Under the pieces are notes generated by a model, which worked only from the letters and a program-made list of their open reading frames with translations, was not told the DNA's origin and did not search any database. 64,000 nt of DNA from Negaprion brevirostris. Taxonomy: Eukaryota. Positions 1 to 64,000 of this stretch are shown piece after piece (the stretch's first letter is position 1; each line of letters starts with the position of its first letter). The translations under genes and the position numbers were made by a program. The stretch spans positions 38,728,593 through 38,792,592 of the forward strand of contig JARDVH010000073.1 in NCBI GenBank assembly GCA_030324005.1. Direction: 5' to 3'.

Positions 1-68
1 GAGATGGCTCACCCTCTAATGAAACCAGGTTGCCTGCACATTATTCACAATGAAATTTAACTAACAGG

Positions 69-130
69 CCAATGACTGGCTCAAACTGACTGCACCTAGA
101 CTTCCTTAACAAGGCAGTGCTGTATATAAG
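69..130 (+). promoter_or_regulatory. Putative CCAAT and TATA promoter of the Harbinger Myb-like gene
   Basis: CCAAT at 69-73 and TATATAA at 123-129, about 37 nt upstream of the ATG at 166. Confidence 0.3.
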
Positions 131-165
131 CTGTAATGATGGACAGAGGCAGTCATGCCAGGAAG

Positions 166-1780
166 ATGGCAACCAAGAGAAGTGGCTCCAGATTTTTGGC
201 ATGTGAGCAGGTCAACCTGCTGGATGCAATGGAGGAGAGGTGCCAGCGGCTTTACTCCACTCAAGGCCATCACCCATGGGATTGCGTAGCTAGTGCGATA
301 TGAGCTGCGTGCCCTGGAGCTGGCAGGGGGGACAAGCCGAGATTGGTCACTGACAGCCAAGTCAGCATCCAGCATGCAAGTAAGCATAAGCTGATTCCTA
401 TTCTTAATTAAGATCTTCTTTAAAGTAAGTGACTTGCTACTCAAGCCGTTTTCCCTCCTTTCCACTGACGTGTGTCCTTTCTTACAGTGCTAGATCCTGA
501 TGCATCAGGCCCTTCGGGTGACGTCCTCCCCGCTGCTCCTGAAGAAACTCCCCTGGACACCTTGGACGACACCTCAGGGGAAGGCCCTGAAGAATCCTCC
601 GAGGACAGCACCAGTGATTCGGCTCAGGCCTCAACCATACAACCCTCCAATATACAGACTATCATGATGGTGGGTCATGTTGATTGTTGAGGTTTTTGAG
701 TCACTTACGAGTGAGTCCATCTTAGCCACTGATGCTCATCAGGTGGAGATGGGCAAATCCGAGGGCTCAGGCATGCACAAGTCTGCCAGAGGTAAGGATT
801 CAGCTGGTTCCAAGACAGATGCCAGGCCTCAGTGTCGTTCATCCTGAAGCTGATGGAGATGCATCAGCAAACCTGGGGAATTGTGGATGGGTTGGCAACA
901 ATCTTGCTACAACTGCAAGAGAGTCAAGCAGAGTGCTATCGCAGGAAATGGTGCCAGCACAGCATGGTAACCAGGCCAACACTGAAAGGGTGGCATCCAC
1001 ACTGTAAAGTCTGGCACAGGGATTTGGCCTCATGGGTGACAGGGTGCAGGGCATCCTGGGGACACAGTGGGTCATGGCAGAGATACAGCTGGCCACAGCG
1101 GACGGTGTCACTGGCATCCTGGAGGCACATCAGGCATGGCTACTGTTGTCAGGGGCAAGTTGGAGACACTGGCCATGGCTGGGGCTCTTGCTGGGATTCG
1201 GGAGACAGAGCAGGCCTTGGGTGTGGGCCTTAACAACTTAATCCAGGGCTAATGCAGAGGGGCTCCCGAGCTTAGCACTGTCTCAGAGGGATCACAGACC
1301 ATNNNNNNNNNNNNNNNNNNNNNNNNNNNNNNNNNNNNNNNNNNNNNNNNNNNNNNNNNNNNNNNNNNNNNNNNNNNNNNNNNNNNNNNNNNNNNNNNNN
1401 NNAGATGGGCCTCCAGGACAGGCAGAGCCAGGTGACATTGGATTTTCTGGAGCTCATTCCAGCTAACCTGGCATTCCATTGAATGTCTCCGAGGCCTATG
1501 GGCACCCCGAGGGAGGTGAAGGGTTGGAGTCCATGCCAGGGCCTTCCTCCCAGGAGACTCTGGACATCCCAACACCTTCTGATTCCCTCCTTCCTCACAC
1601 TGGGGCATTTCGGGGCCAGCTGGATGAACAGGGTGGCACAGAAACATCAGTGTCAGCTGCAAGTCAGCTGGGCCCTCAAGGGGGCATCTGCCAAGGGCAT
1701 CACAGGCAAAGGGGTGCAGATTTCAGTTAGGCATGATCCTGGAAGGGGCAGGGTGGCGAGAGGGGGTGGGGTAACAGAAT
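166..1780 (+). pseudogene. Decayed Myb/SANT-like DNA-binding gene of a PIF/Harbinger transposon
   Basis: ATG at 166 gives MATKRSGSRFLACEQVNLLDAMEER, resembling the N-terminus of Harbinger Myb/SANT proteins (RF..E...LLDAVEER). It is followed by acidic/Ser-rich and coiled-coil-like fragments with stops and frameshifts. Gap at 1303-1402. Confidence 0.65.
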
Positions 1781-1810
1781 AGAATGAGAAAGGGTGGGCG
1801 GGGTGGGGAG

Positions 1811-3080
1811 TCATGTAGATTGAGGGGTCAGCTTTGGACTAGGGGCATGCAGCTCCTGAGGTGTGATGGAAGGGTGTTGGGAGCATCTCCCACACTGCAT
1901 GGCATCAATTATGTGAAATCGACTGTTATTAAGGTCTCCCTTGCTGCCCTGCCGGACCCTTGCCTTTGCCACCTGACCCAGCTCCTCATATGGCAAATCC
2001 TCTATATTTGGCTGGTTTCGATCCTTCTCCAGCTGGTCTCCCTGCTGCTGAGCAATGTTGGGCAGGCTGCAGCAGATTTTAATGATCTGTGAGGTCTGCA
2101 CAAGGTTGTACAGTAGAGCACCCCCCCAGTGGTGCAGGCACCAGAACCGCATTTTCAGTGGGCCTAAGCAATGCTCCACAAATGATCAGGTGGCAGCGTG
2201 GGCCTTACTGTAGTGGGTCCCTGCACTGGCGTCACCAGCCATGACCTTAGGAAGTAGCCCTTGTACTTCACGAGCCTTCCTGGCAGCCTGGGATGGTCTT
2301 CAAAGAGCCTAGGGATGTCCAACTGCCTCAGCACATAGGTGTCGTGGACACTCCCTAGGTGGCGTGCACTGACCTGCATGATGTTCACTGAAAGTCACAT
2401 ACATTTTGAACATTGAATGAGTGAATCCCCTTCCCATTAATGAAAGGTTATCCTTCACTTCGCGGGGACCACAGGGTGAAGTGTGTCCCATCCACTCCCC
2501 CTGGACATGGGGCATCCCAGTGGTGGTGAAGTTTGCAGCCTGGACCTCCTGCTGTGGTTGGCCAACAACAAAATTGATGTTTTGGCTTGTCTGGGCCAAG
2601 GCATCTGTGACCTGGCAAGTGCATCTGTGAATTGAGGCCTGTGAGATTCCACAGATGTCCCCACTGAGTGCTAAAATGATCCTGCTGCGTAAAAGTTGAG
2701 TGCTGCTCTTACCTTAACTTCCAGTAGAAGTTAAGGTGATAGCGGTGTCCTCCCGTCCCGAGATGCCAGGTATGCTTGGAGCTCACACAAGTGCCGGGCC
2801 ATTTCCTTAACAGGCAGAGCCAGCAATGGCACGTGGCCTCCGAAAGGCTCTCAAAGGACCTCCTGGTCCAGTACCACCTAGGCCTCTGCACCCTCCTTCT
2901 CCTGGTCCACCTTTTGAGAGACTGCTCTCCCACTTCATGGGTATCACCTGCAGCCCTCTGCCCTCCTTCCTGAGGGCCTGCCATTGGCTGCTCCTGGAGT
3001 GGCCTACCTACTCCCTCCACCTCCTCCTCCTCAGCCACCACCATGATGGCCAGCTCTGGATCAATAAGACTGAAATCCAT
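1811..3080 (-). pseudogene. Decayed PIF/Harbinger DDE transposase (HARBI1/DDE_Tnp_4-like)
   Basis: Motifs recovered across frames: AALNFYAAGSF, GMPHVQG-VDGTH, FINGKGIHSFNVQ, SARHLGSVHDTYVLR, KGYFLRSWLVTP, VEHCLGPLKMRFWCLHHWGGALLY..IIKICCSLPN. Several frameshifts and stops. Confidence 0.9.
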
Positions 3081-4608
3081 TCTGGATGGTGGGGGTTATA
3101 GAGAGATTGATAGATACATGTCATTGCTTGTAACTATCCCCAGCCCTCCAAAGAACTACATATGCCACTCTTAAGCAATTTCTTAGGTGGTGATTTATAA
3201 ATGATGCTAACAGAGCTCCTAGGAGAAGATTACAGAGCAGCTGTACTTAACTGGGAAATGATATGCGTTGGAGGAGAAATAGCTTGGGACACAGAGAGGT
3301 AACCTAAAATAGGGAAAGAAATAATTCAAACTTTAAAAAGAAACTAGTGAGCAGTACCTTGTTGACATTGCCTAGTAAAATACATTCCTGACATGCAGAA
3401 AGTGAAAATTCGTGCTGTTCACATACATAAACTCTGAAGCTTGATTTATTGTATTTTATTTGTAGTGTTTCAAGGGTGTTGAAAATTGTTTTCAAATCTT
3501 GGATTGGTTTCAAACAAACTTGAAATTGAATCTAAATATATGCCTATGAAAAGAAAATTAAATATTCAAAGCTTTCCTGTCACATAAGACTAGTCAGGAA
3601 AATTCTGTGTGTTAATTATACTAAAACAAAACAAACACAACAAACTCAGGAGCTCGCAGCTGTTACTGAATAAAATACAAAGCTGAATCCTACAACATTC
3701 TAATAAAGCCCATATTCTACTAAACACTGTCAGAAATTTGGAACATTTCAAACTTGCTTTTGTTGAGATAGATCCCACACAGAGATTAACCCAGTACTAA
3801 AAACATACTATAAAATGGACTGATTAACTTAAAAAGGACAAAATTCTATTTCCCCTTGGACCAAAATATGGCTGTTATTTATCATCCTTTCAATAGTAGT
3901 TTTCAAGCTCCCAAGATGGTGAGAATTTGAAGTTGAGACATACCCTATTTTGCACTGTTGTTGTTGTGTGGTCTCTTTCTAACTGCTGCTATCTGTGGAC
4001 TCCACCATATGGGCATGCTGCTTAATTAGTTCATCAGAATGTATATTGACTAACCTATACCCCTATACTCTGTTACCCATCGTTACAGCCCCTCACAGAT
4101 GTTATGATAACCCATGCCTTCCACTCGTGCTGATGGATCTTTATAACCCTAATGGCAACCTAATGTCAACATGCCAACTCATGCCTCCCATCCACCACCC
4201 TTTTCCTTTCATCCCCTCCATGTCAACCCACCTCAGGAACCATGCTGACATCAAGTTGTCTCTATTGATGACTTAATTTATTTTAATAAAATACACTCAT
4301 TGACAAAAAAATCAATACACTGAAATTCCTGAAAATGTATTCTGGAAAAAAAAATTCTATTCTATAGCCACTTGGAGTCAAACTGCTCATTTAACAGGCA
4401 TCCAGTGTATTAATGTTAAATTGTAATATCAGTCCTTTGGCACAAATCCTGTAATGGTAGTCCCCAGGCATATGTCAACAGACAAGGAAGAAATGTCAAG
4501 CACTAGTCCTTTTTTAAATTCAATTTAAAGTTCAGTAAATTTTGTGACAGTACTGACATTTCTCTGACAGCGTGGACAGTTTTAATGAGTTTATTCATTT
4601 TTATTTTT

Positions 4609-4850
4609 ACCCATGAAATGGGAGAGCACTCTCCCGAAAGGGGGGCCAGGAGGAGGAGGATGTGGAGGTCAAGGCAGTACTGGACCAGGAGGTCCTTTGA
4701 GAGCCTTTCAGAGACCATGTGCCATCGCTGGCTCTGCCTGTCTAAGGATACGATCCGGCACTTGTGTGAGGTCTGAGCACACCTGGCATCTCGGGAGGGG
4801 AGGCCACTGCTATCACCTTAGCTTCCAGCAGGCCTCAGTCCACAGATGCG
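4609..4850 (+). mobile_element. Second Harbinger transposase fragment, an inverted diverged copy of about 2724-2942
   Basis: Encodes RRRRMWRSRQYWTRRSFESLSETMCHRWLCL versus RRRRVQRPRWYWTRRSFESLSEATCHCWLCL on the opposite strand at 2709-3080. Confidence 0.85.
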
Positions 4851-7800
4851 TTTGACAAATAACGTTTATTTATTTTTATCCATAATAATGTCCACTTTTA
4901 ACAATCCCAAAAAGCACTTAACCTCTCCCAAGGAGTGCAGTATTTCTCCCAAAGATTGCTTTACCTCTCCCAAAGTCCTGGGACCAAATCTAAAAGGGTA
5001 CCCTAACCTTCTCAAAATGGTATCAGATGAAGCGACAAGGCTCAGACCTGCTCTTACCTGGTTTAAGCTGCACATTTCACATTTCAAGTATCTACCTAAT
5101 AAGAACCACTGGAGGCAGCTGCCTCCTTATATGGGCAGTTGTCTCCATTAACCAGGAATGTGCTGTTTAGAAACCATCCCATTTCCCCCACCCCACCCTC
5201 AATGAAAATGGCAACGGTTGTAATTGGAGGTGAGACATCTGGATTTGGACCTCCACTGACATTTTCGTGCAAATGGAAAAGCTCTCCATCTGTGGGAAAT
5301 GCCAGGCCAAAATGTTCACAGTATGAAATAGATGATTAAAGAAAGTGAAATTCTTACTCTTTGACTAACTTACTGATTCTAATAGAGTGATTTTATTTTA
5401 AAAGTTTGCATCTGGTCTGCTACAGGGAAAATGCAATACACTACAGCAGCAAGGACCCTGTACTCAGAAGGAGGATAACCCATAGTATTTACACATTGCC
5501 ACTTGTACTTCAACCCAGAAATCTGCCCAACAGCTTCATAATCTTTTGCAGTCTTTAAAAGCTTGCACTTAAAAAATAATCCTGATGTGTGAAAATAAAT
5601 AGCAACACAGGCTGAAACATTCCTTTGCTTGCACTGGGGGAAAAAAACATTGGTACAGTAAAGTCTGATAGTGAAATCAAAATATTGAAGGTACAAAACT
5701 GCCAAGCCCCTCCAGAAAATGTGAAATTGCTGCACCAAAAATGAAGGGCCCAAAACTTGTTAGATATCCCATCCACCCAAAATCACAAAATGCTGCTTTC
5801 ATTCTCCAAATCATAACTTATGCACTTTAGTTTTTTTTTGGTTAGCACGCAAAAGGGTTTCAAGAAAAATAGACCGTTTTGGTCAAGGCAGACAATACAT
5901 AATACGTTTGGATGCAACTCCTCTGTTATTTTAATAAAGGTCATTAAACATTTTAAATAGGTTTATTATTCTGTGTTAATAGCAGTTCGGGGAATCCCAC
6001 GACAGTGCATTTAAGTATCAATGATAGTTATTGAAATGTACACCACGTTGATCAACATTTAAATAAGGAGAAAACAGATTAATGGTTGTATGTGACTCTT
6101 CATTCATTATTGTTTTATTTGAATGATATTTTCTCATTCTAGCCACTTCTGAAATGACTTAAAAGTAAGATTTTTAAAAATCTTAAATATTAATCGCATC
6201 CCTGTCTGGGGCTGCAACAGAAATTGAAGAGGTCAGCTGTGATATTGAATCTGTTTTTTTTTAAGTACACGTCGAACGCACTGCCACTTAGGGTTAATGT
6301 AAGGATACGTTGTGACAACTTCAGTTTCCAAATGCATCTAGGGTCAGATTTACGGACTTTGTAAATTTGTACAGCAAGTCCTATAACCACTTATTTTCAT
6401 ATCTTAAACCTGTAACTCTTCTGACAGAAGTTATTTTTGGCTTGAAAAACAAAATTACTGTTGGGTCCAAAATCGTAGAAAATGCAATCAATAAAATATA
6501 AGAATCAAATTTTCTGGAGATACTATTAGAAAACAGTATCTCCTACAGCACTAACCACTGCAGAAAACAGTACTTTAGTCAACATTATTTTTGTTCTGCA
6601 ATATAAGTTGGGTACACCTGCAGCTTTAGTTATGGCAAGCCATGTCTGACTGTACTTGATGTCTAACTTTTCATTTTTATGTATTATAAAGCTAATACTT
6701 AGGGCTGGTTTTTGTTCTGTCAGCTTTTTGAAGTCATTGGTCAGCTTTATTGAATCTCTTGGTTGATGTGTGTGTAATATCATATGTCATATTGCATTTC
6801 CTGCCCTGTTCTCCACAGCTCAGAAAGTAGACTTAGATATGTGGAGAAACAAAAGCTCTTCTATGTTTGCGCACATTTTTTACTCAACTATGCAATAGTC
6901 ACACTAATAATGAGGGTACAAAATCTGGCATTTATTCATTGACAATCACTTAAGTGACAGGAACCAATATATCAAAGTTGCATTTTGAAAGAGCGATTAA
7001 GCTACTTTTTGATGTTTAATGATTTCTGATTTAGCACAATTCTTTTACTTGAAAATTCTCTCTGCAATTACAAGAGTCAACACCGATGAACTCTTAAGCT
7101 AGTTACTACTAGAATTTGAAGTAATATGTTTCAAACTTGCACTGGAGTTAATGTTCCTCAGAAATCAAGGCTTGCATTTATCTAGCCAAAATAGCTTTTT
7201 TTTTCTTTGAATAATACTTTATTAGAAATTGCTAAAGTTTCCTTTTTTGATTCTTTCAGATAGGTTGAAAAGGTGTGACTTAAATATCAAAGAAAACCTA
7301 AAATTCAATATGCAGAATCAGAGCTTGCAAAATCAATGGTTATTAATGGTTGTAGAAAGTAAATTTAAGTTTGCTGCTAGGTTATACATTTGTAGTGAGC
7401 AAACCGCCAATTAAAAATTGCTGTCACATGGCAATCAGTTGATATCAAGGGAGCACCTTTGCGCCCTTGTCCTTCACGGACACAAATTCCCACGAGGGTA
7501 GGAACCTCACAAATACATTTGATTATACCTTAATGTTACTGCCACATGATTCCTGTCACTAAATATTCAAACCTCACTGCAGGCATTTAAAGATGGGATT
7601 CAATTGAGGGGATTCCACCAGGATTGCTAAGTATAGCCCCCAGGGACAGAGGGTCATGCCCTAGTGGTGCCAACCTATGCCAGGTGGTGTGGGGCAGGGC
7701 ATTAGGAAAGGCTGATGCCAAAGAAAGGAGTTAGGGATGGGAGAATTGCTTGTGAAAGAGTGTGGGGGTGGCTGAAAATCTGGTCTGAAAACTCGGCTTT

Positions 7801-8989
7801 GCATCAAGTGAGATACACACCGGTTTTTAGTCAAAGCCTGATGCTCTGACAAATTTTGGGAAGATCCCACCCCAAGACTGGACACCATCAAACGGCATCA
7901 GAGTCCTTTTGTTATGGAAATTATTTTACATTTTCTCCCTCGCTTCTTGTTTAGGTTTGTCCATGCCAAACACAAAACTGTTTAATAAGCTGAACCGTGT
8001 CCCTAGCAGCTTTGCCAGAAGCCGTGTAAGATTTCTAGCTTACAGACTAAGCAGGCAGACTAATTTAGATCATCAAATAAAATTTGTGGAAAGTTGAATC
8101 TAGTATTATCTTCAGTGTAATGATGGTTTTCTTATGAATTTCACTAATTGCCTATTATAACTCTTATAACTTTCTTAAATTTACATTTAATTGAAATGGT
8201 CAGATAGCCAACCAAAAATCATTGTTGAAGCTCACATGTAAGAAGGCCACTCTGTGGCACTCTTGTTACAACTACTTTGTACCACAACCACACAAAATTT
8301 CTGTCTCTGGACTTGTAGGCAAAAGACTGGAAACAGAGACCTTGTCATAAGTGAGCCCAGAACTTCCAATCAGAGTCAGAATCCATGTACCTGATGCAGC
8401 TGAGAGTGAAAACAATCCACTAAACTGCATACATCTACAATGCGAAAGTCCCTTAGCAAAAGAATCCTCAAAGAGAACAGCAAAGAGAATCTGCACAGAA
8501 GCCACATCCTTTTTTACAGCACTAACTGCTGCAATTTTCTAAGTGTTCAAGGTCCCCAAGATTATAAGTGTGTTGGTGAATGAGTGTGTGAGTGAGTTGG
8601 TAAGTGTCTAAGTGAGGGAAGTGAGTAGATTAGTGGGTAGGGTGACAACTGGGAAGGCAGATAGCTCTGAAGATGGAGAAGAATATAAACCAAAGTCTGC
8701 TGAAATTCTGCACCGAAAGGACAGATCCGCATCTCTGTGACTTCCAGGATGAACTAGGTACAGTGGTTGGTGGATGAGNNNNNNNNNNNNNNNNNNNNNN
8801 NNNNNNNNNNNNNNNNNNNNNNNNNNNNNNNNNNNNNNNNATACAAGGAGTGATCAGGGTGGCTCGGCCTGTATTCACTGAAGTTTAGAGGAATGTTGGG
8901 GGAGGGGGTGGTGGTGGGGTGTGTGTGTGTGTTGGTGGTGGTGGTGGTTCCAGGGTACTATTCAGGTTAGATGGTGGAAGGGTCAGTTG

Positions 8990-9263
8990 TATAGTTACCC
9001 AGGAGTTAAATAGGCATTTTTCCATCTAACATTTGCTGGGTAACCAATAAGCAAATTAGAACTATCTAAAATCTCCTACGCTAACTCAGAGTGTGAGACT
9101 GTTTCAAAGGTTCCATAGCAACAGGGGAATTGCCCATTGGAATTTCAAACTTCCTGGACAATTACCTTGGAGTCAATGTGTTGGGACTACCAAGGAGTCC
9201 CAGAATACATCTTCAGGGGTACATTCTGTCTCTGGTGCTCCAGTGACCAAAAGATCTGGGCTG
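8990..9263 (+). repeat. Ancient interspersed repeat, copy A
   Basis: Shares ordered blocks with 17658-17890: ttacccag, ctaacattt, tctcc..ctaactcagag, tttca.agg, gggact.ccaaggagt, catctt, tctg.gc. Confidence 0.55.
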
Positions 9264-12200
9264 CTCATTTTGATACACTTTGTGACACAACGTGTGATCA
9301 AGTACTCCTGCACATTATCTAAATTTTTACCTGCTAAAACTCAAAATCAAATTCACTAAAAATTGGAAGTATATCATGGTAACAGGAAATTTAAACTTGA
9401 ACAGAGCTTTTGGTCACTGAACTTTAAGGAAAAATTTACAATATGCAAAATCCAACAAATCTCCTGTCCTAAAAATTTTTTAAATTGTCTCTCGACAGAA
9501 AATATTATTTCTGTAGCTAACCAAAAGACCTGCTCCCTGCTGGCCCGCTCTGCAGCCATAAAGCACTGCAACAGGCTAAACGGTGCCAGCGTGGGCCTTC
9601 AACTCCTCACTTGGAAGGAGGTCCCTTGTGAGTGATTGGCTAGAAGCTCCATCAGTCACAGCAGCACAGAGGGATTGCATTAGTGAGCACTACTGGGCCT
9701 GCAATGGGGAAGCAGAAGATGACCCAATGGATCTCCAGAAAGTTAAGTCTGCAGTCTTTGTCAGGGATGGTTTGGGTAGATTATGAAGGAGGGTGGAGGT
9801 GATTGGTTTAAGGCAGCAAGCAGGTAGGAATAAAGAGGGAGTTCCATCTTACAGGCCCATCCCAATCTATAAAGGGCAATCCCCGAAGATAGAACCCCCC
9901 CCCCCGCCACTTCTTCCCACCATTTGAACAATTTGTTTTTAAAAATTGTGCTGCCAGCTGTCTTTATGACATGGGCCAATTATCAAGGTTAATTGATTTG
10001 ATAACAATGCTAATTGACCCAAATTATCTATTTAATTACAGTGGGCAGGTTGCTAATTTTGGCACCTGGCAATCTGCATATTAAGAGGGTGAGATTGGGG
10101 CTGGGTGAGAAGTTGGAGTGTGGCATCTGCCCTAGTTTACATGCTCCTTCCTGCTGCCCCCACTCCCCACACCTGGTGAAAACATGCCCACTAGACGCAC
10201 AAAATGCAACCCCTTAAAACATCAGGCAGTCTGAGTCTTATTATCAGCCATAGTTATGTACCAAAATCTGTCTGTCAAGGGCTCCTAAGCGAATACAGGA
10301 TGAGGGGAGGGAGCAGTGTTGTGATGGGGTGGAGGAGAAGCATGAATAAGCACAGTATCTCAGTTAAATTTTCCTTGATACTAAAAATGAAAGGCCATTT
10401 TAACTCATTATAAGCATTTTATTGGCATTAGTACTGTAATCTGAATACCCATTTGAAATATTTTAAAGAGCTTGTGGAATGTGTGTTTGAGTAAATTAGT
10501 GGCATACTTAATGTGGTTTGATATCAAGAATTGCAGAATTAATTTTACACCAATTGTTGATGCAGAAGAATAAACTATTTTTAAACCAATGCCATAATGT
10601 TGGTACAATCTGCTCTACAGCTGCCAGGTGGGACAGTCTGGATAGACTAGTTTATTTTGCAACCAATCTATTAGGCATATTTTCTGTTTACATGTAAAGA
10701 ATATAAAAACAAGTAATTCATTTCAGAGTTTTCATTAAGTTGCTAACATGAGTAAAATGATCTTACCGGTAACAGGCACAGATTCTATTGTAACTTTTTG
10801 TTGTTTAGTGCAGGATCTTTGTGGCATGCAGGATAATGAGATTCAGCTGTAAGAGTTCATGCTATGAGACAGTCCTCTCTTATTTGAAAAACACAATCCT
10901 GTGTAAATCCTACATGTATCATGGTTATTACCTCAACTGCTGAGCAATGCAAACTGTGAAATATGGCATAAGCATCCAAATTTCCACAAATTTACATACC
11001 TCTTGCACTAAATTTAAAAGAACTAGCTCCTAGGGTTTAGGATATATCCACCAACAAGGCAGATTACCAAAAACAAAGCTTTCTGAACTTGGAGTCCTCT
11101 GAAAATGAAATAGAATAATCCAGCGAGTAAGAGATGTTACACAAATATTGAGTTGGCTGGGTTTCGTGGACCAAACACTTAAATTCTCGAGGCTTACAAG
11201 TCACATAAAATGAACTGAATTTATTGAGCCTGGGTAGCAGGAACAGAGGAAGAGATGGCAAAATAATGGGGATTTAGGTAGACCCCCATTACCTAAGGGA
11301 TCCCGCTCCCTCTCACTGTCCTGGTTCTGGAGAGCTTTCCCAGTGGCAGGCAGATGATTTTCCTAATTAAGAGCAGTGGGGTATCTGCACCAGAAGTTTC
11401 GTGGTGCAAAGAAGGTGTGGTGAGCTCAAAAGGCAGCCTTCATCCAACACAGAATTTTCTCTCTGTCCTGTGGGGCTTATCGCCCTCAGCCCTCTTAAAA
11501 TTAATTTTAAGTTTGACTTATCTGCCTAGGCTGCCTCCATTTTAAGGCATCCTTATGGTCTCCAACCTGCCTCAGCAGTACCCACCTTCCCCAGTGGTAC
11601 TGCTGAGGCTTCAGAGTTGTTAGACCTCTGGTTGGGTCAGCAGCATCAGGAGACCACTCACCTGCAGTAAAGCTGCCAAGCTCCCTTAGTGCAGGCTCAG
11701 GGCCTGCTTTTCATGTCAGGGTCCTGAAGCCCAAGGTAAAATTCAGCCAACTGAGGCAAAGGGAATAAGGGATAGAACTGTTTTTAAATCAATGCAACAT
11801 AACCAATACAATCACTTTGGTTACTGCAAACTGCTAATATAACACAAAGTTTATGTAGCTTTCACTTTATTAGAGGGAAGAACCATACAGCGTGCTGGTC
11901 AAACCTCATTTGGAATTGTGCTCAGCATTTGATAGTGCGCCTTAGGAAGGGTACACTGGCATTCAATGAAATCTTTATTGGCAAGGTGTCAGCATGACTC
12001 TTGTCATGATTGCTAGCTTCAATTTAGTTTCAGGGTAAGCATACTGCAAATGCTATGACAACATGTTTTAAATAAGAAACACCAACTTTTTAATATCCTT
12101 CAAATGTTTATGTTACGCAACTCAATGGTCACTTCTGGTACCAACATTTGCAATGCCCCAAACTATCTTTTGACTCTTATTAAAATTGTGATGAGTACAC

Positions 12201-13549
12201 AGCAAAGGTTGCAGCATTTGCAGCACTTCCTGGCTATCCTCAGACTGCATTTTGGATGATTTGCAATTTATGTATAGCAGAATTAAGGCACTGGTCACTG
12301 GCACTGTCAGTGTGGAAAAGTCCAAATGTGAAACGGATTATAACTTTGGAAACACAGAGATAATGGAATGTTAGCAATTTCCTGCTACATGCTCCTAATG
12401 TGTGAGTTCCTTTGCATATATAAAATCATCCTTATTTCTCTAGACTCCATGCTAGGAAATTTTAATTGTTAAGTCAGATTTTGTGCAACTTAGTAGGATA
12501 TTTTCCATTTATTCAGGCAAAACAATGTGTAGAATCCTGGAATGGATATAGCACAGAAGGAGGTCATTTGATCCATCATTTCCAGGCCAGTTCTCTGCAA
12601 GACCAGCTCAGCTATTCCCCAACCTTTCTCCTTCCCTATAATCTTGCAAATTTAAAGGTATACAAACTTTGTTACTGGAGCTTTATTTTATCAACAAAGT
12701 AGACAGTTACATCAATTATATGGTTTAAGATTATAAGTAATTCTGTTATCCTGTCAAATTGGGTAATATTCCTTATCATTGCCCATCAATCCAACTCTTT
12801 CCCTCCTATTCCCTGACCAGTTTTCTTTCTTTGCCATTGCTGCTTCTAATTCTACTTGCCAAAATTTTAACAATCTCTGATCAAATGAGGCATTTGATTG
12901 ATTTCCAATTTCTTCCTGTTTTCCAACAATTGTTTGTGGCTGTTAAATCATTTGTACATAGGAATATTGGACACCATTGGAGTTAGGATCCACATTTGTC
13001 CCCAAAGTTGGGATTCCAACGTGCTCAAAAAATTCAGTCCATTTCCTCTGTTTTGCTCTCCGCCAATGCTGCCTGACTTGCTGAGTTTCTGTTTTTCCTT
13101 TCAGGTTTCCAGCATTCGCAGTATTTTGCTTTTATGTAATATTTGCCAATTCCTCCAAGTGTCAACTTCTATCCCTAAATCCAGTGAGCTTTGAAATCAT
13201 GCATGGACAATTCCTGTGTTAAAACCTATCGATTTTTCTATTTACATTACTCCCTGTAATTTCTGCTTGTGACTAACTTCTAATCTTCCTTTACCTCCTT
13301 CCCTACTGTTTAAACAGAGGTAAAACATTAAGCTGCAAGTTGCATCATGTTATCGTTCTTTATTAACTTCCTACCCAAATTAATGCTGATGGGTTCACTG
13401 ATGTGAACTATTCCATCATATTGCACTCATCACTGATCTGTTCATTTGACTAAACTGTCTATGTCTTCCTGAAGTCTTTCACTGTCCTTCTTGTTTGCCT
13501 ATTTTTGTGTCCTCAGCATTCTTCCCTATCATGTCCCTCTCTGCTCAAA

Positions 13550-14740
13550 GAATAATACATAAGAATGTTAAGTTCTTTAAGCCTGCTCCGCCATTCAACA
13601 AGATCACGGCGGATATTCAAACTCCATTCAACTTCCCTGCACTATCCTCATAGCCCTAATTCTCTTTGTATCCAGGGACTTATCAACCTCTTGTCTTGAA
13701 TATACTCATTAAGTGCCCATCCACAGCTCTTTGGTGCAAGGAATTCCAAAGATTTAAAGCCCTTTGAGTGAAGCAATTTCTTCTTATCTCAATTTCAGAA
13801 AAAGGGTTAATTATTTAAGACTGACAACATGGTACAGATTCCCCAGCCAGGTGAAACATTTTTTCAGCATTTATCCTGTCAAATCCCTGAACACTTTTTT
13901 TATGTTTCAATTAGATCAATTCACAATCTTCAAAACTCCAGGGAATATAGGGTCTGCCAATTCAATTTCTCCTCGTTGAACAATCCGCTCATCCCAGTTT
14001 AGTGAAATCTATATCGCATTTCCTGTAGAGCAACTACATCATTCCTTAAGAAGACCAAAACTGCAAATAGACTTCCAGGTGTGTCCCCACTAAAGTCCAA
14101 TATAATTGTAGTAGGCCTTCTTTACAGTTATATCCCAAGCCCTCTGTAACAAAGGCTGACATACCAATTGAGTCCCTTATTGCTTGTTGTATCAGTATGT
14201 TAACTTTCTGTGATTCATGTACAAGGACACCCAGATCTTGCTGAATTCAAACATTTTCCAGACTCTCCACAGCCAAAAACATATATTTTTTAAATTTATC
14301 ACATCAAACCATATAACGTCATACTTGGCCACACTTTATTCCATCTGCCAAACGTTCATGCTCACTCACCCAATCTCTCGATGTTTCTCTGCAGTTTTTT
14401 TCTCAATGCTTACTTCCCACCTAAATTTGCTTCATCAGTAAGTTTGGAAACCTATAATCAATTCTGTCATCTAAGTTCTAAGAACTATTCCATGCAGTGG
14501 CCTGCTAGTTACACGTTGCTAACCTGGAAACGTCCCATTTATTCCTATTCTCTGCTTTTTGTTCATTAACTAACTGATCCTCAATCTATGCTAACACATG
14601 ACCTCCAATCCCATGAGTCTTAATTTTGTGTAATAACATCCCATGGCACCTTATCAAATGCTTTTTGAAAATCCAAATACACTACATTTACTGCTTTTCC
14701 CTTGTCCAGCCTGCAAGTTGCACCCTCAAAAAATTCTCGA
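13550..14740 (-). mobile_element. CR1/HER1-type LINE, 3' end with decayed RT
   Basis: Typical tail (gcctgctccgccattcaacaagatcacggc) and RT remnants (atcaaatgctttttgaaaatccaa encodes LDFQKAFD on the minus strand). Confidence 0.8.
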
Positions 14741-15569
14741 CAGATTTGCCACGTCATTTTCCTTTCGTTCATCTGCATTGATTCTGCTTACTCTTTGTAG
14801 CGTAAGCCTGGGTACCAGCTGGCAATGGCACATACACTTGTGGTTTCTACTCAAAAGGGTTTCTACAAATATGGTACGAGTATTTTTGAGGTACTCTCTT
14901 TTCTGCAATTAGGTCTCTGTAACAACACACAATCTAAAGGAATATGGATGGGCATTTAACCTGGTTCTAGATTCTATTAATGTCCATTCCCTCTGTGGCA
15001 AAATATTTTTTCTCTATTTGATTTTTCATCACAATGACCGCTCTGAAATTGAGGGCTTATTAATGTGAAGCATTTCCAGCTAGAATATCACCATTACAAT
15101 GCTACTCCAATTCACTGAATAACTTCTCNNNNNNNNNNGTTTCAGTAGTTGTCCTAAAATTTTCCAAAATTCAATCTCAGCACAAGTGCTTTGAGGTTTG
15201 AAAATGGAGCCTTTCCAGTTAAACTCTGAAAAACTGAACCAGTTGTAACTGACTTATAGGTTCATTATAAACTGTTGTTCAGCATTTCATAGAAAGACTG
15301 TAAATATTCCCAAGTAACTAAGAGAGTAAAATGTTGAAAGAGGAAGTGTGGAATATTATTTTGGAGTGTTTAAAATATGACGGGATGTAATGTAGGTAGT
15401 GAAATGTACAGAATGCACAGTAAAACATAAAATAATGGGATGTTCATCTTTTTAAAAAGTTCCAAATATAATGAATTCTCAAGTTATTTTTTCAACCTGA
15501 CCCATTGTTTTGAGCTGCCAGAACGATCAACACGATAGCTCTCTGGTTTGAGGGGTAGGGATGTACTAA

Positions 15570-15900
15570 GATTTCCCAGTTTTTATCTTGAGGGAGTGTT
15601 AACAGCACTCAGACAGTATTACACCATTAAGGTTGTTTGCTTTCGAATGTCACATTAAACCAAGGCTCCATCCTTCTGTTAAAGTGATCAAATTTCATGG
15701 CACCTATCAAAGAAGGAGAGAGTCTTCATCAGATGTCTGATTCAGCATGCATCTCTTAACTGACATTACCAAAATGGGTAACTAGTCATTAACTAATTTT
15801 CAGACTGCAGTAGTTCACGTTTTTTGCTATGTCAACAGTGACAACAGAATTCTATGAGATTCTTTGATTCAAAAGCAGTTTTAATATCCTGTGGATGTAA
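15570..15900 (+). mobile_element. Degenerate DeuSINE (SacSINE1/AmnSINE1-like)
   Basis: Deu-domain-like blocks: ctttcgaatgtcacattaaaccaaggctcc...catggcacctatcaaagaaggagag. Confidence 0.55.
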
Positions 15901-17657
15901 AAAAATAAACTTCATTCCAATGAAGTAATCTCAAACTCAAATTTTATATTCCAGAGTTTTGCACAAGACAAATTGGTGAAAAGAATACAATGCACAACAA
16001 AAGAAAACTGTTTGTGCTTGCACTGCAGGTGTTTATACACATTCTAATTTCTGCAAAACTTCATAACATCTGGTTTAAATTTGTATTTTATGAAGGTCAA
16101 AGACATGTACTACAAAGTAATAAGGTTTGGATCAACTGATACAAACTCCTGCCTGCTAGGTTCATATAGTGTACCATTCATGCCACACAAGTGCCAGTCA
16201 ATGACCATCACCAACAGAAGAGAATCCAACCATTTCCACTTGACATTCAATATCATTACCATCACTGAATCCCAAACTATCAATGTCTTGGGAGTTACAA
16301 CTGACCAGAAACTAAACTGGATCAGCCAAACAAATATTGTGACGACAAGAGCAAGTCAGACTGGGAATTCTGTGGCAATTAACTCACTGTTTGTCATATT
16401 ACCTGTTCTGATGAATATTTGATTTCAAGCCTCAAGGGTTTAATTTTTAAAAGGGGACCGAGATTGATTTATTGGGAAGAAGGTGCAAGTATTTCTGCTT
16501 AGACACAATGGCAGCAGCTTGTGTGCTAACAATGTGTAGATTGAGTGTGTGATCTTGCAGCCATATTAGCTGTGGTGCAAATACTGTAATGGCCGCTAAA
16601 TCTTGCGAGCAGCCAAAAACAAGATTCGCACTGGTGAGATCTCAGTTTGAGACCTTCCCCACTCCAATGATGCAATCAAGTTCATGTGATATACATACTT
16701 TTAAACTTGTAACATCTGCCCACAATGCTTCTCCCTGCCAGCAGCATGGTATCAGACTGCCGCAAATCACTATTCATTTTCAAAAAAGAAAAGCAGTTGT
16801 AATGACACGCTGAGGCAGGGAGATGCCTGGAGTCATGAGGCATGCTTGGGCATTGCCCTCTAGCACACTGACACTGCCCCTTGGCAGAGAGCACTACAAG
16901 GCGCCAATGGTAGAGGGTATTCTCCTCCATGGGGAGAGGGGGAAGTGGGTGGGGAGTCCCCTTCTGTGTGGGGGTTGGGGGTTGTTTCCCTTATCCACTA
17001 AGATTCCCAATGTCCAAGGCTGGTGGGGGTGGGTCACTTAATTTCAACTTTGAAATTGGGGCGCTGTTTAAAAATGGAGCCCGATTTCAGATTCCTGATG
17101 TTGCCAGCATGTTTAGGTCCTGCCCCACAACCAGCTGTGTGATCCTCGCCCGCACTCTGATATTGTACATAGTGCTGTTTAATCAGGCAGAAAAAGGGGG
17201 GCTGTGAAGCCGACGAGTTTCACATTCTTGCCTTATCCAACACTCTGTCCAATTTTGGGGAATTTTTGTCCCGAGGCTCCAAAGGGATTAACTGACGCAA
17301 AGCTTCTTTGAAAAGCCATAGAGAGAAAGTAAATGGGTAAGGAGATAGGTGGAATAAATAAGTGGCTAGGAGGTGTAGAGTGTGTACGATAAGAGGGTAT
17401 GATGTGTAAGGTGAGTGGATAAAGAAGTAGGGTGGATAAATTGTGAGAATTGGCTGGGTGGGTAACGTAAGTGGGCAAGGGATGGGGGGAAAGGGGTGAG
17501 GTGGTGAGGTAAATGGTTAAGGTGACAACTGGGTAAGAGGGTAAGGATGGATTAGGTCAAGCTGGAGAAATCGTGGTGCCATGAAGGAATCAAGTGGTAA
17601 GGTTGAGTCAGGGAGATTCTGGGGGTAGCTGGTGGGAGGGGGGCTTTGTTGTCTCAT

Positions 17658-17890
17658 TACCCAGTGTTAATGTGGATTTTAATCTGACTAACATTTCTGA
17701 AGTAACTATCCAGTTAAGTAGTCTCCCACTCTAACTCAGAGTTGGAGAATATTTCAGAGGCTCATGGGGAGCAGGGAAATCGCCAGAGGTTCACATGGGC
17801 AATTCCCACTGGGACTTCCAAGGAGTGACACAGTGCATCTTGGAGTGTCATCTGGTCTTTGACTATTCAAAGACTGGAAAGTCTGAGCCA
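17658..17890 (+). repeat. Ancient interspersed repeat, copy B
   Basis: Colinear similarity to 8990-9263; both copies are preceded by G-rich tracts. Confidence 0.55.
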
Positions 17891-19619
17891 CTGGCAGAAA
17901 ATCTATGTTAAAAATCTATGTCTGAGGTAGTGCAATAATAAATTTCGACAGCAGAAAATACAATAACATCACAATACTTTGAATCACAATGAGTTAATAT
18001 TTGAAATTGTTGAAATAGTTGGAAAATTTGATCATCAAATCATAACCTAGACAGAGCTTTAATTTCAAATTTGTCTCATTTGCAATTTATTTCTCAGCTG
18101 GCAGTGTATCAACATGAAACTACTGATTTGTATTTCTGCAAAATAAAGACACAAGATGAACCTTGAGGAAGAGTTGCTTTTTCAAAATAAATCTGATGGA
18201 TACTTCTTAAAAGAATGGGAACTGGTTGGGTAAAGGGCAACTCATACCCAATTTTTTGCAAAAACACCTCCTGCCAGTTTACTGAAATGCTAACCACTCT
18301 CTCAAATACAGAAAGGCTGCACATCCATTCACCTGATATTACAGTGAAGTGATTAAGCACATGCACTGAAAGAAAGGAATTCAATCAACAATCCTTATTT
18401 TTTCTGCAATCAGATGGAATTATATTCTCAAGTCATCATTTCATAATTGAGAACCACAATATTTTAAACAGTTAACATCCTCCAATTTCAAAATTTTCAA
18501 GTAATCAATCTTTAGCAACAGTACTTCTGTTCTTTTCTATCACAAAAGATCACAAGTCTATTTTGCTCCAAAATATAAAATATATTACTGACAAATATGT
18601 GGTCAAAAGCTTTACACATTATNNNNNNNNNNNGGCCTACTCCTGCTCCTACTTCTTACGTTATTATGACTGCATTTTCAATGAAAAAGACTGTTACAAA
18701 TTTCACATCTGCATTAGATGTTCTATCAAGTTAACATCAGCAATGCCTTCAAAGTAGATCCTTTGTCACATATGGTCAAGATGGATTCATGAAGAGCATG
18801 ACCTGGTAATCATAACAATGAAACTGCACCATTTATGAACAGGCTCCTAGAATCTTACGTGTAGCTTCACATGCATTTCTTCCATCTTCCACAAGGTGGA
18901 CTGATAAAGAATTCAGTATGTAAAGACCAACTGTAAACTAACAAGCTGGTNNNNNNNNNNCTACTGAATTTAAAGTATTTCATAACATTTCTTGTGGCAC
19001 AGTGAAAAATGAGAAAAAGAAACTGGCCACACCATCTCCATTTAGAAACTAGTAATTATTAAGTGTTGGCTTGAAGCGGAAGAAAATTGTCTCTCTCTCT
19101 CCTGTGTCACAGCTAGAAAGGAATAAAATAACTTGTAGCCTTGCAGCATATTTAAAATAATAAACAGTCCCATGGCACCTCACAGGAATGTTACAAAGCC
19201 AAATATGACGCTAAGCTAAAGAGATATTAGGGTCAATGGTCAAAAACTTGGTCAAATAGAATGATTTTTATGCACAAACAGAAAATTTATGGCACAGGAG
19301 GCGGCCATTTGGCCCACAATTATTGTGGTTGACAAACAGCTATCCAGCCGAATCCAATTTTCCAGTTCTTGGGTACAGAACTTCAAAAAGTCCATATCCA
19401 AGTATTTTTTCATGCGATGAGGGTTTCTGCTTTTGAGCCAATCAGTTCCAAACCTCCAAACCAATTAGAGGAAAAGATTTCTGAATGTTTAATTTAATTG
19501 CTCTGCAATTTTTAATCTATGCCCTTGTTATTCATCTCTCTGATCAGTGCAATATGTCCTTCCCATCCACTCCCACTCTATCCGGGCCCTCATAATTTTA
19601 AACAGTTCAATGAAACTTG

Positions 19620-20100
19620 TTGATCATCCATAATGCCCTTGAAAAGGAGATGGTGAGCTTCCTTCTTGAACCAGTGCAATCAATTTAGTGTAGTTATATC
19701 CATAGTGCTGTTTGAATTCCAGGTTTTTCACCTGCAACGGTGAAGGAACAGTAACTGTATTACAAGTCAGGGCGATGTGTAGCTTGGAGGGCAACTTGCA
19801 GGTCCGTGTTTGACTGCTGCCCTTGTCTTTTTTGTGTGGTGGGGGTTAGAAGATAATGTTGAAGAAGGCATGGCGAGTAGCTGTGGTGCATCTTGAGAAT
19901 TGTAAACAATGCTGCCACTGTGCATTTGTGGTGGAGAGAGTGAATGTTTAAGTTGGCGAATGGGATGCTGATCAAGCAGATTGCATTGTTCTGGATGGTG
20001 TCAAGCTCTTCAAATCTTATTGGCAATGTCCATTCATCCACTCCCTGCTTATGTTTTGTAGATGGTGGAAATGCTTTGGGAGTCAGGAGAAGAACAACTC
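19620..20100 (-). mobile_element. CR1/L2-group LINE 3' fragment
   Basis: Tail gcccttgaaaaggagatggtgagcttccttcttgaacc is the reverse complement of the family tail at about 46990-47100. ORF remnant LDTIQNNAICLI..NIHSLHHKCTVAA. Confidence 0.7.
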
Positions 20101-20624
20101 ATGCATTTCAATTAGCTAGCTGTTGCAGATGGGTGGATAGCCATCACAGCAAGAAGCCACCTTGGAATATGCCAACAGGCCAGCACAGAGGTGTGGTAGA
20201 GAGGTAAATCTGGGTGTTGTTTGCACCCATTAATGTGAACAGGAGCACAGCAATGTTCTTTTAAAGGTGTAGAGGTGATTTTGTAGCATGTTAATAGGGC
20301 TTAAAATTATGTTAAGGGATTTAACCATAGATCTGAATTTTTACTCTCTAATTTTTTTAAAAATCACATTTAGTTTCATTATTCTAGACTTCACACAGTA
20401 AGAAAGAAAGCAGTACTACGAGGTGGTAAGTTTCATAAATCTATATCTATAATTAAGGCTCAGTTTAAAAAGTTTTTAGAAGTTTTACAGGAGAGAGTTA
20501 CAACTACTGATAATTCAACCCCAGGATTTCAATAAAACATTGAACCTCAGGAAAATTGAACTAGTCAGTTCCTTAAGAAAACACCAGATAGCTCCCCACA
20601 TAAGCAAAGGAAGTCGGAGAGAGA

Positions 20625-20749
20625 CTTAAAACAGGTGCTGAGGAATGTGGAGGAACAGAGGAATCTTGGGGTTCATATCTACAGATCTCTGAAGGTTGCC
20701 AAGTGGATAGAGTTGTGAAAAAGGCCTGTAATGTGTTTGCATTTATTAA
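20625..20749 (+). mobile_element. CR1 RT fragment next to a gap
   Basis: EEQRNLGVHIYRSLKVA...DRVVKKACNVFAFI, CR1 RT C-terminal motifs. Confidence 0.7.
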
Positions 20750-22753
20750 NNNNNNNNNNNNNNNNNNNNNNNNNNNNNNNNNNNNNNNNNNNNNNNNNNN
20801 NNNNNNNNNNNNNNNNNNNNNNNNNNNNNNNNNNNNNNNNNNNNNNNNNTCACAGCTTCAAATCATGGATGGAATCTCATTAAATCAAGGCTAAAATATG
20901 AAACTAAGTCACTATCCTTTCCTGCACATATTCTTTAAAATATTTTATTATTTTAAAATAACATGGAAATCAACAGCTCTATTAACAAACTTAATTTGCT
21001 GATTTTACGCATCATTCTTTCCACTTCATCTCAACTTCATTATAGCCAAGCCTGTGTGTGACAGAAATGTGTAACCCACATTATAATTTGGAGCCTTATG
21101 TGTCATTTCAATTTTTCAGAAAATAGGGCCTACAAAGTTTGAACCAATTATATAATTAAGAACATACCAATCAGGAGAAAAAAAATGAAAAAAAGAAAAT
21201 CGAAGAAACATTCAATGGCCTGAATTTTCAGAAGTCTGGAAGGGTTCTGCACCTTAACCAAAGTGGGGCTAGAGCCAGGAATTCCCACCCGAAGTAGACA
21301 CTTGCCATTTCCCACCCAATGGGAGAGGTCAGGCACCCTTTGGGAGAGGTCAGGTATTCCTTTGGGGTTGTTAGGTAGGCATGAATGTGTGCGAAAATTG
21401 GACAAGGTCAGTGGAACTGTTGAGTCATTTAAATCCCCTGTCCTTCAAATTTTGTTTCAAGAAAATAAGCTAGACTGTAGTTGAAAAAAATCAGTGCTTC
21501 AATTTCAATAGATGTTTGTTGACAGAAGCCTGAGAGCATCATTGTAGTATTATTTCTGATTGGCTGCTTCTCTAGTCTACCATTATCACAGTGGAGGGTC
21601 TGTAAATTCACAGCTCCACGTGTTTATAGACAGATTAGTCTTCTTTGATCTGGGGCTTTAAATATAAATGCTGTTGTTATGAAATATTCAGAAATTGAAG
21701 GAATTTACATTTATTGAATGGGCTTTTATCAATTGAAACTTTTTTATCTCATGATGACTGCAATACTTGTTTAGAACTTTATTTTATTTCTTCTTACCAT
21801 GACTCCTGAGCTCTACCCATGGTGGATACTGGGTGAGTTGTCATAGAGGGTGGAAAGGCAAAGGGTAGTGGCCATGGAAGATATGAGGGACCATGAAAAT
21901 GGATAGGAGCATGAGTCAGAATAGATTGGTCATGGAGGAGCGTGGGGTGGGGGATGAGGGTGGTGGGCTTGAGGCCTTTTCTTGTGCCGTTATTATTACA
22001 ATTGGGACCAGCATGGTGGTGGCCATTTGAAGTAGCCCACCTCTGTACTCGGCAGTCCATGGCTGCCTTTGTACTGTTTGTGGGGCAGTGGACATGGTTC
22101 CAATTAGAAGCTGCCTTCCCGGAATGAAAATCTGGCAGGTCAGGAAAGTTCCTGGCTCTTCATACCCAACTTGGGAGTGAAAATCTGGGCCCACATGTCC
22201 AAAACCAGTCTGATAATTTTGTTTTGCAAACAACAGCATAAGATATTTCAATTTACTGTTCTCTTGATATTCCAACACGAATTCCAACAAAGAATCAAAA
22301 TCTTAAAGCCACTTGTTCAAGTGGCAATTGAACAGAGAATCAGTACAAACCTGTTGTTTTCTCAGATCATACTGAGAAAACTGAACTTCGTTCGGCACAA
22401 ATCGCTCTGCTCTGACTCCTAATCAAGAAAAATTGTGACTCAAGGGAGTCAAGGTGCGACCCACCTTTCTAAGAGGAAAGGCCTAATTCCTGCTCAATAT
22501 TTCCCCAAGGATGTTAAAGTTGAAACACACTGGCTGAAGAACTTTGGACATGAATTTATGTCCTCCTACGATGTGCTACTTGTTCAAACACAGACTAAGA
22601 ATTCATAATCCATACTGAAGAAATATACAACTAGGTTGAAGCACAGGTGAAATTAAATATGGTTTAGAAAGACAAACAAAAACAACAGTATGGGAGAGCT
22701 ACAAGAAATATCACTTCATAGATAAAACATTGAACTGAAAAGGTTGCCCTTAC

Positions 22754-22914
22754 TTCATTTCAAGGACTTCTTCCAGGTGCTTCCTCCTCTCAGCACGCAG
22801 GTTAGTGAGGTGGGCTTCCTTTTCTGCAAGGGACTGCTGGGTAGAGGACAGCTTGGCATTCATCAGCTCCAGTTCTAGCTTCACTTTTTCCATTGCTGCC
22901 ATTAATTCTTCCAC
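22754..22914 (-). CDS. ERC1: ERC1 internal coding exon, 161 nt (not in the ORF track)
   Basis: Translates to VEELMAAMEKVKLELELMNAKLSSTQQSLAEKEAHLTNLRAERRKHLEEVLEM plus AA. Matches ERC1 (VEELLMAMEKVKQELESMKAKLSSTQQSLAEKETHLTNLRAERRKHLEEVLEMK) better than ERC2. Acceptor ttgtag|GTG, donor GAA|gtaag; in frame with the 132-nt exon. Confidence 0.95.
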
Positions 22915-24077
22915 CTACAAACCCAAAAATTTAACGCATTTGTGAACAACAGTAACATTGAAATAACACTGACATTGTAAGCAATATTAACTTAAATGCA
23001 ACAAACACCAAACCGAATCTAGTAACATTACAATTAAAATAGTTGGTTTATCATCCTACAGATTTGAAAGCCTCTGAAAGTTTTCAAAGGCTCAATCTGC
23101 AAATGGGCACATGGGGCAGAATCTACTTAACAACTGGCCATAGAGGCGGCCACCATTGTCTCACGTGGAGCATAAGGAACACATCACGATTTCAACGTCT
23201 TCTGCTACGACTTACCGTTTTAAATTTAAGCATCTTTGGAAGATGCTTAGTATCAATAAACTAATATCAACTGTTCTAGGTCCTTCTTTCCTGGTCCTCG
23301 TTACTAAAGAACATAGCCCTTACAAACTATAAACCACAAAAAATCTTAAAAACTATGTGATTAAAAACAGCAACTGCTTACCTGACCTTATCCTCTAATT
23401 ACTTATCAGCTGTCTCCTTTGCAGTCTCTACTGCTTCAGCAGGGCAAGACCACTCTGAAGATTTTAAAAATTTAGAAAGCAAAAAAAACCAAAAAGGATC
23501 TTTTTCCCCTCTGCACCAAATTCTCACAGTGCTCCAAATTCCCAATACCCATTCTTACTCTGGCTGTGTCTCACTGACGGTGTGGTGTCTTCGACTATTC
23601 ATGCGTAAAGCTCACTGAATCAAGGGTTAAGGTGGGAAAGTAGAGTTGAGTATTATCAAATCAGATCAGTCATGATCTCACTGAATAAAAGACCAGACTT
23701 GATGGGCTGAATGATCTATTTCCCGATCCTGGATCTTTAAGTTGCCACTGGGTGAACAGGACCTGCTCCTTGAAATTTTCTTTTTCAGGTTGCGAGCAAT
23801 GCAGTGGAAAAAGCCACTTTTGGGTCAGGCAGTTTCAATGTAACTTTTCCTGCCCACAACAGCACTCCACAGAAAAATGAAAAAACACCACCCAATTTTT
23901 GATAGAGTCAATAGTGAGAGACTGCTCCCTAGACTGGGTACAAATACGAGAGGTCATGATTTAAGGGTGAGGGGGGANNNNNNNNNNNNNNNNNNNNNNN
24001 NNNNNNNNNNNNNNNNNNNNNNNNNNNNNNNNNNNNNNNNNNNNNNNNNNNNNNNNNNNNNNNNNNNNNNNNNNNNN

Positions 24078-24247
24078 CTCCCACACCCCAAAGATGTGCT
24101 CTTAGGCTGATTGGTTTTTACCAAATTGACACTATTCTCCCCTGAATCTGGCTAAGGGGTTCCATTCGCAGACACGCAGGGTAGAACAGGTGTAGGGTGA
24201 AGGCGGCGCGGGCTCGTTGGGCCGAAGGGCCTGTTTCCCGTGCTGGG
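24078..24247 (+). mobile_element. HE1/V-SINE 3' portion
   Basis: ctcccacaccccaaagatgtgc (V-domain end) followed by the tgggccgaagggcctgtttccc tail. Confidence 0.7.
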
Positions 24248-24269
24248 TTGTTCTTTGTTCTTTTTTTTA

Positions 24270-24845
24270 ATGGTGCTGATTGAAGGATGAACTGACTAGG
24301 TCCTAGACAGCCCCTCAATATCAGGAATAACTTATATCCAATCCAATCCGATGGGTTCTGAGATGACTGGTAAGTCCAACGTGCAACTTGAAGACACTGC
24401 CAAGTATGGGGCATGTGATGCCCTGAGGGCTGGGTATATGAGTTGTTTGGAGGTTTGTGTGCACGCTTCATGATACTGATGAAATCTCTTAATGTGTTTG
24501 GTGCCTTTCTGAATAAGCCTTCTTCATCTTGGTTGGTCACAGGCCACGAGTCAAAGTTTGACCTCTTCTGGGACACACTGAGGGCATTCCAAAAGGGTAT
24601 CCCCCAGGCAACCTCCCACTGGAACTGAAATTTGAGTAGTTGCTTCTGGGAGTCTGATGTCAGGGAATGATTGACATGTCCTATCCAGTAGAGCTGGTTT
24701 TGAGTGATTAGTGTCTCAATGCTGTGAAAGTTAGCTTGGGAGAGGACATTGCTGTTGGACTGCCTTTCTTGCTACTTGATTTGGAGGATTTTGGGAAGAC
24801 ATCACTAGTGGTATTTCCCCAATACTTCAAGGTGCCTGCTGAGGA
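24270..24845 (-). mobile_element. RTE-clade LINE 3' end
   Basis: The minus strand encodes decayed RTE RT C-terminal motifs (KILQIK...NVLSQAN..SIETLITQNQLYWIGHV). Confidence 0.7.
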
Positions 24846-24879
24846 TTTCTTGTGCCTCTAAGGGAACACAGGAACACGT

Positions 24880-25035
24880 CACCAGGGATAGCTCATCTGC
24901 TCAACTTTGAGATAGTGCCATGGATCTTTTACATCCATTCAAGCAGAAAGACGGGGCCTTAGTTTAGTGACTCATCCAGAAGACAATGCAGTGCCCCCTC
25001 AGTACTGCACTGGAGTGGCAGCTTAGATTTTTGAC
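24880..25035 (-). mobile_element. DeuSINE fragment
   Basis: atagtgccatggatcttttacatccatt...ggggccttagtttagtgactcatcc...ccctcagtactgcactggagtg, similar to 60640-60760. Confidence 0.7.
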
Positions 25036-27287
25036 TGTGTTTATTTGTGTTGCAATAGTAGGGGAACACTTTCTGTACACGTTCTAATGCAGCTTCTGTC
25101 GCTGTATTTATGCATTTCTTTTGTGAGCTGGTGTCTCATTACTGTCTTGTTTACAACAAAATCAGTCAGTAGAAAAAACCGCAGCCACCCAGGACAGCCA
25201 TTTTAACAGTAAAGTTTTTAATGGCAGGATATTCTTTTCCCCCAGCAAGCAATTAGTTTGGGTGCGAGTTCGTCTCAGAAACCAAAACTATATGTTCTTA
25301 ACTGTGGAGTTTCACCATAGATGAAGAAGTCAATAAACAAAAGTATTTTGAACAAAATATTTAAGAGGAAGTCATCACCCGATCTAGGATTTGAAACCTT
25401 CACCCTGGAATTATCTGCTAACTGAGCAAACCAGGTTGTGTAGGAGTTCCCTATAAAAAAATTTTTCCAACTGGTTCACTTCTTCACCTTATTCCAATTA
25501 ATTAAAAGAAAAATATAATTTAATGATTAAAGTTGCCATGAAACTGGCCATTTTATAATGTTAAACTAGCCTGTGAACAAAACAGCATAAGTCTTGGTGG
25601 GAGGAGCTGCACGCAGATGTGCAACTGTCCATGACATCTCGCCAGTCTACGGGAGAGTTAATGTTGATTCTCGTAATGAAGCTTGGATGGGAGTTGAACT
25701 TAGAAGCCAATGACTCAGCAAAGAATCCTGCCAACTGACACACAGGGATTATAACTTATGCTCAGCCTAGAAGGTCCCCATGAGCTTCAGGAAGCTGCTG
25801 GCAAGCTAAAATCGGGAAGACTCACTCCTGAGATTTTCCCTAAATTTGCTCATTTCTGGCCAGAGGATGAATTCACCATTCAATTAATAATGGTGGGTGG
25901 CCACAAAGCTAGCTGGAGGGCCAGTAGAAGGCCCTCAAGCACTGAAGAAGATGATACTTTTCAGAAACAGAAAGCAAGGATGTCGCCAACTTGTAGGTGT
26001 CCTCTCTAACCAACTTTATGATTTTTAAAATTAAAAAAAATGCTCTTTGCAGCCAAGGGCTCACCACCACAGGAATCTTGAAGCTATTGCTGAAGTCCCC
26101 GAGCACCCTTAAGATTACCAAGAGTGCTGGCTCTCCTATTTACCGCCAAGAGGCCACTTCCAGGCAGCCGCTCTGTTTTCCCACATGTCAAGGGACTGAG
26201 TATCATCTGGAAAATTTCACTAAACCTCCAACAATGGGCTTTAATAGACCCTTAGTGCCACCGCCTGTGATTGGAGAACCCTGGTATATGTCCCCCATTC
26301 CCAATCCTACTTTCATGAAAGTGACACCAAGGTAGAATGGAGCCAGGGAACTGGCACAGTCACCAGCAGTTTACAATCAGTGCCTGTCCACCTCTGCGTC
26401 TGCCCCAGCATGATCTTAAAAAATCTGCCCAAAATATACTGTACATTTCTAATAATGCAATAAAATGGAATGAGTACTAAAACTGATCCATGAAATGAAA
26501 AAAGAGTGTTCTTGAAATTAAGTTTTTTAAACAAATCACATTTTTGAATGGATAATTTTAAATGAACAATTAAGTGTTACAAAAATGAATATTTCAAATG
26601 CTTACAGAACCTTTTGTTTTCTCTGAAGAACAGAACTCCTCTCCTTGGATCTTGTCTGGCTTACAACAGAAATGTAGAATGTATGACCTATATATTTGGG
26701 AATTTCCTTATTACAGAATTGTTGTTGATTTTCATTCGTTCAATGACATGGAAAAGCATGATCAGCACAGATATAAAGAAATGACCCGAGCAGATAATGT
26801 GTGCCACTAGAAAGCAACCATGCTCACAACAACTCATGAAATAAAAACATTTCTTCATTGTTAATTTTTTTTGCATTACTTATTTTGATGGAGACTGAAG
26901 ATGAAAAATATACATGAGTGCCTTTATCTCTCCTTGTGGAAGGGGAAATTTAAATGGAACCTTAACAGCCTTAGTGGAAGGAGAAAGATGGAAATGAAAA
27001 AAAATAACAGACACAGATCTAAATTAGTATTGGGGATTTAATCAATAATATTTTAAATGATCCAACTGAAACAGAATATGTTGTGCAAGATCAGCTCATT
27101 AATACTTATTTTGGCACTGCTGGGAGAAGAAGGAACTCATACAAGGGCGAGGAATTTCCACACTAATACATACGGAAGGGCTGCTAGGTGTTCGTGGTAT
27201 TTTCAAGGAGGGCACATGGACACACATGGAACAGAGGGCATGGAGGTATATGTATCTGTTTTCAGGATACTGATGAGGAATATGCTG

Positions 27288-27410
27288 ATGTGGAGATGGC
27301 TGCATTGGACTGGGGTGGATGCAGTAAGAAGTCTCACAACACCAGGTTAAAGTTCGACAGGTTTACTTAAAATCATGAGCTTTAGGAGCGCTGCTCCTTC
27401 ATCAAGTGAT
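27288..27410 (-). mobile_element. Penelope-associated short repeat with a degenerate hammerhead ribozyme core
   Basis: Minus strand reads cacTTGATGAaGGAGCagcGCTCCTAAAgctc...ctttaacctggtgttgtgagacttcttactg. Confidence 0.6.
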
Positions 27411-30400
27411 GACTCGATGGTCTGCTTGCTAGGGGAGGGGAAGGATGGGGAAGAGAAATATTGAGGCAGTCCAGGGACAGGTTGAGGCTGGCCCAGACAT
27501 GCTTGTGGGCCAGCCATCTGGTGGTGATGGAGGGGATGCGGAGGGGCAGCAATGCGGGGTCACAGAGCTGGCCAGCAATCGGCAGGCTGGCAGTCTGGCA
27601 ATGCAAACTACTGTACATAAGCTGACAGATCGGTACATGCGCAGGTGCCCGCTTAGCACTCTGCTGCCAGCCTCTTCAGGGAGAATTTTTGGAGAGATTT
27701 ACGCTAGTGCGCTCCGCAGTGCTCAGTGTGTGGGAGATTCATTTTGAAACTCCCGCTGAAAAAAGCAGGATGATTTACTCCAGTTTTAGCACAAATTCAA
27801 CACTTAGAACTTTTTTAAGAGAATCGCCTCTAAAGTTTTGGTGTCACTATATGCAACATTTTTTTAAAAATGTGTTCTCAGTAAAGAGTGAAGTCACTTA
27901 TAAAAAAAAGAAACTGCGAAGAATCCAAAACAATTTATTCACATTTCAATGTGATGACAGTTTTTAATGAAACTCTGGCATTCATATTGCATGGTTGTTA
28001 AGCAAAGTGTGACACCAGCTACAGTTTTTTCTAGAACAGCCAGGGAGCTCCAACAACAGAATGTTAATCTGCAATCCCCAGGGTCCAAAATTAAATCTTG
28101 GCTTGATTTTTGGCAATAGGGGAATTTTTACAATTTTGTTCTGAAACACTAGATGGAATACTTTGTTGCCACATAACGTTAGCAGTCAGAAAAATATCTC
28201 AGCAGTGCAAAACCCAGGATGTGCATCTTTTGCAGATTCGTTAAACCCTAAAAGTTGCTATTTATTTTGAGAGGAGGAGAAAGAAAGCAAAAGTTGAGAA
28301 GGATAGAACTGATGGAAAGAGCAGAATAGGAGCTTAAGAGGAAACACAGAAGACAAAAGACAAGAAAACATCGAAGAGGGATGAGAGGATGGCAAAGAGA
28401 TAAGGAGCAGAGCTAGATTGGGAGATACAAGGAGAATCACAAAAACTGGGATTAGCCTCTCCCATTTGTGCCAGGCAAGTTCAGCGACAAGAGTGGAAAG
28501 TATCGCGAGAAGTCGGAAGTCACATTTTACTTCACTGTAAACGCACAACACAATTGTTCCCTTCCCCTGCCTGACTGGGTGCATTTCCTGATGTTCAATG
28601 TCGGAAACCCCACTTGAATACATTACCACGTAACTATCAGGTCCCTACTTTGGAAACACCTCCTACTCCTGTCAAAATATCTATCCACGGCAGTGTGATG
28701 GCAGAATGGCATGACACCAAACTGGTTTGCAAAGGTATATAGACTTCTCAAGGGAGTTCAAGTAAGTGCCATGTTCCGTGGAAGCAGGCAGTGTCCAAGT
28801 TGGAAATGCCGGGTTAAATGGTTTGATTGCTGTCTGCTGGGATGTCCTTTAAATATAGTACCCCAATTCTCACATTTCTAAGTTGCTAGCAGGGCTGGCA
28901 AATTCAGGGCTGCCGATTTCTGGGAAAATCTTGCCCAGAGTGTTTTCCTTTAAAACCTGACATTACGATGGTAGTTGTATAATTTTCACAATTAAAAGTT
29001 TGATACATAATGAATCTCAAATGCACAAGGATACTGAAAAGTTTATCATTTGTATGCACTCATTTGATATCAGTTGTGTTCAAGAGCAATCATTTAGCTA
29101 TCATTCATCTTCAATTGCACGCAAAATCATCATTTAGCCATTGTTTGATATTAACCGCACTCAAAACCAATAATTCAGCAATTATTGAACATTACATGTA
29201 CTGTAACTGAATCCATATCACCAATTGCCTAAAACCACAGCGCTCAAATATTTGCAATCAGCAACATCACCAGACACAAAAAAATTATCCAGTTTATTTT
29301 CCATATTTCTTAATTTTGCCAGCTTCAAACACCATAAAACTGAGCTAACTTTAGAAAAAAGACCCAGTTTTGATAAGATACTTTTGTTTTTCTTTACTGC
29401 CTATATCTAATGCAGNNNNNNNNNNNNNNNNNNNNNNNNNNNNNNNNNNNNNNNNNNNNNNNNNNNNNNNNNNNNNNNNNNNNNNNNNNNNNNNNNNNNN
29501 NNNNNNNNNNNNNNNNNNNNNNNNNNNNNNNNNNNNNNNNNNNNNNNNNNNNNNNNNNNNACCCAGGAGCAATTTTCTTCCACCACACCCCCAATTTTCC
29601 AGCTGTGTCAGTGACGGATCTCGAAGCTGGCAAGACTAGAAACTCCCAGCACAAAGGTCTTTCAGTCCTTTGCATTTATCTTGGTAAGTGTAAAAATCTA
29701 AACCAGAAAAAGTCCCATTCCTATCTTACAGATTGTAGCAGTTCTTTCCCTCCCTCCTCCATCCTCTTGTTCTTTTCCCTCTTCATCCCCTCCCCTCTCT
29801 CTCCCCCAGGTTCCTTAAACCCCTTCCCCAACCCTTTTAATCCTGCTCCCCTTCCCCCTCCCCAACCATTTACAGGGCCAGCAGGAAACTGGAAGTGATG
29901 TTTGTCTGCCAGTTCTGCTGTAGTTTTGAAGTCAGCACGGAAAAAGCACAGACCATGGAAACATGGTAAATATTGGAGAGTTTGGATAGAGGATGATAGA
30001 GGGGGAGAGTTTAGAGGCTGAAGGAAGGGGGGTGAGTTTGGACACAGGATGAATAGAGGGGAGAGCTTGGAGAAAGGTGGGGGAAATATTGGAGGCTGAA
30101 AAGAGAGAACGGGGAATGTGTCAAGATTGGAAGGGGAGAGACAAGGAAGAGTTTGACTCTGATACTGAAAGTAGGGAAGGAGAGAGTTTAGACCTCAAGA
30201 CTTGGGTGGGCAGGATTACAGCTGAGACCCTGAGAGGTTGGGGGGTGGGGAGAGTTTAAATCCTGAGTCCTGGAAGGGAAGGAGAGGGGGTTGGGGGCTT
30301 GCAAATATGGAGGGTGGGGGGGTGGAAAATATAGACTGAGAGACTAAATAAAGAAAGGATCAATGGGGATCATCAGGTGCTCTCATACTGTTTTTATTTT

Positions 30401-33400
30401 GACCAAATGAGAAACAAAATAAATTCAGATATCACTCAAGTAATTAATGCCTCTGTTTTCTTTGATGCAGATTGCTGCACATATTTGACAGCTTTGGGTA
30501 CGCTGGATAGCTTTGAGGATGCTGGATGGCTTTTCAGGATTTGAAGGTATTGCAAAGACTTTCCACTTTCTACGAAGGCGCAGACTTGAAATAAATGCTG
30601 TGGTAAAAGAATTGTGTACACGCGCAGTTGTGAAGAAGGGAAATCACTCCCTAGTGAAAGTGACTGACTTCTATTAGTATAAGAACTTGAAAGGGGTCTT
30701 CTCACACCTGCAGCTTCTTACAGAGAAGAGAGATTCTTGACTAACAAGACAGTCAAAAGGTATTGAAAGTAGTCAGGGAGTGGAAGTGAAACCTCAATAA
30801 GATCAGCCAGGATCTTATCAAATGGCACAGCAGGCTCAAGGGGCCAAATGGTCTCCTCCTCCGTTTGCATTTTTAGTAAGCCTCTAAAAATATATTCAAC
30901 GTTTGTATAGTTGGATGACACTACAACTTTACCAATAGCAATCAAGTATAACTTTCTGCACTGTAGGGATTCTATGTTCTATGATTCTATAGCAATGACT
31001 CTGTAATGCAGTTATGGGGACAGGTTTTGGACTGAAAACAAAGGCCAATTCTATTTAAAACACAGCTGTAGCTTCATAAATCAAGAGCAAGAAAAACATT
31101 CTATCTTATAAAAAATTTCAGAAAATACATTTGAAGAAGCTTGAATTTTTACAAGCCTGTGGCAATTATGTGAATAAAGTTAAAATATCAAGTTGCAGCT
31201 TGTCCTGGAAGAAAGCAATGAACTGATATGCATCTCCAAACAGTATTTGTCTTTGACAGTAAATATGTTAGAGGTACATCTATGAATAAAAGGGAACAGT
31301 GAAGGAGAATAGGCTACAAAGCAGAAGACAGTAGCCTAAGACCACATAACTCTATGAATACAAATAGTAATGATCTAGCTTTGTATATAATAAATGCAGC
31401 CTGTATAAATTAGATCCTGAATCAAATTTTGTTCTGTGCCAAGACACCTTAAGATGGCCAGGTACCAATCTTTTTGCATTGCTTGCTCTTGACCTTCAGA
31501 CTGTTGAAAATGCTAACTGAGCCAAAACCAAATGGGTTGGATGCATGAATAACACCCATTTTATCAACTATTCACTTGCAAACTGTCTTGGACCAGATGA
31601 GAAAAAGACATTGTAAAATAATGCAACGTTTATACTGAATTCCAGGCAAATCAGGGAAAATTTAGAGCATAGAAATCAAGATGATGAAGAATATGACATG
31701 GTGCATCAGTGAAGACTGTTCAGCATCACTTAAAGATCATGTAGCCACTCCGGTGTCCTGCCAATCTAACTTGAGCAGAATCACTGCAGAATGTCAGGAA
31801 GTCAGACGAGAACCTTTGACAAATAGGGCTGGGATTTTCAAAAATCATGGTCCTGGAGGTCATCTCAAGATCCTGAAGCTTTTGGGAAAGTTTCAAATTG
31901 TCAAATGGCTGGTGTGGATGGAGGGAACAGGCTAGCTGCCCACTGCCAGTTACTGGGTCATTAAAGTTCCCACTGACCCTCTAATATCTACCTGACCCAC
32001 TTAAACCTCTATGACTCTTTAAGAGAGATATGGGCCAAATCCAGGCAATTGGGATTAGTTTAGGGGGTTAAAAAAAAGGGACAGCATGGACAAGTTGGAC
32101 CAAAGGGCCTGTTTCCATGCTGTAAATCTCTATGGTGCTATGACCCATGGCACAAAATTACTTACCTGTTTTTCTTCCGTTCCCGCCCGATACTGGGGAG
32201 AACGTTCTGCCTCTTGAGGCAACAAGGCACTTACTAATTCTGTTTTGTGATGGGTTAAAATTATAATTTACATTTCAAATAATCCATTTGTGTTCGAACA
32301 GCTTGCTTTCTCTTGATGGCTAGCCTGCAATGACTAATTAAACTTCAGCATCATTCTGCAATAAAGAACATCATTCAAAGAAGAATGAATACTTCAGAAT
32401 AGGTTCTGAGGAAGATAGTAAAGAAACAATTGTACTATGAAAAAAAATGAAAAATATTACTAATTTTGCATGAGGCAAGCCAACTGCTGGAAGAAAAACG
32501 TACTTAACATGGTATCTTGTAAAAAAATATGTAAACTTACTAAACCGTCTTTCAACCACATTTTCATGAAGGTAATACCTCTTCAATACAGGCTATGGGG
32601 TGAGATTTAAAAAGACTTAAATTAGGTGACAGGACCATGTAATTCAACTGAGTGAACTTCCTGAGACATCAATCAAAGAGAAAACATTAAGCAGCAGGAT
32701 GCTATCACTGTAAATGACAATGCATTGGAAAGTACTACAGGGCATGGCAGAGGTGCAAGGGTGGAGGAAGGCGGGGGGTGGAGGAAGGCGGCGGGGGGGG
32801 GGGATTAAACAGCACCAATGTTGTATGCCTAAGTTAACTATTGCAAAAAAAGCATCATGTCTAAATCAATCAATGCAAAAGGTTATTTCACCATAGATCA
32901 AGCAGCTCCAACCCTGTATTTTCATAGCATCATTCACATCAACCAAGTTTGTCTTCAACATGAGATATTGCTCTTGGTGAAAGTTATTTCAACTGTTGGT
33001 GAAACTGAGTTAAGACTGGATTGCTTGAACAAAGGTTGAGTAGAATATTCAATTTGCATTTCTTGAGTCCTGATCCAGAGCCACCAGTCAAAGGTCTACA
33101 GAAATGTGCAAGACTAAATAAAGAAACTGAAGATATTAAAAGCAATTTTTAAAAAGTACACATTGTGAAATAACTCCTCTGTATTCAATGAATACAGATA
33201 AAACATGAAAAAAGGAGAAGTAGTGAAAGGGAAAAAAGCAATTGAAGGCAGAATGCAGAAACAGTGACCATATATACATATACACAATACAACAGCTGCA
33301 TTGTTGTGAATATCTCATGTTTCTACTCTTAACTTCTTAAAATAATTACAGCAATGCCAAATCAGCTAAAACAGCTGCACCGTAAGTTGCTTTTGACAAA

Positions 33401-34169
33401 AAGGTCCACAAGTCACAAGTTTTATAGGTGTACATGGACATAAGCAAAATATTAAATTGTGGAAACTTCAAGTATATTATTTGATTTGTGTTTAAAGACA
33501 GTACATTTACAATACCGAAGAGTGATTTAATTTTTTTATAGCATTATCACCAATTAGAATTTAATATGGGACTCTTACATGTTTTCCAGTCCTTTGTATG
33601 TACATTTTTTTCAAAGAAATTCATGGTCATCTTTATGTACACATGACAGGAAGATTATTAGCAGCACACTGATTTTTCTTTAAAATTGGTGTTGACCAGT
33701 GGAGACATTTTACACCAATTCAACCCACAACTTGGGAAAGTTAAGGGAACAGGGAGAAGGGGATGTTGTTCTCCATTTCACACTCGTTTTAATAGATAAA
33801 TGAAACTGGAGAACTCATCATAATGGAGGAACAGTAAGCACGAGCAAATACATTTCCACAATGAGATTCAACACAGTATTCAGTCATTAAAACCTCTCTA
33901 GCATGCTGAAGTGGGATGGAGAGGAAAGCAAGGAAGAGGATTAAATTTGATCTGAAAATATTAAATAATCAGACAAACATATTGACAGCTAGAATGGGCA
34001 TCACACAACATGACTATCAGAGTTACACATAGATATTTCCATTTTTCTCATTTCAGCCAAATAATTTGTTTAACTCCGTCAGATATTTATTTCATTTCTG
34101 TGACCTTGGAACAAAGAAGTTGCAAATTTCAGCTTAAGTTTGAAGCAGCACGGTTGTTTTAGGTCATTA

Positions 34170-34510
34170 GGTTGAGGCATACTCCAAGTCTCTCATGTAT
34201 AATCCAGGTTATACTTCAGTGTAGTAGTGAGAGTTTGGTGCTGTCTTTCAGATGACACATTAGATTGAGGCCTATTCAAATGGATGCACATGGTCCATTG
34301 TACTACTTAAAGAGAAGCACCAAGTTCTACACAATATTTGCCCTCAACTGACACATTCAAAACAAATTAACAACTTCTATTGTTTGTGGAATCTTGCTGT
34401 GAACATATTGGCCTCCACACTTGCCTACAAAACAACTGAGTGAATTTCAAAAATAATGAACTGGGGTGAAATGTATAATACATTTTGAACTCATGAAAGG
34501 CATGTTACAA
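34170..34510 (+). mobile_element. Degenerate DeuSINE
   Basis: ggtgctgtctttcagatgacacattagattgaggcc...aatatttgccctcaact...tgtttgtggaatcttgctgtg...tgaaaggcatgttac. Confidence 0.7.
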
Positions 34511-35289
34511 ACATTCCCCCAAAGTGTTTCACAATGATGGTTGGAGCTCTAAAGTGCCAACTCAATTTGGTTCCTAAAAGACATGGACTGCAAGACAAGA
34601 GTATCTTCTCCAGCACAACAGTCAATTAAAATATAAGTTCAGGATTGATTTGATGTATTTAGCTTAGAGTGTATATTCATCCATGTTATTTACTGGTGTG
34701 TTTCTTAACCAGTGATCTTGTAGCACTGAAATAGATTAATTTCTGAAGTTGCAAGCTGCGAAGATTGAAACCATGGTTTGAATAGACAAAGGAGGCTTCA
34801 CATATATCATTTATTCCATTTTTTAAAATCCTTCTCCAAACTAAATATTGTGCCCTGCCAACAGGAGATTTGTTCAAACTACAATTTCTGAGTGCAGAAG
34901 CAGTTATTAAATCAGCATGCCAAAGGGATGATCATAAGAAATAGAAGCAGGAGCATGTAATTCAGCCCCTTGAGCCTGCTCTACCATTCAATATTATGGC
35001 TGATCTGTTCATGGCTTTAACCCCACATTTGTCCTACAGCCCTGACCCACTGGCTGGAATGTCATGTTGCAGTAATGGAGAAGAAGAGGCCCAATAAAAG
35101 CCCCAAAACATATTTGGACCTGCAACTCCCAAAAGATCCAGCCAGTTCTTGGTAAAGATAATCAATGTGTTTAAAGATCTATTAATTTGCCTTCAAAAAG
35201 GTTATGTATGCCTCGAGCCAGTTTTTAATCTGGCAAAAGTTCCAACTGCTGTCTTAAAAGGTACAAATATTGTTTAAGTTTTTCAGTTT

Positions 35290-35594
35290 AAATTTACTTA
35301 TCAGTACCACAACTAGGCTTAAATTAGCACTGCAATGAAGTTACTGTGAAAATCTCCTAGTCGCCACACTCCAGCCTCTGTTCCAGTACACTGAGGGAGA
35401 ATTTAGTATGGCCAATGCACCTAACCAGTATGTCTTTCAGACTGTGGGAGGAAACCAGAGCATTGGGAGGAAACCCACACAAACTTGGGGAGAATGTGCA
35501 GACTCCGCACAGACACTGACCCAAGCCAGGAATCAAACTTAAGTTTCTGGCACTCTAAGGCAGCAGTGCTAACAACGGTGCCACTGTGCTGCCC
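35290..35594 (-). mobile_element. V-SINE (HE1-related, tRNA head) with a non-HER1 tail
   Basis: Minus strand begins gggcagcacagtggcaccgttgttagcactgctgcc; V domain tgggtttcctcc..tggtttcctcccacagtc; tail ends ...cttcattgcagtgctaatttaagcc. Confidence 0.85.
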
Positions 35595-37163
35595 ACCGTG
35601 TTGTGTTGCTCATAAAACACTACCTTGGGATGGTGGGGTGGATGTTGCCCATACAACACTATGTTGGTACGGTGGGATAGGTAAGGTGTTTAACTCGTGG
35701 TCTCTTGTTCTATTTGAAAGGTTTATGCAAACTGGTGGACTCCACTTTGCACCCCAAATTCATGTTCTTTCAGGGCACCTTCTCAGCGTCAGGATTTTGG
35801 GCTGGTGTCTCTTGCAGTCTTACTTTCAAATGTCTCCCACCTAGGTGGGTGCTGCACTCACAGCTGGAACAGAAGTATACTAACAGTGGTGATAATTCTT
35901 AACATTATTTGTTTTTTTGTTTACAGATGAACTGCAAAATTCACCCTGAAGTGCTACAGATACATAAAGAATGGAAATTAGACAAAATGATGGTTTTTCA
36001 GGATAGGAATAATAAACAGCGGGAAATAATGTTGTTGAACTAGAATAAAAAAAAACACTTCCCATACCTTGAACCATTTAAAGCCAAAGTTGTTGCACTC
36101 ATGCAAACTTTCATTAACATGCTTCACACGGGCATTGTGCAGCATAATGGAATAAAAGAAAGAGAAGCATGCAAAGTATTTACTAGAAGATCAGGAAAAA
36201 GCACTTAAATGCAAATTCCATTGTTTTACAACTATTTACACACATTTACATTCATTTAATAATCATTTGTAGGTCACATTTTACAGACATATTTGAACAG
36301 AAGGTACGCAGGTTGTTGTCAATGTAATGTAAAAGCTAGAATGCCTTTAAAAATAGGCTACTATAAATTTAAGAAAAATATTCCTTGCCATTAATTATTC
36401 TAATAAAATGTAAGCAAGTTGAAAAAGATCAGAAATCCTTAAGAATATCTTTGCTATGTTCCTTTTCCCAAAATCTTTTGTTTTCATTCCATTCCTCATC
36501 ACCCAATGCTTCTCAAGAAAAGGAAGTAATAAAAGTAATAAATTCTTAATGCTGCTCTTGTGTTGTCTAATGCAAAACTCACAAACCAACTCCACCATGA
36601 CTCAAGGGACATGATTGATCATGTTCACATAATTAGTCACATAGCATGTTTCAGAACTATTCTCCAGCTACAGAAGTTAATTTTTGAGATGTTACAGTCA
36701 AGTAATCGCTATCATTTCTGTACATTCCATCCAAAATGGCAGAACAGAGGGCTTTTTTCTGTCATGACGTTAAACAATATGGCCATTCAATACATGCACA
36801 CAAATACATCTATTTCACTAAGATCTTACATAATCTTAATGCATAGTTCATCCAGACTTTCTTTTCAATGTATACCAGTTGACAAGCACTCTTGATCAAA
36901 TACTGAAAACAGGCTAAAATGGATTCATCTAGTTTAATATTGAATATATGATAACGAAATATTCACTGTCTAATCATGTACAATGGAAGTAAGATTGCTT
37001 GCTTTGATGAAGATATTCACTGCATGTAGATTCACCGGGGACAATCTTAACTCACTGCTATTGGCAATAATGACCTCAAAATGGTGTTGGGATAGGTTTC
37101 CAACCCTTTTAATACAAGTCCAACTGTTCTATTTTTACAGGAGTTGACAACTGGATGGCTAAA

Positions 37164-37342
37164 TTCTCGGCCTCTTGGCTAAGATCAAGTGCAGTATCGA
37201 CATGCTGCACTTCGTTGAAGTCATTAGGTTACATTTCAGCTTCATTTGAAGCAATTTTTTAAAGCGGCATCTGGGCCTTTGGGCTAAGATGCAAATTAGA
37301 TCAAGCCTTGGAGGTGGAGCTACACCTACTCCAAACAGCTTG
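37164..37342 (+). ncRNA. U2 snRNA-derived dimeric structured element, truncated by the gap at 37343-37717; candidate U2-headed SINE or small RNA, not a canonical U2 gene
   Basis: 37164-37198 matches U2 nt 6-40 at 33/35. 37270-37290 matches U2 nt 7-27 at 19/21. Hairpins at 37187-37212, 37239-37252 and 37302-37342; AATTTTTT at 37253-37260. Confidence 0.7.
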
Positions 37343-38934
37343 NNNNNNNNNNNNNNNNNNNNNNNNNNNNNNNNNNNNNNNNNNNNNNNNNNNNNNNNNN
37401 NNNNNNNNNNNNNNNNNNNNNNNNNNNNNNNNNNNNNNNNNNNNNNNNNNNNNNNNNNNNNNNNNNNNNNNNNNNNNNNNNNNNNNNNNNNNNNNNNNNN
37501 NNNNNNNNNNNNNNNNNNNNNNNNNNNNNNNNNNNNNNNNNNNNNNNNNNNNNNNNNNNNNNNNNNNNNNNNNNNNNNNNNNNNNNNNNNNNNNNNNNNN
37601 NNNNNNNNNNNNNNNNNNNNNNNNNNNNNNNNNNNNNNNNNNNNNNNNNNNNNNNNNNNNNNNNNNNNNNNNNNNNNNNNNNNNNNNNNNNNNNNNNNNN
37701 NNNNNNNNNNNNNNNNNTGAATTCAGTGAGCTGCATCAAAGCTTTGTTTTGGTACCAGCAATTGGCAAATTCTATTTAAAGCAGGACTGGATCTCAAATT
37801 AGCTCTGGATTCTTATGCCAATCCCATCTACTGAGTTGGATGCCCAAAAGATAAATTCCATCCCATTGATTCATGCACAGCATGTAATGGAGGGGAATTT
37901 CACTGCTTGTCAAAATGAAGAATGTATCTGGGTGGAGAATGTTTTTCCAACTTTCAAAAAACATTTGTTCTACTAGTAAGTTGATAGTAATGTAGAATGC
38001 AATAAAATTAACTATTTGAGTAACTTGCTCAGTTATTGTTTAATCCTGGGTTTTGGAAATGTCAGAACAAAACATTGTCTAACTAATGATGCAGTAACTG
38101 AGGCAAACAGTTAAGAAAAGCTAGATAAGAACCTGATGAGGGAGAAAAGAATAGAAACATTTACACAAACGGTTAGATGAAATAGGGAAGGAGGATTATG
38201 TACAGTATAAACAGCTGTTTGAAATAATAGGGCCAAATGGCATTGTAAATTCCATGTAATGCCAACCCAATAAGAAATGGCACAAAAACAAATGGCAAAC
38301 TAGGTGACATAATCAAAACCAAAAAAAAAACAAAAGAACGCAGTACCTGGGAATTACATAAGCTTCTCCTTTGCAAATTATTTCTACCTTCAAAGTGGCA
38401 CATAGCAATCCTTGATGTTCGCTTCATATCCATATCAACAGAAATCATTGCAAATGAAATCAAAGTAGAATCGCAGAAATGTTACTATGCAGCAGAAGGT
38501 CATTCGGTTCATCATATCTACACCAGCTTTCCAAATGAACGCTCATTTAATGCCATTCTCCCGCTTTCCCTCTGTAACCGTGTACATTTCTCCATTTTAG
38601 ATAACTGACTCATTCCCTTTCAAATGCTTCAATTGAACCTGCCTCCACCACTTTCAGGTATTGCATTTCAGATCTTAATCACTCTGTGGAAAAGTTTTCC
38701 TCATGACACTTTTGCTTCTTTTGAAGTGCATGACATCACCATGTTACTTGCACCTTGCTTCCAATGTCTCCTGGAAACCAAGGCAGAAAAATGGTAGGCA
38801 CAAAAGTGGGCATACAGCTGATGCATTGGATCCTAACCCGTAGGCATGCTTGTCCAAACACTCCACAATTTGATTGGACTAATGGAAAATTTTGGATGTT
38901 GCACCTGAAAAAGCACCACAATCTCAAGCAATGT

Positions 38935-39320
38935 TCAGAAGAGATAGAACATGGAACATTACAGCGCAGTACAGGCCCTTTGGCCCTCGATGTTGCGCCA
39001 ACCAGTGGAACGAATCTAATGGTCCTCTAACCTGAACTAATCCAATGTTATCCATATGCCTATCCACTGACCATTTGAACGCCCTTAAAGTTGGTGAGTC
39101 CACAACTGCCGCAGGCAGGGCATTCCACCCTCTGAGTAAAGAACCTACCACTGACCTCCGTTCTATAATTACTACGCCTCAATTTAAAGCTATGTCCCCT
39201 CGAGTTAGCCATCACCATCCGAGGAAAAAGGCTCTCACTGCCTACCCTATCTAACCCTCTGATCATCTTGTATGCCTCAATTAGGTCACCTCTTAACCTT
39301 CTTCTCTCTAACGAAAATAA
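38935..39320 (-). mobile_element. CR1/HER1 LINE 3' end
   Basis: ORF MIRGLDRVGSESLFPRMVMANSRGHSFKLR..FFTQRV, then WNALPAAVV and a standard tail. Confidence 0.9.
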
Positions 39321-39420
39321 NNNNNNNNNNNNNNNNNNNNNNNNNNNNNNNNNNNNNNNNNNNNNNNNNNNNNNNNNNNNNNNNNNNNNNNNNNNNNNNN
39401 NNNNNNNNNNNNNNNNNNNN

Positions 39421-39575
39421 CCAGCTCCAGGTCACTAACATGGTCCTCAAGGAGCTGGAATTGGATGCACTTCCTGCAGGTGTAATCAGCCAGGACACTA
39501 CTGGTGTCCCTCACCTCAAACATCCCACAGGAGGAACATCGCACTGCCTGTACTACCATCCTTGTTACGTCCCTT
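39421..39575 (-). mobile_element. CR1 ORF1 N-terminus (zinc finger and leucine zipper)
   Basis: MVVQAVRCSSCGMFEVRDTSSVLADYTCRKCIQFQLLEDHVSDLEL, a CxxC...CxxC motif followed by a zipper. Confidence 0.8.
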
Positions 39576-41949
39576 ACCAAGAAACAAACAGGAAAAAAAA
39601 ACCCCAAAAAAATGGATTTTTAGTTCACAATATTAAATAGCTTAATTTGTGAGGTCCCATGACCGAAGCCCAGAAATCTTACAAGTCTTACATTATGATT
39701 CCCAACATGCTGTGAGCCCCCACAACATTTAACACCAAACATCCAAGCTGAAAAACTATGAAAACTCCATTGAACTCTATGAAATTTCTACAGGAGAGCA
39801 GGTAAGTACATTGCTAAAAATGAATTGTGAAAAATCATTTTACATGAGTGAATGATTTCGTAAAAATAGTACGCGTGAGAGTATAGCATGTGCAGCATAG
39901 TGCTTGTCAGCTGGAGTTTCCACCCTGTCTGTCGATGAATTATAGATATTATTCTTGTTCTGGCATGCAGCTGATGAATAAACTGCTTAAAGTTGACTCT
40001 TATGTTTCATCTGAACCATCTGTTCGATTGCTTCTAAAAAATTTACTGAGATTTCTCAGTAGTATTTGCTTTTTCACTCCTTTCTTTACTTGCTAATTTT
40101 CTTATCCTGCCCCCTCAAAAGTGTTAAATCCTTAGTTGGGTATGGTTGCATGCCTTCAAAACCTTATCTGACTGGCCATCTTTTATGTCTGTTCTTCGAC
40201 ATTTATGGATGAGCCCAATTCCACCCTTACAACTCATGCTAATTCCAAACAGGAATTGCTAGAATCTCAATCTATTTTCCCTTCAGTCCTGGCTTTGAAC
40301 CTAGGATGTTTCCGGTTTGTATGACTCAGCTGCTTGCTTGGATGCAGCTGGACCATATTGTTTGTGCTGTAATTTTGCAAACATTAAAACAATCTATTGC
40401 ACACCTCTCCACGAACACAAAACCCACTATACAACATGATCTAGCATGAAATCCAAGATATGCTCTTCGTCACAGCCCAATCAACAATGCAACCTTACAG
40501 AAGCGTGGAATTCAAAGTATCTCTTCCTCACAAATCCAAAATGCACAACACTCTCTACACAACATGAAACTCAAAATAGACACCTCCTCACAGTCACAAA
40601 GCACAAGTAATTCTAAACCCTCAACACTCCAAAAACCTATCCCACAACTTCTAGAAAATTAAAGCATGGTCACTCAACACTCTACACATCTATGGTGAAC
40701 ATCACACATTCCTTTCAAGGAAATTATAACATCCAACACAACATAAACATAAGTAGTGACCAGAATCTTATTGACTGTTAAAATTATATCTGCTTTCAAA
40801 GGAAAACATAAAGAATGATGATTAACCACAGAACTCTCAACACAAAGCTATGTCTAGCAAGTTGTATGCCCAATTCAACCATAATATTCACTATAAAACC
40901 AAATGAACAATGCATTCTCCTTTTGGGAAACTAAACAATTGAACTAACTCTTCAAGACAATGGCATATCCTCTATCACAATTTCCCCAAAGCTTGTAAGG
41001 CTGAGATAGAAAGCTTCACTTGCATAACCACTAAACAGCTTTACATGGCACAGTACAGCACAGGAACAAGCCCTTCAGCCCACAATGTTTGCCAAACATC
41101 ACACTAAATTAAACTAATCTCTTCTTCCTGTCCTTGGGTCCATATCCTTCTATTCTTTGTACATTCATGTGATTATCTAAAAGCCCCTTAAACACTCCTA
41201 TTGTATTTACCTCCACCACTACCTCTATGGCTTTGACTCTCAATAACAAAATGACTTTTTACACCAAAGAATTGAGTCTGCTTCATTGTGTTCATCATAG
41301 CAATCAGCCCAAAGCATGCAGAAATTTGCAGAATTTATGTCCTCTGAATAAACTAAAAATAGAACTGGTTATGTCCATGATTCGGATGCAGAAATATAAC
41401 TGCAGTCAAATGATTTAATCCAAAGTACTCAAACACACATTTTCAATTAAGTTGCATTGCAGACTCCAGTTTGAACTCCTTTAGCTAACAGAAGTTTCAA
41501 TTTTCAATTTACACAATATCAAAATACAACCAGCAGAAATGACTTCAGAGTTATCCAAATACAATGCAAAGCTTATCCATAGGAACCAATTATCTTCAGC
41601 AGACAAAGCATGCCACAGGAAACTGATATAAAGTGAATGGATGAATTATGCGCAATGACAACATAGAGATTGATAATAAATTTAACTTGCAGCAAAAATG
41701 GTCTAAGGTGACCTAAAACAAGAATATTTTTAAGAAAAATGCTGAGCCTCTTGCCTTCAATTTTATTTTTTATCTCTCATGTCTTTCTGGACAAAAGTTT
41801 CCTTTTGACTTTGCCTGGGAAATCAAACGATCGAGTACAGGCAGATGAAAAAGGAGAGACACACATTAGGGCAAATCTCTGCCCCCTTTACATTCATCAA
41901 GATTTCTGGAAACTTCCAAGGAACTACTGAAACAATACAGGTTACCAAA

Positions 41950-42390
41950 GAAACAGCAGAAGGAATAGGCCCTTTGCTTCTTTGAGCCTGCTCCACCATT
42001 CAATAAGAGTGAGGCTGTATTTTGATTGTGTCTGTAACTCCAGTTCCCTGCCTGCACCGCATAACCCTTGACTCTACTGTAAGTGAAAAATCTGTGTATC
42101 TCAGCCTCGAATATATTCAATGATCCAGTCTCCATTGCTCTCTGGAGAAGTGAGGTCTAAATATTAATGACTGTCTAAGAAGAAATTCCTCCTTATTTCC
42201 ATCTTAAATAGAGACCTCTTATTTTGAAACTGTATCCTTAGTTCTGGATTTTGCCACAGATGGAAACGTCTTCCTAGCATCTACCTTGTCATAGCCCCTC
42301 AGAATTCTGTAAGCTTTAAAAAGATCACCTCTCATTCTACTCAACTTGATTCTAGGTCCAGCCTGTTCAATCATTCCTCAGAAGTGCCCC
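41950..42390 (-). mobile_element. CR1 3' end abutting an HE1 SINE
   Basis: gagcctgctccaccattcaataag tail; ORF remnant METGSLNIFEAEIHRFF. Confidence 0.75.
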
Positions 42391-42393
42391 TCA

Positions 42394-42731
42394 GGGGCGG
42401 CACGGTAGCACAGTGGTTGGCGCTGCTGCTTCACAGCTCCAGGACCGCTGTTTGATTCCCAGCTCGGGTCACTGTGTGGAGTTTGCACACTCTCCTCGCG
42501 TCTGCGTGGGTTTCCTCCGGGTATTCCGGTTTCATCCCACAGTCCAAAGATGTGCGGATTAGGTTGATTGGCCATCCTAAAAAATTGCCCCTTAGTGCCC
42601 TGAGATGCGTAGGTTAGAGGGATTAGTGGATAAAATCCGTACGGATATGGGGGTAGGGCCTGAGCGGGATTGTGTTCGGCGTAGACTCGATGGGCCGAAG
42701 GGCCTCTTTCTGCACTGAAGGATTCTATGAT
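42394..42731 (+). mobile_element. Full-length HE1-type V-SINE
   Basis: tRNA-like head ggggcggcacggtagcacagtggtt with B-box-like tttgattccc; V domain gtctgcgtgggtttcctccgg..cccacagtccaaagatgtgc; HER1-like tail gatgggccgaagggcctc...ggattctatgatt. Confidence 0.9.
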
Positions 42732-43149
42732 TTTAAGTGAGCTCTTTCGTTCCTAGAGTCAATATCTACATCTGTGGTAAGGGATTGACAGGGATAATAT
42801 CACAGGTAATGATGAGATGAGTAATGAGATAAATGCATATAAAATAAAGGATATATTAAATAAACTGATCAAGCTAAAAGAAGATAAAACCACAGTCCAG
42901 ATGGATTGCATTCATGCATCTTACAAGAACGTAAAGAGATAACACAGGCATTTACCAGGCATATTTGTTATTCATAAATCATTATAAAGACTGGCGGATA
43001 ACTAACAATACTTAATAATGGAGTGGGGGGAGGGCAGAGGTACAGCATACCCAGGAAATTATACACCAATCACTTTAGTGTTAGAAAATATAATGCAATC
43101 TCTACAAAAGGAGAGGATGAGTATCTAGAAATGAAAAGTATTTGTATTT

Positions 43150-44290
43150 TATTTTCCATCCTGAATCGTCCTCAAGAGGGTGGTGATAAGCCACCTTCTT
43201 GAACTGCTGCAGTCCTTCCGGTCCAGTCTTGGTAGGGAAGGATTTCCTGAATTTTGACTCAATAACAGAGAAGGAACAGTGAAATGTTTCCAGGATGATG
43301 TGAGACTTGGAGGGAACTTGAAGGTCGTATGTTTCCCATGTGTTTGCACATTTTACATTTTCAGGCTCATATAAATAGAATATTGTCCAATGATATGACA
43401 CTTGAGTTTGACTGCTAGCATCTTTCTGCAACGTGACTTGAGTCTGCAGGCTGCCTTCCTTGGTGGTTCTTTGATTCTGTTTCTCTTCCTGGTAATTGTT
43501 ATTTTCTACTCAGCTGCAATCAGTCTTCCAGTTACTATTTTTCTGCATTCCCTCATTTTTTGATAGTTCTCTTTCCCAAATTGACTCCTGAACTTTTTTT
43601 GTTAATTCATGAAAACTTTTCTGTTGTTTTTGCTTATATCCTTACCACATCCACACCTCACACTTTTTTCACACTATACAGCTGATTAATTTTCCTAAAC
43701 TACAACTCATTTTGTTAAACTGTTTTCCTTCAAGTTTTTGTGTACTTTTGAAAGGGAATTCCAGGATTTTAATCCAGCAACAGCAAAGGAATTGTGTTAT
43801 GGTTCCAAGTGAGGATGGTGTGTGGCTTGGAGGGGAAATTACAGGTGGTGTTGTTCCCATGTGCCTACTTTGCTTGTCTTTCTAGGTAGTAAAAATCGCA
43901 GGTTTGGCAGGTGCTGTAGAAGGAGGTTTGGTTAGTTGCTGCAGCGCATTTTGTATATGGTGCACACTACTGCTGCTATGGCATTGGTGATGGAAACAGT
44001 GCATGTTTATGGTAATGGATGAACCATTCAAGCAGCTTGTTTTGGTGTTGAGCTTCTTGAATATTGTTGGAGCCACACACTCTAGGCAAACTGAGGATTA
44101 ATCCATCTCATTCCTTATTTGTGCCTTGTAGATATTGGACAGGATTTGATGAGTTATTTGTCGCAGCTGGGCCAGATTATTAATGCTATAGTTGCTACTG
44201 TGCTATGATTTTGTATGACTATGCCATGAGTCTAACCACTGATTCCCATCGATGTCGATTTTACTAGGATCCTTGTTGTCAAGCTCAATT
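43150..44290 (-). mobile_element. Cluster of CR1/L2-group LINE 3' fragments with a nested RTE-like piece at about 43350-43670
   Basis: GLQQFKKVAYHHPL tail at 43150-43340 and a second copy at 43750-44290. Confidence 0.6.
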
Positions 44291-44999
44291 AAATGCAAAA
44301 ACTGAAAATGCTGGAAAATCTCAGCAGGTCGGACATTTGTGGAGAGAGAATAGTTCCAAGTCTGGATGACCCTTCATTAGGGCTCGTCAGAGCTGTATTA
44401 GAGCAAATGTAGAGCATAAATTTTAAGTACAGCTACTGTATATTGCCAGGACCCATAAACCTTTGCATTATCTCATGACTTTTGCTGTTCTTGCTATCAC
44501 GTGGTGTGAACTGAATTGGCTGAAGGTCAGCATCTGTAAAGGTAGGGACCTCAGAAGAAAGCCAAGGATGGATCATGCACAAATGCTTCAACCTTGTCTT
44601 TTGACCTGGTATGCTCAGCCCTCCCATCATCAGGGATTTTTTTTGATAAGCGAGGGGATTAAGGGTTATGGGGAGAGGGCGGGACTGTGGAACTGAGCCN
44701 NNNNNNNNNNNNNNNNNNNNNNNNNNNNNNNNNNNNNNNNNNNNNNNNNNNNNNNNNNNNNNNNNNNNNNNNNNNNNNNNNNNNNNNNNNNNNNNNNNNG
44801 AGAGGGCGGGACTGTGGAACTGAGCCACGACAGATCAGCCATGATCTTATTGAATGGCGGGGCAGGCTCGAGGGGCGGGATGGCCTATTCCTGCTCCTAT
44901 TTCTTATGTTCTTATTATGTTCTTATATTTCTGTAGCCTCCTCTGAAACAGATCAGCTCCCATATTTCCCACATCATGCATTGGCTACTTTCAAACGTA

Positions 45000-45505
45000 C
45001 TTAATTTTATCAGTCTTAGTTTCAGTTGCCATATGATAAAAAGGATATAGAGAGGAGGCTAAGATTCACAAGGATGATATCTGAAATGAAAGGTGCACTA
45101 TCAGACAAGGATGGACAGGCTGGGTCTGTTTCCTCTTGGAAAAGGCTGAGGAATAACCTGGTGGAAGATTTTAAAATTATTAAAATATTTTGATAGAGTG
45201 GAAACAGAAAATGTTGCTCCTTCTAGGGAAAAGCATAACTGGAGGCTATCAAAATAAGATAATTACCAAGAAATCCAACAGGGAATTCAGAGGAAACTCA
45301 TTTACCCAAAATATAGTCCAAATGTGGGACTTGTTACAGAGAGTGGTTGAAGCGAAAAGTTTAGATACATTTAAGGGGAAGCTAAACTGGAGTATGAGGG
45401 AGAAGAGGTTAGACGTTTAAGACGATATTCAGATGGGGAAAGATGAAAGATGACTGGTTCGGCCAAATGGTTTGTTATTGTGTCAATCTTCATATGTAAT
45501 CCTAT
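45000..45505 (+). mobile_element. CR1 3' fragment
   Basis: NREFRGNSFTQNIVQMWDLLQRVVEAKSLDTFKGKL. Confidence 0.75.
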
Positions 45506-45529
45506 GTACACCTACCAAGATAAAATTAA

Positions 45530-47103
45530 CTGGTCTAAACAACAACATCCCAGACACCACCATCACCATCCCTGAGTATGCCCTATTCTTCCAACAAGAC
45601 AGACCCACCAGAGGTGGAAGCACGATGATAACAGAGTCAGGAGGGAGTTTCTCTGGTAGTCTTCAACATCATCTCTGGGCCCCATGAAAGTCACATGGCA
45701 TCTAGTCAAACATGGAAAAGGAAATCTCCTACAGAATACCACCTACTGTCCCCATCAGCTGATGGATCAGTATTCTTTTGACGCGAACACCACTTTGAAG
45801 AAGCACTGGAGGTGGCAAGGGAACAGTTCAGAGATTTTAGTCTCCATTACCAACAATAGCCTGGTAACAACACTACTGACTGAGCTGGTAAGATCATGAA
45901 GGAGATAAAAGTTAGACTGGGACTTCAGGAGGTGGTGAGGGCTCCAAGAGTAAAAAAGAAAGCTACTTGACCTCATACTCAACAATCTGCCTGTAACAGA
46001 CGTATCTGTCCACAAGAGTGCTGATAGGAGTGGTGACCGCACAGTTCTTGTGTGAAGACATAATCTCATCATCACCTTGAGGATACCTTTCATCATCTGT
46101 ATGGCACTACCCATGTGCGANNNNNNNNNNCAGAATTGGAGACAATCACAATCTATAATCCTCATGGCTGGGCATCTCCCTCACTCACCGTTACCAACAA
46201 GCCAGGGGATCAACCCTGGTTCAGTGCAGAATGCAATGAAGGGCATGCAAAGAGCAGCACCAGGAATAATGAGGTGTTGGCCTGGTGAAGCTACAACTCA
46301 AGACTACTTGCGTGTCAAGCAGCAAAAACAGCATGCGATAGACAAAGCCAAACGATTCCACAACCAACAGATCACAAAACGATAGAATCCCAGGAGGTAG
46401 CCATTCAACCCATTGAGTTTGTACTGATTCTCTGAAAGAGCAATTTGTCCAGCAGCACCCNNNNCTCCCCAACCTGGTTGATGATGTATATCAGCCTCCT
46501 TCTGAGGACCCCAACATCACAGATGCCAGACTTCAGCCAAGTGGATTCACTCCACTGGATGTCAAGAAACAGCTGAAGGAACTGGATACAGTAAAGGCAA
46601 AGGGCTCTGACAACATTCCGGCAATGGATCTGAAGACTTTGCTCCAGAACTAGCCAGGCTCCTAGCCAAGCTGTTCCAGTACAGCTGTAACACTGGTATC
46701 TGCGCAACAATGTAGGAAATAGTCCAGGTATGTCCCACCAGCAAAAAGCAAGACAAATCCAACTCAGCCCATTATCATCCGGTCAGTCTACTCTCGATCA
46801 TCAGTAAAGTGATGGAAGGTGTCGACAGTGCTATCAAGTGACACTTACTCAGCAATGATAACCTATGCAGTGATGCTCAGTTTTGGTCCCACTCCAAGTC
46901 ACACACCATCCTGACTTGGAAATACATCACTGTTCCTTGAGTATTGCTGAGTCAAAATCCTGGCAACACTGTGGTTTCCTACATCAGATGGACTGCAGCA
47001 GCTCAAGAAGGCAGCTCACCACCACCTTCTCAGGGCAATTAGTGACAGGCAATAAATGGTAACCTGCCCAGCAACACCCACATCCCATGAATGAATAAAA
47101 AAA
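45530..47103 (+). mobile_element. Internally deleted CR1/L2-group LINE (APE, RT and A-rich tail)
   Basis: APE PDTTITIPEY..QDRPTRGGS; RT KQDKSNSAHYHPVSLLSIISKVMEG; 3' end ctcaagaaggcagctcaccaccaccttctc...gaatgaataaaaaaa. Confidence 0.85.
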
Positions 47104-47109
47104 GTTATA

Positions 47110-47790
47110 CAGCACCTTTAACATAGTGAAACATCTGACGTGCTTCATAGGAGAATTTTTAAACAAAGCATGGCACTGAGTCACTAAAAGAGGTATTAGA
47201 TCTGATGACCAAAAATACCTGGTCAAAGAGGCAAGTTTTAAGGAGCATCTTAAAGGAAGAAAGTGAGATAGAGAGGCTGAAAGGTATAGGGAGTGGATTC
47301 CAAAGCTTGTAGCTCAAGAATAGAAGAGTGTAGATATATTCGATGGTTATGAGNNNNNNNNNNGAGATGACAAGATTGGGAGAGGAAAAGCCATGGAAGG
47401 ATTTGAAAAAAATGACACTTTTGAAATCAAGATGTTGCTTGACTAAGAACCAGTGTAGATCAGTGAGCAGAAGGGTGATAAGGGAATGGGATATCCTGAG
47501 TTAGGAGAGTCTGGACAGACTCTGAGTTACAGAGAGTTGAATGGGAGAGATCAGCCAGGAGTGCATTGAAATAGTTGAGTCTAGAGGTGATCAAGGTATG
47601 GATGAGGGTTTCAGCAGCAAATGAGCTGAGATAAGGGAAAAGTCGAGTGACGTTAAAGAGGTAGAAAGAGGAGATAATAGTTTTGGAATACATACAAGGT
47701 CTGTAGTTCATCGCAGGATCAGATGTGACACCAAGATGTGAACAAATTGACTTAATGTCAGACTGTTGACAGACAGGGGGATAGAGTCTG
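47110..47790 (-). mobile_element. L2-clade LINE RT C-terminal fragment
   Basis: RLFPYLSSFAAETLIHTLITSRLNYFNALL matches the L2 motif LIHAF.TSRLDYCNSLL. Confidence 0.85.
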
Positions 47791-47926
47791 TAGCTAGTAT
47801 AACAGTTTAAACACAGAATACGTTCAATATTAAAAGTATATATGGATGATAGAGAAGCATTAATATTAATTAATAAAAATGAAAATGAAAATTCTGCACA
47901 GACTGATGGTTGCACATAATACAGAC

Positions 47927-48058
47927 CTGTTTCTCAGAATTGTTCCTGGCAGCTTCTTCTTGTGCTAATACCATCTCACGTTCCGCTGTTATCTGCACAC
48001 TCTCTCTTAAAGCCTCCTCTAATTCCTCAATCCTGTCATCTTTTTGTCGTAAAGTATC
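47927..48058 (-). CDS. ERC1: ERC1 (ELKS/RAB6IP2) internal coding exon, 132 nt, 44 aa of coiled coil
   Basis: Translates to DTLRQKDDRIEELEEALRESVQITAEREMVLAQEEAARNNSEKQ, nearly identical to remembered vertebrate ERC1 DSLRKKDDRIEELEEALRESVQITAEREMVLAQEESARTNAEKQ. Acceptor ttccttcag|GAT and donor CAG|gtctgt; phase 0/0. Confidence 0.95.
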
Positions 48059-48149
48059 CTGAAGGAATGGGGAAAAAAGATAATGATCATTATTGTTATA
48101 AATTTTGAAAAGTAACATGACAAGAAATTTTACTGGAAATCCAAAGTAC

Positions 48150-48282
48150 AAACAAAAACTGCTGGTAATGCACAGCTGGTCATGCAGTTTCTGTGGAAAG
48201 AAACAGAGATAACTTTTCAGTTCGATGACTGTTTTTGCTGGACAGATGCTGCCTGACTGTTTCCTCCAATTTTTGTTTTTAT
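48150..48282. repeat. Short imperfect palindromic repeat (Penelope-terminus or MITE-like)
   Basis: aaacaaaaactgctgg...tttttgtttt ends with internal cagatgctgcctgac; relatives at about 13050-13135, 44290-44395 and 62320-62420. Confidence 0.55.
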
Positions 48283-48939
48283 TTCTTGTCTCACATTCAT
48301 GGATTCATATTAACCTTCACACATTTAGCACAGATGCAAACCTCACACTGACATTTCTCAGTTTGCACATAGGTTTCAATCATGGCAGGCATATTATAGA
48401 ATTATATAGTGCAGAAGAGGCCCTTCTGCCCATTGAGTCCATATCGGCATATGAGAAACACCTGACCTCCCACCTAATCCCAGTTACCAGCCCATAACCT
48501 TGAATGTTATGACATGCCAAGTACTCATCCAGATACTTTCTTAAAGGAGGTGAGACAACTCATCTCTACCAACCTCCTAGGCAGTGTATTCCAGGCCATC
48601 ACCAGCCCCAGGTAAAAATGTTTTCCCTCCAGAATACGAACACACCTCACCCCTACGAAGGTCTAACGCCTAAATTTGCAGCAGGCCTCCTTTACCCTGT
48701 CCTTGCATGAAAATGGATTACGTTTGGCTGGCCCACCTGCCTATGCAACAAGTTTAAAATCATACGGACAACGTGAAAGTCAGGTCAGTTGCCATTTCAA
48801 TCCCTTTAATTACATCTCTTATTGTCAGCAGATGCATGCCTACGCCTGCCCAGCAAATACATGACAACATTCAGATGTAAGCCCTATTTCATGAACTTCC
48901 GGGTTGCACACCCAACTACTGTGAAATTCTACCCTTAGA

Positions 48940-49445
48940 GTACTGGGTGCAGTTTTGGTTTCCTTGCCTAAGGAAGGCTTACATGTGGCCTAATAAAGGT
49001 TCAGCAGATTGATTCCTGGGATGAGACGGATAACTTATCAGGAGAGGCTGAATAGAATAGCCCATATATTCTCTGAAGTTCAGAAGAATGAGAGGTGATT
49101 GCATGGAAATGTATATAATTTTTTGAGGGCTTGACAGGGTAGATGCTGTGAGATTGCTTCTCCAACCTGGAGAATCTAGAACTAGATGTTATCATCTCAA
49201 GATACAGGAAATACAACATTTAGGAAAAATGATTTTCTTCAAAAAGGTTGTGAATCTTTGAAACTTGAAGGCTTTGAATACTCTGTCAAGGAATATATTC
49301 AAGGCTAAAAGCAAAAGACCCTTGGCACGAAAGGAACCAAGGGACATGGGGATAAGAGAGTGGAAGTGGAGTAGATGTAGTTTAGCCTTGATCTTTTTGA
49401 AGCATTTGAATGGACTCAAGGGGCTCTCCTGCATTTCTTATGTCC
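48940..49445 (+). mobile_element. CR1 3' fragment
   Basis: tactgggtgcagttttgg...agaagaatgagaggtgat...aggttgtgaatctttggaa and tail. Confidence 0.75.
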
Positions 49446-50418
49446 TTAAAAACATCAGCACAGTAGGTGGATATTAACAAAAGCTGATTGTGTTGGATAT
49501 TGAACAAAAATTTACTTTTTTTAAAGTCAGTGAAACATGAAGATTTTTGATGTCTTCTTCACTCACTGATGCACTGTGCACTGGAGGAGAACAGGGAGAA
49601 ATGTCTGGGATGAATTTCCACATAGGAAACATCATGACATCACAGAGTTGAGATGTAAGCTTTTGACCTAAGCAGGATATTAGTCTGTACATTGCACACT
49701 GTGAGATTACTACTTGCTTGACACATCAATATCCTGAATAGGAATTATGATCCCCATGGGGGAACTGTAAACCAAAATAACCAAATTTACTGAATGACCC
49801 CTACCCCTCCAACCATGAAGAAATCACCAACAAAATTCCACTTTTTGTATTTTTGAATATAACATGAATCCGAAAATATTAATTAAGAGGCAAATGATAA
49901 TTGATACCAACTATAAATCACACATGGATTAGGAGATACAACAAAGGCTATCCTATGAGATTACAAGCATTCGTATCACTCCCTGGACAAATATGGCACC
50001 CACGTGCAATCCCACAGCCTTTCCAACTCAGCTTCCGGAACATAGGATCTCCCACTTTTCTCACTCAATGGATTTGGTCCTCAAGTTACCTGCTCCTCTC
50101 CATTTGTGTCCCCCAGAGATAACATCCCCCAAATGGCACATTCGTGCAGAATCTCTTGACAGCACAGACTCCTTAATTTGGGTCCTTCAATAAGCTGGTT
50201 AAATGATTTGGTCAGCTTTGGCAAAACAGAAACATAACCATAGAATTGCCCAATTCACAATCTCTGCTCCAACGTTATCATCAGTTTTCTGTCCTTTTAA
50301 CTGCATCCCACTCAAAATTTTATATAACTCTGCCTTCTCTGCTCTTGCCATTCTACTGAAAAGAGTGGTGATTCCATGTAGAACAGCTGGAGCAAGCCAC
50401 TTTATTCGTACAGATATA

Positions 50419-51491
50419 GGGCCCTGATTTTACCATCAACTTGCGCCCATTTTTGGGTGCGAAATCTTCACAAATTTGGGTGAGGCAAATAGTGCGATCA
50501 GTGCCCACCTCTGCGCCGGGTCCCCCTTTACCAAGGCCCAAAAATGGCCGTGATTGGGACCACACCTGAAACGGGAACGACAGCCATTCAATTGCATTTG
50601 CATGCATTTAAATTGACTTAATAGGCTGCACATCCAATTTACCAGCACTTCCCTCTTTACAACTGTGTGCGCCCATCCAGAATTGGCGCAAAACAGCTAT
50701 GCTCCACAAAAGCCCAATTCGGACACACCAGTTAGCGATNNNNNNNNNNNNNNNNNNNNNNNNNNNNNNNNNNNNNNNNNNNNNNNNNNNNNNNNNNNNN
50801 NNNNNNNNNNNNNNNNNNNNNNNNNNNNNNNNNNNNNNNCACAGCCCAATTCGGACACACCAGTTAGCGATGCAGTAAGCGTCTGGATGGCTCTCTGCTT
50901 GAGATTTGTGGGAGAGAAGGGTGGGGGTCCGCTGCCACTCTGCCTGAGGTTAGAGGTGGGGGAAGGAGGTCCGCTGCCACTCTGCTTGTGATCAGTGAGG
51001 GGGAAGAGGGGCTACTGCCATTGTGCCTGTGATTAATGGGGGTCCACAGCCACTCTGCCTGTGATCAGTGGGAAGGGAAGGGGGGTCTACTGCCGCTCTG
51101 CCTGAGATCAGTGGAGGGAAGGAGGAGGAGAGGCCCATGATCAGTCTGGGTGACGGAGGGAGTGGGGGATAAAGGGGTCAGTAATGTTGTGGGACGGGTG
51201 AGGGCAATGTATGTGGGGGACAGGGGGAGGCATTATCCAGTCTGAGAGCAATGTGGTAGGGGAGCCACATTCTATCATTTTTATTTCTGCGCATGCGCAG
51301 TTGGAGGTACCAAATTGGAATTTGGATTAAGCCCTGCCTACAAGCTTCTGCAGCGCAATTCGGAATTGGTGATATTTTTTCAGGCAGAGTGCGTATAGAG
51401 GCACTTCAGAACGGGTCTAAAAGTTGGATCTGAAACACTCCCAGTTTCAAGTCTGCCCAGCACTTAAAATGAAAATATTAAAATAGGGCCC
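50419..51491. mobile_element. Non-autonomous DNA transposon (Harbinger-like MITE) with TIRs and an internal tandem repeat of about 40 bp
   Basis: Left end ta|gggccctgatttta and right end taaaatagggccc|ta. Repeats of ctgccactctgcctg.gatcagtg at about 50890-51150. Confidence 0.7.
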
Positions 51492-52239
51492 TATGAGTTT
51501 CTAGTGAGATAACCCTTGTACAAGCCATCTATGAGCAAGACAAAAAAGAAGTTGGACATGGAACATGATAAAGCAATTAATTGTATTTAGATCATCAGCA
51601 GATTTGCAATTCACCCAATCAGGGCATGACTGCATCCCTTTTTTAAAAAACTAGCATCTCTTATCCAAATGTTAAACAAGCGTTAACGACATCAAGTGAT
51701 AGAAAAGAGAGAATAAAAGCAAATTTTTTTAAAGTTCCATATACAATTTGCTCATCCCTTTTATCATTGGTTAAAAAATCCAACTAAAAGTTAGAAGGGT
51801 AGTTGATGAGTACAGAAAGCTTAATGAAGGGATTAGTGAAAAAATGATGTTTGTAATTAAGTATCAGAGGACACCATCACGGCCCATTCTATGTCTTTCT
51901 TGAGCATGAGACTATAAATCCATAGCTGCTGCTATTTTAAAAATGCCAGACAAGAACTGAAACATTTTTATTCCACATACGGCAACAAGATTCAACCTGT
52001 CTACAGTAATACGTGGGAAAGACAAAACAGTAATTGTGGATAAAATCATGGAAAAATGGAAAGGGACCAGACTGCGGGCACTGTCTGAATTCCAAACTGA
52101 CGGGGGGTGGGGGGACTTTGCCACTGACAACTTCTGAGACGTGTGAAAATATGATAAACAGTGCACTGAAAGTCCCTTCAATAATGGGCTTTGTGAAATA
52201 AAGCACACATTGATTGATGAGATGCTTCACAACACCTTG

Positions 52240-52800
52240 GCTGACCATCCATGTATACAATTCATTTCAAATTGTTGGGGCCTAGTCATACCATATGAGC
52301 TCATTGTCAAGGCTACCTGTGCCAATCTGCTTTGTCCAATTTATATGCAGATTAAAATCACCCATGATTACCATCATACCATTTCCACAAGCCTCCATTA
52401 TTCTCTCCTATGTACTTTCTCCTACAATGTGGTTACTGTTAGGGGGCCTGTGAACCACTCCCACAAGTGCTATCTTATCTTCATTATTTCTCATCTTGAC
52501 CCAAAACGATTCTACATCTTGATCTCCAGAATTCTACAGTCCCATTGTTAGCCTTTAACAGAGCTACACTTCATCTTTTCCTAGCTTCTTGTAATTATTA
52601 AATGGTGTGTCCTCTTGATAAATCTGATCCCAGTCTTTGTCATTCTGCAGCGATATCTATGTGGTGGCTATCAGATCATACATATTTATTTGTCTTTGTG
52701 TGTTAATTCATCTGTTTTGTTATGAATGCTACATGCATTCAGATACAACATCTTTAATTCTATCTTTTTGTTTTACGTAAGCTCCAGCCTTATCTGTTGG
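52240..52800 (-). mobile_element. CR1 APE endonuclease fragment
   Basis: Minus strand encodes LVGVVHRPP...MVIMGDFNLHINW. Confidence 0.75.
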
Positions 52801-52809
52801 TGCACTCAG

Positions 52810-53560
52810 TCTGTCTGCTTATTACTTGAATGGGTGTAAATTGAGAAAAGTGGATACTCAGTAGAACCTTGGAGTTCTCGTGCATCAGTCGCTGAAAGTA
52901 TGTGTGCAGGTATAACAGAGAGTGAAGGCGGCAAATGGTTTCTTGGCTTTCACAGCATGAGGATTTGAGTATAGGAGTATTTTGCTGCAATTGTTTAGGA
53001 TGTTGGTAAGGCCACACCTGGGATAATGTGTGCAATTTTGGTGTTCTTATCAGAGGAAGGATGTCCTTGCTATAGAGAGTACAGCAAAGGTTTATCAGGC
53101 TGATTCCTAGGATGGCAGGTCTGTCATATGAGACAGACTAAGCCGGTTAGGATTGTATTCGCTGGAGTTTAGAAGAGTGAGAGGGGATCTCACAGTAACT
53201 TATAAAATTCTAACAGGGTTAGACAGGGTAGATTCAGAAAGAAAGTTCCCGATGGTGAGGGGAATCCAGAACGAGGGGTCATAGTTTGAGGATAAGGGGT
53301 AGGACTGAGGTGAGGAGAAATTTCTTCACCCAGAGGGTGGTGAATCTGTGAAATTCACCACCATAGAAAGTAGTTGAGGCCAAAATGTTATGTGATTTCA
53401 GGAAGAAATTAGATATAACTCTAGGAACTAAAGTGATCAAAGGATATGGGGGCAAAATGGGAGCAGGGTATTAAATTTGATGATCAACCATGATCAAAAT
53501 GAATGGCAGAGCAGGCTTGAAGGATCCAATGGCCTACTCCTGCTTCTGTTTTCTGTGTCT
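52810..53560 (+). mobile_element. CR1 LINE 3' end
   Basis: ttggtaaggccacacctgg...agaaatttcttcacccagagggtggtgaatctgtg...atggcctactcctgcttc. Confidence 0.85.
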
Positions 53561-53719
53561 CAAAACCTTTAGAATTTAGATTTTTTATGAATTATGTATA
53601 TATTTTTTAAAAAGATATATAACACCCATTGCGAGAGACATAGAAGCCTTTGATTTCATTATGGGTTTATGTATTTTCCAAAGATTCTTGTTGTCTCAAT
53701 TCCCAGAACAACCTGCAGA

Positions 53720-54185
53720 TGTCAGGAGGGCTGTGACTAGTGGCATTTCTCAGGGATCAGTGCTGAGACCTTTGCTGTTTATAATATACAGAAATGATTT
53801 GGGGGAAAATGTAACTGGTTTGATTAGTAAATTTGCGAATGACACAAAGATTGATGGATTTGCGGACAGTGATAAGGACTCATTGCAGGATACAGCAGGA
53901 CATAGATCGGTTGGAGACTTGGGTGGAGAGATGGCAGATGGAGTTTAAGCCAGACAAATGTGAGGTAATGCATTTTGGAAGGTCTAATACAGAGAGGAAA
54001 TATACCATAAATGGCAGAACTCTTAAGAGTATTGATAGGCAAAGGGATCTGGGTGTACAGGTACACAGGTCACTGGAAGTGGCAACACATGTGGAGAAGG
54101 TAGTCAAGAACGCATACGGCATGCTTGTCCTCATTGGCTGGGGCATTGAGTTTAAAAATTGGCAAGTTATGTTGCAACTTTATGA
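53720..54185 (+). mobile_element. CR1 reverse transcriptase fragment
   Basis: VTSGISQGSVLRPLLFIIY..ISKFANDTK and WQMEFKPDKCEVMHFGRSN..RDLGVQVHRSL. Confidence 0.92.
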
Positions 54186-54435
54186 GGGGCATACACGCGA
54201 TGGGTCGTACTGGGGCTGCTCTTGGTTGTTCGAGATTGGCCTAGTGCTTCATGTCATCAGTGTGTGCCTAAACTGGACAAGATACTGGGCAAGACGACAG
54301 CTCAGTGACTATCACTGATTGCTGTGCAGACACATNNNNNNNNNNNNNNNNNNNNNNNNNNNNNNNNNNNNNNNNNNNNNNNNNNNNNNNNNNNNNNNNN
54401 NNNNNNNNNNNNNNNNNNNNNNNNNNNNNNNNNNN

Positions 54436-54940
54436 CTATAGAGAGTACAGCAAAGGTTTATCAGGCTGATTCCTAGGATGGCAGGTCTGTCATATGAAGA
54501 GAGACTGAATTGGTTAGTGTTATATTCATTGGTGTTTAGGAGAGTGAGAGGGGATCTCATAGAAACTTATAAAATTCTAACAGGGTTAGACAGGGTACAT
54601 TTAAGAAGAATGTTCCCAATGGCGGGGGGAGTCCAGAACTAGGGGTCATAGCTTGAGGATAAGGGGTAAATCTTTAGAACTAAGGTGAGGAGAAATTTCT
54701 TTACCCGGAGAGTGGTGAATCCGTGGAATTCACTACCACAGAATGCAGTTGACACCAAATTGCTGTCTGATTTCAAAAATAAATCAGATATAGTTCTTGG
54801 GGCTAAAGAAATCAATGGATATGGGGGAGAAGGGGTATTCAGGATATTAAATTCTGTGATCAGCTGTGATCAAAATGAATGGTGGAACAGGCTCAAAGGA
54901 CCGAATGGCCTTACTCCTGCTTCCAGTTTCTATGTTTTCC
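54436..54940 (+). mobile_element. CR1 LINE 3' end
   Basis: RRNFFTRRVVNPWNSLPQ; same subfamily as 53070-53560. Confidence 0.88.
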
Positions 54941-55089
54941 TTCCTGCTATGTTCCGATAATCATTTTTCTTATTCCAAATTTGCTCTTTTGTCTTGTCTT
55001 CTCCATTTAATCTATCACATTTTCCCAGACTTGATCCCTCGCCCCCACTATTGAGTTGAGTGACCTCTCTGCTGCCCTTGCTTTATGCT

Positions 55090-55440
55090 TTGCCATAATA
55101 TTCATCCTGGCACAATTCAAGTGAAAAGTGTTCCTTTGGTACAGCACCTACTTTTCCCAATGCTGGTGCCAATGCCCCATGAATCTAAATCCATTTCTTT
55201 CATTCCAAATTTTGAACCATGCATTTAATTCTAATCTGATTTCCTCTCCACCAATTTGTTTTTGGCTAAGGTAGTAATTCAGAGATTATTACCTTTGATG
55301 TTGTGCTATTTAATTTAGTCCCAAGCTGCTCATACTCCTTCAGCGAAACCTCTTTCCTAGTTCTACCTATGTCATTGGTAACTACATGGACCATGACCAC
55401 TGAGTCCTGCTCCTACATTCAAGGTGAAGGGCATCCAAGG
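55090..55440 (-). mobile_element. CR1 ORF1 SGNH-esterase-like fragment
   Basis: Minus strand encodes VVMVHVVTNDIGRTRKEVSLKEYEQLGTKLNSTTSKVIISELLP (GTND-like motif). Confidence 0.75.
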
Positions 55441-56439
55441 GAGAATTCTCAGATAAAATCCTTCATTGTATAAGACCGCTAGAGATAACAATTCATCTGG
55501 AGGATACTGGAAGAGACATTCAGAAAGAATGGAAAGATCTGGATAAATTGACAGGGCATGGTCAGAAGGCAGCAATTTTTCAATACAGTAGTCAAACTAT
55601 TTGGGTGCAATTACCTAGGTTAATAAGGGCTGATTACTTGCAGGATTTGAGCAATTAGTAGCCATTCTGCACTTCACATACATGCTTGACAGTTATGAGG
55701 AGGGAAAAAGGGTGGCTAAGGGGCTGGATGACAATGGACAAAATGGTACCGAAGCTATTTATCCAACTGCAAAAAAATTGGCTACAAAACTACAAAAAGA
55801 AGTAACATCCAAAATAGACAGGGCCAGTAAATTAAGGGATGCAAACACTGTAGGAAGGGCGGGGAAAGCCACTGACAAATTCAAACATCGGCCAACTGTT
55901 CAAGGTGATGGACAAGAGACTTATAGACTGGCAAAGTGAAAATACAGAAAGCTAAAAATGCAGTACAAATTTCCACAGCGGATGTGCAAGTGACTCTGGC
56001 CCTAGGAAAAGATCACATACTGGCAACAGAACCTCTGATCACAGGAGGGAGAGATCATGTAGTGGTGGGAGTCCTCAACAAGATAGGAGGGCAAGTGGAA
56101 ACTGTAGTTGGACCAGAACAAACAATATAGAAGAAACAAGGAATGCCATGAGAAGCAGAGCCATTATGTTCAGAAAGGTTTGAAGGATACAAACAAGTTA
56201 GAAGATAAATCATTAAGAATGCAAAACATTATGAGTTGGATAGTTGGAAAAAAATTAGTACATCCTCTGATGTGCTTATAGGGAACAGCCAGTTTGTCTC
56301 AAAGGTGGAAATGAACAGAAAAAACTTCTTCCTGGTGGGTCACACAAAGCTAAAGCGAGACTAGTGGCTTGGTGTTTCAACAGGCGACTTGCCGATCAAG
56401 ATATTGGAAGTGCTTCCCTCCACTGCAGGCAAAGTGACC

Positions 56440-56765
56440 TTGGAGCACCATCATTCAATATGATCATGGCTGATCATGCACTTTCACTATCCCACTCTCG
56501 CTTTCTCTCCATACTCCTTGAGCTCCTTAGCCACAAGGGCCACTTCCAGCTCCCTCTTGAACATATTTAATGAACTGGCCCCAGCAGCTTTCTGAGATAG
56601 AGAATTCCACAGGTTCACAGCTAAGCGAAGAAGTCCTCCTTCATCTCAGTCCTGAATGGTTTAACCCCTTTTCGTTAGACTCTGACCCCTAGTTCTGGAC
56701 TTTCCCTAACATTGGGAATATTCTTCCCACATCTAGCCTGTCCAGTCCCATCAGAATTTTATATA
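56440..56765 (-). mobile_element. CR1 3' tail
   Basis: caccatcattcaatatgatcatggctgatc...gagaattccacaggttcaca...acccctagttctggac. Confidence 0.8.
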
Positions 56766-58319
56766 CTTATGGTGCATGGTAATGAGTTATCTATGGGCAG
56801 GTTCTGTGTAATTTGAATAATATTAAAAAATCATTCATGGAATGTGGGCATTGCTAACTAGGTCAGTATTTATGGCGCATTCGTTATAGATAAAATGGGA
56901 ATTTAAATTGGAAATCAGGCTCTGGAAGGCCTTCAGTCAGACTAGGTCAGGAATAACCTTGAATCAACTATCATATCTGGAAAGTTTTAATCTCTTCCTG
57001 ATAAACCCTCACAGCAAAATGATGTTGGCTCCAAGGAAGACAAGACCCAATGCCACTCATGACATATTGGAATTTAGTACTACGAAGCACGTTACTGTTG
57101 AGTAGGTTCAGAGAGAAATTAATTCAACTTTCCAGTTTTCGGTGACCCAAAAGATATAAGTTAGTCCTTTTAGTGACAATCTTCTGGATGGATATTCCAG
57201 TATAGCATATTCTTGGTGGGGAAAAATGTTAGTCGCAATGTTGTCTCTTGGCCTGGTAAGCCAGAAAATAAAATGGGTGGTTAAAACATTCTTGTTGTAA
57301 AAATACTGGTGCTAGTAGATGTGGGATTGAATTTATCTAACATTATGAAGGAAATCTCACAGAAAGGGCATCCTTGAGAAAAATGTGCCCACTGAACGCT
57401 ATGTGGATAACTGCGCCCTCTGGGATAATGCTCATTTCACAAAGGGTGTCACTGAGAAAAGGTTGAGGATTAATTTTGCTAGTATAAAGGAAATGCTGGA
57501 ATGTAAAGATAGTTCTAATATAAAGTTGATCAACACAAATCACTAATTTCAGACTGCTTTGTAAAGAAATGGTTGCTCCAATAAATTATTGAATGTCTGA
57601 AACCTTTTTTTTCTTTGATTGCTTGGTATGTGAAGTATGTTTAAGAACATTATAAAGTTTCTTAGTTTTAAAGAAAGGGGAAATCTGTTAGTGGTTTGTT
57701 GATTATGTTGTTGAAGAGACACAGGCACAAGCATTATTTCATTAAAGACCGAGATCACAAATAAATAGAGTCACTGAATCAATAGTTAGCAAGCAGAGAT
57801 CTGTAAGGCTGCGTCATCTGAATAAACTTAGCATCAAGGAAAATATCTATGTTTTCTTTGTACTTTACCCTCTGGCTTGGATCCATTAAACAACAGAATC
57901 ACTATAATGAAACTCTGAAGGCTTCACTTAAGTTTGGACATAAACGAGTGCTGGAAAAAATGCATCCAGAATCACTACAACTGGCAAGAACAAATAAAAA
58001 ACAGCACGGCTTTCTTCAGATGCAAGCATGTATCAAAAGCAGAGAGAAAGTGTGAGAAGAGGAAATTCCAATCCAACAACTCATTAATTTAAAATAAAAC
58101 TTATTTAGTTTTCAGTTTACACCTGTTGAGGTAGATTTCCTATTGGTGTTACACTGAAAAGTGCTATAAATCCAGCAGACATTAGTGCAAAATCCCTTCC
58201 AAGCTGAGCAGAATAATTCTTTGTTGCTCCCATCCATTTTATGAATACGTAAATGACAGAAATACATCATGTGCTCTTATTGTACTGCGTACATTCTGGT
58301 CTCTATATTACATAAGAGA

Positions 58320-58795
58320 TATAAATGCAATGGAGAAGATGCCAATAGGATTTGCACAGATGATGCCAGAGCTGAGAGGTTCTAATGATCAACAAAAATT
58401 GAACCAGCAGTCTTCTTTACACCAAAAAAGAGAAAGCTGAGTGGGAAACATAATAGAAATTTAATATTATGGAATAGTTTAATAGGGTTGACGTAGAGAA
58501 AACGTTTCCACTTGTGAGAGAGTATAAAACTCAGGGCCATAAATACAACATCGTCAGTAATAAATCGAATAAAGAATTCAGGAGAACTTATTTTCCTGAA
58601 AGGATAGAACGTGAAACATGCTACCAAAAAGAGTAGTTCACTGGCAATAGCACTGATTTGTTTAACGTGAAACTACTCGAGTAGAAAGGTTTGCAGCTGT
58701 GATTAGATGGAACAGAGTTGGTGCAATCATGTGTGGAGCATAAATACTGCACAAACCAGTTGACCAATGTCCAGTATCAATGCTGTAAATTCTGG
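58320..58795 (+). mobile_element. Old CR1 3' fragment
   Basis: gatgatgccagagctgagagg...gtagagaaaacgtttccacttgtg...gaattcaggagaact. Confidence 0.7.
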
Positions 58796-59809
58796 GCCAT
58801 AACTTCCTACTTCCTCAAAATGACAATCACTGTTGGATTGCCACTCCTCGTCCAATTACTTATGTCAACTTTCTTCTGAGCCTGTCAGGCCTTGGTTGAG
58901 TGTCAAGGTGAGAGCTGGCCCCAGGAGGAGATTATAATTTCGCCACACCAGTGCAGAGTATTAAAAACATTTCCATATCCCTGGTGTCCTGTTAGTTGAG
59001 TGAGAGGTTTTTATTTTAACACACATGCACAGTAAAGGCAGGACTAAGGCCACTGGAAATTCTATGTTCTGTCAAAATTCTGAGGTTTGCTGCAGTCAAC
59101 CTATAACCTGGTCTGTGGACTTCACATATTTAAATAAATGACATTGAGGCAAGAAAACTATAGATGATCAGGCTATATCTTTGCAGTTGGTGGGACTGTC
59201 AGCATTTGAAAGGTTAACCCCCAATTCTGCACAATTAGAAATTTTGTCTGTGATGTCCAGTGTCTTCTAGGTTATGCACTATTCTTTACTGCAATGCATA
59301 CTGATACTGTGCCACTGATGACTCTGCATGCTTTTCAAGTCAAATGTCACATAGGTAAACTAATTATTCACAAACAAACTCAATAGCTCCAGTGTGTGCC
59401 AAAATGTAGCAACTAATACATCTGAGAAAGCAAATTTATCTTTAATAATAGATAATTAAAATTATGCAAAGTTTTGATAAATACAGATAGAGTTCTCTGG
59501 AGACTATCAAAATAGGTTATCTGTCCAAAAGCACATCTGACTGACATTACCATAGGCAGGACAAGGAGAAAGGTCCTGAATTCACGCCAGCGGAACCCTG
59601 CACTGTTGACACCAATCTGATTCACACCAGCCATCCAGTCAATTGAGTTAATCAACCAAGGAGTCAGAGTTGCTGTGACAACAGATAATTTTAGATACAT
59701 GTTGTAGCCTGGAGTAATGGATAGTGATGTTAGAGGCTTCAATTTCTTTCCATCATATAGCTGACCAGGAATCTCTCCCTCTCTTACTGCCTTACCGTTG
59801 GCAATTGTT

Positions 59810-60090
59810 GGAAGGGCGTACAAGTTGATACTCAATCCAAGAAAAATAAGAAACTAGTGAAGGTGAAAGGGTAGCACTGTTGATCAAGAATGGGATTGTG
59901 ATCAGAACATGGAATCAGTTTGGGTGGAGATGAGGAATATTAGGGAAAATAAGTCATTAGTGGGAGTAGTCTTCAGACCTTCTAACAGTAACCGCAATGT
60001 AGTGCAAACATACAAGAAGAAATATTAGGCGCTTGTGACAAAGTAGCAGCAATAATCATGGGTGACTTTAGTCTACATATAAACTGAAAA
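59810..60090 (+). mobile_element. CR1 APE fragment
   Basis: ESVWVEMRN..KSLVGVVFRPSNSN...IIMGDF. Confidence 0.75.
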
Positions 60091-60399
60091 AAAAACAGAG
60101 AAACAGTTACCATTTCGAGTTCACATGATCCTTCTACAGAACAGCCTCTCTGCAGAAAAGGTGCTGTCTGGAATGAATACTGGAGCTGTAGAATTTGCCT
60201 TACACTCGGTGCTGATAGAACAAGATGACGTAGGGACACTGCTGGGATCAATCCCCATGTGGCTCATCCCTATTTTACCAAAGGGCTGGTAAAATTCAGT
60301 TAAGACTAGAAGAAGTCAAGAAATGTCACTGCTTTTATGCTTGTATGGAGTTGGGAAAGATGGAAGTCAGTGGACTTACGGTGGAGCTACCTTATTACT

Positions 60400-60845
60400 T
60401 AGATAAAAAGAAAAAAAATCCTTTCATAGCATTCTCCATGCTTATTGGAGGCCAAGCACTTCATAGTTAATAAAGAAGTGTAGTCACTTCTGTAATGTAC
60501 TGGCAGCCACATCGCACACGACAAACTGCAACAAACTACAATGTAATAATCACTAGGAACTCTTTTTTAAGTGTTACGTTGATTAAGAAATTAATATTGG
60601 CCAGTACGTTGAGGTCACTCCTCTGCTCTTCTTTGCAATAGGACCATGGGATCTTTCATACCCATCTAAGTAGGCAGATGGGGCCTCAAATTAGCATCTC
60701 ATCAAAAAAAAGCACTTTTGATCGTGCAGTGAACTCTCAACACTGCACTCAGCATCCGCCTTGGTATTTGTGCTCAAGTTCTAGAGTAGGAGTTGAACCC
60801 AGAATCTTGTGACCCAGAGACAAGAATGCTACCAACTGAGCAACA
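60400..60845 (-). mobile_element. Near full-length DeuSINE with tRNA-like head
   Basis: Minus-strand head gctcagttggtagcattc...gggttcaactcc (A and B boxes), followed by the Deu domain and tail. Confidence 0.8.
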
Positions 60846-61219
60846 GCTAACACACAAGAAACCCAGAATAAACTTAACTACACTTCCTTCCACCCCACTT
60901 CCATTCTCAGTTTCTCTGTTATATAACAAATGTGATATATCTACTTTTCGACTTATGGTGCCTAAAACAAAACCACAAGATGTGTTTGGTAACTTGAACA
61001 CCGGGAGCTCTTTATTGGTGCGCACTATTCCGCAGTTATGAGACTGCACAACCGAGTCCCATACTGGGAGGAACTAATCCCCCAGAGGTTACTTGACAGT
61101 CTTAAAGGGGCAGTAGACACTCCAAACCTCAACATACATTATTTTGATGATGGCAGCTTCCATTATAATGCTATTGATATGAATTCTTTTCCCTTTAACT
61201 GAAGATTCTCCTCTACAGT

Positions 61220-62420
61220 GGGAAGCAGGGCCAAACCCATTCAACGTCCTGTACTTATGCTTTCCTTTCCCTCACAGAACCACAATGTTTCCCTAGTCCT
61301 CACCTTCTGAACCAACAGCCTCAACATTCAATGATTCACTTGCCATTTCCACCACTTTTTTTGTGATCCCACAATCAAACACAACTTCCCCTCCCCTTTC
61401 AGAATTCTGCATCCACTATGGTCCATCCTTACTCACCTCCAACAGCCCTCCCCTTTCCACACCACCACATGCAAGTGCAGGAGATGCAACACGTGCCCTT
61501 TTATTCCTCCCTTCGAACTGTTCAGAGCCCCTCAGAAAATCCTATAGCAATTTACTTATACATTTTTCCCTTTGGTATACTGGATCTACTATCATGATGC
61601 AGTCGTGACTATGTTTAAGCGACCAAACATAGATCAGTTAACTGTTTTGAGGAATACCTCCTTTCAATCTGTAAGCATGATCCTAAACTTTCAATCTGTA
61701 AGCATGATCCTAAATTTTTGGTTACCTGTCATTTTAACTCTCCACAGCACTCCTGCATTGACTTCAGCCTCCCATACTGTTCCAATGAAGGTCAAGGTAA
61801 CCTCAAGAAATAGCACCCCTAATTGCTTTTGAGAGGGTGATAGTGAGCTGCTTTTTTAAACTGTTGCAGTTCATGCGGTTTAGGTACACCCATGGTACTG
61901 GAAGGGAGGGAGTTCCAGGATTTTGACCCAGTGATAAGTGAAGGAACAGTGATACATTTCCAAGTCAGGGTGATGACTGACTTGGAGATGGTATTCCTAT
62001 ACATCTGCTGCCTGAGTCCTTCTAGATGATAGTAATCATGGGCACATTACAACCTGCAAGACTCAGTACTGAGTTCAACAATTTCAGATCATGACACCCA
62101 TTTTTTTTGGATGGCACTGGTAGTGATTCTGCTACTCCCATCATAAATCATCAAGACCAATATTTTGTTTCTTTACTTATCCGTTACTAAATACTTTTGC
62201 CAAGCACCATCATCCCTTTTGTCACAAAAGTTCACCTGCCTTCTACCATTCCCTTGTGTTCCTTCCCCCACGCCCTGCTCTCCTTTTTAAAGCTACATAT
62301 GTCCTGCTAAAGATACTTTCTCCAGCTCTGACAAAAGGTGATCTATCTGAAAGGTTAATTCTGATTCTCTCTACATAGATGCTGCCTGATGTGCTGAATA
62401 TTTTGAACACTTTCTATTTG
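61220..62420 (+). mobile_element. Penelope-like element (GIY-YIG region) interrupted by a LINE tail at about 61820-62035
   Basis: SLVLTF-like motif, tgcaagtgcaggagatgcaacacgtgccc (CxxC), and terminal GTLQPARLSTEFNNFR after the insertion. Confidence 0.7.
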
Positions 62421-62519
62421 TGTGCTCTGCTTAGAGACAGGTCCTTGGCTCGTAGTAGTCTTTCCATATGTCTACGCTGTCCCACCCAGTTTTTTAATCT
62501 GCCAATAATCTCCTTCAAC

Positions 62520-64000
62520 TTCCAAATCATCCAAGTTTGAAATCTTCCCTTCTGTGTCTCTGACATTTCCATCTCCTCTTAAGATGTCCCTAGCCAGACT
62601 GTCTNNNNNNNNNTTCTTTGTTCACTCTCCACAGTACATCATTTGTTTCTTTTTCTGCCCAACTGATGCTTTCATTCTCCTCCAAATCCTCAAGTCCACA
62701 AGGTCTCCTCCTTCCATCAGGTCCAAGTCTCACGTTTAATACACAACAATCCAAATCAAGCTCTTCACAAGTCGCCTCAAGTTATTTACAGCTTTCCAGT
62801 TGGCAACTGTTTCTCCTTACCAAATGTGGGTTTTGCCATTATTACTCTTGTTTCTTTGTTGTACCTTCTATCTACAGATAGCATGCTTCCTAAATACTAC
62901 AATTTTTGCACCCGTTCTCATTCCTTTCTTTCTTTGAATATTTCTTGGTGATCTTGAGATGCGCATCACGAGAGTTTTGCCATTTTTCGCTTTCATTCCA
63001 TATTTCATGCTTGTTGTTACTAGTCTATGAGTTCTTGAGTCCTTCTTCCATGCTTGCTGCAAGTACACTTTCATTTGCAAACCTAATAGATGATATCATT
63101 CACCTAAATCATGTTGAGAGTTTAAGTGTCTTCCAACTCCTCTTTGATCATTGCTTTTGCAGATACGTTGAAAAGAGCTGATCATAAACAACACCCTTGC
63201 AGAACTCCTCTTCCAATTATACATACAGTTTTCTCATGAGTTGTCTATCTCTCCAGTCTACTTAAATGACCTCTAGCACTGTGATGAAGTTAATTCTGTT
63301 AACCTGATTGAACGCTTTTTCAAAAACTACAAATGACACAAAATTCCTGCCCAATTTCTCAATCTTAGAATGCTGATTGCTTCTCTCATCTCTCTTACTC
63401 CCTGGAATCCAAACAGGTCACCTTTGATGATAGTGAGTCACCCTCTTGACCCAGATTTTTTCCATTCGGTTCTTCAATATGTTCCCTGCAAGTTTTTTTT
63501 TAATTTCACCAACTTCAGTAAATGGCTCTCTATTACTATTTTCTCAGCTCTTTATGCTGAGTGCCACTGTGTCTCCTTTAGTTTTGCATATAAAGTCTAC
63601 TCTTTCTAGTCAATACGATTCTTGGATGCTTCCATGCCTTTTCTGTTTCTCTTAATTCATTATTCAAGCATCTGTATTTTGCTCATCTTGTTCAGTACTG
63701 ATATTCTTCCATTTTCTTCTTTCTTTTATCTTTTGCAAATTTGTAGTCATTGTCTATGGTTTCTTGATTTTTTTATTTCTCTTTGATAACGCTTTTTTTC
63801 TTTCCTTACTTGACAGATTCTCTAATCTACTAATAACATTCTTATCTTTTCTAGCTCACACTGTTAATTCATTTACAAATTCTGCATTTACTTCTTTTCA
63901 GCCTCTCTAGGTTCCACCGTGTTCTATATTTTCCACTTTGGACCACCTTCAGTTGGGAAACTGTTTCCATTAAAACCAGCTGATGATTGAATTCTGCATG
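62520..64000 (-). mobile_element. RTE-clade LINE ORF2 fragment, running off the window end
   Basis: Minus strand: GVLQGCV motif (acacccttgcagaactcc on plus), SIRFANE (RFADD-like) and VFEKAFNQV. Confidence 0.7.

Follow-up and report, generated by a model that had tools for sequence, protein, structure and literature searches.

We think it probable that positions 37164 to 37342 of the window (the whole 64,000-nucleotide stretch of Negaprion brevirostris DNA that we analyzed) hold a decayed member of a poly(A) retroposon family headed by a piece of U2 snRNA, whose source copies lie in U2 genes, are transcribed from the U2 promoter, and are moved by a Keno-like LINE. The family occurs in high copy number with one layout, falls into subfamilies, and carries target-site duplications in a third of its complete copies; a few copies are linked to U2 genes, and U2-headed LINEs are present in the same genome. 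According to this model, source copies would sit inserted at U2 nt 38/39 in U2 genes, where the U2 promoter would drive their transcription, and the transcript would be polyadenylated at AATAAA and then copied by the LINE. A free U2 5' end on such a transcript could attract factors of the U2 snRNP or base-pair with U6 or with introns; the inverted arm that follows the head would keep this end away from contacts with the snRNP and the spliceosome, and selection on the source copies would maintain the helix. Most new copies would land promoterless at unrelated sites and then mutate neutrally, as the window copy appears to have done (U34>C, G55>C).

The copy in the window and its altered base

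U2 numbering was taken from a U2 gene of the same genome (L031), with U2 nt p equal to window position 37158+p. The features of the locus are these.

37164..37342, plus strand: U2-headed short retroposon, younger subfamily, 5' 179 nt (element nt 6-184)
37164..37198, plus strand: U2 snRNA head, U2 nt 6-40 (Rfam U2 match; U2 gene L031)
37169..37230, plus strand: predicted fold-back helix, U2 nt 11-39 with inverted arm nt 44-72
37174, plus strand: T16>C, marking a branch of the younger subfamily; unpaired in either fold
37192, plus strand: U34>C in the branch-point recognition motif, sporadic, U-G to C-G
37213, plus strand: G55>C, breaking the C28-G55 pair and reducing the 15-bp core to 11 bp; C in 1/90 copies
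37239..37263, plus strand: small hairpin, then U-rich single strand (fold and Rfam alignment)
37267..37292, plus strand: internal second copy of U2 stem I, base extended
37298..37342, plus strand: duplicated hairpin module 1 of 2, cut by the gap (alignment, fold)
37343..37717, no strand: N run of 375 nt, hiding the tail, the poly(A), and any target-site duplication of the window copy

The copy is 96% identical to the majority row of the younger subfamily. On either side of it lies a coiled-coil exon of the minus strand (near 47,900-48,000 and 22,900), which we take to be exons of ERC1/ERC2, and the copy is antisense within an intron of this minus-strand gene. The second stem I reached an alignment score of 47 against a shuffle mean of 12 (0/500 shuffles as high), and the match between hairpin modules 1 and 2 scored 37, which was again reached by 0/500 shuffles. 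Elsewhere in the window, long inverted repeats at 2727-2943 and 4608-4825 (83 and 134 nt, 86-87%, ∼1.7-1.9 kb apart) adjoin the decayed reading frame of a transposase-like protein (2309-2713) and are probably what is left of a DNA transposon. Two tandem CR1-like 3' ends at 53070-53564 and 54436-54941, 1.37 kb apart, share an identical 62 nt.

A preliminary description of this DNA had drawn attention to a new 11-bp hairpin enclosing an altered U2 branch-point recognition sequence. Read directly, 37187-37212 does form a stem of 11 bp with one G-U pair and a 4-nt loop. Its 5' arm is, as described, U2 nt 29-39 with GUAGUA turned into GCAGUA by U34>C at 37192; the changed base gains pairing, a U-G pair becoming C-G, and the second U2 mismatch pointed out there is T16>C at 37174. 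Comparable hairpins number 8 in the window against 0-3 per shuffle (10 shuffles) and are thus uncommon, and the 183 nt at 37160-37342 fold at -66.5 kcal/mol (z = -5.6). The 11-bp hairpin is no novelty, however: throughout the family, U2 nt 11-39 fold back onto nt 44-72, and the hairpin is the inner section of this longer fold-back, which at 37169-37230 encloses it together with two 2x2 internal loops. The core of this fold-back is 15 bp in the family, and the window copy has 11 bp because the G>C change at 37213 (G55>C) breaks the C28-G55 pair. U2 stem I, said to be intact, is so in sequence, but the predicted fold-back dissolves it (pair probability 0.0 in both subfamily majority rows); in the window copy, nt 12-22 pair with downstream sequence at a predicted probability of 0.8.

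The altered motif did not hold up as a family trait, since exact 22-mer matches in the genome numbered 9 for the C form (GCAGUA) and 416 for the T form (GUAGUA). For copy-level statistics we used 90 of the first 100 listed matches of a body 21-mer (the 90-copy set). With the anchor placed outside the 5' arm, C34 was found in 4/87 of these copies. For comparison, seven further T sites in the stem show T>C at a rate of 3.6% (p = 0.39), and T sites taken all together at 1.9% (p = 0.08). Copies with C34 belong to both subfamilies, and the variant is not linked to subfamily markers (p 0.40 and 0.48; 162 copies). Its rarity, its frequency near the background rate, and the lack of marker linkage rule out U34>C as a selected or subfamily change, and the same copy breaks another pair through G55>C. 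The base change that prompted the finding is ordinary, and on sequence grounds both changes look like neutral decay of one dispersed copy. Stem transitions that keep pairing (38/1,268 cells) and those that break it (25/764) are equally frequent (p = 0.79), so the dispersed copies appear to decay neutrally. C16, by comparison, is linked with T157 (p = 6e-5), and together they mark the window copy's branch of the younger subfamily. C16 also recurs in U2 fragments of L020 and in the LINE head L290; we looked for a separate U2 gene carrying it and rejected this source, the sole exact match being the upstream fragment of L020.

It is very improbable that this locus encodes a functional U2 variant, or a regulatory RNA, whose branch-point motif was changed and compensated under selection. 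The pair strengthened by U34>C would fit such an RNA, as would the Rfam alignment of the U-rich tract to the Sm site, though this strand (within 37239-37263) lacks the G that closes the U run of the U2 Sm site. Against it, the Rfam U2 score of the window copy is 41.9 bits, below the cut-off of 46, and comes mainly from 37164-37198. U2 nt 41-191 was not detected in the whole element body, where 74/500 shuffles scored equally well; restricted after the fact to module 1 alone, the same comparison was equaled by 1/500. C34 is sporadic, the second change in this copy breaks a pair, and the copy lies antisense in an intron. The U2 upstream region, which has 4 matches genome-wide, has none before the window copy. 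A functional U2 snRNA gene is largely refuted by the lack of any detectable part of stems II, III, or IV and of an upstream promoter match. Searches of the window for tRNAs and Rfam families gave no tRNA, no match at the Rfam cut-off, and no known RNA family or ribozyme.

The retroposon family and its fold-back helix

A DNA search of the animal's own genome yielded 2,371 candidates, with 40 scored copies at 92-100% identity, and one body 21-mer had 1,098 exact genomic matches. From this 21-mer count and an identity of 93-95%, we infer a total of roughly 3,000-5,000 copies. The element is also present in sequencing runs from 9 organisms and 12 studies; no RNA data set was among the runs listed, which has no bearing on expression. 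A complete copy is ∼305 nt long, non-coding, and poly(A)-tailed. From the 5' end it consists of U2 nt 1-40, the inverted arm, a small hairpin, the U-rich strand, and the second U2 stem I, followed by two duplicated hairpin modules, a 3' hairpin, GATTG-type repeats, AATAAA, and the A tail. The junction between head and body was constant at nt 40 in the copies examined. Tracts of T4 and T5-6 occur inside the element, which disfavors Pol III transcription; transcription from U2 promoters is likely. A classical Pol III SINE with a tRNA, 7SL, or 5S head was rejected on the same tracts and on the lack of a tRNA or of an Rfam match at cut-off.

The 90-copy set splits into 49 older, 16 younger, 14 mixed, and 11 unassigned copies, and identity to the respective majority is 93.2% for the older and 95.5% for the younger subfamily. 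Thirteen copies of the set start at nt 1, and the others are 5'-truncated. Target-site duplications of at least 9 bp flank 26/81 complete copies, compared with 5% of shuffled pairings; the remaining 55/81 have no duplication of this length, and no sequence preference was evident among 89 SINE 3' flanks. One copy (L073:1460-1770) has its 5' ∼95 nt inverted and resembles the twin-priming products of L1-type reverse transcription. At seven loci (L058, L067, L071, L025, L027, L057, and L063) two to three element copies lie within 1.5 kb, some parted only by a short duplicated target, which points to repeated use of one site.

In the majority rows of both subfamilies, nt 44-72 repeat nt 11-39 in inverted form without any gap, and 25/29 positions pair. 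The helix has 2x2 loops at nt 16-17 and 23-24 and contains 7-9 G-U pairs and no A-C; GUAGUA is predicted to be paired in both rows, and the fold of the element has a z of -7.0. Bases 20-22 of U2 pair with U6. Nucleotides 25-28 also pair with U6 (helix Ia), and nt 33-45 make the branch helix (as given in the available text of PMC13019295). The predicted helix would dissolve stem I and cover bases that pair with U6 and with the branch point.

Departures of the arm from a perfect complement are not spread evenly. With the terminal nt 10/73 mismatch left out, they fall on 9/18 sites where a G-U pair could result and 0/11 sites where A-C would result in the older subfamily (p = 0.005), and on 7/18 and 0/11, respectively, in the younger (p = 0.02). 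This bias is what one would expect if source copies keep an RNA helix under selection, and it suggests that they do. The same element and partner might, in an unlikely alternative, carry the fold-back as an unselected relic of one inverted duplication, its G-U pairs having come from A-to-I editing and CpG decay. Editing of double-stranded RNA by ADAR yields A>G changes, and the A>G changes of the arm at nt 46, 49, and 56 (and 51 in the older subfamily) match this; nt 50/51 and 72/73 resemble CpG decay, and the head helix shows no two-sided covariation, as a relic would. Editing and CpG decay can thus account for part of the asymmetry. Editing cannot yield the C>T changes at nt 58, 63, and 71, however, and a relic sits badly with the complete lack of A-C mismatches among 11 possible sites and with two LINE 5' designs that pair the same U2 segment through other arms (see below).

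Two-sided covariation was looked for in an alignment of 27 heads, hand-picked and not a random sample, in which 0/25 head pairs had changed on both sides. Two-sided covariation is not to be expected in dispersed, neutrally decaying copies. The stem differences between subfamilies are one-sided wobble changes at nt 38, 50, 51, and 195, or the exchange of T252-A263 for C252-G263, a compensatory change in the 3' hairpin (counts 30, 5, 11, and 52; p = 4e-11) that amounts to one event. The early proposal of a structure under selection is partly borne out by the G-U bias of the family arm but not by the base singled out for it, which is sporadic, nor by covariation of the head. Its suggestion of an inverted duplication made during reverse transcription fits insofar as the 3' arm repeats the U2 head in inverted orientation; it had been offered as an alternative to masking, but origin by inverted duplication and a masking purpose are compatible.

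U2 genes and a LINE partner

An A run directly before U2 nt 39 onward occurs at three places in the genome. At L091 the element's A tail is followed by U2 nt 39-110. At L096 a LINE 3' end with a short extra piece lies within a U2-variant array, the LINE ending at U2 nt 38/39, and the second unit of that array holds a bare A-rich insert; at L090 there is a gap upstream of the A run. Two more loci join the 5' side to U2 genes. L242 holds a full element after ∼40 nt of U2-array upstream spacer (0/500 shuffles) and an extra U2 12-57 piece. L131 shows a homologue of the U2-gene upstream region (87% over 133 nt) and then a U2 head broken near nt 40 by a Tx1 piece; this piece is 5'-truncated, and its junction bases fit SINE or LINE and can be read as Tx1 alone. 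The decayed promoter and head at L131 (G000:C115:499000-508999) are also interrupted by a 23-nt tandem repeat, and the exons on either side presumably belong to MLH3. Intact elements preceded by an intact U2 promoter were not found in this assembly, in which many copies have gaps and U2 upstream regions are few. A U2-like site opens the 3' flank in just 3/89 SINE copies, and U2 lay downstream of 0/14 LINE 3' ends examined (from 19 loci), so homing is rare.

Two variants of the head, C23 and C16, are seen again in U2 units or U2 fragments. One tandem array of divergent U2 variants (L239, G000:C157:37354992-37356174) has a 492-bp period and a C at nt 23, and related arrays (L096, L266, and L275) hold LINE insertions. 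Dispersed full-length U2 sequences that extend 30-60 nt beyond the mature 3' end without an A tail (L035, L039-L042, and L044-L046), some with flanking duplications, are likely retrocopies of U2 precursors. Three U2 genes with an additional head A and a different 3' half (L032, L033, and L034; two on small contigs) may derive from another organism in the assembly.

The LINE encodes an APE-type endonuclease (Exo_endo_phos), a reverse transcriptase (RVT_1), and an ORF1 of RBD_ZCCHC3_2nd-like type, and we take it to be of Tx1 type. Its 3' ends number ∼1,300 candidates, mostly dispersed. Of 33 loci inspected at its 5' region, 13 reach the 5' end and 11/13 of these have a U2 head; L266 and L275 lie directly behind U2-array spacer. 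Full-length LINE 5' ends with U2 heads were noted at L264-L268, L273, L278, L290, L292, and L296 (e.g., G000:C84:42881341). A SINE copy directly adjoins a LINE at L058, L132, L215, and L245, and two of these four loci are among 100 listed 21-mer matches. We rejected the LINE as the source of the element's body or tail, as neither had a match below E 0.09 in 34 LINE loci or any in the LINE parts of 20 more. Judged by sequence, a Keno-like Tx1 LINE likely moves the element; Utopia is unlikely as the partner because the LINE has an APE-type domain.

The U2 heads of the LINE come in two 5' designs, with the junction at U2 nt 35 or at nt 31-40, each with its own complementary arm; in the first, A23-A24 lie in a 2x2 loop, at the same position as in the SINE. 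Folds were computed for the heads of 11 loci. Nine are predicted to pair with downstream sequence, nt 12-15 at 0.89-0.99 and nt 18-22 at 0.77-0.97; in these nine the motif for branch-point recognition is either truncated or left in a loop (mean pairing 0.28-0.71). Neither the U2 gene nor L291 and L295, where U2 1-57 is joined to 5'-truncated LINEs, has a fold-back. Masking, which the preliminary description had applied to the branch-point-pairing region, is predicted for a different stretch: what the heads of SINE and LINE have in common is cover over U2 nt 12-22, often as far as nt 28, and the branch-point motif is not part of this shared segment.

It is quite unlikely that the copies arise from unrelated upstream promoters and that the U2 head was added or renewed by a template switch onto U2 snRNA during reverse transcription, a mechanism proposed for crocodilian SINEU (Kojima 2015, PMC4494074). 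Extra 5' U2 pieces at L017, L020, L242, and L264 and the fusions of U2 1-57 to 5'-truncated LINEs at L291 and L295 do look like switch products, and L091 and L242 themselves could be template-switch chimeras. However, these extra pieces, on both SINE and LINE, end at nt 54-58, whereas the junction of the element is fixed at nt 40. The flanks before nt 1 look unrelated in 11/11 copies chosen for a full head, which also speaks against this origin, and the one shared flank that was found, at L242, consists of U2-gene spacer, a sequence absent from mature U2 RNA.

Returning to transcription from U2 genes, we tentatively extend it to a wider proposition. Retroelements of U2 genes may time and again acquire an antisense arm that breaks up the fold of the U2 5' end they have captured, as in the SINE and the two LINE designs, whose sequences differ; the arm might let a transcript from the U2 promoter escape snRNP assembly and snRNA-type 3' processing, and such promoter theft with self-masking might be how snRNA-headed SINEs are generally transcribed. 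The fold-back common to SINE and LINE hints at a rule for mobile transcripts that carry a piece of a spliceosomal RNA.

Comparison with known systems

Like R2, which is cotranscribed with 28S rRNA genes (as cited in PMC4494074), the element probably has no promoter of its own and relies on transcription of a host RNA gene; unlike R2, it shows no sign of a 5' ribozyme cut, and its longest copies start at U2 nt 1. It also resembles 3'-truncated U2 retropseudogenes and snRNA-LINE chimeras, in which a 5' fragment of U2 fronts a retrocopy (PMC4494074). It differs from them in its fixed body and junction, its subfamilies, and its more than 1,000 copies, and because one body and junction recur on this scale, we regard it as a replicating family and not as a set of independent chimeras.

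Two LINE families that target U2 genes, Keno (Tx1 clade, APE endonuclease) and Utopia (RLE), insert at the same site and share a 3' U2 flank (PMC4640811, PMC4494074); the number nt 38/39 for this site was read from sequence here. As with these families, some insertions are followed on the 3' side by U2 starting at nt 39 (L091 and L096), and as with Keno, there are full-length APE-type LINEs behind U2-array spacer (L266 and L275); the LINE combines APE, RT, and a Tx1-type ORF1. Unlike Keno and Utopia, the element is non-coding and most SINE and LINE copies are dispersed, and the likeness to Keno is one of domains and insertion site.

No description of an snRNA-headed SINE in cartilaginous fish was found in the available literature text (PMC5499810 on elephant shark SINEs, PMC4758252, and PMC5786205 included), and a database entry may exist. 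The class itself is already known: crocodilian SINEU-1, -2, and -3 have been described, with none outside crocodilians and their transcription left unexplained in the available text of Kojima 2015 (PMC4494074). The shark element has the marks of that class, an snRNA head (U2 nt 1-40) on a short, non-coding, poly(A), multi-copy unit of fixed structure, and likely represents an independent SINEU-like family in a vertebrate lineage other than crocodilians, tied to U2-gene flanks and with a U2-headed LINE partner. New in our analysis are counts across the whole genome, a test of the C variant, statistics for the subfamilies, and the predicted fold-back of LINE heads.

The comparison with SINEU was made by description (PMC4494074). 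Differences include the lineage, and no preference for Mariner targets came to notice here; in addition, the available text on SINEU mentions no antisense arm of 29 nt over the head, and some shark copies are tied to U2-gene flanks and the Keno site. The body of SINEU-3 is an internally deleted U2 gene lacking, according to the same text, the middle 83 bp of U2. In common, both are short (<500 nt) non-coding retroposons with a U2 head, a second internal U2 piece, and a poly(A) tail, and both have an inner oligo-T, variable duplications, extra 5' snRNA pieces, tandem arrangements with U2-headed Tx1 LINEs, and no tail in common with the LINE. Internal T tracts were the argument against Pol III for SINEU as well (Kojima, PMC4494074), and source copies inside U2 genes would give the question of SINEU transcription left by that study a testable answer.
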